A stretch of 64,000 nt of DNA from Mustelus asterias. Lineage: Eukaryota. This document shows, piece by piece, positions 1 through 64,000 of this stretch (positions are counted from its first letter, which is position 1; each line of letters opens with the position of its first letter). Location of the stretch: positions 57,102,001-57,166,000 of the forward strand of contig NC_135810.1 of assembly GCF_964213995.1 (NCBI RefSeq), written 5' to 3'. The notes under the pieces were generated by a model. That model searched no databases. It was not told the origin of the DNA and worked only from the letters and a program-made list of their open reading frames with translations. A program made the translations under genes and the position numbers.

Positions 1-495
1 CCAGATCATTCTCTGGTTGGCGGTGGGGCGGGGGGGGGGGCGGGGGGGGGGGGGAGGAGCGGGGAGGAGGAGGCGGGTCAGGTCAGATCACTCTCTGGTG
101 TGGGAGGGGGAGGAGGGAGGCCAGAGCATTCTCTGGTGGGGGGGAGGAGGGAGGCCAGATCATTCCCTGGTGGGAGTGGGAGGTCAGATCATTCTCTGGT
201 GGGGTGGGGGGGGGGGGGAGGGCTGGGAGGAGGGAGGCCCGATCGTTCTCTGGTGAGGTGGGGGAGGAGGAGGCGGATCAGATCATTTTCTGGTGGGGGG
301 GGAAAGAGGGCCTGATGCATCTCTGGTGGGGGGGGGAAAGGAGGGAGGCCTGGTCGTTCTCTGTGGTGGTGGGGGGGGGGGGGGGGGGTGGGGAGGCCTG
401 ATCATTCTCTGGTGGGGGTGGGAGGAGGAGGGCCAGACTTATCTCTGGTGGGGGGGGGAGAGAAGGAGGCCAGATCATTCTCTGGTGGGGGAGGC
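1..495 (+). repeat. G-rich degenerate tandem repeat, core ggccagatcattctctggtg followed by G-runs
   Basis: Core recurs about every 35-45 bp, separated by poly-G/aggag tracts. Confidence 0.9.
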
Positions 496-932
496 ACGGG
501 GGAATACAGGAGCAGGGGAGTCCGCTGCCACTCTTCGAGCAATCGGTGGCGGGGGGGAAGTGGGACGGGGGATCGCAATCGGTCTGGGTAGCGGGGGGGG
601 GGAGGGGTGGGTGGATAAGGGGGACAGTTATATTGTGGGGGTGAGGCTCCAGCTTTTCGCTCCCAGGCCACTTTATCTGCTTTTTGCGGCCCGGGAGCGA
701 TGTGACAGGGGAGCGTCTTTCAATTTTTTTTTTCACTGCGCATGCGCTGTTCAAAGCTCCGATCGGAGCAGCAGCGTTTCGGGCGTGATTAGCCCCGCCC
801 ACAGCGCGATTCAGACTTGCGACTTTTTCTTCAGGCTGAGTGTGTATGGGGGCACCTGAGGGCAGGGTTTACAATTCGGATCTGAATCACGCCCAGATTC
901 AGCACTTAGAATCAAAATGGTAAAATAGGGCC
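1..932. mobile_element. Terminal part of a PIF/Harbinger-like DNA transposon (runs off the window start)
   Basis: Ends in ...atggtaaaatagggccc, the reverse complement of a GGGCCCTATTTT-type TIR resembling other GGG-C..ATT TIRs in the window; shares the cactgcgcatgcgc motif and G-rich gatc repeats with the elements at 48167 and 56004. Confidence 0.6.
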
Positions 933-1081
933 CCTCGACTCTGTGTTCTGTTTTGTAGCTAGTTTGCCATGTGTTCTGCTACTTGCCCCCAACTCCAATT
1001 GCTTCAGCCATAGTCACAAGCTTACTATGCTGCACCTGAATCTAACAACTATTACACACATTCCATTACCCTTGTCTACTC

Positions 1082-1835
1082 AGTTAATGATAGGGCGTTG
1101 GGGAGAGTTACAGAACAAAGAGATCTAGGGGTACATGTTCATAGCTCCTTGAAAGTGGAGTCACAGGTGGACAGAGTGGTGAAGAAGGCATTCGGCATGC
1201 TTGGTTTCATCGGTCAGAACATTGAATACTGGAGTTGGGACGTCTTGTTGAAGTTGTACAAGACATTGGCAAGGCCACACTTGGAATACTGTGTGCAATT
1301 CTGGTCACCCTATTATAGAAAGGATATTATTAAACTAGAAAGAGTACAGAAAAGATTTACTAGGATGCTACCGGGACTTGATGGATTGAGTTATAAGGAG
1401 AGGCTGAATAGACTGGAACCTTTTTCTCTGGAGTGTAGGAGGCTGAGGGGTGACCTTCTAGAGGTCTATAAAATAATGAGGGGCATAGACAAGGTAGATG
1501 GTCAATATCTTTTCCCAAAGGTAGGGGAGTCTAAAACTAGAGGGCATAGGTTTAAGGTGAGAGGGGAGAGATACAAAAGTGTCCAGAGGGGCAATTTTTT
1601 CACACAGAGGGTGGTGAGTGTCTGGAACAAGCTGCCAGAGGTAGTAGTGGAGGCGGGTACAATTTTATCTTTTAAAAAGCATTTAGATAGTTACATGGGT
1701 ACGATGGGTATAGAGGGATATGGGCCAAATACGGGCAATTGGGATTAGCTTAGGGGTTTTTCAAAAATAATAAGGGCGGCATGGACAAGTTGGGCCGAAG
1801 GGCCTGTTTTCATGCTGTAAACCTCTATGACTCTA
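1082..1835 (+). mobile_element. 5'-truncated CR1 LINE (ORF2 C-terminus, 3'UTR, ctctatga tail)
   Basis: ORF 1098..1748 has RPHLEYCVQFWSP and LERVQKRFTRM; direct repeat ttgtctactc at 1072-1081 and 1836-1845 (TSD). Confidence 0.95.
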
Positions 1836-3221
1836 TTGTCTACTCTTTCAGTTGCATCAATATTCCATCAGTTTTGTACCTGAGCTGCGTCTGCTCACTG
1901 ATTTTCAGCAGCGTGCCCTGGAGCTGGCAGGGTAAGCAGAGCAGTGCATGGTGACTGACAGCCAGGTTGGCATCCTATATGCAAGTGAGCAACAGCTAAA
2001 CCCTATTCCTCAGGATAAGTGCTTTAAGGAGTCAGGAGACAAGTCACTGCCTGCGCACTACTTCTGAGCTGTTCTCATAGCCACAGTTTATAGATTGGTC
2101 ACTGGTTAAAATTAGAGTGTGCACAATAAATTAAACACATCGCTTACATTTCTCAGGCTCTGTTGTTCTTCCCTCCGTTTTCGCTGTAAAACAGAGCTTT
2201 GGATTTTCACTTGTGCTTACTTTACTACTGATTCCCACACTCTTTTCAAATGCTCTGCTTATCCCGTGCTCTTTGCTGCTATGACAATTCTCACGCTCTT
2301 TTAAATGCTTTCCTCTTTCAGTGCTGTTATGAGTTGTTAGCAACCCTATTAGGCTTGTGCTCTACATTCCAGATTAATATGTCATTATATCCTGGGATTC
2401 TCACTGCGTGGTCAACCATCTGAATTTACTGGGAAAATTTCTGCTTAAAATGATGTGGCTGTTGGGAACTTTGCATTAACATCGTCACCGTCTGCTCAAA
2501 TTATGTCACAAATATAACCAATGCCATATTGTGTTGGGTGATATTTAATGCCTCAATTGGGCATTATATTCTTTGAATGAGCTAATGAGGGATCTGATGC
2601 TTAACTCATGGCTTCATTACTAAATTCAGTACCAATAAATGAACCACGGAGCCAGGCATAGTCCACTCAAATTCTCCATTGGCCTCGAGTGGGATTTTAT
2701 GAGCATCACCCAAACGAGGTCGTAAAATCCCGGTGAATGTCACAGACCATGTCTGTATATTTTATTGTTGTCCATAATCAAAGAGTTTTTATGTATGAGA
2801 TTAATGTTTTTTCTTATCCTCGGTGTGATTTGTCCCAATTTAAGTGACTTCCAGCAGGTTTTTGTGAATTTAGAAATAAAAAAGATGATTTTAACCTGAG
2901 GCTTAAAATGTGATGTCTTATGCACGCTATCACACACACAAAGATTAGATACTGTTGAATACAAACAATACAGTTATAATCTTGAATTATTTCAGACTCT
3001 TTCATAGTCGTCCTATAGATTCGTGAATGAGTTGATGCTTTAGCTGGAGTGGATATCTTGTAAAAGCAGAACGTTCTCAACAGGCTGTGAGGCTCCTTGT
3101 AATAAAATTGTCAGGAAGTCGGATCTCAGATGAACTTGAGGTTCTACAAGGTTGTGGGGGTGGGGGGGGGGGGGTGGGGGGGTGAAGGAAAAGTTCTCCC
3201 ACCTTAAAGGTATTGCTGTAT

Positions 3222-3790
3222 ATTAGATTAGATTAGATGAGATGAGATTAGATTAGATTAGATTTGATTTAATTAAAAATATTGTTTCCTGCGCGCTATA
3301 CAGACAAAGCATGCCGTACATAGAGGAGGGAAGGAGAGAGTGCAGAATGTAGTGTTACAGTCATAGCTAAGGTGTAGAGAAAGATCAACTTAATACGAGG
3401 TAGACCCATTCAAAAGTCTGATGGCAGCAGGGTAGAAGCTGTTCTTGAGTCGGTTGGAACTTGTCCTCAGACTTTTGTATTTTTTTCCCAACAGAAGAAG
3501 GTGGAAGAGAGTATGTCCAGGGTGCATGGGGTCCTTAATTATGCTGGCTGCTTTTTCTAGGCAGCGGGAAGTGTATTTTTTTCCCAACAGAAGAAGGTGG
3601 AAGAGAGTATGTCCAGGGTGCAAGGGGTCCTTAATTATGCTGGCTGCTTTTTCTAGGCAGCGGGAAGTGTAGACAATGCCAATGGATGGGAGGCTGGTTT
3701 GCGTGATGGACTGGGCTTCTTTCATGACCCTTGGGCAGAGCAGGAGCCATACCAAGCTGTGATACAACCAGAAAGAATGCTTTCTATGCT
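3222..3790 (-). mobile_element. Rex1/Babar-type LINE 3' fragment
   Basis: ORF 3390..3767 ends RLKNSFYPAAIRLLN and has IIKDP.HPGH.LF.LL; (tctaa/tcaaa)n tail at 3222-3268. Confidence 0.85.
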
Positions 3791-3975
3791 ATTACCTTGG
3801 CTGCATAGTTGTTTTGCAGCTGGGTTTGATTGCTTAGATAATGTTTCTGATGGTATCTGTCTCAGAACAGCTTCGGATATTATATTTTAAAAGCAGGCTG
3901 TCTTACCCATGTGACCTGTTACAAGTTCAAAGTCCTTTTCCAAATGTAATGGTGTGTTGAATTAGTAAACATCAT

Positions 3976-4103
3976 GCAGCAAATTTTCCCATTCCGTCCG
4001 CCAAGGGAATTGTAGCGGGTGAGGGGCAGACTATGGAAAGGTTCATTGACCTTGGGCGGGATTTTTCGGTTTCAGGGCGAGCGTGGCCGGAAAATCCAAC
4101 CCC
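3976..4103. mobile_element. ~130-bp Harbinger-type MITE
   Basis: Ends ..aaattttccc / ggaaaatccaaccc; internal similarity to copies at 22405 and 53452. Confidence 0.65.
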
Positions 4104-4639
4104 ATATGTTGCGGTTTTTCACACCCTAAGAATTTCAGTCGGTCAAGGTCTTTACATTTGGGGTGAGGAGCCATCACAATACAATGAAATGTCGATGAGA
4201 TCCATTCATATTTGTCTAGCACCCACAGAGTTTTGATGTTTCTATTGTCCGTCGTCCTTTCTGATGATGGTCTATCCTTAACAAAAGGGATGTGTGAAGT
4301 TCACAAGTGGCTGGGATTGTCCATATTTTAATTAGATATTTGTTTGAGTTTCAGGACTGTCTGGAGTTGGATACTGCCAAAACAAATGGTTTACTACAAC
4401 CACCTAAAACAACTTTTCCGGTCCACTTTTAAAAACATAGCTTTAAGGTTTGTAATATATTCATGCCTGTACTGGGCATCTCATCAATCTTTCAGGGTTT
4501 CCAAGGCTGAACCAATGGGCCTTAAATGAGTAGCAGGAGGCCTCCAACAAAACAGCAAGCTCTTTTCAATTTGCCAAGTGTAGAACTGGAAGAAAATAAA
4601 TATTTTCATGTCCATACTCTCCCAGGACTTAACTGAAGA

Positions 4640-4808
4640 GAAAACAGCTGATGTTTTGAGTCCAGATGACCCTTTGTCAAAGCTTTTACAAAGCGTCATC
4701 GGACTCGAAATGTCAATTCTTTTCTCTCCTTACAGACCTGCTGAGATTGTCCAGCATTTTCTCTTTTGGTTTCAGATTCCAGCATCTGCAGTAATTTGCT
4801 TTTTTTTT
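4640..4808. mobile_element. Short palindromic Penelope-derived element
   Basis: Inverted arms around aagctt (4680-4685); 13-bp TSD acttaactgaaga at 4627-4639 and 4809-4821. Confidence 0.75.
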
Positions 4809-5395
4809 ACTTAACTGAAGAAGGCTGTCAACATCAAATTGGTTCAAACGGTCTAAATAAGCCTGGAGCTGCCTCTGCATTTCCAGTTGACATTTGCAAC
4901 TTGTTAGAATTATGGTGACAATGTTTAAAGTTCAACTTGGGACAAGCATCAAGCCTTCAGCTTCTGACACAGATGTCAAACCTTAACAATCTCATACCTC
5001 AAAATGGCCCTTAATCAATTTTCCCTGATGGAGCTTCGACTACGAGAAATCTCAAAATATGAAAGTATTTATTATGTAATGAAGGGTTAATGTTACTTAA
5101 ATCAAATGACTTATTTCATTCAACATTTATCCCTTGAAATCCTTATAGCTAAAGTTTCTACTGATGTGAATGCCATTTTTGTGGCTTTTTCTTTCATTTA
5201 AAACAAAATTAAGTGTTCACAGAAATGAGTTTGAGTAAATGTCCATCCAGTTCCCTTGAGATATGTGTCCAGAACAAAGAATGTCACAAAACCCAGTATA
5301 ACTGGCACCAATTAAGCAGTCTCATTGAGAGGAATCTCACCAGAATAATGCGGAAATAGAAAAGTCACGCTGGGTACAATAGAGTTTGTTCTCTT

Positions 5396-5494
5396 GAAAT
5401 AAAAACAGAAAATGTTGGAAAAACTCAGCAGGTCTGGCAGCATCTGTGGAGGGAGAAATGTTAATATTTTGAGTCCATTTGGCGCTTCTTCAGG
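5396..5494 (-). mobile_element. Fragment of the same Penelope-derived short repeat family
   Basis: aaaactcagcaggtctggcagcatctgtgga matches 44025-44051; minus strand has a degenerate CTGAAGA...gactc core. Confidence 0.6.
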
Positions 5495-5624
5495 TGTTGT
5501 TTTGGTACTTTGTTTTTTTGAGGTTAGGAAGATTATGAGGACAACCACACTTTTTTGGGAGGAAGAAGGAAATTTGCACAAAATAACAAAGCTTTAAAAG
5601 GAATATAATAGCAGCAAAGACCTC

Positions 5625-5819
5625 GGGTGGGATTTTCCAGCTGTTCCCGCCAGCAGTATCTTCTGGTCCCGCCGACATTGACTCCTCATCTCAGTTTCCC
5701 TCGCAACAGAGGGTTCGAACAATGGGAAGCCTCACTGACAGCAGTGGAAGATCCCATCACCTGCTAATGGCGGCCACCGCTGCAAAGCATGCCATGGGAG
5801 GTGTGGAAAATCCCAGCCC
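5625..5819. mobile_element. ~195-bp Harbinger-type MITE
   Basis: TIRs gggtgggattttcca / tggaaaatcccagccc; related copy at 51437-51646. Confidence 0.7.
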
Positions 5820-5870
5820 TGGTTCAGATAAATATCGTTAAAATTGAGAAGACAAATAATGTTGAAGACT

Positions 5871-6218
5871 GGGCGGCACGATAGCACAGTGGTTAGCACT
5901 GCTGCTTCACAGCTCCAGGGACCTGGGTTCGATTCCCAGCTTGGGTCACTGTCTGTGTGGATCTTGCACATTCTCCTCATGTCTGCGTGGGTTTCCTCTG
6001 GGTGCTCCGGTTTCCTCCCACAGTCCAAAGATGTGCGGGTTAGGTCGATTGGCCATGCTAAAATTGTCCCTTAGTGTCCTGAGATCCATGGGTTAGAGGG
6101 ATTAGTGGGTAAATATGTAGGGATATGGAGGTAGGGCCTGAGTGGGATTGTGGCCGGTGCAGACTCCTCGGGCCCAATGGCCTCTTTCTGCACTGTAGGG
6201 TTTCTATGATTCTATGAT
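5871..6218 (+). mobile_element. HE1-like V-SINE (tRNA head, V domain, CR1-derived tail)
   Basis: A box tagcacagtgg, B box gggttcgattcc, V-domain gtctgcgtgggtttcctc, (ttctatga)n tail. Confidence 0.92.
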
Positions 6219-6407
6219 GACTGGCAGCTGTGTTTCTGGGGACCTCAGAGGCAGGCTGAAATGCATCATCCACCTGGAAATTTTGGTTGAAGATGGTTGC
6301 AAATTCTTCAGCCTTATCTTTTACGCTGATGTGCTGGGCTCCCCTGTAACTGAAGATGGGGATATTTGTGAAGCCTCCTCCTCAACTTCCATTTATATAA
6401 CATGAGT

Positions 6408-8192
6408 ACAAAGAACAAAGAACAATACAGCACAGGAACAGGCCCTTCGGCCCTCCAAGCCTGCACCGATCATGTGTTCCTAACTAGACCATCCGTTTGT
6501 ATCCCTCTACTCCCAGTCTGTTCATGTGGCTATCTAGATAAGTCTTAAATGATCCTAGCGTGTCTGCCTCAACCACCTTGCTTGGCAGTGCATTCCAGGC
6601 CCCCACCATCCTCTGTGTAAAATATGTCGCCCGCATATCCCTATTGAACCTTACCCCCCCTTACCTTGAACTTGTGACCCCTCGTGTTTGTCATTTCTGA
6701 CCTGGGAAAAAGCTTCCAACTGTTCACCCTATCTATGCCCTTCATAATTTTATAAACTTCTATGAGGTCGCCCCTCAACCTCTGTCTTTCCAGGGAGAAC
6801 AACCCAACTTACTCAATCTCACCTCAAAGCTAATACCCTCCATACCAGGAACATCCTGGTAAACCTTTTCTGCACTCTCTCCAAAGCCTCAATGCCCTTC
6901 TGGTAGTGTGGCGACCAGAACTGGACGCAGTATTCCAAATGTGGCTGAACCAACGTTCTATATAACTGCAACATCATATGCCAACTTTTATACTCTATGC
7001 CCCATCCAATAAAGGCAAGCATGCCATATGCCTTCTTCACCACCTTTTCCACCTGTGCTGTCACCTTTAAGGATCTGTGGACTTGCACACCCAGATCCCT
7101 CTGTGTGTCTATACTCCTGATGGTTCTGCCATTTATTGTATGGCTCCCCCCTGCATTAGATCTACCAAAATGCATCACTTTGCATTTATCTGGATTAAAT
7201 TCCATCTGCCATTTCTCCGCCCAATTTTCCAGCCTATCTATATCCTGCTGTATTCTCTGACAATGTTCATCACTATCCGCAACTCCAGCAATCTTTGTGT
7301 CGTCTGCAAACTTACTAATCAGACCAGCTACATCTTCTTCCAAATCATTTATATATATCACAAACAGCAGAGGTCCCAGTACAGAGCCCTGCGGAACACC
7401 ACTAGTCGCAGACCTCCAATCAGAAAAAGACCCCTCCACTGCTACCCTCTGTCTTCTGTGGCCAAGCCAGTTCTGTACCCATCTAGCTAGTTCACCTTTG
7501 ATCCCGTGAGATTTAACCTTTTGCACCAGCCTGCCATGAAGGACCTTGTCAAATGCTTTACTAAAATCCATGTACATGACATCCATGGCCCTTCCCTCAT
7601 CAATCATTTTTGTCACCTCCTCAAAAAACTCAACCAAATTTGTGAGGCATGACCTCCCTCGTACAAAACCATGTTGTCTATTGCTAATGAGGCTATTCAG
7701 TTCTAAATGTGTATAGATCCTATCTCTAAGAATCTTCTCCAACAAATTCCCTACCACGGACGTCAAGCTCACTGGCCTATAATTACCCGGGTTATCCTTG
7801 CTACCCTTCTTAAATAACGGGACCACATTTGCTATCCTCCAATCCTCTGGGACCTCACCTGTGTCCAATGAAGAAACAAAGATTTCTGTTAGAGGCCCAG
7901 CAATTTCATTTCTTGTCTCTCTCAATAATCTAGGACAGATGCCATCTGGCCCTGGGGATTTGTCTACCTTAATGCTTCCTAAAACACCTACCACTTCCTC
8001 CCTTGTAATTGCGATTTGTTCTGACGTGTCCCTCTCCTTTGTGAATACTGATACAAAGTATTCATTTAGGATCTCACCTACTTCCTCGGGTTCTAAGCAT
8101 AATTCCCCTCCTTTGTTCTTGAGAGGTCCAACTCTTTCTCTGACAACCCTCTTGTTCCTAACGTATGTATAAAATGCCTTGGGATTCTCCTT
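6408..8192 (-). mobile_element. 5'-truncated CR1 LINE with RT domain
   Basis: ORF 6819..7994: [35 protein letters not shown]; (ttctttg)n tail at the left end. Confidence 0.96.
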
Positions 8193-8374
8193 TTGTATAC
8201 AACATTAGAGAATCTTTCAGTGGATGAGGTCAAAACTCTGCTGTCCTGCCATACCCTGTCCCTAATGCTGGGCTGGAGGGGTGAGGGGGCAGGGGTGTTG
8301 GGGGTCCATTAAGCAACCAATAGGAAAAGGAGGATATCCCACATTTATTACCATTATCAGTAATGATTAACACA

Positions 8375-8605
8375 TGAGTCTAAAAGGTAACTTTGAAGCC
8401 TTCTCAACCTTCTTCAGCCAGAACTGTCCAGTAGCTGATCATTCTGTATTATCTCCTGAAGTCCCCAGCATCATAGCTACCCGTCTTTGGTCCATTTAAT
8501 TGACACTGACATGAAGAAAATGATGTGTACATGACAGAGCTTGTCCTGATAACATTCTGGCTGTAATCCTGAAGAGCTGTACTTCAGAACTAGGGGTGCC
8601 TCTAG
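8375..8605 (+). mobile_element. Old CR1-clade LINE internal fragment
   Basis: Degenerate ttcagccagaa...gaagtccccagcatc...ctgataacattctggc; same old lineage as 6240-6385, 26085-26610 and 58125-58535. Confidence 0.5.
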
Positions 8606-8635
8606 ATCTCTGATAGCCTTGCACTACTCAGGGCT

Positions 8636-8725
8636 ATGATAACCAATTGCATCATCAGTTTGGACCAGGAAAAGACCTTTGATAGGATATTACACTTTTA
8701 CATGATGGATATGCTCTTCAAAATG
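8636..8725 (+). mobile_element. Tx1/L1-clade RT fragment
   Basis: Translates IISLDQEKTFDRILHFYMMDML, matching the SLDQEKAFDRV.H motif. Confidence 0.65.
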
Positions 8726-8727
8726 CA

Positions 8728-9448
8728 GCTTTGGACTTTTAACAGCAAATCCAATTTAGGATTTATACCAACCCCTTTTGGATTTATTTGCCTTGACTGC
8801 TGTACAAACTGTTCACAATTGCTTTAACTCTCGATTCTTAGTGTCCAGTAAAGTGGCATTAAATGTTTCATTTACCTCTGAGTCTGCTTACCACTTTAAA
8901 TCTGGTTACTGCAGTTGTCTCTTTAACTTAGAATACTTTGTTTACTCTTCCTTGAATTATTCTGTTAAATACCTTTGTCTTTGTTCTTTTAACTCCTTTC
9001 ATCTTATACATTTTTTCTGTTCCAATTCCCTGGTTATTTGGACTGTAACTTGTTCCTTAGGAAGCTTACAACTTTGCAATTCCCTTGCCCTGTCTAGCTT
9101 CTCCTGGTAGAGTTGAGAAAGGTTCACTTCCCAGTACCCTGTCACCAACTGCAGCATATCCAGCTAAAACGAAAGCTTTTTTGACGTTACAAGGGTCTCC
9201 AGTTGCTAAGCAGTGACTGTTACTTATATTTATTCTTCATGTTGTAGCTTTCTCTAAGCATAGCAGAAACACAGTTGGAACTTAATCAACCCCTATATAT
9301 ATAAACACCTTTGTCCCCATGAATCTAACTATAGGTTTTACTCTTCCAGGCACAAAACACTAAATTAAACTCACTTAAAATTATTCCTTATTCCTAATGT
9401 TCACCAATACAAATGCAAATCCCTTAAAACTACTTTTGTTGTCCTAAC
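8728..9448 (-). repeat. 3' LTR (distal part lost)
   Basis: Colinear with ~21010-21737 (e.g. aaactgttcacaattgctttaactctc, ttactgcagttgtctctttaact); abuts PPT ctttcaaagggggagg on the minus strand. Confidence 0.85.
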
Positions 9449-10625
9449 CCCTCCCCCTTTGAAAGAAATAACTCTTCATAAATATGAAGATTTCTTTACA
9501 TTGGTGTTACATCAAGCTTATGCAAACTTAACATGACAAATATTTAATCACATAACTAATTACATCATACAAGTACAGTGTTCTTAGTTTACAATTACAC
9601 ACCATAATATTTGATTACAATGGTTTAATCAAAACAAAGGCAATAACTTTAACAGCATCATCAGAATCTGTACATGGTAACATTATCATAACTTAAGTCT
9701 TGCATTTCTTTTTCTTCTGATTTTCAGTTTTCAACTCAAAAAAGAATGTTTCATTTAAGTCTGCAGAGCAATACAATTGTCCTTTTCATCACTTGTAGGC
9801 ATAATTCCTCTCTCAAGCCCACTTTCCAAATTCACTTGTGGTAAATGTCCATTTCGATTTAGCACAGCCAAAATGTAATTTTTGTGCATTACCATCTCCT
9901 TCTATGGTCGAAATGTCTTTTCTCTATTTTAAGAACTTTGTTAAGATGCTTCTTATGTTCATTCAAAATAGTATACTCTTACTCTGCTTGTCCTTTAAAC
10001 CTTTTGTGAATGTTGTTTCTCCCAGTCCTACTTCAAACGAGTTCATTTCAATTCTGTTTGTGTCATGTCAATCATTTGCTCTCTCTGAAGTTTCATAGTT
10101 CATTCGAATCCTTCAACTTTTTTGCACAGTTTCTGAACTATCTCATTCCAGTTCTCAATAGAGTTTGAATGGTCTTTGGCAAACAGTTAACTTGTCTTTC
10201 TTCCAGCTACCACATCTTATGTAGTATCACCGACAAGCATTTTTCAGTCAGAGTCTCTGGTCATTGACTCAGGAAGATCAGTTTGTTCTTTCAATACCTT
10301 TGGTTGACAATTTGCAATTTCCAGTTTTGCAGGTACTTTGGTTGTTTTCTTATTGTCCATTACTGACTTTAATACATCAGTAATATTACTTGGATCAGTT
10401 TTTTGCTAAACTGGATCACTATGCAAAGTGAGCTTTTATTTACAGGAACAACCTTTGAATTGCAACACTCTGTACCATCCACATTCTTCATTTCCTCCAT
10501 TTTGCTTTGTAGTTCAAAAATCTCAATGTTCTTCTCATGACGAAGTTCTGACAGTTTGTTAGTTTTGTTTCTTAATTCTGCATTCAACCAATTATTCTGA
10601 TTTACGAGAAGTTCCTTTTCTTGTT

Positions 10626-13600
10626 AGAACCATAGAACCATAGAACAATAGAAAATTACAGCTCAGAAACAGGCCTTTTGGCCCTTCTTGTCTGTGCCGA
10701 ACCATTTTATGCCTAGTCCCACTGACCTGCACTTGGACCATATCCCTCCACACCCCTCTCATCCATGAACCCGTCCAAGTTTTTCTTAAATGTTAAAAGT
10801 GACCCCGCATTTACCACTTTATCCGGCAGCTAATTCCAAACTCCCACCACTTTCTGCGTGAAGGAGCCCCCCCTAATATTCCCTTTAAACTTTTCTCCTT
10901 TCACCCTTAACCCATGCCCTCTGGTTTTTTTCTCCCCGAGCCTCAGCGGAAAAAGCCTGCTTGCATTCACTCTATCTATACCCATCAAAATCTTATACAC
11001 CTCTATCAAATCTCCCCTCAATCTTCTACGCTCCAGGGAATAAAGTCCCAACCTATTCAATCTCTCTCTGTAACTCAGCTTCTCAAGTCCCGGCAACATC
11101 CTTGTGAACCTTCTCTGCACTCTTTCAATCTTATTTACATCCTTCCTGTAACTAGGTGACCAAAACTGTACACAATACTCCAAATTCGGCCTCGCCAATG
11201 CCTTATATAACCTTACCATAACACTCCAACTTTTATACTCGATACTCCGATTTATAAAGGCCAATGTACCAAAGGCACTCTTTACGACCCTATCCACCTG
11301 TGACGTCACTTTTAGGGAATTCTGTACCTGTATTCCCAGATCCCTCTGTTCAACTGCACTCTTCAGAGTCCTACCATTTACCCTGTATGTTCTACTTTGG
11401 TTTGTCCCTCCAAAGTGCAATATCTCACACTTGTCCGCGTTAAACTCCATTTGCCATTTTTCAGCCCATTTTTCTAGTTGGTCCAAATCCCTCTGCAAGC
11501 TTTGAAAACCTTCCTCACTGTCCACTACACCTCCAATCTTTGTATCATCAGCAAACTTGCTGATCCAATTTACCACATTATCATCCAGATCATTGATATA
11601 GATGACAAACAACAATGGACCCAACACCGATCCCTGCGGCACACCACTAGTCACAGGCCTCCACTCAGAGAAGCAATCCTCCACAACCACTCTCTGGCTT
11701 CTTCCATTGAGCCAGTGTCTTATCCAATTTACTACCTCCCCATGTATACCTAGCGACTGAACCTTCCTAACTAACCTCCCATGAGGGACCTTGTCAAAGG
11801 CCTTGTTGAAATCCAGGTAGACAACATCCACCGCCTTCCCTTCATCCACTTTCCTGGTAACCTCCTCGAAAAACTCTAATAGATTGGTCAAACATGACCT
11901 ACCACGCACAAAGCCATGTTGACTCTCCCTAATAAGTCCCTGTCTATCCAAATATTTGTAGATCCTATCCCTTATCACACCTTCCGATAACTTGCCCACC
12001 ACCGACGTCAAACTTACTGGCCGATAATTTACCGGATTTCTTTTGGAACCTTTTGTAAACAACGGAACAACGGAACAACGGATAGGGTTAAAGAGAATCC
12101 TAAGGCGTTCTATAGGTATGTCAAGAACAGAAGGTTGGTTAGGGCAAGTTTAGGGCCAGTTATAGATGGCAGAGGGAAGTTATGTGTGGAACCGGAGGAG
12201 ATTGGTGAAGCATTGAACCAATATTTCTCTTCGGTGTTCACGCAAGGGGACATGAATATAGCTGAGGAGGACACTGGGTTGCAGGGGAGTAGAATAGACA
12301 GTATTACAGTTGATAAGGAGGATGTGCAGGATATTCTGGAGGGTCTGAAAATAGATAAATCCCCTGGTCCGGATGGGATTTATCCAAGGATTCTCTGGGA
12401 GGCAAGAGAAGTGATTGCAGAGCCTCTGGCTCTGATCTTCAGGTCGTCGTTGGCCTCTGGTATAGTACCAGAAGATTGGAGGTTAGCGAATGTTGTCCCA
12501 TTGTTTAAGAAGGGGAACAGAGACTTCCCCGGGAATTATAGACCGGTGAGTCTCACTTCTGTTGTCGGCAAGATGTTGGAAAAAATTATAAGGGATAGGA
12601 TTTATAGTTATTTGGAGAGTAATGAATTGATAGGTGATAGTCAGCATGGTTTTGTGGCAGGTAGGTCGTGCCTTACTAACCTTATTGAGTTTTTTGAGAA
12701 AGTGACCAAGGAGGTGGATGGGGGCAAGGCAGTGGACGTGGTATATATGGATTTTAGTAAGGCGTTTGATAAGGTTCACCATGGTAGGCTTCTGCAGAAA
12801 ATGCAGATGTATGGGATTGGGGGTGATCTAGGAAATTGGATCAGGAATTGGCTAGCGGATAGGAAACAGAGGGTGGTGGTTGATAGTAAATATTCATCAT
12901 GGAGTGCGGTTACAAGTGGTGTACCTCAGGGATCTGTTTTGGGGCCACTGCTGTTTGTAATATTTATTAATGATCTGGATGAGGGTATAGTTGGGTGGAT
13001 TAGCAAATTTGCTGATGACACCAAAGTCGGTGGTGTGGTAGACAGTGAGGAAGGGTGTCGTAGTTTGCAGGAAGACTTAGACAGGTTGCAAAGTTGGGCC
13101 GAGAGGTGGCGGATGGAGTTTAATGCGGAGAAGTGTGAGGTAATTCACTTTGGTAGGAATAACAGATGTGTTGAGTATAGGGCTAACGGGAGGACTTTGA
13201 ATAGTGTGGAGGAGCAGAGGGATCTAGGTGTATGTGTGCATAGATCCCTGAAAGTTGGGAATCAAGTAGATAAGGTTGTTAAGAAGGCATATGGTGTCTT
13301 GGCGTTTATTGGTAGGGGGATTGAATTTAGGAGTCGTAGCGTTATGTTGCAACTGTACACAACTCTGGTGCGGCCGCACTTGGAGTACTGTGTGCAGTTC
13401 TGGTCCCCACATTACAGGAAGGATGTGGAGGCTTTGGAGAGGGTGCAGAGGAGGTTTACCAGGATGTTGCCTGGTATGGAGGGGAGATCCTATGAGGAGA
13501 GGCTGAGGGATTTGGGATTGTTTTCGCTGGAAAGGCGGCGGCTAAGAGGGGATCTTATTGAAACATATAAGATGATTAGAGGTTTAGATAGGGTGGATAG

Positions 13601-14565
13601 TGATAGCCTTTTTCCTCTGATGGAGAAATCCAGCAGCGAGGGGGCATGGCTTTAAATTGAGGGGGGGTAGTTATAGAACCGATGTCAGGGGTAGGTTCTT
13701 TACCCAGAGGGTGGTGAGGGATTGGAATGCCCTGCCAGCATCAGTAGTAAATGCGCCTAGTTTGGGGGCGTTTAAGAGATCCGTAGATAGGTTCATGGAC
13801 GAAAAGAAATTGGTTTAGGTTGGAGGGTCACAGTTTTTTTTTTAACTGGTCGGTGCAACATCGTGGGCCGAAGGGCCTGTTCTGCGCTGTAATGTTCTAT
13901 GTTCTATGTTCTAACATGAGCCACCCTCCAATCATCCGGCACCTCACGCGTGAATACTGACATTTTAAATATGTCTGCCAGGGCCCCTGCAAGTTCAACA
14001 CTAGCTTCCCTCAAGGTCCGTGGGAATACCCTGTCCGGTCCTGGGGATTTATCCACTCTGATTTGCCTCAAGACAGCGAGCACCTCCTCCCCTTTAATCT
14101 GTAAAGGTTCCATGGCCTCCCTACCAGTTTGCCCTATTTCCGTAGACTCCATGCCCGTTTCCTCAGTAAATACGGATGCAAAAAAACCATTTAGTATCTC
14201 CCCCATCTCTTTTGGTTCCATACACAGTCTACCACTCTGGTCTTCAAGAGGACCAATTTTATCCCTCACTATCCTTTTGCTCATAACATACCTATAGAAG
14301 CTCTTTGGATTTTCCTTCACTCTGTCTGCCAAAGCAACCTCATGTCTTCTTTTAGCCCTCCTGATTTCCCTCTTAAGTAGCTTCTTGCACTTTTTATACT
14401 CCTCGAGCATCTGATGTGTTCCTTGCTGCCTGTACATTTCATACAACTCTCTCTTCCTCTTAATCAGTGTTACAATCTCCCTCGAGAACCAAGGTTCCTT
14501 ATTCCTATTTACTTTGCCTTTAATCCTGACAGGAACATACAAACTCTGCACTCTCAAAATTTCTC
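10626..14565 (-). mobile_element. CR1 LINE (outer copy; 10626-12070 and 13913-14565) interrupted by a second CR1
   Basis: ORFs 13904..14557 and 10830..12062 rejoin as VPDDWRVAHV-VPLFTKGSKRNPVNYRP; TSD cttgtt at 10620-10625 and 14566-14571. Confidence 0.93.
12080..13912 (+). mobile_element. Young CR1 LINE nested antisense within the outer CR1; near-intact RT
   Basis: 506-aa ORF 12135..13655 with [10 protein letters not shown] and KFADDTK; frameshift near 13635; (ttctatg)n tail. Confidence 0.96.
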
Positions 14566-14929
14566 CTTGTTCAAAGAATTTTCCACATTACTTCATAAAT
14601 ACTGCTGATGCTTGAAGTTCACCAACTTTTCAATGAAGTTCCACTTTTGCCAAGTTTGCTTTTTCAAGTTTATTCTTTCAGTAGTTCAAATCCTCAGTCA
14701 AATGTTTCACTTGTCCTGGCTGATTCTCAATTGTTCTCATTAGTTCTCATTTTTCATTCACAAACTGGTCTTTCCAAGGTGAAAATTGATTTTCTGTGTT
14801 AACCAGGTTTTTTTTTCAATTTCTTGTTATCTGCAATGATTGTTTCATTTTTCACAACAGTAGTTTTCAAAAGATTGTTAAGAACACCACGATCTTTTGC
14901 AATTCAGTTGTCATCACCTTACTGTCTCC

Positions 14930-15170
14930 AACTAGGATAAAATCTATTACTCCAATAAGTAATTTAGGAATAATTCCAACCATAACAATTCAATTTACAA
15001 AATTTCTTATTAAATTAACATTACACAAAGAAACAGGTTCATCCCTTCCATTAATATCCCATATTGATAGACTTTCCTTCATAAACCTTCCTGGAATACA
15101 AATTGTATCATTGGCCCCCATCGATGATTGATCTGCTCCTGTATTTCTCAGAATTTTAATTTGTTTACTT
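14930..15170 (-). pseudogene. Retrotransposon aspartic protease remnant
   Basis: IKILRNTGADQS (degenerate LRDTGA active site) ... VGIIPKLLIGVIDFIL. Confidence 0.7.
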
Positions 15171-15401
15171 ATTTTATTAAAGGAGTAAGAGTAAACTTCT
15201 CCCTTTGAAACAAAATGTCTAGAACTGCCTGACTTCCTTCATCAACACTTAAATAATTTTCTGAACTATCTTGAGGTCTATCCCCCTTTATCGTTGATTT
15301 TGAAATAGCACGTTTCACCTGTATCACTGCTATAGTTTTAACACAGTAAGAAGTCTCACAACACCAGGTTAAAGTCCAACAGGTTTATTTGGTAGCACAA
15401 G

Positions 15402-15438
15402 CCACTAGCTTTCGGAGCGCTGTCCCTTCATCAGGTGA
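15402..15438 (-). ncRNA. Minimal hammerhead ribozyme motif in pLTR
   Basis: UCAC-CUGAUGA-a-stemII-GAAAGCUA-GUGG. Confidence 0.65.
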
Positions 15439-16087
15439 GTGGGAATTCAGTTCACAAACAGGGCATATAAAGACACAAACTCAATTTACAAAATAATGGT
15501 TCGAATGCGAGTCTTTGCAGGTAATCAAGTCTTAAAGGTACAGACAATGTGAGTGGAGAGAGGGTTAAGCACAGGTTAAAGAGATGTGTATTGTCTCCAG
15601 CCAGGACAGTTAGTGAGACTTTGCAAGCCCAGGCAAGTCGTGGGGGTTACAGATAGTGTGACATGAACCCAAGATCCCGGTTGAGGCCGTCCTCATGTGT
15701 ACAGAACTTGGCTATCAGTCTCTGCTCAGCGACTCTGCGTTGTGTGTCATGAAGGCCGCCTTGGAGAACGCTTACCCGAAAATCAGAGGCCGAATGCCCG
15801 TGACCGCTGAAGTGTTCCCCAACATGAAGAGAACACTCTTACCTGGTGATTGTCGAGCGGTGTTCATTCATCCGTTGTCGTAGCGTCTGCATGGTCTCCC
15901 CAGTGTACCATGCCAACTGTCCTGGCTGGAGACAATACACATCTCTTTAACCTGTGCTTAACCCTCTCTCCACTCACATTATCTGTACCTTTAAGACTTG
16001 ATTACCTGTAAAGACTCACATTCCAACCATAATTTTGTAAATTGAGTTTGTGTCTTTATATGCCCTGCTTGTGAACTGAAATCCCAC

Positions 16088-16124
16088 TCACCTGATGAAG
16101 GGACAATGCTCCGAAAGCTAGTGG
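16088..16124 (+). ncRNA. Minimal hammerhead ribozyme motif in pLTR
   Basis: ctgatga at 16092-16098, gaaa at 16113-16116, gcta|gtgg; stem II imperfect. Confidence 0.6.
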
Positions 16125-16279
16125 CTTGTGCTACCAAATAAACCCGTTGGACTTTAATCTGGTGTTGTGAGACTTCTTACTGTGTTTACCCCAGTCCAAC
16201 ACCGGCATCTCCACATCATAGTTTTAACAGTCATTTATTTTTCAGATGCTTCCTTTCTTGCTACTGAAACTGGTCTTCC

Positions 16280-17550
16280 ATTTAATTTCCAACAGTATGC
16301 CCACGTATGTCCCGCTTCATTACAATGGAAACTCTTAGACCTCTGAATGTCTCTTCTACCCTCAGCACCTTCATTTTTGGTCTGAGGTGAAATTCCCTGA
16401 CCATTCCCAACTCTTCCTTCTCTTCCTTAACTATTTGTTTCCTTTTCCCCTTTCCACTTCCTATCCTTCTCATGTTTAAAAGGATGATGGACGAAAGGTT
16501 TGGTTTTCTGGATCAATTTGAAATCATCAGCTAACTCTGCTGCCTGTCTAGCAATTTTCATCCTTTGTTCCTCAATAGGCGTCTTAATAACCAAAGGAAG
16601 TGAATCTTTAAATTCTTCAAAAAGTATTGCCTCTCTGAGGGCTTCATATGTTTTCTCTACCTTTAATATCCGAAACCAATAGTCAAAACAATTTTGCTTC
16701 ACCCTCTCAAATCAATATGAGTTTATCTAGACTGTTTTCTTGTGTTCTGAAATTTCTGCCTATATGCCTCAAGAACCAATTCTTATGCACTATGGATAGC
16801 TTTCCTTAACACATCATAATTTATAGACATCTCTTCTGACAAAGACCCAGGCACCTCATTAACTCTACCTACCAGTACACTTTATAAAAGTAATGTCCAA
16901 ATATCTTTTGGCCATTACAGCTGTTTCGCCACCTTCTCAAAAGAAATAAAGAATGCTTCTGCAACCTTTCCCTCAAATTTTGGAAGAGCTTGTACAAATT
17001 TAAACATTTTCCCATGTCTAAGTTAATGTCTAGAACTACGTTCATCCTCAACCTGCTCTGGTGTCTCTTTTTTATTTGCCAGCATTTTAAACTGAAATTC
17101 TCTCTTTTTCTCCTTTTTCTCTTTCTTCCCTTGCTAATCTTTCCACTTCCATAACAAGTTTTCTCATTTCAATTTTCTTTTGAAAAACTCTCTGTTTTCC
17201 CTTTCTTTTTCCTGCACTTCAATTTTCTTTGTTTCTATTTCTTTCTCTTAATCTTTTTCTTTCATTTCTAATTTTTTCATTTCTATCTTTCTCCTTTTTA
17301 TCCCAGCATTTTTAATTGTTTCATTTGTACTTAAACTTTAGCTAATTCAATTTCTTAATTTTCCGGAGAACGTGGTCTATCTGACAACCCTTGCAATTTT
17401 AAGTGTTTCACAATGCTCTCTTAACTTTCCTTACCCCTATCCTAACTCCAATTTACCTTCCAGTTCAGTTTACTGACTCTTGATTACTTTCTGCCAAAGT
17501 TTAACCTTCCATCTTTTGGAAATCTTTAGCCATTCCAATGCCATTTTAGA
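16280..17550 (-). pseudogene. Gmr1-like gag remnant (coiled coil, SCAN-like region, degenerate CCHC knuckle)
   Basis: FEKVAKQL*WPKDIW; AYRQKF; LREAILFEEFKDSLP..IEEQ..AAELADDF; FHCNEAGHTWAYC. Confidence 0.85.
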
Positions 17551-17561
17551 TTCCATTTTGG

Positions 17562-18088
17562 CATGTCCACTATGATGTTAACCAATTTTTACAGATGCAC
17601 CATGGAAAGCATCCTTTCCAGATGTATCGCAGCTTAGTACGGCTCCTGCTCTGACCAAGATGCAAGAAACTACAAAGGGTTGTGAATGTAGCCCAATCTA
17701 TCAGCCTCCCATCCATCAACTCCATCTATACTTCCCACTGCCTCGGAAAATCAGCCGGCATAATCAAGGACCCCATGTTCTCCAGATATACTCTTTTCCA
17801 CCTTCTTCCATCAGGAAAAAGATACAAAAGTCTGAAAACACGTGCCAACAGACTCAAGAACACCTTTTTCCCTGCTATCATCAGACTTTTGAATGGTCCT
17901 ATCATATATCAAGCTGATCTTTCTTTTCACCCTACCTATAGTTGCAAAACTATATTCTGCACCCTATCCTTTCCTTCTCCCCATGTACTTTATGAATGGT
18001 ATGCTTTGCTTGTATAGCACACAAGAAGCAATACTTTTCACTGTATCCCAATATGTGATAATAATAAATCAAATCAAATCAAATTAAA
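17562..18088 (+). mobile_element. Rex1/Babar-type LINE 3' fragment inserted in the LTR element leader
   Basis: ORF 17682..18017 has IIKDP...RLKNTFFPAIIRLLN; (aaatc)n tail. Confidence 0.85.
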
Positions 18089-18309
18089 TTCTAACCTGTA
18101 CAATACATTTCACAGTAACTCTAATTCTTTTGTCAAGTACTTCAGTATGTCACTTACTCATATTAAGGCGTTATTCCACCATTTAACAATAAATCCCAGA
18201 ACAGCTTTTGCTACTCAGCATCTAGGTAACTTGCTTTCCATGTTTCAAAATATCCAAACACATTGTTACTAATCAGCATCCAATAACCCTTTCTCCAATT
18301 TTTGAAATT

Positions 18310-18324
18310 CCACAAGAACCTCCA
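18310..18324 (-). other. Primer-binding site (tRNA-Gln-like)
   Basis: Minus strand tggaggttc lies 4 nt inside the LTR end ...cataACA. Confidence 0.55.
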
Positions 18325-18611
18325 CTTTTGTTATGATCCCAGTGGATGTTATAACTTGACAGGAAGGTTCCAGAATGGAACCCTGGCTCAAAAAAACGTA
18401 ACTTGTACCATTTTTTATAAAACGTGGAGGAACAGCGACATAGGGCCGTTAATAAATATAAACAACAACAAATAACATTTTGTAAACATGACAATAATGG
18501 ATTAGGGTAAATCCATTCACTTCTCCTTATCTTAGCAATTACACATAGATTTTCAGATCAACATGGATTAAAAAATTCATCTTATATTGCAATGGTCTTA
18601 TTAACACACAA

Positions 18612-20820
18612 TGGGAATGATTTTACCACTTCAACCCTGCCCATTGATGGGCTGGGTGAGCTGGTAAAATCGTGCGAAAGCCAAGAGATCAGGTTCGTGC
18701 CTGATTTCTCATCTCGCACAGTTTACGACACAGGATATAGAGTCATAGAGTCATAAAGGTTTACAGCATGGAAACAGGCCCTTTGGCCCAACTTGTCCAT
18801 GCCGCCCTTTTTTGTTAAAACCCCTAAACTAATCCCAATTGCCCGAATTTGGCCCATATCCCTCTATACCCATCGTACCATGTAACTGTCTAAATGCTTT
18901 TTAAAAGATAAAATTGTACCCGCCTCTATTACTACCTCTGGCAGCTTGTTCCAGATACTCACCATCCTCTGTGTGAAAAAATTGCTCCTCTGGACACTTT
19001 TGTATCTCTCCCCTCTCACCTTAAACCTATGCCCTCTAGTTTTAGACTCCCCTACCTTTGGGAAAAGATATTGACTATCTACCTTGTCTATGCCCCTCAT
19101 TATTTTATAGACCTCTATAAGGTCACCCCTCAGCCTCCTACGCTCCAGAGAAAAAAGTCCCAGTCTATTCAGCCTCTCCTTATAACTCAATCCATCAAGT
19201 CCCGGTAGCATCCTAGTAAATCTTTTCTGCACTCTTTCTAGTTTAATAATATCCTTTCTATAATAAGGTGACCAGAATTGCACACAGTATTCCAAGTGTG
19301 GCCTTACCAATGTCTTGTACAACTTCAACAAGACGTCCCAACTCCTGTATTCAATGTTCTGACTGATGAAACCAAGCATGCCGAGTGCCTTCTTCACCAC
19401 TCTGTCCACCTGTGACTCTACTTTCAAGGAGCTATGAACATGTACCCCTAGATCTCTTTGTTCTGTAACTCTCCCCAACCCCCTACCATTAACTGAGTAA
19501 GTCCTGCCCTGGTTCAATCTACCAAAATGCATCACCCCGCATTTGTCTAAATTAAACTCCATCTGCCATTCGTCAGCCCACTGGCCCAATTGATCAAGAT
19601 CCCGTTGCAATTGGAGGGAACTTTCTTCACTGTCCACTATGCCACCAATCTTGGTGTCATCTGCAAACTTACTAACCATGCTTCCTATATTCTCCTCCAA
19701 ATCATTAATATAAATGACAAATAACAGTGGGCCCAGCACTGATCCCTGAGACACACCGCTCGTCACAGGCCTCCAGTTTGAAAAACAACTCTCTACAACC
19801 ACTCTCTGGCTTCTGTCAAGCATCCAATTTTGTATCCATTTATATACCTCACCCTGGATCCCGTGAGATTTAACTTTATGCAATAACCTACCATGCAGTA
19901 CCTTGTCAAAGGTACCTTGTCCAACGCATTCTGCCTCCCGTCCATTTCCGGTGAGAGGCTGAATAAATTATTTAAATTTAATTTAACACTAATTTCCATG
20001 TGATTAGCGAGCCCAGGATGCAATTGTCGGGGCTCACTTGTCTTGGTGGCTTCACTGGGAGAGTTTCTTTCCGGCGAGGATCATGTATGGTTCCCATGAA
20101 TGGGGACCAGTCGTGATGGACTTGCCGGTAGAACTGGAGGTCATTGAGGCCACGCAAGAGGTTGAGGGTAAGGGAGGGTACCCCTTGGGCAGAGCCAGCC
20201 TGGCACTGCCATCTTGTCACCCTGGCAGTGCCAGACTCACACCCGGCATTGCCCATTGGGCACCCTGGCACTGCCTACTGGGCAATGCCGGGGCAGGACT
20301 TATGGGAGCAGGGCCTGGGGGGGTGGGGGTGGTCCGATCAAGTAGGGAGGGTGAGGGTGGGTGGGCCCAAGGGTGGGTCCACTGTGACCCTGCACACGAT
20401 TGGTGGGGGGCAGGGGGGCCACATTTGATCAAGTCATCTTGTGTGCTTAAAAGAGACTTTGGGGGTGATTTTATGAGAAAAATTCTAAGTGTCTAGCTAA
20501 CAAGAAAACAGAAAGGCTGCTGCAGCAGCAGAGGGTGCCACTGCGCATGTGAAGACCTTTGGTTGCACTACACAATGACAACCAGCAGACAGCTGACAGG
20601 TCTGAGAGATCTGTCAGCTCCCTGCTGCAGCCAACCTCAACAAACCTCCCCCAAACTCTCCCGGGGTTCCGCGGCTGATCACAAGTGCCCCCCTACCCAG
20701 AAATATCTCCCCTGTCCCCCCGCTGCCTGGAATGATTGCCTCCTCCCCCCATCCCCACCGATCATGTGCAGAGTGGTAGTGGCCCCCCCTCAACCTCCTA
20801 ATGATTGCATGCCCTCTATT
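18612..20820. mobile_element. Harbinger-like element pieces (18612-18730, 19925-20430, 20461-20820)
   Basis: gggaatgattttacc...ggtaaaatc hairpin; 19960-20300 resembles the reverse complement of 56540-56970; second TIR-like start gggggtgattttatgagaaaaattctaag at 20461. Confidence 0.6.
18737..19912 (-). mobile_element. 5'-truncated CR1 LINE (same subfamily as 1082 and 32022)
   Basis: ORF 18864..19883 is the RT C-half with KFADDTK; same 3'UTR and ctctatga tail. Confidence 0.95.
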
Positions 20821-22404
20821 ACTAACCCAAGTTAGTGTCTGTGGATTTCTCCTCAGAATCCCCTCTTTGATTGTCACATTAAAGTTTCCACACTCCACTC
20901 CCAAATAAACACACCATAAAATTTTTGTTGACATTAATGCTTTCCATTAATGGCTTGCATTCCAAACTGCAGTTCAAGTCTTCCGAATTACATTTCAAAG
21001 CAAAGTTTCTGCTCCACTTTTAACAGTGAATTTAATCCAGGATTTCCACCAACTCCTTTTGGATTTCTTTGTGCTGACTGCTATATAAACTGTTCACAAT
21101 TGCTTTAACTCTCAATTCGCAGAATCAAGTAAAATGGCATCAAACGTTTCATTTATCTCTGATGTCTGCTGTCCCACTTTCAATCTGATTACTGCAGTTG
21201 TCTCTTTAACTCAGAATACTTTGTTTACTCTTCCTTCAATTATTCTGTTGAATACCTTGGTCTCTGTTCTTTCAACTCCAATCATCTTAGACATTCTTTC
21301 TGTCTCAATTCCCTGGTTATCTGGACTGTAACTTGCTCCTTTGGAAGCTTGCATCTTTGCAATTCCCTTGTCTTGTCCAGTTTCTCCTGGCAAAATTGAG
21401 ATGTCAACTTCCCAGTGTCCTGCCTCCAACTGCAATATAACCAGCTAAAACTGAAACTTAAATGCTTTTTCTACCTTATAAGCCCCTCTGGTTACCAAGC
21501 AATGACTACTATTTCTATTTACTCTTCACGACGTAGCCCTCTTTAAGCACAATAGAAACACATTTGGAATCTAACCAACCCCCACACATGCAAACACCTT
21601 TGTCCAGCATGGATCTAACTGTAGGTTTTGCTCTTCCAGGCATAGAAACATTAAATTAAACCCACTTAAAACTATTCCTTATTTCTAATGTTTACCAATG
21701 CACATATAAATCTCTTAGAACTATCTTTGTTTTCCATAGAGCTGCAAATTACGTTAAATCAGTTCTTAGTATAAGATTTAGATTGATAAAATTGTGTTAG
21801 TCAAAGGTAATGAGGGATATGGGACAAAGCTTGAAATGTGTAGTCATATCACTGATCAACCATAATCTTACTGAATAATGGAACAGATTTGAGGACTGAA
21901 TGGCCTATTCCAGCTCTTGTATTCCAATGTTAATATTAAAAATATCCCAGTAAAGTATACTTAAAATGAATTTTCAATTAAATGCATGTCCCATGTAATA
22001 AAGAACTCTTGAACATGAAAATCATCAAGGGCAGTTGAAGAATGAAGTCCTGTTGGTATGCATTTTGAAAGAATACAAAATTATTGTCAGATATACTAAG
22101 GTACATATTGAACATGAGAGATATCTTACCGAAAGACATCTCAAGATGTTATTTTACCAGCATTATCCTTCAAAAATATCCTCGTGGCCTATCTAGAATG
22201 AATCTGCTGTGTTTTTCTGAAGCTGGTACAACAGAAATAGTTTATAACATCAATGATTCCACTAATGGTTACTTTTACTTTAGATTAAGTGATTCAGCAC
22301 AATCCTGTCTTCGCTGAAAGAATACCCGAGAGTGCAACCAATGTCCTTGCAACCTCAAATGTTACCCGGGTATCCGGATGGGGCTTTTTGTTTTCTGACT
22401 ATTT

Positions 22405-22528
22405 CAGCGGGATTTTACAGTCTCGCCCAGGCGAGACTGGAAATTCCCACCTGAGGTCAACAGAGATTTCCGTTGTCGGACCTGGCCCGTGCCAATTCCG
22501 TGGTGGGAGAGGTGATAGAGTTCCAGCC
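22405..22528. mobile_element. ~130-bp Harbinger-type MITE
   Basis: gcgggattttac...ttccagcc; inverted homolog of 53452-53581. Confidence 0.6.
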
Positions 22529-22683
22529 TATGTCTTTGCAGAATAAATAGTGACTCTCTCTAATTTCTCATTATGATTTGAACTCATTATTGTAATTCAA
22601 AAAGCTGTTCATGAACCAGGTTTTAAGAACCAACAATTGGATCTTTAAGTCACATAAGTGAAAAACAAAATGCAATCCATCGG

Positions 22684-23002
22684 CATAGAATAGAATCATA
22701 GAATCCCTAAAGCACAGAAGGAGGCCATTCAGCCCATCGAGTCTCCACCCCACAGGTCCTAACCCCGTAACTCCAAGTACTTACTCTGCAAGTGCCCCTG
22801 ACACTAAGGGGCAATTTAGCATGGGCAATCCACCTAACCTGCACATCTTTGGAGTGTGGGAGGAAACTGGAGCATGCGGAAGAAACCCACGCAGACAAGG
22901 GCAGAGATTGCAAACTCCACGCAGTCACCTGAGGCTGGAATAGAACCCTGGTCCCTGATACTGTGAAGCAGCAGTGCAAACCACTGTGCCACTGTGCTAC
23001 CC
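22684..23002 (-). mobile_element. HE1-like V-SINE
   Basis: Reverse complement of the 5871 element including the atagaatc tail. Confidence 0.9.
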
Positions 23003-23732
23003 ACTTAATATGAATTACTTCCTGAAATGCAATTGTTATCTAATTGTGACATTCAGTAGAAGTGCTGAAGCATAATTTAAACCAGATACAGAGACCGATA
23101 TAGAGTTAGTGGGGCTCTGTGCTCAGCTACATTTTTGGAACCACCTCCGGGACGACCCCAGCCCCCTCACCCCGGACACCGCCCCCCCCCCCCCCAACCA
23201 CCCCTCCACCCCCACCACCCCACCCCTAGCTGGACCCAACCCAAACCTACAGGGCATTGGTTATTTTAATGGCGTTTTCACAGTCACATAATGTACTTGT
23301 GCACATTATCTTATCACTCCGGTCCTCGCCACTCAATCAAGTACCTCTAACGAGATGATACAACTTAAAATTGGTATGCAAATAAGCTTTGCCTTGCTCT
23401 TGTGGCACAGATGCTAAGCAAGTGGTGTGTTAATGATCGGATTGAGGTGTGTGCAGTGCTGAGGTTGAGAGCTCACGCCAAACCAAGAGGAACCTCTGCT
23501 GAGCAGCTCAACTTGCAAACAAACATGAGCTTTTGACTGGCTGTGAAATGGGACATGGTGCAATCTGGAGCAATACAATAATTTAATTGGATGGAACCAA
23601 TTTCTGTGGATTGAGAATGGATCTGTTCTGGCTAAATGTCTCAAAATAAATGCTGTAAATATTTAGCAGATGCAGCAGCTTCTGTGGAGAGAGAGAGAGA
23701 CAAAGGTTATGATCTTTCTGATATTGTTGCGA

Positions 23733-24013
23733 GTAGGAGGCCATTCGACCCATCGAGCCTGCACTAACAACAATCCCACCCAGGGCCTATTCCCGTAACC
23801 CCACATATTTACCCCACTACTTCCCCTGACACTAAGGGGCAATTTAGCACGGCTAATCAACCTAACCCACACATCTTTGGACTGAGGGAAGAAACCGGAG
23901 CACCCGGAGGAAACACATGCAGACACAGGGAGAATGTGCAAACTCCACACAGACAGTCACCCAAGGCTGGAATTAAACCTAGGTCCCTGGCGCTGTGAGG
24001 TACCAGTGCTGCC
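23733..24013 (-). mobile_element. HE1-like V-SINE (ends eroded)
   Basis: gaaaccggagcacccggaggaaac V domain. Confidence 0.88.
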
Positions 24014-24126
24014 CAATCTCTTTAGCTTCATGTTGTTCAATTTGTTGCCAATTTCTAGGCTTGAAAAATGTTGCAACATTGATTACTACCCAGTAACATA
24101 AATGTTATGAATAGTTTAAACATTTA

Positions 24127-24440
24127 TCATAGAAGCCCTACAGTGCAGAAGGAGGCCACTTAGCTCATCAAGTCTGCACGGACCACAATCCCACCCAGAC
24201 CCTATTCCCATAACCGCTCTTATCCACCCTGATAGTGCTCTGACAACTAAGGGTCAATTTAGCATGGCCAGTCAACCAAACTCACACACCTTTGGACTGT
24301 GGGAGGAAACCGGAGCACACGGAGGAAACCCACACAGACACGGAGAGAATGTGCAAACTCCGCACAGACAGTCACCCGAGGCCGGATTTGAACCCGGGTC
24401 CTGGCACTGTGAGGCTAACCACTGTGCCACCGTGCCACCC
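24127..24440 (-). mobile_element. HE1-like V-SINE
   Basis: V domain and tRNA head on the minus strand. Confidence 0.88.
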
Positions 24441-24924
24441 ACAATGTTTAGGATAGAGATTAAAGTCTATGGTTAAGCTCAATCTTATAAAACAGCTAAT
24501 TTATCAATAAATTAAGTAAGCAATAGAATTTTCAAAGTACTTTAGGCAGTGGGGTGGGACGGGTGTCATCATGTAGTTTCCCGACTCGCGGTCTCCAGAT
24601 TAATTTCTTCGTTCTCTCTCCCCTTCTTTATGCTGGAGTTTTGGAAAGAAACACTGAAATGGAATAACGCTTTGAGACATCCAGTGGACGTGAACAATGA
24701 AAATGCAACCAGTAAAGTCTTGTTGCACAAAGGAAGCTCCAACAAACAACACATGACCTTTACCACGTAACCTGCTTCTGTGATGCTGGTTGATGGTTGC
24801 AGGACTAGAAGGAAAATTACCCTATTCATCTCAAAATCAGTACCACCCTGAGACCCCATTAATACACACAACAAAAGGGGCTGAAGCCTCAAGAAAAAAT
24901 CGAAACCACCCGCTTTTCCACCTT

Positions 24925-25231
24925 GCGGCACGGTGGCACAGTGGTTAGCACTGCTGCCTCACAGCGCCAGTGACCGAGGTTCAATTCCCGGCTTGAGTCA
25001 CTGTCTGTGAGGAGTTTACACATTCTCCCTGTGTCTGCGTGGGTTTCCTCCGGGTGCTCCGGTTTCCTTTCAGTCTGAAAGATGTGCTGGTTAGGTGCTT
25101 TGGCCATGCTAAATTCTCCCTCAGTGGACCCGAACAGGCACTGGAGTGTGGCGACTAGGGGATTTTCACGGTAACTTCATTGCAGTGTTAATGTAAGCCT
25201 ATTTGTGACACTAATAAATAAACTTAAAACT
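24925..25231 (+). mobile_element. V-SINE variant with alternative 3' tail
   Basis: Same head and V domain, then aaattctccctcag...gcagtgttaatgtaagcct...aataaataaactt. Confidence 0.85.
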
Positions 25232-26084
25232 GTTCCCTCTGAATGAATAGCGGTGCAGTGGAATGGCATCTCCATTGCCTCTCCCTCCATCCTCCCAGCC
25301 ATTGTTTAGTTTAACTCAGACCCTCAGTCAGTTTTCAAACTTTCCTGTCACCGTACTGCCTACAAAGAGAAGGGTTATAATGCAGTAAAATGAATGTGCT
25401 GTGCATCCAGACTGTTTCTCTCTCAGCCTCACACCTCCCATTTTATAACGTATGCCGTAAGCAATTGCCCAGCAATACAATCTGGTGCCTCTGAAAGCTA
25501 GAGCCATGACTCTATTCCCCTCCCTGGAGCCGTGCTGCATTCATTGTAATCATCCCGCATGACTGAAACCTGCAATGCTTTGGTGCAGGCTGTGAGGGCC
25601 GAATGGCCTGGTCCTGTGCTCTATTGTTCTTTGATCTACTGTTCTTTGAGGAGCCCACACACTAGAACTGAGCAATGCCCAGGGACATCACTAGGAAGTG
25701 TCTCCTGTCTCTCAGCTAGACATCTACCCATATTGCCTGGAGCATGCTTGGATTGCTTATCCTGGATCCTCCTTCCTCCCCCACTCTTTCTCTCCCTCTC
25801 CTTTGCTCCAGCTGTAGTAAGCTCACAAGTCGCTTTAATGATTTGTTTTAGTGTCTCAGAGGGGGAGCTGGCAGGAGATATTTTGTGTGCAGCCGAACAG
25901 ACAGTCTCAGCTGAAAGATGGCCCTTCCAAGTTCACTCAGTCAGCATTTTGTGTCCCCCCCCCAACCTGTTTGAGTGCCCTGTACCAAGGGACAGTGTGT
26001 TTCATTGTAAATCCAACCCTGACCAGATACACTTAGATGCATGTTACTCACAGATTCCAAATCTAAAATTCATTTAATGAGCAC

Positions 26085-26610
26085 TGCGGGAGTTCCTTAG
26101 AACAGTGTCCTGGGACCAATCAGCTGCTTCATCAATGACCTTGCTTCCATCAACACTCAAGAAGCTCGACTCCATCCAGGACAAAGCAGGCTGCTTGATT
26201 GGCACCCCATCCACTACCATAAACATTCACTCTCTCCAGCACTGACACACAGTGGCAGCAACATGTACAATCTACAAGAGCAACTCACTAAGGCTCCTTC
26301 AATAGCACCTTCAAAACCCATGACCTCAACCACCAAGAAGGACAAAGGCAGCAGACACATGGGAACACCACCCCCTGCAAGTCTCCCTTCAAGCCGCATA
26401 CAACCCTGACTTGGAACTGTACCATGGTTTCTTCAGTGTGGCTGGGTCAAAATCCTGGATCCTGATCCCAACAGCACTGTGGGTGATTCTGCACCACACT
26501 GACTGCAGCAGTTCAAGAAGGCTGCTCACCACCAGGGGTAGTTAGGGATGGGCAATAAATGCTGGTCTAGCCAACCATGTCCACATCTCATGTTACAATA
26601 ATGTTAAAAA
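26085..26610 (+). mobile_element. Old CR1-clade LINE 3' end with internal deletion
   Basis: ggagttcct...gcttcatcaatgacc jumps to aagctcgactccatccaggacaaagc; 3'UTR gggatgggcaataaatgctgg. Confidence 0.7.
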
Positions 26611-27124
26611 TGTGACCCCAGTATGCCTGTTGTCAAACAGGTCAACACAAACATTAGTTTGAAATTAATTGTGTGAGTGTAAGAATGTATGAATACATCA
26701 AGGCGTTAAATTATCATAATCATAATGCCATTTCAGTTTGATACTGTTTTATATTGCAGGGAGAATTGCAATCGAAACAGATGAATTTGCTAAATGAATC
26801 AGTTAATTAACATCCAGTCTCTGATATCATTCGGATTGATTTGTTGGGCGTGCCGTCCTCCTGTTAGACATTCTGACAGGGAATGTGCACTGATCTCGGA
26901 GCTGTCTCACTTCACTTCATGTGGACAGCTCCTGTCCCGACTCCACACACCAGAAACATCAGAGAGCGACCCCGGACACAAATATATATATATATCAAAC
27001 CTGACGAATCGGAAGCGTCACTTAAGGACGGCACCAAATCGCAGCCTCCCTGGGGTATAATTGCCTGGGGAAAAAGCTTCAAGTCTAGGAACTATTCAGC
27101 GTGGAATGGGAGAAGTGTGAAGCG

Positions 27125-27264
27125 ATGAATGAGAGGACGCCACGGGTGGCTGCGGTTAACTCAGTGACCACCGCAAACCCAGCCAGTGGACGGGAAGATT
27201 ATATTCCAATGAAAAGAGTGAGCAATAAAGAAGCCTACACGTCTCAGTATGGACATTATTTACC
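27125..27264 (+). CDS. Candidate first coding exon of an unidentified host gene (MNERTPRVAAVNSVTTANPASGREDYIPMKRVSNKEAYTSQYGHYLP)
   Basis: gcgATG after an upstream in-frame TAG; CpG-containing unique sequence; strong phase-2 donor cc|gtaagt. Confidence 0.5.
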
Positions 27265-27711
27265 GTAAGTGAAGCGAGCACGGCTCAGCACGATCCTCAC
27301 AATACAACAGCACAATAGTCCATTTCCAGTGTTAAATTGAAGTTGTTCATTTAAGTGTGCAGAATTACACAAAAACTTACGGAAATCTTTGGGAAGTTTT
27401 GTTCTGGAATGCCATTAATAGGCTTGTAATTCTGCATTTGACTTTATAGACAGCTGATTCTGATATATATATTGTTTTTATTTAACATGTATCTGCATTA
27501 TAAAGCAATGCATCGTTAATATTTCGAGGAGGGTTGGTCTTTTTAAATGAAATAATAATTTAAATAAGTTAATATTCTATCGGCCACTGGATTTTGATGG
27601 TTTTAAAGACTTGGTGGAGAGGGGGAGTGGTGGTGAATAGTGTCATCTCCCGGTTAAGCGGCGTTTTTTGAGGCGTTCACTGTCACGCTGTTTAAGTTGC
27701 AGAAATGTATT

Positions 27712-29512
27712 TACATTGTTTAAACTCACCTACACTAACATGCCGTGTAAATTCACCTAGAGTAACATGCTGTTTAAACTCACCTACACTAACATGCTGT
27801 TTAAACTCACCTATAATAACATGCTGTTTAAACTCACCTACACTAACATGCCGTGTAAATTCACCTAGAGTAACATGCTGTTTAAACTCACCTACACTAA
27901 CATGCTGTTTAAATTCACCTAGAGTAACATGCTGTTTAAACTCACCTACAGTAACATGCTGTTTAAACTCATCTTGAGTAACATGTTGTTTAAACTCACC
28001 TACAGTAACCTGCTGTTTAAATTCACCTACAGTAACATGCTGTTTAAACTCACCTATAATAACATGCTGTTTAAACTCACCTATAATAACATGCTGTTTA
28101 AACTCACCTACAGTAACATGCTGTTTATACTCACCTAGAGTAACATGCTGTTTAAATTCACCTACAATAACATGCTATTTAAACTCACCTACAGTAACAT
28201 GCTGTTTAAACTCATCTTGAGTAACATGTTGTTTAAACTCACCTACAGTAACCTGCTGTTTAAATTCACCTACAGTAACATGCTGTTTAAACTCACCTAT
28301 AATAACATGCTGTTTAAACTCACCTACAGTAACATGCTGTTTAAACTCACCTACAGTAACATGCTGTTTAAACTCACCGAGAATAACACGCGGTTTAAAC
28401 TCACCTACAGTAACATGCTGTTTAAACTCACCGAGAATAACATGCTGTTTAAACTCACCGACAGTAACATGCCATTTAAACTCACCTACAGTAACATGCT
28501 GTTTAAACTCACCGACAGTAACATGCTGTTTAAACTCACCTACAGTAACATGCTGTTTAAACTCACCGACAGTAACATGCCATTTAAACTCACCTACAGT
28601 AACATGCTGTTTAAACTCACCTACAGTAACATGCTGTTTAAACTCACCGACAGTAACATGCCATTTAAACTCACCGAGAATAACATGCTGTTTAAACTCA
28701 CTGAGAATAACATGCTGTTTAAACTCACCTACACTAACATGCTGTTTAAACTCACCTACAGTAACATGCTGTTTAAACTCACCGAGAATAACATGCTGTT
28801 TAAACTCACCTACAGTAACATGCTGTTTAAACTCACCGACAGTAACATGCTGTTTAAACTCACCGAGAATAACATGCTGTTTAAACTCACCTACACTAAC
28901 ATGCTGTTTAAACTCACCTACAGTAACATGCTGTTTAAACTCACCTACAGTAACATGCTGTTTAAACTCACCGAGAATAACATGCTGTTTAAACTCACCT
29001 ACACTAACATGCTGTTTAAACTCACCTACAGTAACATGCTGTTTAAACTCACCTACAGTAACATGCTGTTTAAACTCACCTACAGTAACATGCTGTTTAA
29101 ACTCACCTACAGTAACATGCTGTTTAAACTCACCGAGAATAACATGCTGTTTAAACTCACCTACAGTAACATGCTGTTTAAACTCACCGACAGTAACATG
29201 CTGTTTAAACTCACCTACAGTAACATGCTGTTTAAACTCACCTACAGTAACATGCTGTTTAAACTCACCTACAGTAACATGCTGTTTAAACTCACCGACA
29301 GTAACATGCTGTTTAAACTCACCTACAGTAACATGCTGTTTAAACTCACCGAGAATAACATGCTGTTTAAACTCACCTACAGTAACATGCTGTTTAAACT
29401 CACCTACACTAACATGCCGTTTAAACTCACCGAGAATAACACACTGTTTAACTCCACCTACACTAACATGCTGTTTAAACTCACCTACACTAACATGCTG
29501 TTTAAACTCACT
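27712..29512. repeat. 27-bp minisatellite, about 66 copies, consensus ctcacctacagtaacatgctgtttaaa
   Basis: Direct reading; explains the MLFKLTYSN repeat ORF 28145..29521. Confidence 0.98.
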
Positions 29513-31765
29513 TCAACATAAACTTGTTAATTCTGGCACTTGGGTTCTTTACAAGCAACCTCTCACAGTGAATATTGACAGGTTGTTACATAGTTTGCTG
29601 TGACAGATGTTATTGAATGTATTTTAAAATATTTGGGAGTAAGAGTATTTTTTTCTAAGTCAGAAAGGAATATAATGTAATATTAGTTATGTTAGCTCCT
29701 TAGAAAATTAAATAAACTGATTATCCTTTGATGCTGTTATTTCTAAAGGTTAGTTTTCCTCGTTTCCTGCTGCAGAGTTACGGTAGGCTCGTAGCCCGAG
29801 CTGTGTGAGCTCAGCATATCATCCAATGTCCCACAGCGTCAAAGCACTGGGGTGATGCCTAGGAAGGAGTAAAGAGGAACATCTTTGGAGAAAAAACTAA
29901 CTCAGACATTTCTGCAGTGATATAAAATGAGAATGCTTGGTGATTTGTTTTGTGCATTACTACACACTGATATATTCAAGCTGATATTCAGGGAAAGGGA
30001 GACTGTTTTCTAGTGCCTGTCATCCTAATGTTTAATTTAAGAACACCATTACTTTCCTCTAAATTTCACATAATATGAACCACTCGAGTAGGATTTGTGA
30101 CTTGATCCTGTTAAGGATCTCCTTCTCGCAGCTACCTGAAGAATCTGAATAAATATTTGTTTGGGGACAACATTAATTAATGTTCATGGGAAAATAGCCA
30201 GACCTGATCAAATATTCCATAGGGCACAAACTGTCTCTTGTATTGTTGGGATGAAGTGGAGGAAAGTGTTATCTGTGGGAGACAATGGTTCAGGGTGAAA
30301 TAATGGGGGTTTGCATTTGTGAAGCAGTCTAAAGTTTTGTCTGATTGCTTTTGGAAAAGAAGAAGTATTTATGTTCAATGTGCCTTCCAGAAATTAATTG
30401 GGGAAGTAGTCATGACAGAGTGTTGGGTCTGAGAAAGGCTTGATGGGTGAACACCCATTTCTAACTTTATGCCTTTTTTTGAAAGTTACCCAAAATCAAG
30501 CAGTTTAATTATACACAATGGGTGGTCAACCTGTTCCATTTACTTCCCTCTCCATTTTAAAAATCAAACAAATTGCAGTTGTTAATGTACTGTGATGAAT
30601 TTTGCATTGAAAGTGATTCAATTTTTCTAACTCTCTTTCTTACTATTAAGACACTGCTTTTCCCCTTAATCTGTTTTTTTCTGTCTTTTAGACTTCACGA
30701 TATCCAACATTAATTCTCAGATTTAGGTGCTGCAAATGTATTATTTTCTTGCCATACTAAATCTGCATGTTCTTTATCTAGTGTAAAATTGTTTACAGTG
30801 TCACCTATTACAGTTCTCCCCATTACCAGACATTTGTTCAGTGATATTAACCTTGAGGTCACTTACTCTTTCACCTCCATCATTCTGACTGCTCACCCAG
30901 TGGTTAAATATGAAGTTTTCATTGATCTACCTTCCTTTTCTTGCGATCAAAGTCAAATTGTGTTAAAGTTGAGAAATGCTGTTGATTGAGATAGAAACGT
31001 ATCCTGGCCTTTAATATCAGACTGCATGCCTTGCTGGACCTGATCTCAGTAATGAGGAATATCTCACCAGCCACCACTTTATATCTACAACTATAGGGAT
31101 TACAGTCAAATAACTGCTTTGTAGTCTGGCCTGGTAACAGGGTAGGTTTTCAAAAGTGTACATAGCAGTCACAGCTGAGTGACCCTGGCAGTCTTTGGTT
31201 CAAACGGATGCACAATTAATATCTGGTAACAAACAGAAAAAAGCCAGGAGAGATATTAAAAGCCCTGGTCGTGTAAGAAGTACAAAGAGAACTTTTCAAA
31301 TTGAATCTAGTTACAGTAAATTGGATGTTTTCTAAGTTGCTTATCAAGCTCTCTAACGAATGCCTACAGCAGTCATTTCCTCCCTGTATCAATTTTTCCC
31401 AAAGCCTATTGCCAAGGCAACAGAGTGAGGAACAGATTAAAGGGCAAATAATCTCCTTCAGATATCTCAATGTTGAAAAGATGGATCTCCTCACTTGGTT
31501 CCTGGCTATAATCTGGAACTTGTGCCTCGAGAGTCCATTTTATCTTTCCAGCAGGTAAACCACAAACATTTGGGAATATCCCATTTTGTAAAACCATTTG
31601 CCATTTGATGCTTTACTGTCTTCCCTTCCTCCCACTTTACTTACTTCCTGTTTAAACATTTCACAATTTGACCAAACAGGTTCTGGATCACCCTCATCTG
31701 TTTATGTTTCCTAATTGCATGAACATCACTTCTCATTCTCTATTACATTCTAAACACCAAAATCA

Positions 31766-31945
31766 TGGAACTCCCCCCCTGCCCCTCCAAACCCCCCACA
31801 ACAGCACAGTGGGCGTACCTACACCATGGGGACTGCAGCGGTTAAGAAGGCAGCTCGCCATCACCTCTCAATGACAATTAGAGATGGACAATGAGTGCTG
31901 ACCTAGCCAGCAATGCCCACACCTCATGAATGAATAAGAAAAACA
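31766..31945 (+). mobile_element. Old CR1-clade 3' tail fragment
   Basis: gactgcagcggttaagaaggcagctc...aatgcccacacctcatgaatgaataa, homologous to 26500-26600. Confidence 0.6.
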
Positions 31946-32021
31946 CACAAATCTTTCTGTTTTTCAGTCACTGAACAATCATTCATTCCCTTGTGGAGTT
32001 CAGATTTGATTGCTCCAACAG

Positions 32022-33172
32022 CAAGGTGCCATACAGTAGGTTGTTGCATAAGGTTAAATCTCACGGGATCCAGGGTGAGGTAGCTAAATGGATACAAAAT
32101 TGGCTTGATGACAGAAGTGGCTAGGTGGCTGTAGAGGGTTGTTTTTCAAACTGGAGGCCTGTGACCAGCAGTGTGCCTCAGGGATCAGTGCTGGGTCCAC
32201 TGTTATTTGTCATTTATATTAATGATTTGGATGAGAATTTAGTAGGCATGGTTAGTAAGGTTGCAGATGACACCAAGATTGGTGGCATAGTGGACAGTGA
32301 AGAAGGTTATCTAGGATTCAATGAGATCTTGATCAATTGGGTCAGTGGGCTGACGAATGGCAGATGGAGTTTAATTTGGATAAATGTGAGGTGATGCATT
32401 TTGGTAGATTGAACCAGGGCAGGACTTACTCACTTCATGGTAGGGCGTTGGGGAGAGTTATGGAACAGAGATCTAGGGGTATAGATACATAGCTCCTTGA
32501 AAGTGGAGTCACAGGTGGACAGAGTGGTGAAGAGGCATTCGGCATGCTTGGTTTCATTGTCAGAACATTGAATACAGGAGTTGGAATGTCTTGTTGAAGT
32601 TGTACAAGACATTGGTATGGTCACACTTGGAATACTGTGTACAGTTCTGGTCACCCGATTATAGAAAGGATATTATTAAACTAGAAAGAGTGCAGAAAAG
32701 ATTTACTAGGATGCTACCGGGACTTGATGGTTTGAGTTATAAGGAAAGGCTGGATAGACTGGGACTTTTTTCTCTGGAGAGTAGGAGGCTTAGGGATGGT
32801 CTTATAGAGGCCTATAAAATAATGAGGGGCATAGATCAGCTGGATAGTCAATATCTTTTCCCAAAGGTAGAGGAGTTTAAAACTAGAGGGCATAGGTTGA
32901 AGGTGAGAGGGGAGAGATACAAAAGTGTCCAGAGGGGCAATTTTTTCACACAGAGGGTGGTGAGTGTCTGGAACAAGCTGCCAGGGGTAGTAGTAGAGGC
33001 GGGTACAATTTTGTCTTTTAAAAAGCATTTAAACAGTTTCATGGGTATAGAGGGATATGGGCCAAACACAGGCAATTGGGACTAGCTTAGAGGTTGAAAA
33101 AAGGGGCAGCATGGACAAGTTGGGCCAAAGGCCCTGTTTCCATGCTGTAAACCTCTATGACTCTATGACTCT
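32022..33172 (+). mobile_element. 5'-truncated, frameshifted CR1 LINE
   Basis: ORFs 32125..32394 and 32591..33085; TSD aacag at 32017-32021 and 33173-33177. Confidence 0.94.
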
Positions 33173-33476
33173 AACAGAATTCTGGCTGCCTTCCTATTAG
33201 CCAGGATAAACTATGCCAGTTATCCTTGGGGAAAGGTCTATGGGGTGTACACTTGTGTTTGATAAGAAGGAAGAATACTCACCTGAAGTCTGAAGTGATG
33301 AGATATGGGGGATGGTGAGGGGGTGATGGTGGGGGAGGAGGGTTGATTGGAGTTGGGGTTGAGAATTGGCACTGTACCAGATTGAAGCCTGCTTCTGCAA
33401 CCTCTGCTAACTGTGTCCTATTCCCACACCAGGTCCCATTCAATTTCACTCTTGGGCCTTGATCTACATAGGCTTT

Positions 33477-34507
33477 CACTCTCAGCACAGGCCCAGCTCA
33501 CTCTCAGCACAGGCCCAGCTCACTCTCAGCACAGGCCCAGCGCACTGTCAGCACAGGCCCAGCGCACTGTCAGCACAGGCCCAGCGCACTGTCAGCACAG
33601 GCCCAGCGCACTGTCAGCACAGGCCCAGCGCACTGTCAGCACAGGCCCAGCGCACTGTCAGCACAGGCCCAGCGCACTGTCAGCACAGGCCCAGCTCACT
33701 CTCAGCACAGGCCCAGCTCACTCTCAGCACAGGCCCAGCTCACTCTCAGCACAGGCCCAGCTCACTCTCAGCACAGGCCCAGCTCACTCTCAGCACAGGC
33801 CCAGCTCACTCTCAGCACAGGCCCAGCTCACTCTCAGCACAGGCCCAGCTCACTCTCAGCACAGGCCCAGCTCACTCTCAGCACAGGCCCAGCTCACTCT
33901 CAGCACAGGCCCAGCTCACTCTCAGCACAGGCCCAGCTCACTCTCAGCACAGGCCCAGCACACTCTCAGCACAGGCCCAGCACACTCTCAGCGCAGGCCC
34001 AGCTCAGTCACAGCACAGGCCCAGCTCACTCTCAGCACAGGCCCAGCTCACTCTCAGCACAGGCCCAGCTCACTCTCAGCACAGGCCCAGGTCACTCTCA
34101 GCACAGGTCCAACTCACTCTCAGCACAGGCCCAGCTCACTCTCAGCACAGGCCCAGCTCACTCTCAGCACAGGCCCAGCTCACTCACAGCACAGGCCCAG
34201 CTCACTCACAGCACAGGCCCAGCTCACTCTCAGCACAGGCCCAACTCACTCTCAGCACAGGCCCAGGTCACTCTCAGCACAGGTCCAACTCACTCTCAGC
34301 GCAGGCCCAGCTCACTCACAGCGCAGGCCCAGCTCACTCTCAGCACAGGCCCAACTCACTCTCAGCACAGGCCCAGCTCGCTATCAGCACAGGCCCAACT
34401 CACTCTCAGCACAGGCCCAACTCACTCTCAGCACAGGCCCAACTCACTCTCAGCACAGGCCCCGCTCGCTATCAGCACAGGCCGAGTTCACTTACTCTCA
34501 GCACAGA
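33477..34507. repeat. 22-bp minisatellite, about 47 copies, consensus ctcactctcagcacaggcccag
   Basis: Direct reading; 66-bp/22-aa periodicity in ORFs 33413 and 33459. Confidence 0.98.
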
Positions 34508-34559
34508 TCCTCTCTTGCTCCTCCCCTGCGTGCTCCAGTGCTCCCTCCTTGAATGGAGT

Positions 34560-35364
34560 CAGGAATCTCAGCTTGGGCATCCCACCGCCCCTCTTCACTC
34601 GCTCATGGTGGTTGTGAGCAAGCTTATCCTGCAGGGAAACAAATGGAGATTGTATGATCTGGCCACTTGGTGGGTCAGGTGTTGGTGAAGTCTGGCGTAT
34701 GTGGGCATGGTGCGTGAGCAGGAAGGGGTTGTGAGGAGAGGAGTTCCAGGGGTCTGAGGAAGCTTATGGGATGTCGGGTGCTGGAGCCCTGCTAGGTGGC
34801 AACATGTGGGGTCAAGGTGGCTTTCTGAGGGGTGACAGCAAGGTAGAGTGCAGAAAGGGTACCTGAAGTGCTTACCCTGGCAGAATGGAGTAGCTCGATC
34901 ATCTTTTTACGGCATTGCACCCCCATCCTCTTGTGGAGGGTGCTGGCACTCACCAGTGCTGGCACCATCTCCCAGATGGGGTCTGTGACCTTGCTGGAGG
35001 GTCTCCTGCCAGCCTGAGGGTAGATTGTTTCTCTTCTCTCCTCCACGGCATCCAATATTCTAGCTGGGGCACCCCACTATCCCCGTAAACCTTGGAGCTG
35101 GCTTCCTCACTGCCATCCTCCCGGATTGAATGAGAGCAAGTGTTGTGGAGCTGTTTAATTGCAGCGTCCCTTTGATTAAAGTGTTCAGATCACCCTGGGC
35201 GGGTGAATCAGATCATTCACGACACAGTCGCCTTTCACATGGGGAAATGTTTTCCTTCAAAGTGTCTAAAAATTGTGGTCTGGGTCGTGCTATCGGGGCC
35301 GATAGGATTCGCATTGGTTTTCACACCGAAAGCGACACAGCCAAAATTTAGGAAAGTTCTGCCC
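34560..35364 (-). mobile_element. Harbinger element end with Myb/SANT-like DNA-binding exon remnant
   Basis: ORF 34792..35055 DAVEERR..YP..GRRP...WE.V...VSA.....QCRKK, followed by donor agg|gtaag; TIR gggcagaactttcc at the right end. Confidence 0.8.
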
Positions 35365-35624
35365 AGTGCCTTTCAAAACACATTCTTCCAGAATGTTCTT
35401 AGTCCTTGAAGATGAATCATTTTCTGTGATTATAGTGCTCATGACAATATACAGATTTTGATACTTCCTTGCCTACATCAAACACCTTACAGTTTTCAGT
35501 AACTGGAAACATATATACATCTTGTTTAATTAACTTCTGAAGTGACATTTCTGACCTCAGAATGTCCCTGAAAATTATGCATTTTGAAATGTAGTCTCTG
35601 CTTTGAGGGAACTGGATATTTGGA

Positions 35625-35805
35625 GAATTCACCTGCTTTTCTTCAGATAGCAATATGAGATCTTTTACATGCAGGATCTTAGTTTGACATTCAGTTGAGG
35701 ACATCTTGCACAGTAGTCCCTCAGCTCAGTATTGGAGTGGCAGCTGGATTATGTGTTCAAGTCGATCGAATTGGGTTTGAATTCACGACCTGACTCAGAA
35801 GTGAG
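35625..35805 (-). mobile_element. Old DeuSINE-like (SacSINE1/AmnSINE1-related) fragment
   Basis: gatcttttacat...ccctcag...ggattatgtgttcaagtc...tgactcaga. Confidence 0.55.
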
Positions 35806-35960
35806 ATTTAAAGGTTTGTGCACTCAGCTGCTAAAAAGCCATGGCAGTTTAAACAAATAAAATGTTAAATAATTTATTAGTCTGTTTGGCAGAGCACAGC
35901 TGGAAGATTAGAACAGAACATAAATTAATTTGAAGACAAGCAACATCTTATTAAGGAATT

Positions 35961-36487
35961 CATAGAAATATAGAAACTAAAAGCAGGAGTAGGCCATTCA
36001 GCCCTTCGAGCCTGCTTCACCATTCATTATGATCATGGCTGATCATCAAATTCAATATTCTGATCCCCCCTTCCCCCCCATATCCCTCGATCCCTTTCGC
36101 CCCAAGAGCTATATTTAATTTCTTCTTGAAATCAAACAACGCTTTGGCCTCAACTACTTCCTGTCGTAGCGAATTCCACACATTCACCACTCTGGGTGAA
36201 AACATTTCTCCTCTCCCCCTTCCCCCCATCGGGAACATTCTTTCTCAATCTACCCTGTCTAATCCTGTTAGAAGTTTCTAAGTTTCTATGAGATTCCCTC
36301 TCACTCTTCTAAACTCCAGAGAATATAATCCTAACTGATTTAGTCTTTCCTCATATGACAGACCTGCCATCCCAGGAATCAGCCTGGTAAACCTTTGCTG
36401 TACTCCCTCTATAGCAAGAGCATCCTTCCTCAGTTGAAAACTGCACACAATACGCCAGGTGTGGCCTCACCAATGCCCTGTACAATT
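35961..36487 (-). mobile_element. CR1 LINE 3' fragment
   Basis: ORF 36017..36238 FSPRVVNVWNSL; 3'UTR shared with 42711-43000. Confidence 0.88.
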
Positions 36488-36664
36488 ACGTCTTTCAATA
36501 ATTTTCTAATTTCTGCTTCATTTATATTACAACATTGCTTGTGAATACAACCCCTCTCCAGAAGTACCACTTCAATATAAACATTGCCATGCTCAATCAG
36601 AGCTACACTTCAGGCATATACTTACTTTGGTATATACAACTAAAAGGAAATAGATAAATCTTAT

Positions 36665-37030
36665 TTAATTAGTACCTCTTCACGAGACAGGATATCCTAA
36701 AGCAGTTCCCAGCAAACAAAATTCTTTGATGGAAAATCAGTCTTTCTATGCAAAGAAGCACAGCAACCAATTAAGTCCACAAGTTCCTACAAAACAGCAA
36801 TGAGACAAATTACCAGATAATCTGCTCTCCTGATGGATAACTATTAGCCTGGACATGGTGAAAGCTCTGCAGTTGTTATTCAAATTGTACCTTCATCTTT
36901 TACATCCATTTGAAAGCTCAGAGTTTGACATCTGATTCAGTCTCTCCAAAGATGCAGCATTCTCTCAATGCCACATGGATGAGTCCAGTTAGCTTCCAAA
37001 TCAAAGAGGGTGATTTTAACCCTGACTGCT
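36665..37030 (-). mobile_element. Old DeuSINE-like element
   Basis: aaacagcaatgag...accagataatctg...atcttttacatcca...gatgcagcattctctca pattern. Confidence 0.5.
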
Positions 37031-37165
37031 GGAAACCTATCTGCCAATGTTATGTTCCCTTTCTGCACTTCCTAATTAACCTGTTTGTCTGAGGAGCTGG
37101 GAAGAGTACCTGCCACAAACCAGCAGAATCCTTCTTTCAGTATGTGCACTGGGTTCTGATGATGT

Positions 37166-37642
37166 TGTTGTGGGAAGTCACCACTCAGAGTCAGATTTGA
37201 AGATTCAACATGCAGTTTATTGGACAAAGCTTTGGGAGAAGCACTGGGCACTTCGCAGTGCTCGCAGTCACCTTCTCAATTTTAAAAATGGCAGCTGAGC
37301 TTCTTTTATACATTTCAAAGATTCGACAAGTAAAGGCATTAGCAGTTATCACATCATTAGCCAATTATGCCCCCCCTAGCAATGACTGACCTCGTTAACA
37401 AAACTTATTGTTTCGGTTCCGCTTTATCTTAAGTTAAGTTGATCATCTGGACCTCAAGGTCTGTTTTTTTCGTCTGTTCCGTAGTAATTAGATAATAACA
37501 GGATTTAGTTCGTTGTGCAATGTCTAGGCCTAAGTCAGCACATTTTAATGTCTTCCCACAGAGTCCATTTTGTACCAGGTAACCATCTTGTATCTTCTAA
37601 TTTCGGGATTCCCTCTGGCAGCGTCTCACTTTTACTCCAACA
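37166..37642 (-). mobile_element. Solo LTR (477 bp)
   Basis: TGTTG...CAACA ends; 4-bp TSD atgt at 37162-37165 and 37643-37646; TATA-like and AATAAA motifs on the minus strand. Confidence 0.8.
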
Positions 37643-38618
37643 ATGTTCTCAGTGCCTACCTCCTATGTAAACTGCTGGCCTGGTTTTTAGATTTCCTGCC
37701 AGTTGAACCAATTGGGAAGGAGACACAAATAGGTAAAATTTTAATTATTCTTTTGGTTTTTACGTAGGGACAGAGGTACAGGAGTTCAGGTCTCTTTACC
37801 CTGTACATCTCGCCCCATTTCCCCACTGTCCATCCTATCCAAAAGCCTTCACAAAACCCCATCTCTGAGACTCTCTTGACCATTCTTTTGGTCCCAAGTG
37901 ATGGCTTCCTTCTTCCAAACATTTAGTTATTGTCCACTGACTAAATGTTACCTTCTGCTGGTTTCAGGGAGACAGCTGATGGGTGTTAAAGTCATCTTGG
38001 TTTCGTGTTTTTGAGGTCATGTCGGTTTACTGTCCGTCCACCTGATTTCCATTTCAAGATAAAATCGGGACATATGTCAGTGGAAGAGGGCCTGAATTCC
38101 TAACCTTTTAACATGGGGAGGAGAGTGCTGTCACTGAGTCAAAGCAGGCATCTTGATGTATTGCTTTGGCTGTAACAGTAGATGCAAGGTTTTTATTTCT
38201 TCTGACTGTAGACTGAGATCGCAGTTCACCCTCACAGCAATGGGTTTATTGCACTGGAGCCTTTTTCTGCTGTTGTTAGATGTGCTTGGAGTATATTCCA
38301 AAGTATGGTCAACATTAGCACACTGCTGAACTGCCTGAATCAAATCAGTCCATTGTGTAAAAGCACTTACAGCTGTTCACAGTTATTGAAAGTAGCCGAA
38401 TAAAAATGTAAACCTTTGACATGCTATTATATCATGATTTAAATTTAACATCTCAGCTTGGCTTACCACAGGCAACACTAACAATCCACTTCAATCACCC
38501 TGTTTTCATAGTTAATGATTGGTATTTATTCATTGTATTCCCAAACAATCTCTATGTCACAAGTTATGTCCAATTATTTTTACATGCAAGATGTAAATTG
38601 AGAACAATTTTTTTTTAG

Positions 38619-38669
38619 CAATTGTAGATCCCCGAATAAGCGATTGCACCCTCGCTTGCTGAGTTTAAG
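38619..38669 (+). CDS. Weak candidate 51-nt internal exon (NCRSPNKRLHPRLLSL)
   Basis: Poly-T acceptor ttttag|c, donor aag|gtgatt, open only in the phase-2 frame compatible with the 27125 exon. Confidence 0.25.
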
Positions 38670-40204
38670 GTGATTGATTTGTTTACCACTTAGACTGGAG
38701 GACATTCCTCCAATGTGCAGCATTGTTTGTGTCTCTCAGAAAGCGCAGAAGGAGTTTGTACTGAGGCTCCAGTGATGACGGTCGGCTGCACAGGAACACC
38801 TGGCCTGTCCTGAACCTATTTAACAAGGACATCTGTCATCGTGGTAATGCCATTCAACAGATGGGGTTCGTCATTTGGACCTTGTTAGTGACTTCTTGTG
38901 TTTCTCATTCCTTGATCCAAAGGATGTTTACAGATAGGTCTTGCTCAGGAAGGAAGCTCAATATGAGTCGCTGAGATGGAGGGAGGTCAGTAAGTTGATT
39001 GAACCTGACATCAGAGAGAGGGAAGTGAGGCTCTGGTTTCATCCAGCCTGTGGGTTTACCTCAATTAGCAATGTGTCAGGAAATGATGTTTTCATGGACA
39101 GGAAGCCTGAGGAGGGGTGTGGAACAGTGTGTTCCAGTTATTGTATGCATTATTGTATTTAATGGCGTGTCCATAATATGTCTGAGCGATGACCTTGCCA
39201 GGCAGAGGCACAGTCTCTGCTGTGAACCTGATCGGGCAAGTGCTGAGGACCAGAGTGTTGTGATAGCAGCAGAACCCTATGTAGATACAGCAAGTTTAGT
39301 TATCAGATTGTTTTGACCTTTGCTGCCGCTTTCTTTTGGATGTTCCCAGAAGGATAGAGTCCCACTTAGTGTCACATCCAAGTGTATTGGGCTGGGATCA
39401 TGTTTTAGTCACTGGCCATTCTTGTAGATGTGCAATTCTTTTTCTGGCACTGGCACTGTGGAGGTGGAATACACACTCCAAGGCTGATGCTCAAAGATCT
39501 TAAAGCACACAGAAATAAGAGAAATAGGTCAATGACTGGCTGTCAATGTGAGATCTTTTCCAGGTTTTGGAATGGTTTTTGCCATACCGTCAGGAGTGAG
39601 TTTGAGCTGATGATTCTTGTATAGAACTAAGTCAGCCAAGTACAAGGACTCAGTTGTTTCAGGAATTCTGGTTCGAGATTGTCCTATCTCATTGTTTGCT
39701 ATACATCAGGCATGACGATCAATATTGATGAAAATATATTAATGAGAGTATTAGTGTTAATGGCTCAGGTCATGAATTTATAATAGCCCAGTGCTATTTA
39801 TTCTTTGGATTATTTGTTTTTCTAACAGTTACTTTTCTCAATGATGCTGTGGCAAATTAGTTAGCAAAGAACAGTTTTAGCAAGGATCCAAAGAGTAACG
39901 AAGCCAGAACAATGTAGAGATTACCTCAAAATGGACCCTGATCTCATTCTCTTAACCACTTTACCTACTTTTCCATAATTAACAGTAAGCATGCCTTTGA
40001 AGGTCTAATAAGAAGACTGATAAAAAACATGAAAGCTAAATGAGGAAAACTTTATACTGGCGATTGCATCATCTAGCAAGACATGACTTCCTGACTCAAG
40101 ATATAAACCGCATGAGTTTAAAATCAGATTTTTAATGAGCGGCAATTGCCTGACAATTTGTGAGGGGGCAGCACATTTGAAATCTTCCAGCTAAGGCACT
40201 AATG

Positions 40205-40622
40205 TACCGAGGAGAGGTGGAATAAACTGGAATTGCTCTCCCTGGAAAGCCAGAGGCTGAGGGTGACCCGATAGAAATTTATAAAATTATGAGGGGCATA
40301 GATAAGATGAATAGTTGGAAGCTTCTTCCCAGGGCACAAATGACAATCACAAGGGGGCACAAGTTCAAGGTAAAGGGGGAAAGATTCAATAGAGATGTAC
40401 GGGAAAGTTTTTTACACAGAGGCTGGTGGGGGCCTGCAATGCACTGCCAAGGGAGGTGATTGAGGCAGATAGTTAGTGACATTTAAGACTTATCTAGATA
40501 GACACATGAACAGGCAGGGTACAGAGGGATACAGGCAGTTGATCTTGGTAGGACAACATGATCGGCACAGGTTTGGTGGACCGAAGGGCCTGTTCCTATG
40601 CTGTATTGTTCTTTGTTCTTTG
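40205..40622 (+). mobile_element. CR1 LINE 3' fragment
   Basis: aggctgaggggtgac...tttttacacagagg; tail ttgttctttgttctttg. Confidence 0.88.
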
Positions 40623-41177
40623 TGATAAAGTATTTTGAGCAGCTCAAAAACAATGTTACAGTGTATTAAGAAAAAGGAAAAAAAGAGTGGATGGTGCAAT
40701 GGGAAAATGCACCACTTGTGTAGAAATGAGCCGCACTGAGAAACTTCTGGTTTCCATTCCTCGTCTATGCACAATAGCTGATTTTAGCCAAAGCGAAAGG
40801 TATGTTTTGAAGTCCTGACAGCCGCTAGAACAAGGAGAGGAAAAGTCAGCCAAGACACCTGCTTTTGATCCCTATTATGATCACCTGTGAAAACATCAGG
40901 TTAGGCAAAGACCAGGATTGGCTTTGATGCTCCCTCACCGCCAACGCTTGCTATCTAGATTTGAGACCGCTTGGGCAATGGCGGCTGTGCCCTGTCAACC
41001 TGTGCTCCAATGCCACTCCCCTGGAAAGAAGGGAAGAAAATTGGAAGTGGGGGAGAGGGAGTGGAGAAGAAAGCAGCAAGTCAAAGGTTAAAGAAAGGTG
41101 AGAAATAATATGTAGTTAATAACTACTGAATGGTAAAAGCGGAGGGAACAAATTGTGCAAGAAATTGATGGAGATAA

Positions 41178-41396
41178 AGGTGATTGAGGCAGATAGTTAG
41201 TGACATTTAAGACTTATCTGGATAGGCACATGAACAGGCAGGGTATAGAGGGATACAGGCGGTTGATCTAGGTAGGACAACGTGATCAACACAGGTTTGG
41301 TGGACCGAAGGGCCTCTTCCTGTGCTGTATTGTTCTTTGTGAAAAATTATTTTGAGCAGCTCAAAAACAATGTTACGGTGTATTAAAAAAAAGGAA
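41178..41396 (+). repeat. Local copy of 40454-40679 (CR1 tail plus ~55 bp unique 3' flank)
   Basis: Colinear sequence; flanked by gatggagataaaggtg at 41167-41182 and 41397-41412. Confidence 0.88.
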
Positions 41397-41408
41397 GATG
41401 GAGATAAA

Positions 41409-41757
41409 GGTGGTACGGTAGCACGGTGGTTAGGACTGCTGCTTCACAGCTCCAGCGACCTGGGTTCGATTCCCGGCTTGGGTCACTGTCTGTGTGGAGT
41501 TTGCACATTCTCCTCGTGTCTGCGTGGGTTTCCTCCGGGTGCTCCGGTTTCCTCCCACAGTCCAAAGATGTGCGGGTTAGGTTGATTGGCCATGCTAAAA
41601 ATTGTCCTTAGTGTCCTGAGATGCGTAGGTTAGAAGGATTTGTGGGTAAATATGTGGGGGTAGGGCCTGGGTAGCATTGTGGTTGGTGCAGACACGATGG
41701 GCCAAATGGCCTCTTTCTGTACTGTAGGGTTTCTATGATTCTATGATTCTATGATTG
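41409..41757 (+). mobile_element. HE1-like V-SINE
   Basis: Close match to the 5871 element; (ttctatga)3 tail. Confidence 0.92.
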
Positions 41758-41939
41758 AAAATTGAATCCTCGGTTCAAGTCATCAATCCATAGCATTGAG
41801 AGTGATTGTGTATGTGCTACAGGCACACACATAATCACTCAAGGAGAATAAGAAAAGTGATTGGCAGAGAAATCAAGGGCCAGAATCAGATAAGGACACA
41901 GTAAAAAATTGTAGGAATGGGATAAGGAACATTAAAAGG

Positions 41940-43000
41940 ACTAGCTTTATGGTTTTGTACCTGTAGTCTCAGCGAATTCAAAATAAAATGGATTAATTAG
42001 TTGTGTAGATGGATGTAAAGGAGTATGATATAGTTGTGATTGCAGAGGCATGGCACCAAGCTGAGCAAGAATGGGAACTCAATGACAATGGTTATTCAGT
42101 GTTTAGGAAGGGCAGACAGAAAGGAAAAGGCGGTGGAGTGGCAAAGTTGATGAAAGAAGATATTGATACAATATTGAGGAAAGACGTTAGCATAGACGAT
42201 GTGGAATCCATATAGGCCGAGTTAAGAAACACTAAGATGCAAAAAACATTCATGAAGGTGGTATATAGACCACCAAACTATAGTGGTAATGTTGGGAATA
42301 GCATTAGACAGGAAATCAGAGATACATGTGATAAAGGGACATCTCTGATTATGGGTGACTTTAATCTGCATATAGATTGGGTGAGTCAAATTAATCACAA
42401 TACAACAGAGGAGGAATTTCTGGAGTGTGTACGGGATGGTTTTCGGGACCAATACATTGAGGAACCAACAAGAGAACAGACCATCTTAGACTGGGTATTC
42501 TGTAGTGAGAAAGGATTCGTCGGCAATCTAGTTGTGAGAGAAGCCTTGGGGATGAGTGACCATAATATGATGGATTTCTTTATCAAAGTGGATAGTGAGT
42601 TAATTGATTCTGAGACCAGGATCCTGAATATCAATAAAAATAGCTATGATGGTATGAGACATGAGTTGACTATGATGTACTGGGAAACATTACTAAAAGA
42701 AAGGACAGTGCGCAGGCAGGTAAACCTTTTAGGACTGAGGTGAAGAGTATTTCTTTCACCCAGAGAGTGGTAAATCTGTGGAATTCACTAGCGCGGAAAG
42801 TAGGTGAGGCCAAAACATTGTCTGATTTTAAGAAGAAATTAGATATAGCTCTTGGGGCTAAAGAGATCAAGGGATATGGGGGGAAGGTGGGATCAGGATA
42901 TTGAATTTGATGATCAGCCATGATTATCATGAATGGCAGAGCAGACTCGAAGGGCCAAATGACCTACTCCTGCTTCCATTTTCTATGTATGCTTCTATGT
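41940..43000 (+). mobile_element. CR1 LINE with APE endonuclease joined directly to the 3' end (RT deleted near 42710)
   Basis: ORFs 42009 and 42237 have KGGGVA, VYRPPN, MGDFN, SDHN; then FTQRVVNLWNSL and 3'UTR. Confidence 0.88.
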
Positions 43001-43643
43001 ATCAAATGGTGAAGCACGTTCAAAGTGTTGAATGGCCTCCTCCTGATCCTAAGTCCTATGTTCCTGTTGAAATCTCTATGATTGCTGCCTGCATTGCACC
43101 TCATATGGCTGGTATTCAGGATTTAAGATTAACTTCCTAGAAATTAGATTGGATGCGGTTTCTCTTTGATGTGTGAAATTTCTCAGCACGTGCTGTAAAA
43201 TTCCATTTCTTGTTTGAGTTGAGGTTGAAATAACCCACATTCCCTAAGATGTGCTTTCTTTTCAGTTTGGCATTCCTCGTGTTGCCTTTCAGATTCTTTT
43301 AATGTGTTCTTGGACATTTTCAGCTGGATATCATCATTTACAGTTATATTTATAATAATGTTCCTTGGTTCTCCTCTTTGCCTGTGCTTTGACCTCTTTG
43401 ATCCAACATTTAGCACTACCCCTGCTCGTCCAATTTCTGGCTGCCTTCCAAAATCTGAATGGGATACTGTGAAGTCTAGGCTCTGGGACAGCAAATGGTC
43501 TTGTTATTTGTTTGGTCTTGTTAATCTTGTTAAGAATGGTATTGCTGATTGCTGGCAATCCTCCTGGCTTTTGGGTACTGGCTGCTCCAAACAGGAACCC
43601 AAGGAGAAATTCCCAGTCCTATTGTTTCTAACCCTCTGGATTC

Positions 43644-43995
43644 TGTTAGGAATCTCGCTGATGTTAAATGCGAGGGGAACCCAAAACCCAAAAGGGTAAC
43701 TTGTGGTGTAACTAAGTGTATTTTCAATTTGGTATACTGATGCAAACCATGGAGCAATAGGCCAATTATTGTGTGAACAATAAATGAAGAATATTTATTA
43801 ACTTTAAAAAACAACAAGAAGGACTATAATACATTACAACACTACTCTACACTGATGGTGACACACACAAAATTACAGAAAATTATCCCTTTGTTCCCAA
43901 CTACCTATCTTTCCTGAACTCTGAGACACCCCTTGTTCCCAAACAACATCCAATATTATCTAATTCTAGGAGCTAAATCCAGCAGATGGTTACCA
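43644..43995 (-). mobile_element. LTR-like fragment
   Basis: TGTTAGGAATC edge and reverse-oriented AATAAA, organised like the LTR edge at 18329. Confidence 0.4.
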
Positions 43996-43996
43996 T

Positions 43997-44138
43997 GAAA
44001 CCAAAAGGGAAAATGCTGGAAAATCTCAGCAGGTCTGGCAGCATCTGTGGAGAGAAAAGAGCGGATATTTCGAGTCCAGATGACCTTTTGTGAAAGCGGT
44101 CATCTGGACTCGAAATGTCAGCTCTTTTCTCTCCTTAT
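43997..44138. mobile_element. Palindromic Penelope-derived short element, interrupted by a Penelope insertion
   Basis: tttcgagtccagatgacc...ggtcatctggactcgaaa inverted arms; same family as 4640. Confidence 0.75.
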
Positions 44139-44431
44139 GGCTGAGCAGAAACTGATAGCCAAGTTCCGCACACACGAGGACGGCCTCAACCGGGATCTTG
44201 GGTTCATGTCACACTATCTGTAACCCCCACGACTTGCCTGGACTTGCAAAATCTCACTAACTGTCCTGGCTGGAGACAATACACATCTCTTTAACATGTG
44301 CTTAACCCTCTCTCCACTCACATTGTCTGTACCTTTAAGACTTGATTACCTGTAAAGACTCACATTCCAACCATTATCTTGTAAATTGAGTTTGTGTCTT
44401 CATATGCCCTGTTTGTGAACACGACTCCCAC

Positions 44432-44468
44432 TCAACTGATGAAGGAGCAGCGCTCTGAAAGCTTGTGG
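44432..44468 (+). ncRNA. Minimal hammerhead ribozyme motif (partly mutated)
   Basis: ctgatga at 44436-44442, ggagc-agc-gctct, gaaa at 44457-44460, gctt|gtgg. Confidence 0.5.
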
Positions 44469-44635
44469 CTTGTGCTACCAAATAAACCTGTTGGACTTTA
44501 ACCTGGTGTAGTGAGACTCCTTACTCTGCTTATAGATGCCATGATGTGGAGATGCCGGTGTTGGACTGGGGTAAACACAGTGAGAGTTTTAACAACACCA
44601 GGTTAAAGTCCAACGGCTTTATTTGGTAGCAAATG

Positions 44636-44672
44636 CCATTAGCTTTCGGAGCGCTGCTCCTTCGTCAGATGG
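44636..44672 (-). ncRNA. Minimal hammerhead ribozyme motif (best-preserved copy)
   Basis: CCAU-CUGACGA-a-GGAGC-agc-GCUCC-GAAAGCUA-AUGG. Confidence 0.72.
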
Positions 44673-45352
44673 AGTGGATATCTGCTCACAAACAAGGCAT
44701 ACAAAGACACAAACTCAAGTTACAGAATACTGATTAGAATGCAAATCTTTACAGCTAATCAAGTCTTAAAGATACAGACAATGTGAGTGGAGAGAGCGTT
44801 AGGCACAGCTTAAAGAAATGTGTATTGTCTCCAGGCAGGACAGCCAGTGAGATTCTGCAGGTCCAGGCAAGCTGTGGGGGTTACCGATAGTGTGACATGA
44901 ACCCAAGATCCCAGTTGAGGCCATCCCCATGCGGAACTTGGCTATCAGTTTCTGCTCAGCAACCCGGTTCAATATCTTTCAGCAACCCGGTTCAATGCAT
45001 CAGGGAATGTCGGAGAAACTACCTGCTTGTTGTGAACTTTACCGACCAGGATATTTGTCCTGAGGGAACACCATTGAACGACGAATCCAATGGGCATTTT
45101 TCCTATTCCCAACATCCAGTCTTCATGTGTCCTTTTTTTAATGACAAAAGAGTTCCCTTGAACCAAACTTGTCCAACAAACTTTCTTTTTTACTAACCTG
45201 AGCAGTATCTTTACCTTTGCCATCTTTCTCAGATTTCTTTTCATTATCAGACTTCCCATCTATCCAATTTCTCTGCAAGTGTCCAAACTGGGGCTTGTTA
45301 TAATGTGAGGTAATTCATAATCATCTGCCAAGACAATGGTTTTCTTTATTTT

Positions 45353-48025
45353 AGAACAGTACAGCACAGAACAGGCCCTTCAGCCCACGATGTTGTGCCG
45401 AGCTTTATCTGAAACCAAGATCAAGCTATCCCACTCCCTATCATCCTGGTGTGCTCCATGTGCCTATCCAATAACCGCTTAAATGTTCCTAAAGTGTCTG
45501 ACTCCACTATCACTGCAGGCAGTCCATTCCACACCCCAACCACTCTCTGAGTAAAGAACCTACCTCGGACATCCTTCCTATATCTCCCACCATGAACCCT
45601 ATAGTTATGCCCCCTAGTTACCGCTCCATTCACCCGAGGAAATAGTCTTTGAACATTCACTCTATCTATCCCCTTCATCATTTTATAAACCTCTATTAAG
45701 TCTCCCCTCAACCGCTCCAGAGAGAACAGCCCTAGCTCCCTCAAACTTTCCTCATAAGACCTACCCTCCAAACCAGGCAACATCCTGGCAAATCTCCTTT
45801 GCACTCTTTCCAGCGCTTCCACATCCTTCTTATAGTGAGGTGACCAGAACTGCACACAATATTCCAAATGTGGTCTCACCAAGGTCCTATACAGTTGCAG
45901 CATAACCCCACGGCTCTTAAACTCCAACCCCCTGTTAATAAAAGCTAACACACTATAGGCCTTCTTCACAGCTCTATCCACTTGAGTGGCAACCTTCAGA
46001 GATCTGTGGATATGGACCCCAAGATCTCTCTGTTCCTCCAGAGTCTTCAGAACCCTACCTTTAACCTTGTAATCCACATTTAAATTTGTCCTACCAAAAT
46101 GAATCACCTCACATTTATCAGGGTTAAACTCCATCTGCCATTTTTCAGCCCAGCTTTGCATCCTATCTATGTCTCTTTGCAGTCTACAACAGCCCTCCAC
46201 CTCATCCACTACTCCACCAATCTTGGTGTCATCAGCAAATTTACTGATCCACCCTTCAGCCCCCTCCTCTAGGTCATTAATAAAAATCACAAATAGCAGA
46301 GGACCAAGCACTGATCCCTGTGGCACTCTGCTAGCAACCTGCCTCCAGTCCGAAAATTATACCATCCACCACCACCCTCTGTCTTCGATCAGACAGCCAG
46401 TTACCTATCCAAATCGGCCAACTTTCCCTTTATCCCACACCTCCTTACTTTCATCATAAGCCGACCATGGGGGACCTTATCAAACGCCTTACTAAAATCC
46501 ATGTATATGACATCAACTGCCCTACCTTTATCAACACACTTAGTTACCTCCTCAAAAAATTCTATTAAATTTGTGAGGCACGACTTGCCCTTCACAAATC
46601 TGTGCTGACTATCCCGGATTAATCCGCATCTTTCTAAATGGTCGTAAATCCCATCCCTAAGGACCTTTTCCATCAACTTACCAATCACCGAAGTAAGACT
46701 AACCGGCCTATAATTACCAGGGTCATTTCTATTCCCTTTCTTAAACAGAGGAACAACATTCGCCACTCTCCAGTCCTCTGGCACCATCCCCGTGGACAGT
46801 GAGGACCCAAAGATCAAAGCCAAAGGCTCTGCAATCTCATCCCTTGCCTCCCAAAGAATCCTAGAATATATTTCATCAGGCCCAGGGGACTTATCGACCT
46901 TCAGTTTATTCAAAACTGCCAGGACATCCTCCCTCCGAACATCTACTTCCTCCAGCCTATTAGCCTGTAACACCTTCTCTTCCTCAAAAATATGGCCCCT
47001 CTCCTTGGTGAACACTGAAGAAAAGTATTCATTCATCACCTCTCCTATCTCTACTGACTCCATACACAAGTTCCCAATACTGTCCTTGACCAGCCCTAAC
47101 CTCACCCTGGTCATTCTTTTATTCCTCACATAAGAGTAAAAAGCCTTGGGGTTTTCCTTGATCCGACCCGCCAAGGACTTCTCATGTCCCCTCCTAGCTC
47201 TCCTCAGCCCCTTTTTCAGCTCATTCCTTGCTAACTTGTAACCCTCAATCGAGCCATCTGAACCTTGTTTCCTCATCCCTACATAAGCTTCCCTCTTCCT
47301 TTTTACAAGACATTCCACCTCTTTTGTGAACCATGGTTCCCTCACTCAGCCATTTCCTCCCTGCCTGACAGGGACATACCTATCAAGGACACACAGTATT
47401 TGTTCCTTGAAAAAGTTCCACTTTTCATTAGTGCCTTTCCCTGACAGTTTCTGTTCCTATCCTATGCCCCCTAATTCTTGCCTAATCGCATCATAATTAC
47501 CTCTCCCCCAATTATAAACCTTGCCCTGCCGTATGGCCCTATCCCTCTCCATTGCAATAACAAAAGATACCGAATTGTGGTCACTATCTCCAAAGTGCTC
47601 TCCCACAACCAAATCTAACACTTGGCCCGGTTCATTTCCCAGTACCAAATCCAATGTGGCCCCACCTCTTGTCGGCCTATTCACATATTGTGTCAGGAAA
47701 CCCTCCTGCACACACTGCACAAAAACTGCCCCATCCGAACTATTCGACCTACAAAGGTTCCAATCAATATTTGGAAAGTTAAAGTCCCCCATGACAACTA
47801 CCCTGTGACCACCACACCTATCCATAATCTGCTTAGCAATTTCTTCCTCCACATCTCTATTACTATTTGGGGGCCTATAGTAAACTCCTAACAACGTGAC
47901 CACTCCTTTCCTATTTCTAACTTCAGCCCATATTACCTCAGTATGCAGATCACCCCCGAAGTGCCTTTCTGCAGCTGTTAAACTATCCTTGATTAACAAT
48001 GCTACTCCTCCATCGCTTTTACCAG
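45353..48025 (-). mobile_element. CR1 LINE with endonuclease and RT, frameshifted
   Basis: ORFs 47457..47999 (YYRPPN, MGDFNFP, GDSDHN), 46401..47345 and 45421..46326 (KFADDTK). Confidence 0.96.
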
Positions 48026-48166
48026 CTTAAGAACTTAAGGTTCTTCCTGATGGGGCCTTATTACAAGGGGATAATATTTTTTAAATTATTAAATCAGAAT
48101 AATTTCCCTAAGATTCTCAAAGTCTTGCACAACCTTCATCGATCCATATCACCCATCAAACACCAT

Positions 48167-48847
48167 GGCTGGGATTCTCCCAAAAAAACTAACTGCCCAA
48201 TGTGTGGGAAAACAGGAATAATTCCCACTTTTTTCAAGTGTACTTACCAGAACGGATGTCCGACACTCTGAGCATTGTAGAGTGCCTCACTCTACAATGT
48301 CTAACCCAATAACCGTGGGTAATTCACTGTGGTAAGCAGGGAGTGGGGCCTATTTCCACCCGAGAGGGCAGCAGTATAGTGCTGGAGATCAGAGATTGCC
48401 GCATGTGCAGTGGCCCCCATTGCCAGCCTCCTTATCGCTGGCCAGCCTCGCAACCTCTCCTTTGCTGGCCTTGCGAGCAAAGGAGGGGCCTTCCTCCCAC
48501 CACCTGATTGCTAGCCTACAGGACCTCACCGAGCTCAAATCTCTGCTCCCCCCCACCCTCCACCAGCTCCGACCTCCCTGCCTCCCACCACCTGGCCAGC
48601 ACCAACCCCCCCGACCCTCCTCCCACCCCGTTGGCTAGCCCGATCACCTCCTCCCTCTCCCAGTGGGTATCCCCCCCACCGATCTCCCCGCCCCAGTATG
48701 CCCTGCCCTCTCTGCCCCCCCCCCCCCCCATTGGCACTGCCCGGTGCTTGGTGTAACACTGGTCGCAAACCTCACTACAGGCCCGTGCTGCTGTCTCATG
48801 GCCCGCTGTGCTGCTCGAGCAATGCAGCAGCCAGGAGAATCCTGGCC
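48167..48847. mobile_element. Non-autonomous Harbinger element
   Basis: TIRs ggctgggattctcc / ggagaatcctggcc; 3-bp TSD cat. Confidence 0.82.
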
Positions 48848-49792
48848 CATTTCAATCTCGAGTAAATTCCATATAGGTCAGGCTCTGTTTTCTTTTTGAA
48901 TTTCTGAATCCCTATCTGTAGGCCTTTGGTACCAACTGTTAGACATTGAGAACCGCAGCTTTTACTCTGTCATAGTCACAACAGTATTATTCTGAAAGAT
49001 ATAAGTACACTTCCAAAGCTTTCCTTATGAAAATACTGTTGGAGTATAGCCCAATATAGCTAATTCCAATTCAGATTCATGGCAATTTTCTCAAAACATA
49101 CAAAGTACATTTCTAGTTCCTCCTCATTAAATGTAAGTACCAAGCGAATATTTATCATCAAATCAAAGCTACAAGGAGTTGGCTCTCGGTCATCCCCATC
49201 TTTCCCCTCTTTGAGCTTTTCTCTTTCCAGTTCTAATTTATTCCTCTCTAACCTTTCTCCTTTCCTTTCTAATTAAACTTTTTTCATTTTTCTTTCAATA
49301 TTGAGCTTTGGATTTTTTTTTCTCATTCTCTTCTGAATTCTAACATTTTGCTTTCTAGATGAAGTTTGGCTCATTCTATATGCAGACACTTCCTTTTATT
49401 CCTCCAGCTTCAAATGCTGAGTCAATTCTTCACACATCTCTGTCTGCTTAGCTTTGGATTTGAAACTGACCCCCATTAACTCTGCTACATTCAGCCTTCC
49501 CTTTATCTTTTGCCAACTGTTCCAAGGGACTGAGAGACAAATTCTCACTCACCACAATGGTCTCAGCATCAAAGTTACTCAGCAAAAGCAAATGTGAAAT
49601 CTTGGTTTGTTTAAATTCTGGAAAGTTCCAGCGAACCCATTTCGCTGCACAATTCGGATCGAACCTTGATGAGCTCCCAGTTTTATTATCATTCCCAAAC
49701 AGTAACAAATCAAATCAAAACAAATTTACCGAATAACCCACCAATGAAAACCAATTTCGCATTAGTGACATCGAGGCATATGCGGAGATATT

Positions 49793-50788
49793 GGCCGCAA
49801 TTTAGTGGCAGCGCTGGCCATGGGCACAAATCCCGTAATGGGCAGGGGGTGGGGGAGGGAGCGGGGAGGGGGGACATGCCTGCAAGAGGATGGTGGTGCC
49901 TGCATTGGGATGGGGAGGGCCCAGTGCCTGTGAAGAGCAGCGGTGCCCTGGTCCTAGGGTGGTTGTGAGGGGGTGGGTTGGACTGGAACCTGTGAAGGAG
50001 GGTTAGGGAAGAGTACCTGTGAAGCGGGTGGGGCGGTGCCAGTGATGAGGAGGGGATGATGCCTGTGAGGGAGGTTGTGCCCTGGTGCTGGTGTGGTGGG
50101 TCACCCCGATGCTTACATGGTGGGGCTGGGGCGGGGTGGGGGGGATCTTTGCACTGTGGGGCTTGGAGGGGAGGACGACTTTTGCATTATGGATTGGGGG
50201 GTTTGCTCTGAACTTTGCATTGTGGCTGGGGTTGGGCGGGGGGGGGAGGGGGTGGCGATGATCCTTGCATTGTGGAGGGAGTTGCTCTGAACTTTGCATT
50301 GTGGCCGGGGGGAGGGGTGCGGAGGGGCGATGATCTTTGCATTGTAGTCGGGGTGGGGAATGGGGGGTGATCTTTGTTCACATTGTCGGAAAGGGGCCGA
50401 TCCTTGCATTGTGGGGAGGGGGGGAGGGGTGCTCCTCAAATCTTTGCATTGTGGTGAGGGGTGCTCCGATCTTTCCATTGTGGGGGGAGGGGGCAATGCC
50501 CCGATCTTTGCATTTTGGAGGGGAAATTGCATTGTGATGGTGGGAGGGGTGATATTTGCGTTGTGGGGGGTTGGGAGGGGGGTGGGATCTTTGCATTGTG
50601 AGGGTGGGGATGGAATTCTGATCTTTGCTTTGGGGAGGGAAGGAGGGGGGCAGTTTTGGGATTTCTGGCCTTGCCAGTTTCTTTAGGGTGCTGACTGTCT
50701 GAAAATGCACAGAGTAGTGTTCACACTGGCGAGGAGAGCTGACTGTACAGCCTGCGAGCTTCACACCAGTTTCTGGCAAGACTTTGCC
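49793..50788. mobile_element. G-rich Harbinger-like element with gatctttgcattgtg(g)n array (50140-50640)
   Basis: Roughly 15 copies of the core separated by G-runs; termini uncertain. Confidence 0.55.
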
Positions 50789-50934
50789 AATTAGATCAGA
50801 TGACTGAAAACTTAGTCAAAGGGATAGATTTTAAGGACTATCTTAAAGGAGGAAAGTGAGTCAGAGAGGTGGAGACGTGTAACAGAGTTCCATAGCTGGT
50901 ACAAAAGTAATGACTTTATGAGAAACATTTCTAA

Positions 50935-51290
50935 AACGGCCTCAACTGGAGTATTGTGTCCGATTCTGGACACCAGCCTGCAGGAAGGCTCTGAAGGATT
51001 AAGAGAGGGCGCAGAAAAGATTTACGAGAATGGTTCCAAGGTTGAGGGACTTCAATTACCTGGATAGATTGGAGAAGCTTGCAGTTGTTCTCTTTAGAAA
51101 TGGAAATGTTGAGAGGAGATTTGAGAGAGAAGTTCAAAGCCATGAGTTATCCAAATGAAGCAGCGAGGGAGAAAGTGTTCCCACTTGCAGAAGGCACAAG
51201 AACAAGAGGATGTTGATACAAGGTGAATGACAAAAGAACCAATGACAACATGAGGAAAATCTTTTTTATGCAGTGAGTGGTTAGGCATGG
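50935..51290 (+). mobile_element. Old CR1 3' fragment
   Basis: cggcctcaactggagtattgtgtcc (RPQLEYCV) ... ttttttatgcagtgagtggttagg. Confidence 0.75.
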
Positions 51291-51436
51291 AGGTGAATGG
51301 CCCATAAGTGCCTTCTCCTGCTCTTGAGATGGGAAGAGGCTGAAACCTCAGAGGTGATGTGACTCCTGTACAGGCAACCTGTGTCTATCAGGAGCCCTCC
51401 AAGATATTTCTCCAACTTTCTTTTGTCCTCTCTGCC

Positions 51437-51646
51437 TTACTGGAATCTTGCTGGTGTTAACGCTGGCAGGATCCTACAGTCCTGTTTACCGCGCACCCCT
51501 GTCACCGGTTTCCCGGCTGCTTGGGATGCATTCAGTGGGAAACGCCATTTACAATGGCGGGACCATAAGTTCTTGCCACCAGGGAGTGACGCACCGTCTC
51601 CCGCCAGCGCATAACACACCACGGAGGGGGAGGAAAATCCGGCCCC
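51437..51646. mobile_element. ~200-bp Harbinger-type MITE
   Basis: Ends ggaaaatccggcccc; homologous to 5625-5819. Confidence 0.6.
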
Positions 51647-52801
51647 CTGCCTTTCACCCAGACTCCATTATTTCTCTTTCTCAGGGGTCTGCCTGCAGTC
51701 TTAGCATTGGCCACCGCTCCCAGTCATTTGATTAGCCAGCAGTTCTTCGAGGAAGAACCTCTACTCGGATGGGGGTGCAAGACCCATTTCAAACCAATCT
51801 ACAGCCTGACACCGATTTAATGGCCACAGGGTGACCCAGCCAGACAGAGGTGGGCTCACCAAATACTTCCATGGCAGCCCATAAAGTGGACAGAGATTCG
51901 CCTGTTTGCACCAACCCAAAAATCAACTGGGACACAGTGCAAAATGCAGACTATCAATTGCAGAAAAGATCAGCGAGCACTGGATGGTGACTAAGTACTT
52001 AGTCCAGAAATAAATCCCGAGGTTCAGGGCAATGTCATGTCATGGATGTGACATTGCAAGGCATTGCTGGAGCAAGATAGCAGCCCCCTTGTCAGCTAAT
52101 GGGTAGGAACAGTTTGGAAGGATAGAACATAAAGGCAGCACCGAAAAAAATAGAAAATTTTTTTCTAAGGAGTAACAAATATGAAAATTGCTCCAATTCA
52201 GCTGTAAATTCAAGATCTAAAAGTGCTATCTACAGTTACACAAAGATGCACTTTCTAAGTGAAAATTTCAGAAATGAAGTGATAAACGGTATGAAGTTCT
52301 ACTCGTCTATGCCTTTTGCTCATTGTTGACTTGATTACAGAAATGTTCGACATTGAGGTCACTTTTTTTACTTATCTAATGAACATAGCCACAATTCCCC
52401 AACACGAATGGTCCCACAGCTTACTTTTTCGCTGGGACATAAGACATAGGAGCGGAAGTAAGGCCATTCGGCCCATCGAGTCCACTCCACATATCACAGT
52501 GTTCCCTTGGCCACAATGTCACAATAAAAGCCAACACAAAACAAATATTCCAAACCTTCATTTTAAACAAACTATCACATATATCATACAAACACCAACT
52601 GATCATCCTTGTACATTCACTTGGTGCCTGTTTTCCATGTGCCTTTACTTCTCCTAGTGCCACCATTGTGCCACCATGGAAACTGCAGTAGGGCTGGTGG
52701 AAGTGATGATGAGTGCAGAAGGCCTTGGAGTAAATATCAAGCAGTTCTGGGCCTAGAACGTTCAGCTTTAGACGGCACCATCTCAGCAAGGGCAGTATTA
52801 T

Positions 52802-53137
52802 GAATCATAGAATCATAGAATCCCTACAATGTAGAAGGATGCCATTTGGCCCATCAAGCATGCACTGACAACAATCCCACTCAAGCTCCATCCCCATTAC
52901 TCCACACATTTACCCTGCTAATCTGCCTGACACTAAGGGGCAATTTATCATAACCAATCAACCTAACCCACACATCTTTGGGCTGGGGGAGGAAACCGGA
53001 GCACCCAGAGGAAACCCACACAGACACGGGGAGAACATGCAAACTCCACACACACACAGTCACCCAAGGCTGGAATTGAACCTGGGTCCCTGGCGCTGCG
53101 AGGCAGGAGTGCTAACCACTGTGCCACTGTGCTGCCC
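52802..53137 (-). mobile_element. HE1-like V-SINE
   Basis: (atcataga)n tail, V domain, tRNA head. Confidence 0.9.
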
Positions 53138-53139
53138 CA

Positions 53140-54960
53140 TGTCTGGAGTACTAGTCTGACAGGGAACATTGAGGGCACTGGAAGAATTAAACGAGTTGGA
53201 GCACAAATTCTGTTATCTTAAAAGAGGACAGCAGTTTGTGCTCCATGGAGGCACTCGCCTCGGTTGGCACCTCAGCAATCCTATTAATCTGTTGGTGGAC
53301 AGACTGCTGTATTTGTATGAGACCCTGAAAGCCCCTTTGAACATTTCGATCTGCATCCATAATGGTAGATGTCTGAGCCTGCATGGCACCAAGCATGATT
53401 TCAGTCTGAGTTTCCAGTGTCAGAAACTGCATAGCTTCTGTGTGTACTCCAGGGCGGAATTTTCCCATCCCGCCTGCCATGGGAATCGTAACGGACGGGA
53501 CAGAAAATTCGGTGGAAACATCCGTTGACCTCGGGTGGGAATTCTTGGCCTTGGGACGAGTGCGGCTGGAAATTCCTGCCCATGTCAGATGCTGCATCAA
53601 GTATGGTAATGAAATTGGTCACTAATCTCGTGCTGGAAAGGATCAGCTCCAAGCTCTGCTCAAAGCCCTGAAAGGAACAGGTGCTGGACTTCTCCATGCT
53701 CCTTGAAAGAAACCACAAGCTTTCAGGCAGGACCACCAATGCATCAAGCTTTTCTTTGGGCCTACCTACCTGATTTCTTCTGTAGGTCGCACCATCAGAG
53801 TTCTTAACTGAATTCTTCGCTACAAAACATGTGGTGATCTTGCCCTCCAGTGTGCGAGCATCTGTGCTACTCTTTCCCATGTCATGATTACCTACTGGTC
53901 ATTCATGCCTACTGACTCACCGTGTGAAGATCTGTGCAGGGTCAGTATCTGAGATAGTGACCGCGCATGTGAGTGATGTCATGTTTTCCTCATCTGTGCC
54001 CCTTCTCTCTTCCACATTTTTCTCCGATACCACTGTCTGCCTCATCTGACTTCTTGGGTGTCTGATAGGAGAAAACGCAAGGGTAGGGTTAGGGTGAAGA
54101 TGTGTGGGGAGAGCAGGAGGTGCATGTTTACATATCTGCAGCTTTTAAATCTGAAGAGATTGTGGGATGAGGGGCAAATGGACTGTACGTAGCACAAGAT
54201 ATGAACATACTGCCACCATGGCCTCAGTCATGGACATTACAGTGATGGCGACCGCCATCTGCTCCACTGGAGTAAGGGCCTGTAGCCAAGCCTGTTCCCC
54301 TCCACTTAGCTCCTGATGCCATCATTGACACTCCACTTTGTTCTGCGCGCGAGTGGGACATTGTCAGAAAACTTGGTGCAGTGTATTTGGGCAGCGTGGA
54401 CACTCTGGTTGAATTGCTCACAATGTGGACAAACTGTGAGATGTGAAGATTGCAGCCGGGTGAAATGTGTGAGGGTGAAGTATCAGTGTGAGCTATGTGT
54501 CATGGCTAATCGAGTTCGTTGGGTGAGTGGGGACAGGGGCGAATGGTGAATTGAACTATGTGTGAGGCTAATGGTTCATTTTTAACAATACTCCTGTATA
54601 GTGTTTGAAGATGCAGTCGCTCTTCTTGACTTGTGTGGACTCACTGAACTTCTTGAAGCACTACTTCCCATTGCTCAGGACTACACTGTTGGTATTGACT
54701 GGGATGCTCTCAATGCCATTCCAGAATATGCCTGGAGGGTGGGGTCCACTGAATCCCCTGTGGGTAGTGGAGTTTCCTACTCCTGCCCAACTCTTGCACC
54801 AGTGTTCAGTGCTGTCTCAGATAACCTTGCAAAATGTCCGCTGCCCAGTCACTCCACTATTCAGTGTTGTCCCTGCCCGGGCATTCTTCTCCAGCTGTTT
54901 CAGCACCTGCTGCAACCAGGATACATCATCCCTTTAACAGACGCAGCTTGTCTTTCGTCA
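53140..54960 (-). pseudogene. Decayed multi-exon Harbinger Myb/SANT accessory gene
   Basis: ~54640-54860 W....VNTNSVV...*CFKKF; ~54225-54340 LQALTPVEQM following a GG-rich motif; 53187-53880 Q-rich coiled-coil tail. Confidence 0.6.
53452..53581. mobile_element. 130-bp Harbinger-type MITE
   Basis: TIRs gggcggaattttcc / ggaaattcctgccc. Confidence 0.78.
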
Positions 54961-55648
54961 ACTTTAAGTGGTGATAGCCTCATGCAAACGTGGGCTCCCT
55001 GCTGAGGTGTGCACTCACTCAACAGTGCACTGAGTGCTCACTGCATGCTAAATAATGGAACATAAGCAGCATGTGCATGTCTTCAGGGGCTGTCCAGTTT
55101 TGCCCCTATGATGTGGCCATTATCACATTGCAAATTGCTATGTCAAAGGAAAATCTTGCATGGCCGAGTTTGTGCAATCACAGTTGTTTGCTGCTGTTGC
55201 TACATTATAAATGGTTTGAGTTTTGGCACTTAAATGTCCCAGGATATTTCAAGAATATTTGTACCTAATTGCTTCTGAAATTTAAAAGAATGGTCATTCA
55301 CTATTGTAACCTTGTTACTCCTTGAGTATATGCAGTGTATTACAAACACTGGTCTGTAGCATTTGTTGATAGCATTTATTTTTAAAATCTTTATCCCCTT
55401 AACATGTTTTTATTGCTGGCTGTACAGTCAGATGATGCAGGGTTCCCATTCTGCTTCAGAGAGTCCTGATGAGTGGGAACTGGAATACTTGTTCTGAATC
55501 CAGCGGTACACTAGTAATTGGTAGGGGCGGGAGCCCATACAATCCTCCCTTCATTTAAAACTAATGACCCTATCAGTTGATCGAGCAGCCATGGGAAGAG
55601 TATTTACATTGTGGTCTGTCCAACTGTTAATCAGCCTGTGAATTCTTT

Positions 55649-56003
55649 GGCACGGTGGCACAGTGATTAGCACTGCTGCCTCACAGTGCCAGGGACCCGG
55701 GTTCGATTCCTGGCTTGGGTCACTGTCTGTATGGAGTTCGCACATTCTCCCTGTGTCTGCGTGGATTTCCTCCGGGTGCTCCGGTTTCTTCCCACAGTCC
55801 AAAGATGTGCGGGTTAGGTGGATTGCCCATGCTGAGTTATCCCTTGGTGTCCTGGGATGTGTGGGTTGCGGAGATTGGTGGGTGGATGCAAGGGGTTACA
55901 GGAATAGGGCCTGGGGTGGGATGCCCCTTGGGGGGAGGGGTGGGGAGAGTCTGTCTGGACTCGATGGGCCGAATGGCTTCATTCTGCACTGTAGGAATTC
56001 TAT
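55649..56003 (+). mobile_element. HE1-like V-SINE whose tail is split by a Harbinger insertion
   Basis: Tail ...aattctat resumes as tatgattc at 57136. Confidence 0.88.
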
Positions 56004-57135
56004 GGGGGCAATTCTCCCAGAAAAGTGCTAAGCGTGGAATTTGCGGGAAAACTGGTGTAAATCATGATTGATTTTTCAGTGGGTGTTCAGAATAGAATCT
56101 CTCCCACACTCTGTGCAATGCAGAGGTCACAATCATAAATATCATTAAAAACTCGGGGTGCAGGGCCTATTCACGCCGGAGTCTGACAGTTCCGGAACTC
56201 TGCGCATGCACAGTGGCACCGAACTGTCAGCCTGCACTTTGCTGCCTAGCTCGATCGCTGGCTAGCCCGGGACCATTGCAGTGCTGGCCCCCAAACCCCA
56301 CATGGCCCGATCGCAGCCCCCACGACCATTCCCAGGCCAGCCCCGACCCCAATGTCCACCCCCCCCCCCCCAACGGGAGGCAGACCCCCCCCCCCCCGCA
56401 GCAGACAACCCCAAACCCCAGTAGACCCCCCACGGGAGGCAGATCCCCATGGCAGATCAGCTCCCCCCCCAGCCCACCCCGATCACCGGCCTCCTTCCAG
56501 CCTCAATTGATCCCAATGCAGAGTGGCAGTGGGACCCCTTAGCCCAACCAATTGCCACCTAGGCCTGCCCCAACTGTCCCCGCCCCTAGGCCCTGCCCCC
56601 TTGGCACTGCCCTTAGGCCCCACTCCCTTGGCACTGCCCTATGCCCAATGGGCAGTGCCAAGGTGCCCCCTGAGCATGGGCCCTGTGCCCCTTGGCCATT
56701 GTCAGGGGCCACAGGCTGGCATTGCCAAGGTGCCCATGCCCAGGGGGCACCCCCCCCCCCCACTGCTCAACCCCTGGGGGGCCCTGATTGCCTCCCTTCA
56801 CCTCAGAAGGGTCATCCCGCTGGTTCCCCAAAAGTGGGGAGCTAGTCTGAACCCCACTGGAGTGAAATTGCACTGATGGTGTGGGAGATGCTAGTGGGCC
56901 CAGAGACTTTAGTCCCGGGCTCGTTAATCACATTTGAATAAAATAAAAATAGATTTAAATGACTTACCTGCTGTTCCCGCCGGTTTCCAGCGTGGTTACG
57001 ACTGTGCTGGATATCCGGCGCTGGGAGATACGTGTGCGTCGGGAACACATGCGCGAATCCCGCGAATCGGCCCACGCGATTCTCCCGGCCTGCCACGCTA
57101 AATAATTAACGCTGCAGGATGGGAGAATCACCCCC
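56004..57135. mobile_element. Non-autonomous Harbinger element (1132 bp)
   Basis: TIRs gggggcaattctccca / tgggagaatcaccccc; TSD tat at 56001-56003 and 57136-57138. Confidence 0.88.
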
Positions 57136-57584
57136 TATGATTCGATACTTTCTCATTCTTTTCGGATTGAGAAGTGTGAAGATATGAAAACAACTATGTT
57201 TTCTTAGATGATTTGGGTTAACATACTGGTGGGTGTCCTCACTCAGCTTCAGCTGAAATACAATCTTGAAAGTCTGAAGCAAAATTATTTAATATTTTGT
57301 AAGTATTTACCCATGTGTGGATACACTGAAGTGGCAAATTCACCTGAGGCCCTGAGTAATTAAAACTCTCTTGTGTACGGCTATAGTTCTCTTCTCTCTG
57401 TTTTTACAAATCTGCTTCAGTTTCCATACAAAGTGACAGTTTCTCTCCATTTCCCCATGTGTCTTTATTTCTCTCACAGTATGTGTGTGTTTTTCCTTTT
57501 CCTATCTTCCTATGACACTGTAGTTTCTCTCCCACCTCCTATTATATCTTCCTGGTGATTTTGTCCGTGAGACTTACCTTGTGC

Positions 57585-58085
57585 TCCTTTTACCCAATGT
57601 CCAGTAAACTACTGACCGCAGCCTGGCCTTGTGCTAGCTCACATTGTAAATGGTTCCCACCCTTCAGGTACTATATCATTACCTTTCAAAACCACTGTCA
57701 TCACTCCACCATCAAGAAACTTGCCCCGAATCTTCTGTTCTTGCAAACTCTTGCTCCATTTCCATCTTTGCGGAGGTATCCTTAAACAGGCCAGCACCTC
57801 CCAAATCAGTGACTATCTTTCTTGCAACTTCATGCTTAAATCTTTTCAATCAAGTTTATGCTCATGCCACTATGTCAAAACCAATGCTCCAACCAAAGTC
57901 ACATGTAACATTCCTGTGATTGTGTTACATTCCCTCCTCATACCCCTTGACTTCTTTTTGACCTTTGATTAAGTTGAAAATATCTCCCTTCCACTGTCCA
58001 GCCATGCGGGATTGTCTTCATTTGGTTCCATTCATACCTATTTGACAATAGCAGAGTATCTACAGCAATGGTTTTTCTTCCCAAC
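57585..58085 (+). mobile_element. Ancient L2 LINE RT remnant
   Basis: Degenerate FQS.....H......KVT..I...LLIPLDF..TFD pattern (ORF 57631). Confidence 0.6.
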
Positions 58086-58124
58086 CCCGACTGCTAACCC
58101 ATCTATCTGTTGTTGGAACTGCAC

Positions 58125-58535
58125 CCAATCAGCGAAGTGGAGAATATTCCATCACACTCCTGACTTGTGCCTTGTAGATGGTGGACAGGTTTTGGGGAGT
58201 CAGGAGGTGAGTTACTTGCTGCAGTATTCCTAGCCTCTGACCTGCTCTTGTAGCCACTTCGTTTATGTGGCAAGTCCAGCTGAGGTTCTGGTCAATGGTT
58301 ACTCCAAGGATGTTGACAGTGGGGGATTCAGTGATGGTAACACCATTGAATGTCAAGGGGTGATGGTTAGAGTGTCTCTTATTGTTGATGGTCATTGCCT
58401 GGCATTTGTGTGGCGCGAAGATTACTGCTACTTGTCAGCTCAAGCCTGGATATTGTCCAGATCTTGTTGCGTTTGAACATGGACTGCTTCAGTTTCTGAG
58501 AAGTTGCAAATATTGCTGAACATTGTGCAATCATT
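58125..58535 (-). mobile_element. Old CR1-clade LINE RT fragment
   Basis: ORF 58129..58395 ILGVTIDQNLSWT.HI...A.RAGQRLGIL...IYKAQVRSVMEYSP. Confidence 0.82.
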
Positions 58536-59217
58536 TCAGTGCTGATCTGGCCAGCCTCCCATCAGCTCCTGATCCAAACAACATGCTCCCCTCTCTTTGC
58601 TACACCACTTCAGCACTTGCGGGCAAGATCTCATTCTGAAATTCAACCCTGTTAACCTAATCTGCCAGCAACAACCAGGAACAATGTCTATACAAAGGAA
58701 TTGTTTAACAGGTGACTTTGTGATCTGTCCAATATGTCTTACTGGAGATTAAAACTTTGCTACTTCTGTGTAGATTAAATGATATATTCCTATAAAGCAC
58801 TGTCTTGTCTTTCAGCCCTCTTGCATATCTTACAGAAATTCTTAATGTAAGAAGGAAAGTTGCTCCAGCAGGTTTTGTTGGAACTTCCCTTTTTAGCTGC
58901 ATTAGATCTTCACGTCCATGTAATAAGTTGCCTTCAATGAAAAAAATCATGAGCAATGTAACTGAGCACTATCACTGTTTTACATTATTATATAAAGTAA
59001 AAATGTATTCCTCTGTATGAAGAAGAATGTTCTACCATTAGCTCAAAATGTAACTTTCACCAGTTGGAATCTGTGTCCCCTTGTCCGATTGTTTCAAGTT
59101 AATTTAAGGTAATGGCTTGGAATTACTGTTTCCATTCCCTTAAGTATATCACTTTCTAAGGTCACCTTGGGTAATGGAAGCAGATGGAAGCAGATTCAGC
59201 ATGAACCTCCATAGCAT

Positions 59218-59376
59218 CAATCATAGAATCCACACAGTAAGAATGAGGCCATTCGGCCCATTGAGTCTGCACCAACAACAAACCTACCTAGGCCTTTTCC
59301 CTGTAACCCCATGTATTTATCCTGCTAATCCCCCTGACACTTAGGGGCAATTTATCATGGCCAATCAATCTAACTC
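59218..59376 (-). mobile_element. HE1-like SINE 3' half
   Basis: gaggccattcggccc...ctgacacttaggggcaattt. Confidence 0.75.
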
Positions 59377-60113
59377 TTGCAAGGATTTCCCCCATTTTTC
59401 TACAGAACTCATACACCAGGAATTAGCCACATGGCTATTCTCTACATTGCGACCCATGTTTGAGTGTTTCTCTTGCTTCAGTCACAAGGGCTGTACATAG
59501 TACTCAAAATATAGTCTAACCATAAACTTATATTGTTTTCTCAAAGCTATCTCCGATTTGCATTCTATTCTGATGTGACTGTGAGTCAACATTCTGATGA
59601 ATGTACTGGTTGTTGCTCTGTATTGGCTGGACATTTTGACCATTGAGTCTGCTAACTGTCCTATGTCTCTTGCTGTTTTGTTTTAGCTGTTTAAGTACAT
59701 TGTTAAGTCAGGTGAATGCTGCCAATTGAAGTGAAGCAGGGACGTCAGGCATTTCAACCAAGCTATCAAACATAACCTAATGGTCTGGAAAGGGGCAATT
59801 CCTGTTGGCCTTTGTGGACTAAGGTCTGTGTACGCTGCAGATGGATCAACTCAATATTTGCCATTTATACCAGTTAAATACTAAATTAGCTGAAGGTCAG
59901 TGTAACATTACCATTATAGAAAATTCCGGTGATTGACTGCTTTCCTGCACTCTGATTTCCAAAGTCATGTTGCACGAAATTTACCTGACACAAAATAATT
60001 GATGCCACTATTAACACGTGTTATTACATAAGCACAAGTAGAGTAAGCAGTCATTTTGAGCCTATATTCATAGGCGTCTGAAGCTTAGGACTGGAAACAC
60101 TTGAAGGTGCTTG

Positions 60114-60410
60114 AAGTTTATTTATTAGTGTCATAAGTAGACTTACATTGACACTGCAATGAAGTTACTGTAAAAATCCCCTAGTCGGCGCACTCTGGTG
60201 CCTGTTCAGATGCACTGAGGGGGAATTTACCATGGCTAATGTACCTAACCAGCATGTCTTTCGGACTGTGGGAGGAAACTGGAGCACCTGGTGGGAACCA
60301 TGCAGACATGGGGAGAATGTGCAGACTCCACACAGATAGTGACCCAAGCTGGGAATCGAACCCATGGTCCCTGGCTCAGTGAGACAGCAGTGCTAACCAC
60401 CATGCCACCC
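60114..60410 (-). mobile_element. V-SINE variant with alternative tail
   Basis: Reverse complement of the 24925 element. Confidence 0.85.
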
Positions 60411-61477
60411 TATTTCAACATAATTTACTGGGGGAATTTGGGAAAATTGCAAGCTGAAGAATCAATAAAGTCTCTCATCCCTCCATTTAATGTTTACAGA
60501 ATAATAAAGAATTTGAAGACCAATTAATATTAGAATTTCTGTGTATTTGTTGTCTTACCTTAACTGCCTATTCATGCTCACTGTGACTTTCTTACATGTT
60601 CAATTGCTAGCTAATTACTCCTATGCGAAGGGTCAGTTTGCTTTATGAGATAATGTCAGCAAACTCAATTTAGACTAATGTGATGAAAGACTATTTGCAG
60701 GTTGCAACAGTGATTTGTAGAAGTGGTTTTAACCTTGTACTAAATTGGCAACACCACTGAAGGAAATCACAGGATGATTAGTATAGGAAATTGAAAACTG
60801 TCCCACCAATCCAGCCAATGCTGCTCTTCTGATATGAATGAGGCACATTGCCAGGGCAGGATAAAGGAGCTTTGCTTTAAACCTACTCATGTGTATATAA
60901 CCTGGGAAAATTCAGCACTGCCTTAAAAGGAAAACATTCCATTCCCCAGGATTAATATCCTTCATCTAGATTAGCACAAAAGAAAGCCTGAGTGGAAGGG
61001 CGGACTGACTCTTCATTTGACAAAAGCTGGAAGAATCAGCTTATTTCAAGCAAAGAGTTTAAATGCTGTCGTAATAATCCTAAGCAACCCAAGCTTCTCC
61101 ACACAAAGGGCAGAATTGTAGTATCATCTGAAATGTGTTATTCAAAAGCTTAGATCCTTGCCGAAAACTAATTTCTTTCAGCAGTGTGGAGTAGTTCTGG
61201 GCTTTTTTGTCTGCAAGGATTGAACAAATGCTGAAGACAGTGGGGATAATTCTCACTTTCTGCGATGGTAGAGAGTGGATAACAGAAATCAGCATTGACA
61301 GCAATGGAAATAAAATCAGGTGAGATGTAGAACCAGCGGCCAAGTCACTACCACACATTTTATATTATTGCACAAAGTCAAAATGAACTCTGATTTAAAA
61401 TCTGGAGAAATATTCATCATATTATCAGAAGTGAACAACGACTTAAAGCAACTGATTAGATATGTGAGCACTATTGT

Positions 61478-62480
61478 GTTACGATCCCTGTATTTTAAAA
61501 ATTATATTCAAACTTACAGTGACTGACTTGAAAGGACAAGATTTCAAGTTTGAAGACTTTGACTGTAACACATGAATTAAAAACAACACCGACGAAACAT
61601 TATTTCAAGAGGCAACTTATACTTTAAACTTCAGAAAAAAACATTCCCTTTTTTTTAATACAACTGGAAAACCTACATTGTGATTGTACATTATGGGGAG
61701 GGAGAGATGCTGAAAATTCCTTCTCTGCTTCTTGACATGAAATGGTATTTGGTGCCTTTGATGTGCAACTGGGGGTGTATTAAGTTCTAAATGCAACTTG
61801 CATGTAATTCTTTTCAGTTTGCCGATAGCAGTGAAGTGGTTGGTATGCAATTCAGGAGTGCTGTTGACATGCATAGGAATCGCATGTGTGATTGCAATCG
61901 TGAGATCTGTTGTTGTGTGGAAGCTGATAAGTGCATGACATTCTCCAGATATGACATCGAATACAACCTCTGTTGTGTTGTCTTTAAATCAGATTAATGT
62001 TTCAAAAATCCTGATAACTTTCAGTTGTTTGTCAGTGTCGTCAGAGAAAGTTTTCCTGCTCCCTGGTTTTCAAAGGGGAAATCCTGAAGACTGTTGAACG
62101 TTTTGTCTCCCATGACTTTGACAGATGCTCCTGTATCTACGGGAATATCTACATCCGTGATCACCGTCACACCTGGGCTGGTTGCTGTTCTGAAAGAGAG
62201 GACAGAAGTATGTTCAGGGTCATCCACCTCCATTGTATACTGTGATACGCTTATGTGACACCTTTCTGTTAGCATTGGTCTATGTAGAAGTTGATTTTTG
62301 TGATGAGTGACAAATATGAATAAAATGCTTGGGTTTTCCTCAAACTTTACACTGTTTACAGTAGGAGGACACTGTCTGCAATGCGTGAGCACTGCCATAG
62401 AGGAAACATTGTTTGGACAAGGCAAAACTCTGCGTGATTGCTATTGGTGCTTTGCAAGTGGTTTCCTGGCATGTGAGTGA
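61478..62480 (-). mobile_element. Gypsy gag-pro-pol remnant of a different clade, joined to an LTR-like end
   Basis: Twin knuckle CFLYGSAH...CKQCKV*GK..HF..IC; VDTGASV protease; IGKLK...KLHL..PPVA..H.IPFH RT start; TGTTACGATCCC edge. Confidence 0.75.
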
Positions 62481-62504
62481 TGAATTGTGATTGCAGGAGT
62501 AAAC

Positions 62505-62675
62505 ACTAGCATTCAATCCCTCCACCACTGACACTCAGTAGCACAGTGTGTACCATCTATAAGGTGCCCTGCAGCAACTCACCAAGGTTCCTTAGGGCAG
62601 CACTTTCCAAAACCACAACCACTACCATCTAGAACGACAAGAGGTGCAGATGCCTGGGGACACCACCACCTAGAG
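62505..62675 (+). mobile_element. Old CR1-clade fragment
   Basis: cattcaatccctccaccactgac...gcagcaactcaccaagg, homologous to 26220-26370. Confidence 0.65.
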
Positions 62676-62850
62676 GTCTTCTTTAAACAGATCAGTGTGT
62701 CTGTGGTTAGCTGGTGAAGTTGTAGGTAGCTCTCACTCCAGTTTCTTATCATCGTGAAACTTTCCAGAGTAGTTGACTAGATAGACAACATTTGTTTATT
62801 TGTGGTTTGATTTCCCATTTGGAATGTTCAACATTACTGAAGTCACACAT

Positions 62851-62994
62851 GGGGCAGGATTTTCCACCCCCTCTGGCATTCTGTGGCAGTGGAAGGGGCT
62901 CGCCATTGGCCAAGGGCAGGAAATTCCAGTCCCACCGCTGTCAGCAGACTTTCCCATTGTTCACACTGGCAGAAACGGCCAGGAAATTCCATCC
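62851..62994. mobile_element. Harbinger-type MITE
   Basis: ggggcaggattttcc / ggaaattccatcc. Confidence 0.6.
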
Positions 62995-63314
62995 TTGGTT
63001 GTTACTGAGTTGCATGTAATATTGGTCAATTGTCTCAATTGTTCCTTGCTTAGTGCATTGGAAAACAATCATCTCATACATTTGATTTTTCTAGATAGTG
63101 GAAAAGGTTGTGCATTTTTGTTAAGTTTTAATATTTTTGATGAGGCATGAGTGTCTCAAAATTATCTTCTCATTCTTCACCTTCATAGTGAAGAAGTTTT
63201 GCCAATTTTGTCTTTCACCATCTGTAAAGTTAAAAGATGCCTCTCTGCTTTCAAAACATCACCGTCAGTTTTACCAACTTGGTGTTGGCTCTGAATGCAT
63301 ATCAAAATATGGAA

Positions 63315-63735
63315 TATATGTGTGTGTATGAGAGAAAGAATGTGTGTGTATTTTTCCTTGTGTGTGAGTTTGTGTTTGTTGTGTGAGATTGTGTGTGTGT
63401 GTGTGTGTGTGTTAGTGCCTGTATCTGTGTTTGTGTGTGAGAGTGTGCATGTGTATGTGCGAGTGTGAGACTGTGTGTGAGACTGTGTGTGAGACTGTGT
63501 GTGAGAGTACGTATGTATGTATATGTATGAGGATGTGTGTGGGAGTGCATGTATGTGTGAGTATGAGTGTGTGTGTATGAGTGTGTGTGTATGAGTGTGT
63601 GTGTATGAGTGAATGTGTGTTTGTGTAAAAGTGTGTGCATGTGTCAGTATGTGCATGAATGTGTGTGTGAGTGTAAGTGTGTGTACACTGTGCAAGCTTT
63701 GCTTAACTGTGCCTGAGTGCTTCTTGTGTGTGTCT
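63315..63735. repeat. Degenerate (TG)n microsatellite
   Basis: Direct reading; source of the His/Thr-rich ORFs. Confidence 0.95.
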
Positions 63736-64000
63736 AACAATGTATCCCTAAATCGCCAACTTAGAGTATTGTCAGCAGAAAATCGGCAAAATTCTCAGGT
63801 TTCATACCTGAAAACAAAGTTTCTTATTTTTCACCATTCTGTAACTGTTGTGAACTTCTTGGGTCTGAACTAGTTATGTATTCAGCCATTGACACAGAAT
63901 TAAAACTGCATGAGTTGTTAGACATGAATCCTTCCTAGCAGACTCCCTCTGCTGGTACATGTGTGCATTAACCTCAGTTGGACAAAATGCACAATGCAAT

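Follow-up and report, generated by a model that had tools for sequence, protein, structure and literature searches.

Structure of the element

The window analysed here is a 64,000 nt stretch of Mustelus asterias DNA (contig NC_135810.1, 57,102,001-57,166,000, forward strand; all positions are counted within it). It holds an LTR retrotransposon that carries part of the coding sequence of TPR, a nucleoporin of the nuclear basket, which raises the question of how host sequence came to lie there and whether the element had any use for it. The element is a dead Gmr1-like Gypsy LTR retrotransposon on the minus strand, with the order LTR, SCAN-type gag, protease (PR), TPR piece, a further open frame (frame X) and LTR (Table 1).

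Table 1. Parts of the element and later insertions, in element order
Feature	Position	Strand	Remarks
5′ LTR	18329..21735	(-)	Split by later insertions ~20860-18610; terminus GGGATCATAACA; first bases eroded
Gmr1-like gag: coiled N-terminus, SCAN-type capsid, zinc knuckle	16190..17500	(-)	Stops and frameshifts
Later palindromic insertion between gag and protease	15340..16186	(.)	Arms 15340-15611 / 15915-16186, 96%
Gag-PR linker and aspartic protease	14930..15339	(-)	P0122 aa 424-520: 39%, E=2e-6
Captured TPR 5′ UTR end (~12 nt) and exon 1, codons ~1-33	14827..14929	(-)	Shuffle z=12
Captured TPR without introns (aa ~104-186): last part of exon 3, all of exons 4 and 5, first part of exon 6	14566..14815	(-)	Host CDS alignment
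CR1 LINE, later insertion, 6-nt target duplication	10626..14565	(-)	RT frames; absent from orthologous contigs
Second CR1, nested in the first, opposite sense	~13913-12069		RT frames; joint 12068-13913
Captured TPR exon 6 (aa ~186-233)	10483..10625	(-)	PF25481; 73% nt to host
Frame X, runs on from TPR	9693..10482	(-)	At least ~230 codons in family
Polypurine tract	9450..9460	(-)	AAAGGGGGAGG ahead of LTR in window, L013, L022 and L183
3′ LTR, own 3′ part missing	8735..9449	(-)	Other copies begin TGTTA

The two LTRs are 82% identical over 720 nt (K2P 0.19). The three pieces of the 5′ LTR are colinear in four other copies (L164, L171, L160 and L062), and LTR ends of the form TGTTA...TAACA, together with the polypurine tract, are present in other copies. 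A genome-wide LTR query returned 2769 candidates, 40 of which were scored, giving 43 matches. The 5′ LTR is followed by a TGG-led stretch, a candidate primer-binding site. Target-site duplications were seen in 0/3 other copies inspected, all of them old and possibly rearranged. The window gag matches Pfam SCAN at E=1.2e-4, weaker than the curated cut-off, and aligns to aa 146-395 of the SCAN-bearing protein P0122 (35-44%, E=5e-39). Gag and protease are contiguous in other family copies, which lack the palindromic insertion between them. The catalytic position of the protease is N in the window copy and D in 13/19 scored copies of late group A (groups are described below). Over 1128 nt, no stop in the TPR frame is common to 40% of 18 copies, and the other two frames have many. 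Searches for the donor of frame X in Pfam, PDB, the ESM Atlas, fetched polyproteins and genome lists gave nothing convincing.

The TPR piece derives from a spliced host mRNA

The TPR sequence is interrupted by a CR1 LINE. A first-pass annotation had placed this insertion at a target duplication, cttgtt, and this is borne out: the block at 14565-10626 is bordered by AACAAG (CTTGTT on the plus strand) at 14571-14566 and 10625-10620, and in orthologous contigs from two other organisms (runs X9 and X13) position 14564 joins 10617 or 10592 directly, without CR1. Moreover, 29/29 other copies match both TPR halves around this site, mostly directly adjacent, and a few (L022, L025) have different insertions between the halves.

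The identification of the segment as TPR likewise stands. The half at 10625-10483 matches Pfam PF25481 (Nucleoprot-TPR, E=1.2e-13) and is 73% identical in DNA to the host coding sequence, whilst the half at 14815-14572 agrees with whale shark TPR at 36/75 residues (P0001 aa 104-178; BLASTP, E=2e-19) and forms a single alignment with nt 331-564 of the host TPR CDS (70% DNA identity). A PDB search with a host TPR exon returned nothing useful, and neither a broken copy nor gag found a protein match at E<=0.001. Further upstream, KDRGVLNNLLKTTVVKNE corresponds to exon 1 of TPR (100 shuffles, z=12), joined by a deletion to the end of exon 3. Hence the colinearity with TPR claimed earlier holds from the end of exon 3 to exon 6 but not throughout. 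Nor does removal of CR1 leave one frame of about 155 codons, as had been read; the join spans 469 nt and shifts register in an A-run near 14805 and near 14897.

In 70/76 copies the exon 4/5 joint lies within a single alignment, as does the exon 5/6 joint in 74/76, and copy L111 spans nine exon joints that cover 21.6 kb in the host gene, where TPR exons are bounded by AG/GT. Since exon joints are crossed without introns, the piece comes from spliced mRNA. Identity to the host starts ~12 nt upstream of the ATG (42 copies). The piece has element sequence on both sides, is in sense orientation and has no poly-A or target duplication of its own (judged partly by eye); its position between protease and polypurine tract/3′ LTR is as first described. 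It starts in frame behind the protease, at the usual place of the integrase. The order PR-IN-RT-RH defines the Gmr1-like Gypsy lineage. P0122 and P0134, the closest intact proteins, place integrase ahead of RT, and in the relative L148 PR is followed by integrase; the window element has neither integrase nor RT. The proposal that TPR stands in place of RT and integrase is correct as to replacement but not as to order: in the Gmr1-type arrangement integrase is the first of the replaced domains and RT comes after it. Joints and copies support, for the family as a whole, that an LTR element captured TPR mRNA after splicing and joined it in frame to Gag-PR. The capture is real and bigger than first described. 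The protease-TPR joint occurs in dozens of dispersed copies.

One family with several groups

A genome search with Pfam TPR gave 144 matches among 150 scored candidates, one match being the host gene. Well over a hundred dispersed copies exist, in several subfamilies and on several backbones. Their tree is a star radiation plus a derived clade A (support 1.0), and deletions are shared among copies, which argues for one origin. These comparisons point to a single capture of exons 1-12, from which in-frame deletions would have produced several groups.

The window's group retains only TPR aa ~1-33 and ~104-233. In group A the TPR part ends at aa ~233 and in group B at ~460, the latter being the reach of the longest copies; modal deletion sizes are 201/207, 54, 96 and 186 nt. 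The best-covered part in all groups, whilst the flanks vary, is aa 104-233, and retrieval with queries from this very stretch biases the sample towards a core that seems always kept. Group C has in addition a portion of another host gene, likewise coiled-coil; a third donor for its far 5′ coil was looked for and none was found. Two short motifs may represent microsimilarity at the switch points: AGGAAyTA where the second gene meets TPR in group C, and TTGCAGG, which occurs in the host TPR 5′ flank and again where PR ends in L063, there displaced by three bases from the ungapped register. TPR-less derivatives occur (L139), as does a relative in which PR is followed by integrase (L148). No full autonomous helper was found among 40 gag-selected loci, where integrase occurs in L148 only and many others end in unrelated DNA. 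All copies examined are old and dead, and none of 88 loci, a part of the family, is stop-free and frame-intact (tip omega 0.87). Founders of group B still had CGA codons at insertion, therefore the burst probably came soon after capture. The exon-joint comparison hints that the capture may be older than the split from whale shark.

The open frame was kept while the protein drifted

Frame walks over majority columns gave single-base register shifts, and the joints were therefore re-measured copy by copy. The PR-TPR joint is in frame in 30/42 copies (25 without any indel), and the TPR-3′ joints show no shared stop in A and none in B (25 copies). Joints are in frame in 4/7 copies of group C and 3/7 of B2. 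The B-to-A path, ~0.2 substitutions per site long, has zero shared stops or frameshifts against an expected ~3-3.5 stops and 3-5 frameshifts (joint P 0.0003-0.002; stops alone, P 0.03-0.06), where the expected stop count presumes that internal branches mutate as dead copies do and RT errors may differ. In group C, 5/9 copies have a stop at CGA codon 224, which is either shared or parallel CpG decay as in B. Microhomology by itself favours in-frame deletions (50-83%).

The dN/dS (omega) of the TPR segment across copies, suggested earlier as a check on function, does not differ significantly between replicating branches and dead tips (0.57-0.68 on internal paths vs 0.77-0.87, p=0.11-0.13; in one comparison 0.62 vs 0.87, p=0.11). 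Some residue constraint is possible because on each path the internal value is lower than that of the tips and near those of gag (0.54-0.65) and protease (0.58). On the host-to-B path dN is 0.04, so the founders were near host TPR protein; omega there is 0.12-0.18, in which host and element change are inseparable without outgroup DNA, and is hence no evidence. Hydrophobic coil sites are not preferentially kept (omega 0.83 vs 0.62 at others). The group A protein has drifted to ~50% identity with host TPR, helix breakers included: three positions of the coil are Pro/Gly in 73-78% of late-A copies (the translations inspected have Gly) and none is so in the host. Amino-acid constraint on the TPR piece appears weak.

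What the captured sequence was for

We favour, with moderate confidence, a non-autonomous Gag-PR element in which captured mRNA served as open-frame filler under selection for frame. A Gmr1-like Gypsy element would have co-packaged TPR mRNA, and RT, leaving a product that the copies display, would have switched template just after the protease to the TPR 5′ UTR, returning close to the element 3′ end. Integrase, RT and RNase H would thereby have been exchanged for TPR exons 1-12, and autonomous relatives (compare L148) presumably mobilised the resulting non-autonomous element through several rounds. TPR sequence would have been shed by in-frame deletions, and flanks swapped, with a Gag-PR-TPR-X polyprotein still produced. 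Selection would have acted mainly to keep a single frame open between gag and the vicinity of the 3′ LTR, rather than on the TPR sequence, which would serve as translated filler. Most likely this is because a stop early in the frame would put a long 3′ UTR behind it and make genomic RNA a target of nonsense-mediated decay or a poor substrate for packaging; in RSV, RNAs whose gag has a premature stop undergo decay and are less well packaged (PMC5035971).

Alternatively, the coil may be an oligomerisation or spacer domain that helped Gag-PR to assemble, or to co-assemble with helper Gag, as in TPR-kinase fusions, in which N-terminal TPR residues activate met, raf and trk (PMC3258255). The wide coverage of aa 104-233 amid changing flanks, the second coiled-coil gene gained by group C and internal omega of 0.55-0.65, in the range of gag and PR, speak for such a domain, but the coverage carries the query bias, omega is not significantly under that of tips, helix breakers spread in A and hydrophobic sites have the higher omega. 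We consider it somewhat unlikely. Unlikely, too, is a pure passenger spread by its LTRs and packaging signal, with in-frame joints and missing shared stops due to chance and a short replicative history. The non-significant dN/dS signal and the probably fast burst agree with this, and secondary retroposition is known for LTR retrocopies (PMC5131818); yet the B-to-A path is long and free of shared stops and frameshifts, and the heterologous PR-TPR and TPR-3′ joints are in frame without a microhomology bias to explain them.

The first-pass annotation suggested that a Gag-PR-TPR fusion could dock particles at the pore or interfere with retention of unspliced genomic RNA. On this reading the TPR piece would have docked at the nuclear basket, or bound host TPR with a dominant-negative effect, and so eased export of unspliced element RNA. 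TPR does restrict export of intron-containing Gag/Pol-CTE RNA (PMC3258255), the founders were near the host protein and an in-frame fusion behind the protease could free the piece. However, human TPR 1-304 and shorter fragments failed to associate with the pore, for which aa 435-649 are the minimal region (PMC2175216), and Nup153 binding requires L458/M489 (PMC3258255). Group A is missing this region (human numbering) and group B stops within it at ~460, and since the window's group lacks it, docking of particles is not supported. For interference with RNA retention there is no positive sign: N-terminal TPR fragments rescued retention rather than blocking it (PMC3258255), group A has drifted with its helix breakers, and omega on replicating branches does not differ significantly from dead-copy decay, with hydrophobic sites not favoured. 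We regard this reading as very unlikely. A wider scheme, in which TPR and then part of a ninein-like gene would be working polyprotein domains, with TPR pairing with the host TPR N-terminus so that the basket retains unspliced element RNA less firmly, as a counter-defence drawn from a restriction factor and passed between backbones, is quite unlikely. Lastly, an independent retrocopy made by a LINE and landing in one LTR element deserves almost no credence. CR1 LINEs, which generate retrocopies in non-mammals (10.64898/2026.06.26.734816), are plentiful here, but the identical joint in dispersed copies rules out a single-copy LINE retrocopy for the window copy, no poly-A tail is seen, and pol was replaced rather than interrupted.

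Comparison with known systems

The shark family shows what becomes of a successful chimera: it multiplied into many copies and nested subfamilies, was pruned in frame step by step, swapped backbones and gained a second captured gene. It provides a natural data set on what non-autonomous LTR elements must retain in cis, and suggests that the selected trait can be the open frame, not the protein. Moreover, more than 100 TPR-like decoys in shark genomes are a hazard for annotation and retrocopy counts.

With Gmr1-like Gypsy elements the window element shares the SCAN-type capsid, zinc knuckle and protease, whereas integrase, RT and RNase H are gone. Oncogene-transducing retroviruses are defective, helper-dependent genomes with an in-frame host fragment. 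The shark element resembles them in both its defective genome and its host fragment, and TPR-kinase fusions use the same N-terminal region (PMC3258255); unlike these, it has no env seen, no kinase and no apparent selected host function, and was amplified in the germline. The plant TR-GAG elements are likewise non-autonomous, helper-dependent LTR elements, but retain the Gag frame only (PMC4350172), whereas the shark element adds protease and a host-mRNA frame extension. In maize Bs1 pol was also exchanged for pieces of host genes, giving a hybrid frame and copies with common switch points (PMC5131818; PMC13317346); Bs1, still expressed, numbers 1-5 copies, whereas the shark family is vertebrate, has far more copies and all those seen are dead.

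The mechanism is that of LTR-mediated retroposition, described by Tan et al. (2016) in fly, mosquito and zebrafish, and in chicken, mouse and human, including HERV-K/FAM8A1 (PMC5131818). Common to both are a partial spliced sense mRNA between the halves of an LTR element, the lack of poly-A, multi-gene chimeras and secondary retroposition (PMC5131818). What is new is scale, longevity and frame-keeping: captures of host mRNA by animal LTR elements, as described there, are mostly young and low-copy (PMC5131818), whereas the shark family has well over a hundred copies and an in-frame Gag-PR fusion with evidence that its frame was kept in replication.

The captured TPR sequence and its donor

An earlier reading of the window had an LTR element carrying a captured, spliced piece of nucleoporin TPR, and this identity held: the right half matches Pfam Nucleoprot-TPR (E=1.2e-13) and the left half whale shark TPR (E=2e-19). 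A single continuous frame across the CR1-excised join was also claimed and was not recovered, two shifts being present near 14897 and 14805. A genome search with PF25481 gave 144 matches among 150 scored, from 490 candidates. One host TPR gene is the best PF25481 match and the sole PF07926 match; its exons 1-15, as mapped, are bounded by AG/GT, and they encode a protein 93.5% identical to whale shark TPR. Among loci L002-L135, 103 match the host coding sequence (88 once 15 duplicates were taken out), these copy counts being lower bounds for the family. Splicing of the captured piece was confirmed by single alignments crossing exon joints in dozens of copies, namely joint 4/5 in 36/37 copies of group A (which includes the window copy) and 34/39 others, 5/6 in 35/37 and 39/39, and 3/4 in 12/37 and 29/39. 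Joints 6/7, 7/8 and 8/9 are spanned in 31/39, 26/39 and 19/39 non-A copies, and one locus (L111) aligns over nt 20-1068, crossing nine joints that cover 21.6 kb of the gene. The donor was a spliced mRNA.

Features of the window element, its surroundings and related loci (window positions unless a locus or host-genome contig is named)
Feature	Location	Strand	Remark
LTR, interrupted	21735-18329	minus	
gag	17500-16190	minus	
Protease	15220-14930	minus	
TPR-like stretch		minus	divided by CR1 block
CR1 block	14565-10626		6-nt target duplication
CR1 nested in opposite sense within another CR1	13913-12069		skipped by contigs from all four runs, as other CR1 copies would
Downstream frame following TPR (group A)	10482-9693	minus	~790 nt
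Polypurine tract	between downstream frame and truncated LTR	minus	
Truncated LTR	9449-8735	minus	
Palindromic repeat	15340-16186 (inside element); 44140-44963		arms 270-390 nt, 84-96% complementary
Tandem array, 27-nt unit	27600-29600		~70 units, three frames open
GC-rich short-period tandem array	33390-34690		all three plus-strand frames open
Different long frame following TPR (group B)	L057:5820-6300		
Decayed Gmr1-like element	L148:5985-3902		candidate relative of helper
Host TPR gene	G000:C8:79.56-79.63 Mb		
Second host gene	G000:C18:53.43 Mb		donor exon L185:622-2318
Group C copies with second-gene piece	L060:3633-3955, L069, L074, L061, L067, L125, L059, L068		

Backbone and history of the family

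The LTR pair of the window element is 82% alike (K2P 0.19). Both TPR halves were matched in all 29 other copies compared, mostly adjacent, and the CR1 block is absent at the orthologous site in contigs of two other organisms (X9 and X13, ~5% diverged). Host identity starts ~12 nt upstream of the TPR ATG, directly after the protease end GNDLA, and this joint is in frame in 19/26 A and 11/16 B copies; in one natural copy (L012) the gag end, protease and TPR form one frame with a single stop. The window gag shows a weak SCAN match and a strong match to P0122 which, with P0134, is the nearest intact Gmr1-like protein. Integrase precedes RT in both, which is the Gmr1 order. At L148 the protease is followed by integrase, and TPR occupies the position where integrase would start. 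Taken together, comparison at the sequence level establishes that pol was replaced by spliced host sequence, in frame, across the family; the window element is unable to move on its own. The SCAN-like capsid is also matched (E=4e-8) by a Heterodontus zinc-finger protein, P0132, which may come from a shark zinc-finger gene whose capsid-like domain derives from gag, or may reflect a fused gene model.

A tree was built from the 78 loci that retain 230 or more of the 390 core bases, leaving out 10. It gave a single origin: long tips radiate as a star, and the window copy falls in a derived clade A whose stem measures 0.107 and has support 1.0. Tips of 0.13-0.20 substitutions per site are several times the split from the X9/X13 organisms. 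Of 18 sites that distinguish host from whale shark TPR, B copies mostly agree with whale shark at 8 and with the host at 9, and one is split; this points to capture near or before the divergence of host and whale shark. TPR deletions are nested across copies. Nearly all longer copies share a gap of ~186 nt from exon 10 to exon 12, and most of them have another of ~96 nt from exon 9 to exon 10. In B1 and A, ~201-207 nt are gone from exon 1 to exon 3; in B2 the pol linker runs into exon 2, and 54 nt are missing. Group A TPR stops at exon 6 and continues into a new frame, and between A and B gag divergence far exceeds that of the protease. Possible intermediates are L133 (B-type TPR, A-type 3′ frame), L137 and L150 (TPR ending after exon 6, then a B-type 3′ end).

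Additional captured mRNAs may account for the frames after TPR in A and B. Many unplaced contigs (L182, C131, C140, C115, C118, C49, C284 and others) carry weak, nearly identical matches to the downstream frame, with no TPR in the 5.5 kb examined; they mark an old fragment amplified within a larger duplicated unit.

In the nine group C loci Gmr1 gag-PR was not seen, and the 3′ end differs from other groups. Eight hold part of a coiled-coil exon (1.7 kb) from a second host gene, at most 280 nt (68-79%), meeting TPR at a common AGGAAyTA; another coil sits 5′ of this piece. Pfam and PDB searches gave no name for the donor exon, which resembles the large exon of ninein.

Selection on frame and residues

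The dN/dS analysis drew on 28 late-A and 7 early-A copies together with 39 others; two near-duplicates were excluded, as were two intermediates. On the B-to-A path, omega from pairwise three-point estimates was 0.68 (95% 0.39-1.38) versus 0.77-0.87 within groups, with 0.58 for protease and 0.54-0.65 for gag. Codon models gave 0.57 on internal branches versus 0.87 at tips (p=0.13), or 0.62 versus 0.87 (p=0.11) including exon 1 and group C. Host-hydrophobic sites were no better preserved, and Pro/Gly occurs at three coil positions in 73-78% of late-A copies; that the piece acts as an oligomerisation domain seems unlikely.

The copies indicate that the reading frame was kept, unlike the residues. 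Presuming that replicating branches mutate as dead copies do, stops common to A copies number 0 against 3.5 expected (P about 0.03) and common frameshifts 0 against 3-5 (joint P 0.0003-0.002). At three CGA codons B copies are divided between TGA and CAA, and therefore B founders were open there; A fixed no TGA. However, sequence repeats favour in-frame deletions anyway (50-83%), codon 224 is TGA in 5/9 group C copies, and joints are noisy (in frame in 4/7 C and 3/7 B2 copies).

Mechanism and relation to known systems

Capture would have involved a double template switch within the particle, as modelled in PMC5131818, with spread probably dependent on helper elements. Selection probably favoured a frame open almost to the 3′ LTR, perhaps guarding against nonsense-mediated decay, for which PMC5035971 offers a precedent in RSV RNA with a premature stop. 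The first-pass annotation had proposed docking at the nuclear pore, which is unlikely: PMC2175216 reports no pore binding by TPR 1-304 and places the minimal region at 435-649, and PMC3258255 reports that L458/M489 are required. That TPR was a pure passenger is improbable, and interference with host TPR appears very improbable.

No account of such a TPR-bearing LTR family was found in the open-access literature searched; a 2026 retrocopy survey including cartilaginous fishes does not mention TPR in its main text, and its supplements may list these loci. The capture mechanism itself is known, and so are Bs1, with 1-5 copies (PMC13317346 and PMC5131818), and TR-GAG (PMC4350172). The novelty lies in the scale, in pruning that was nested and in frame, in swaps of backbone with a second donor gene, and in evidence for keeping of frame instead of protein.
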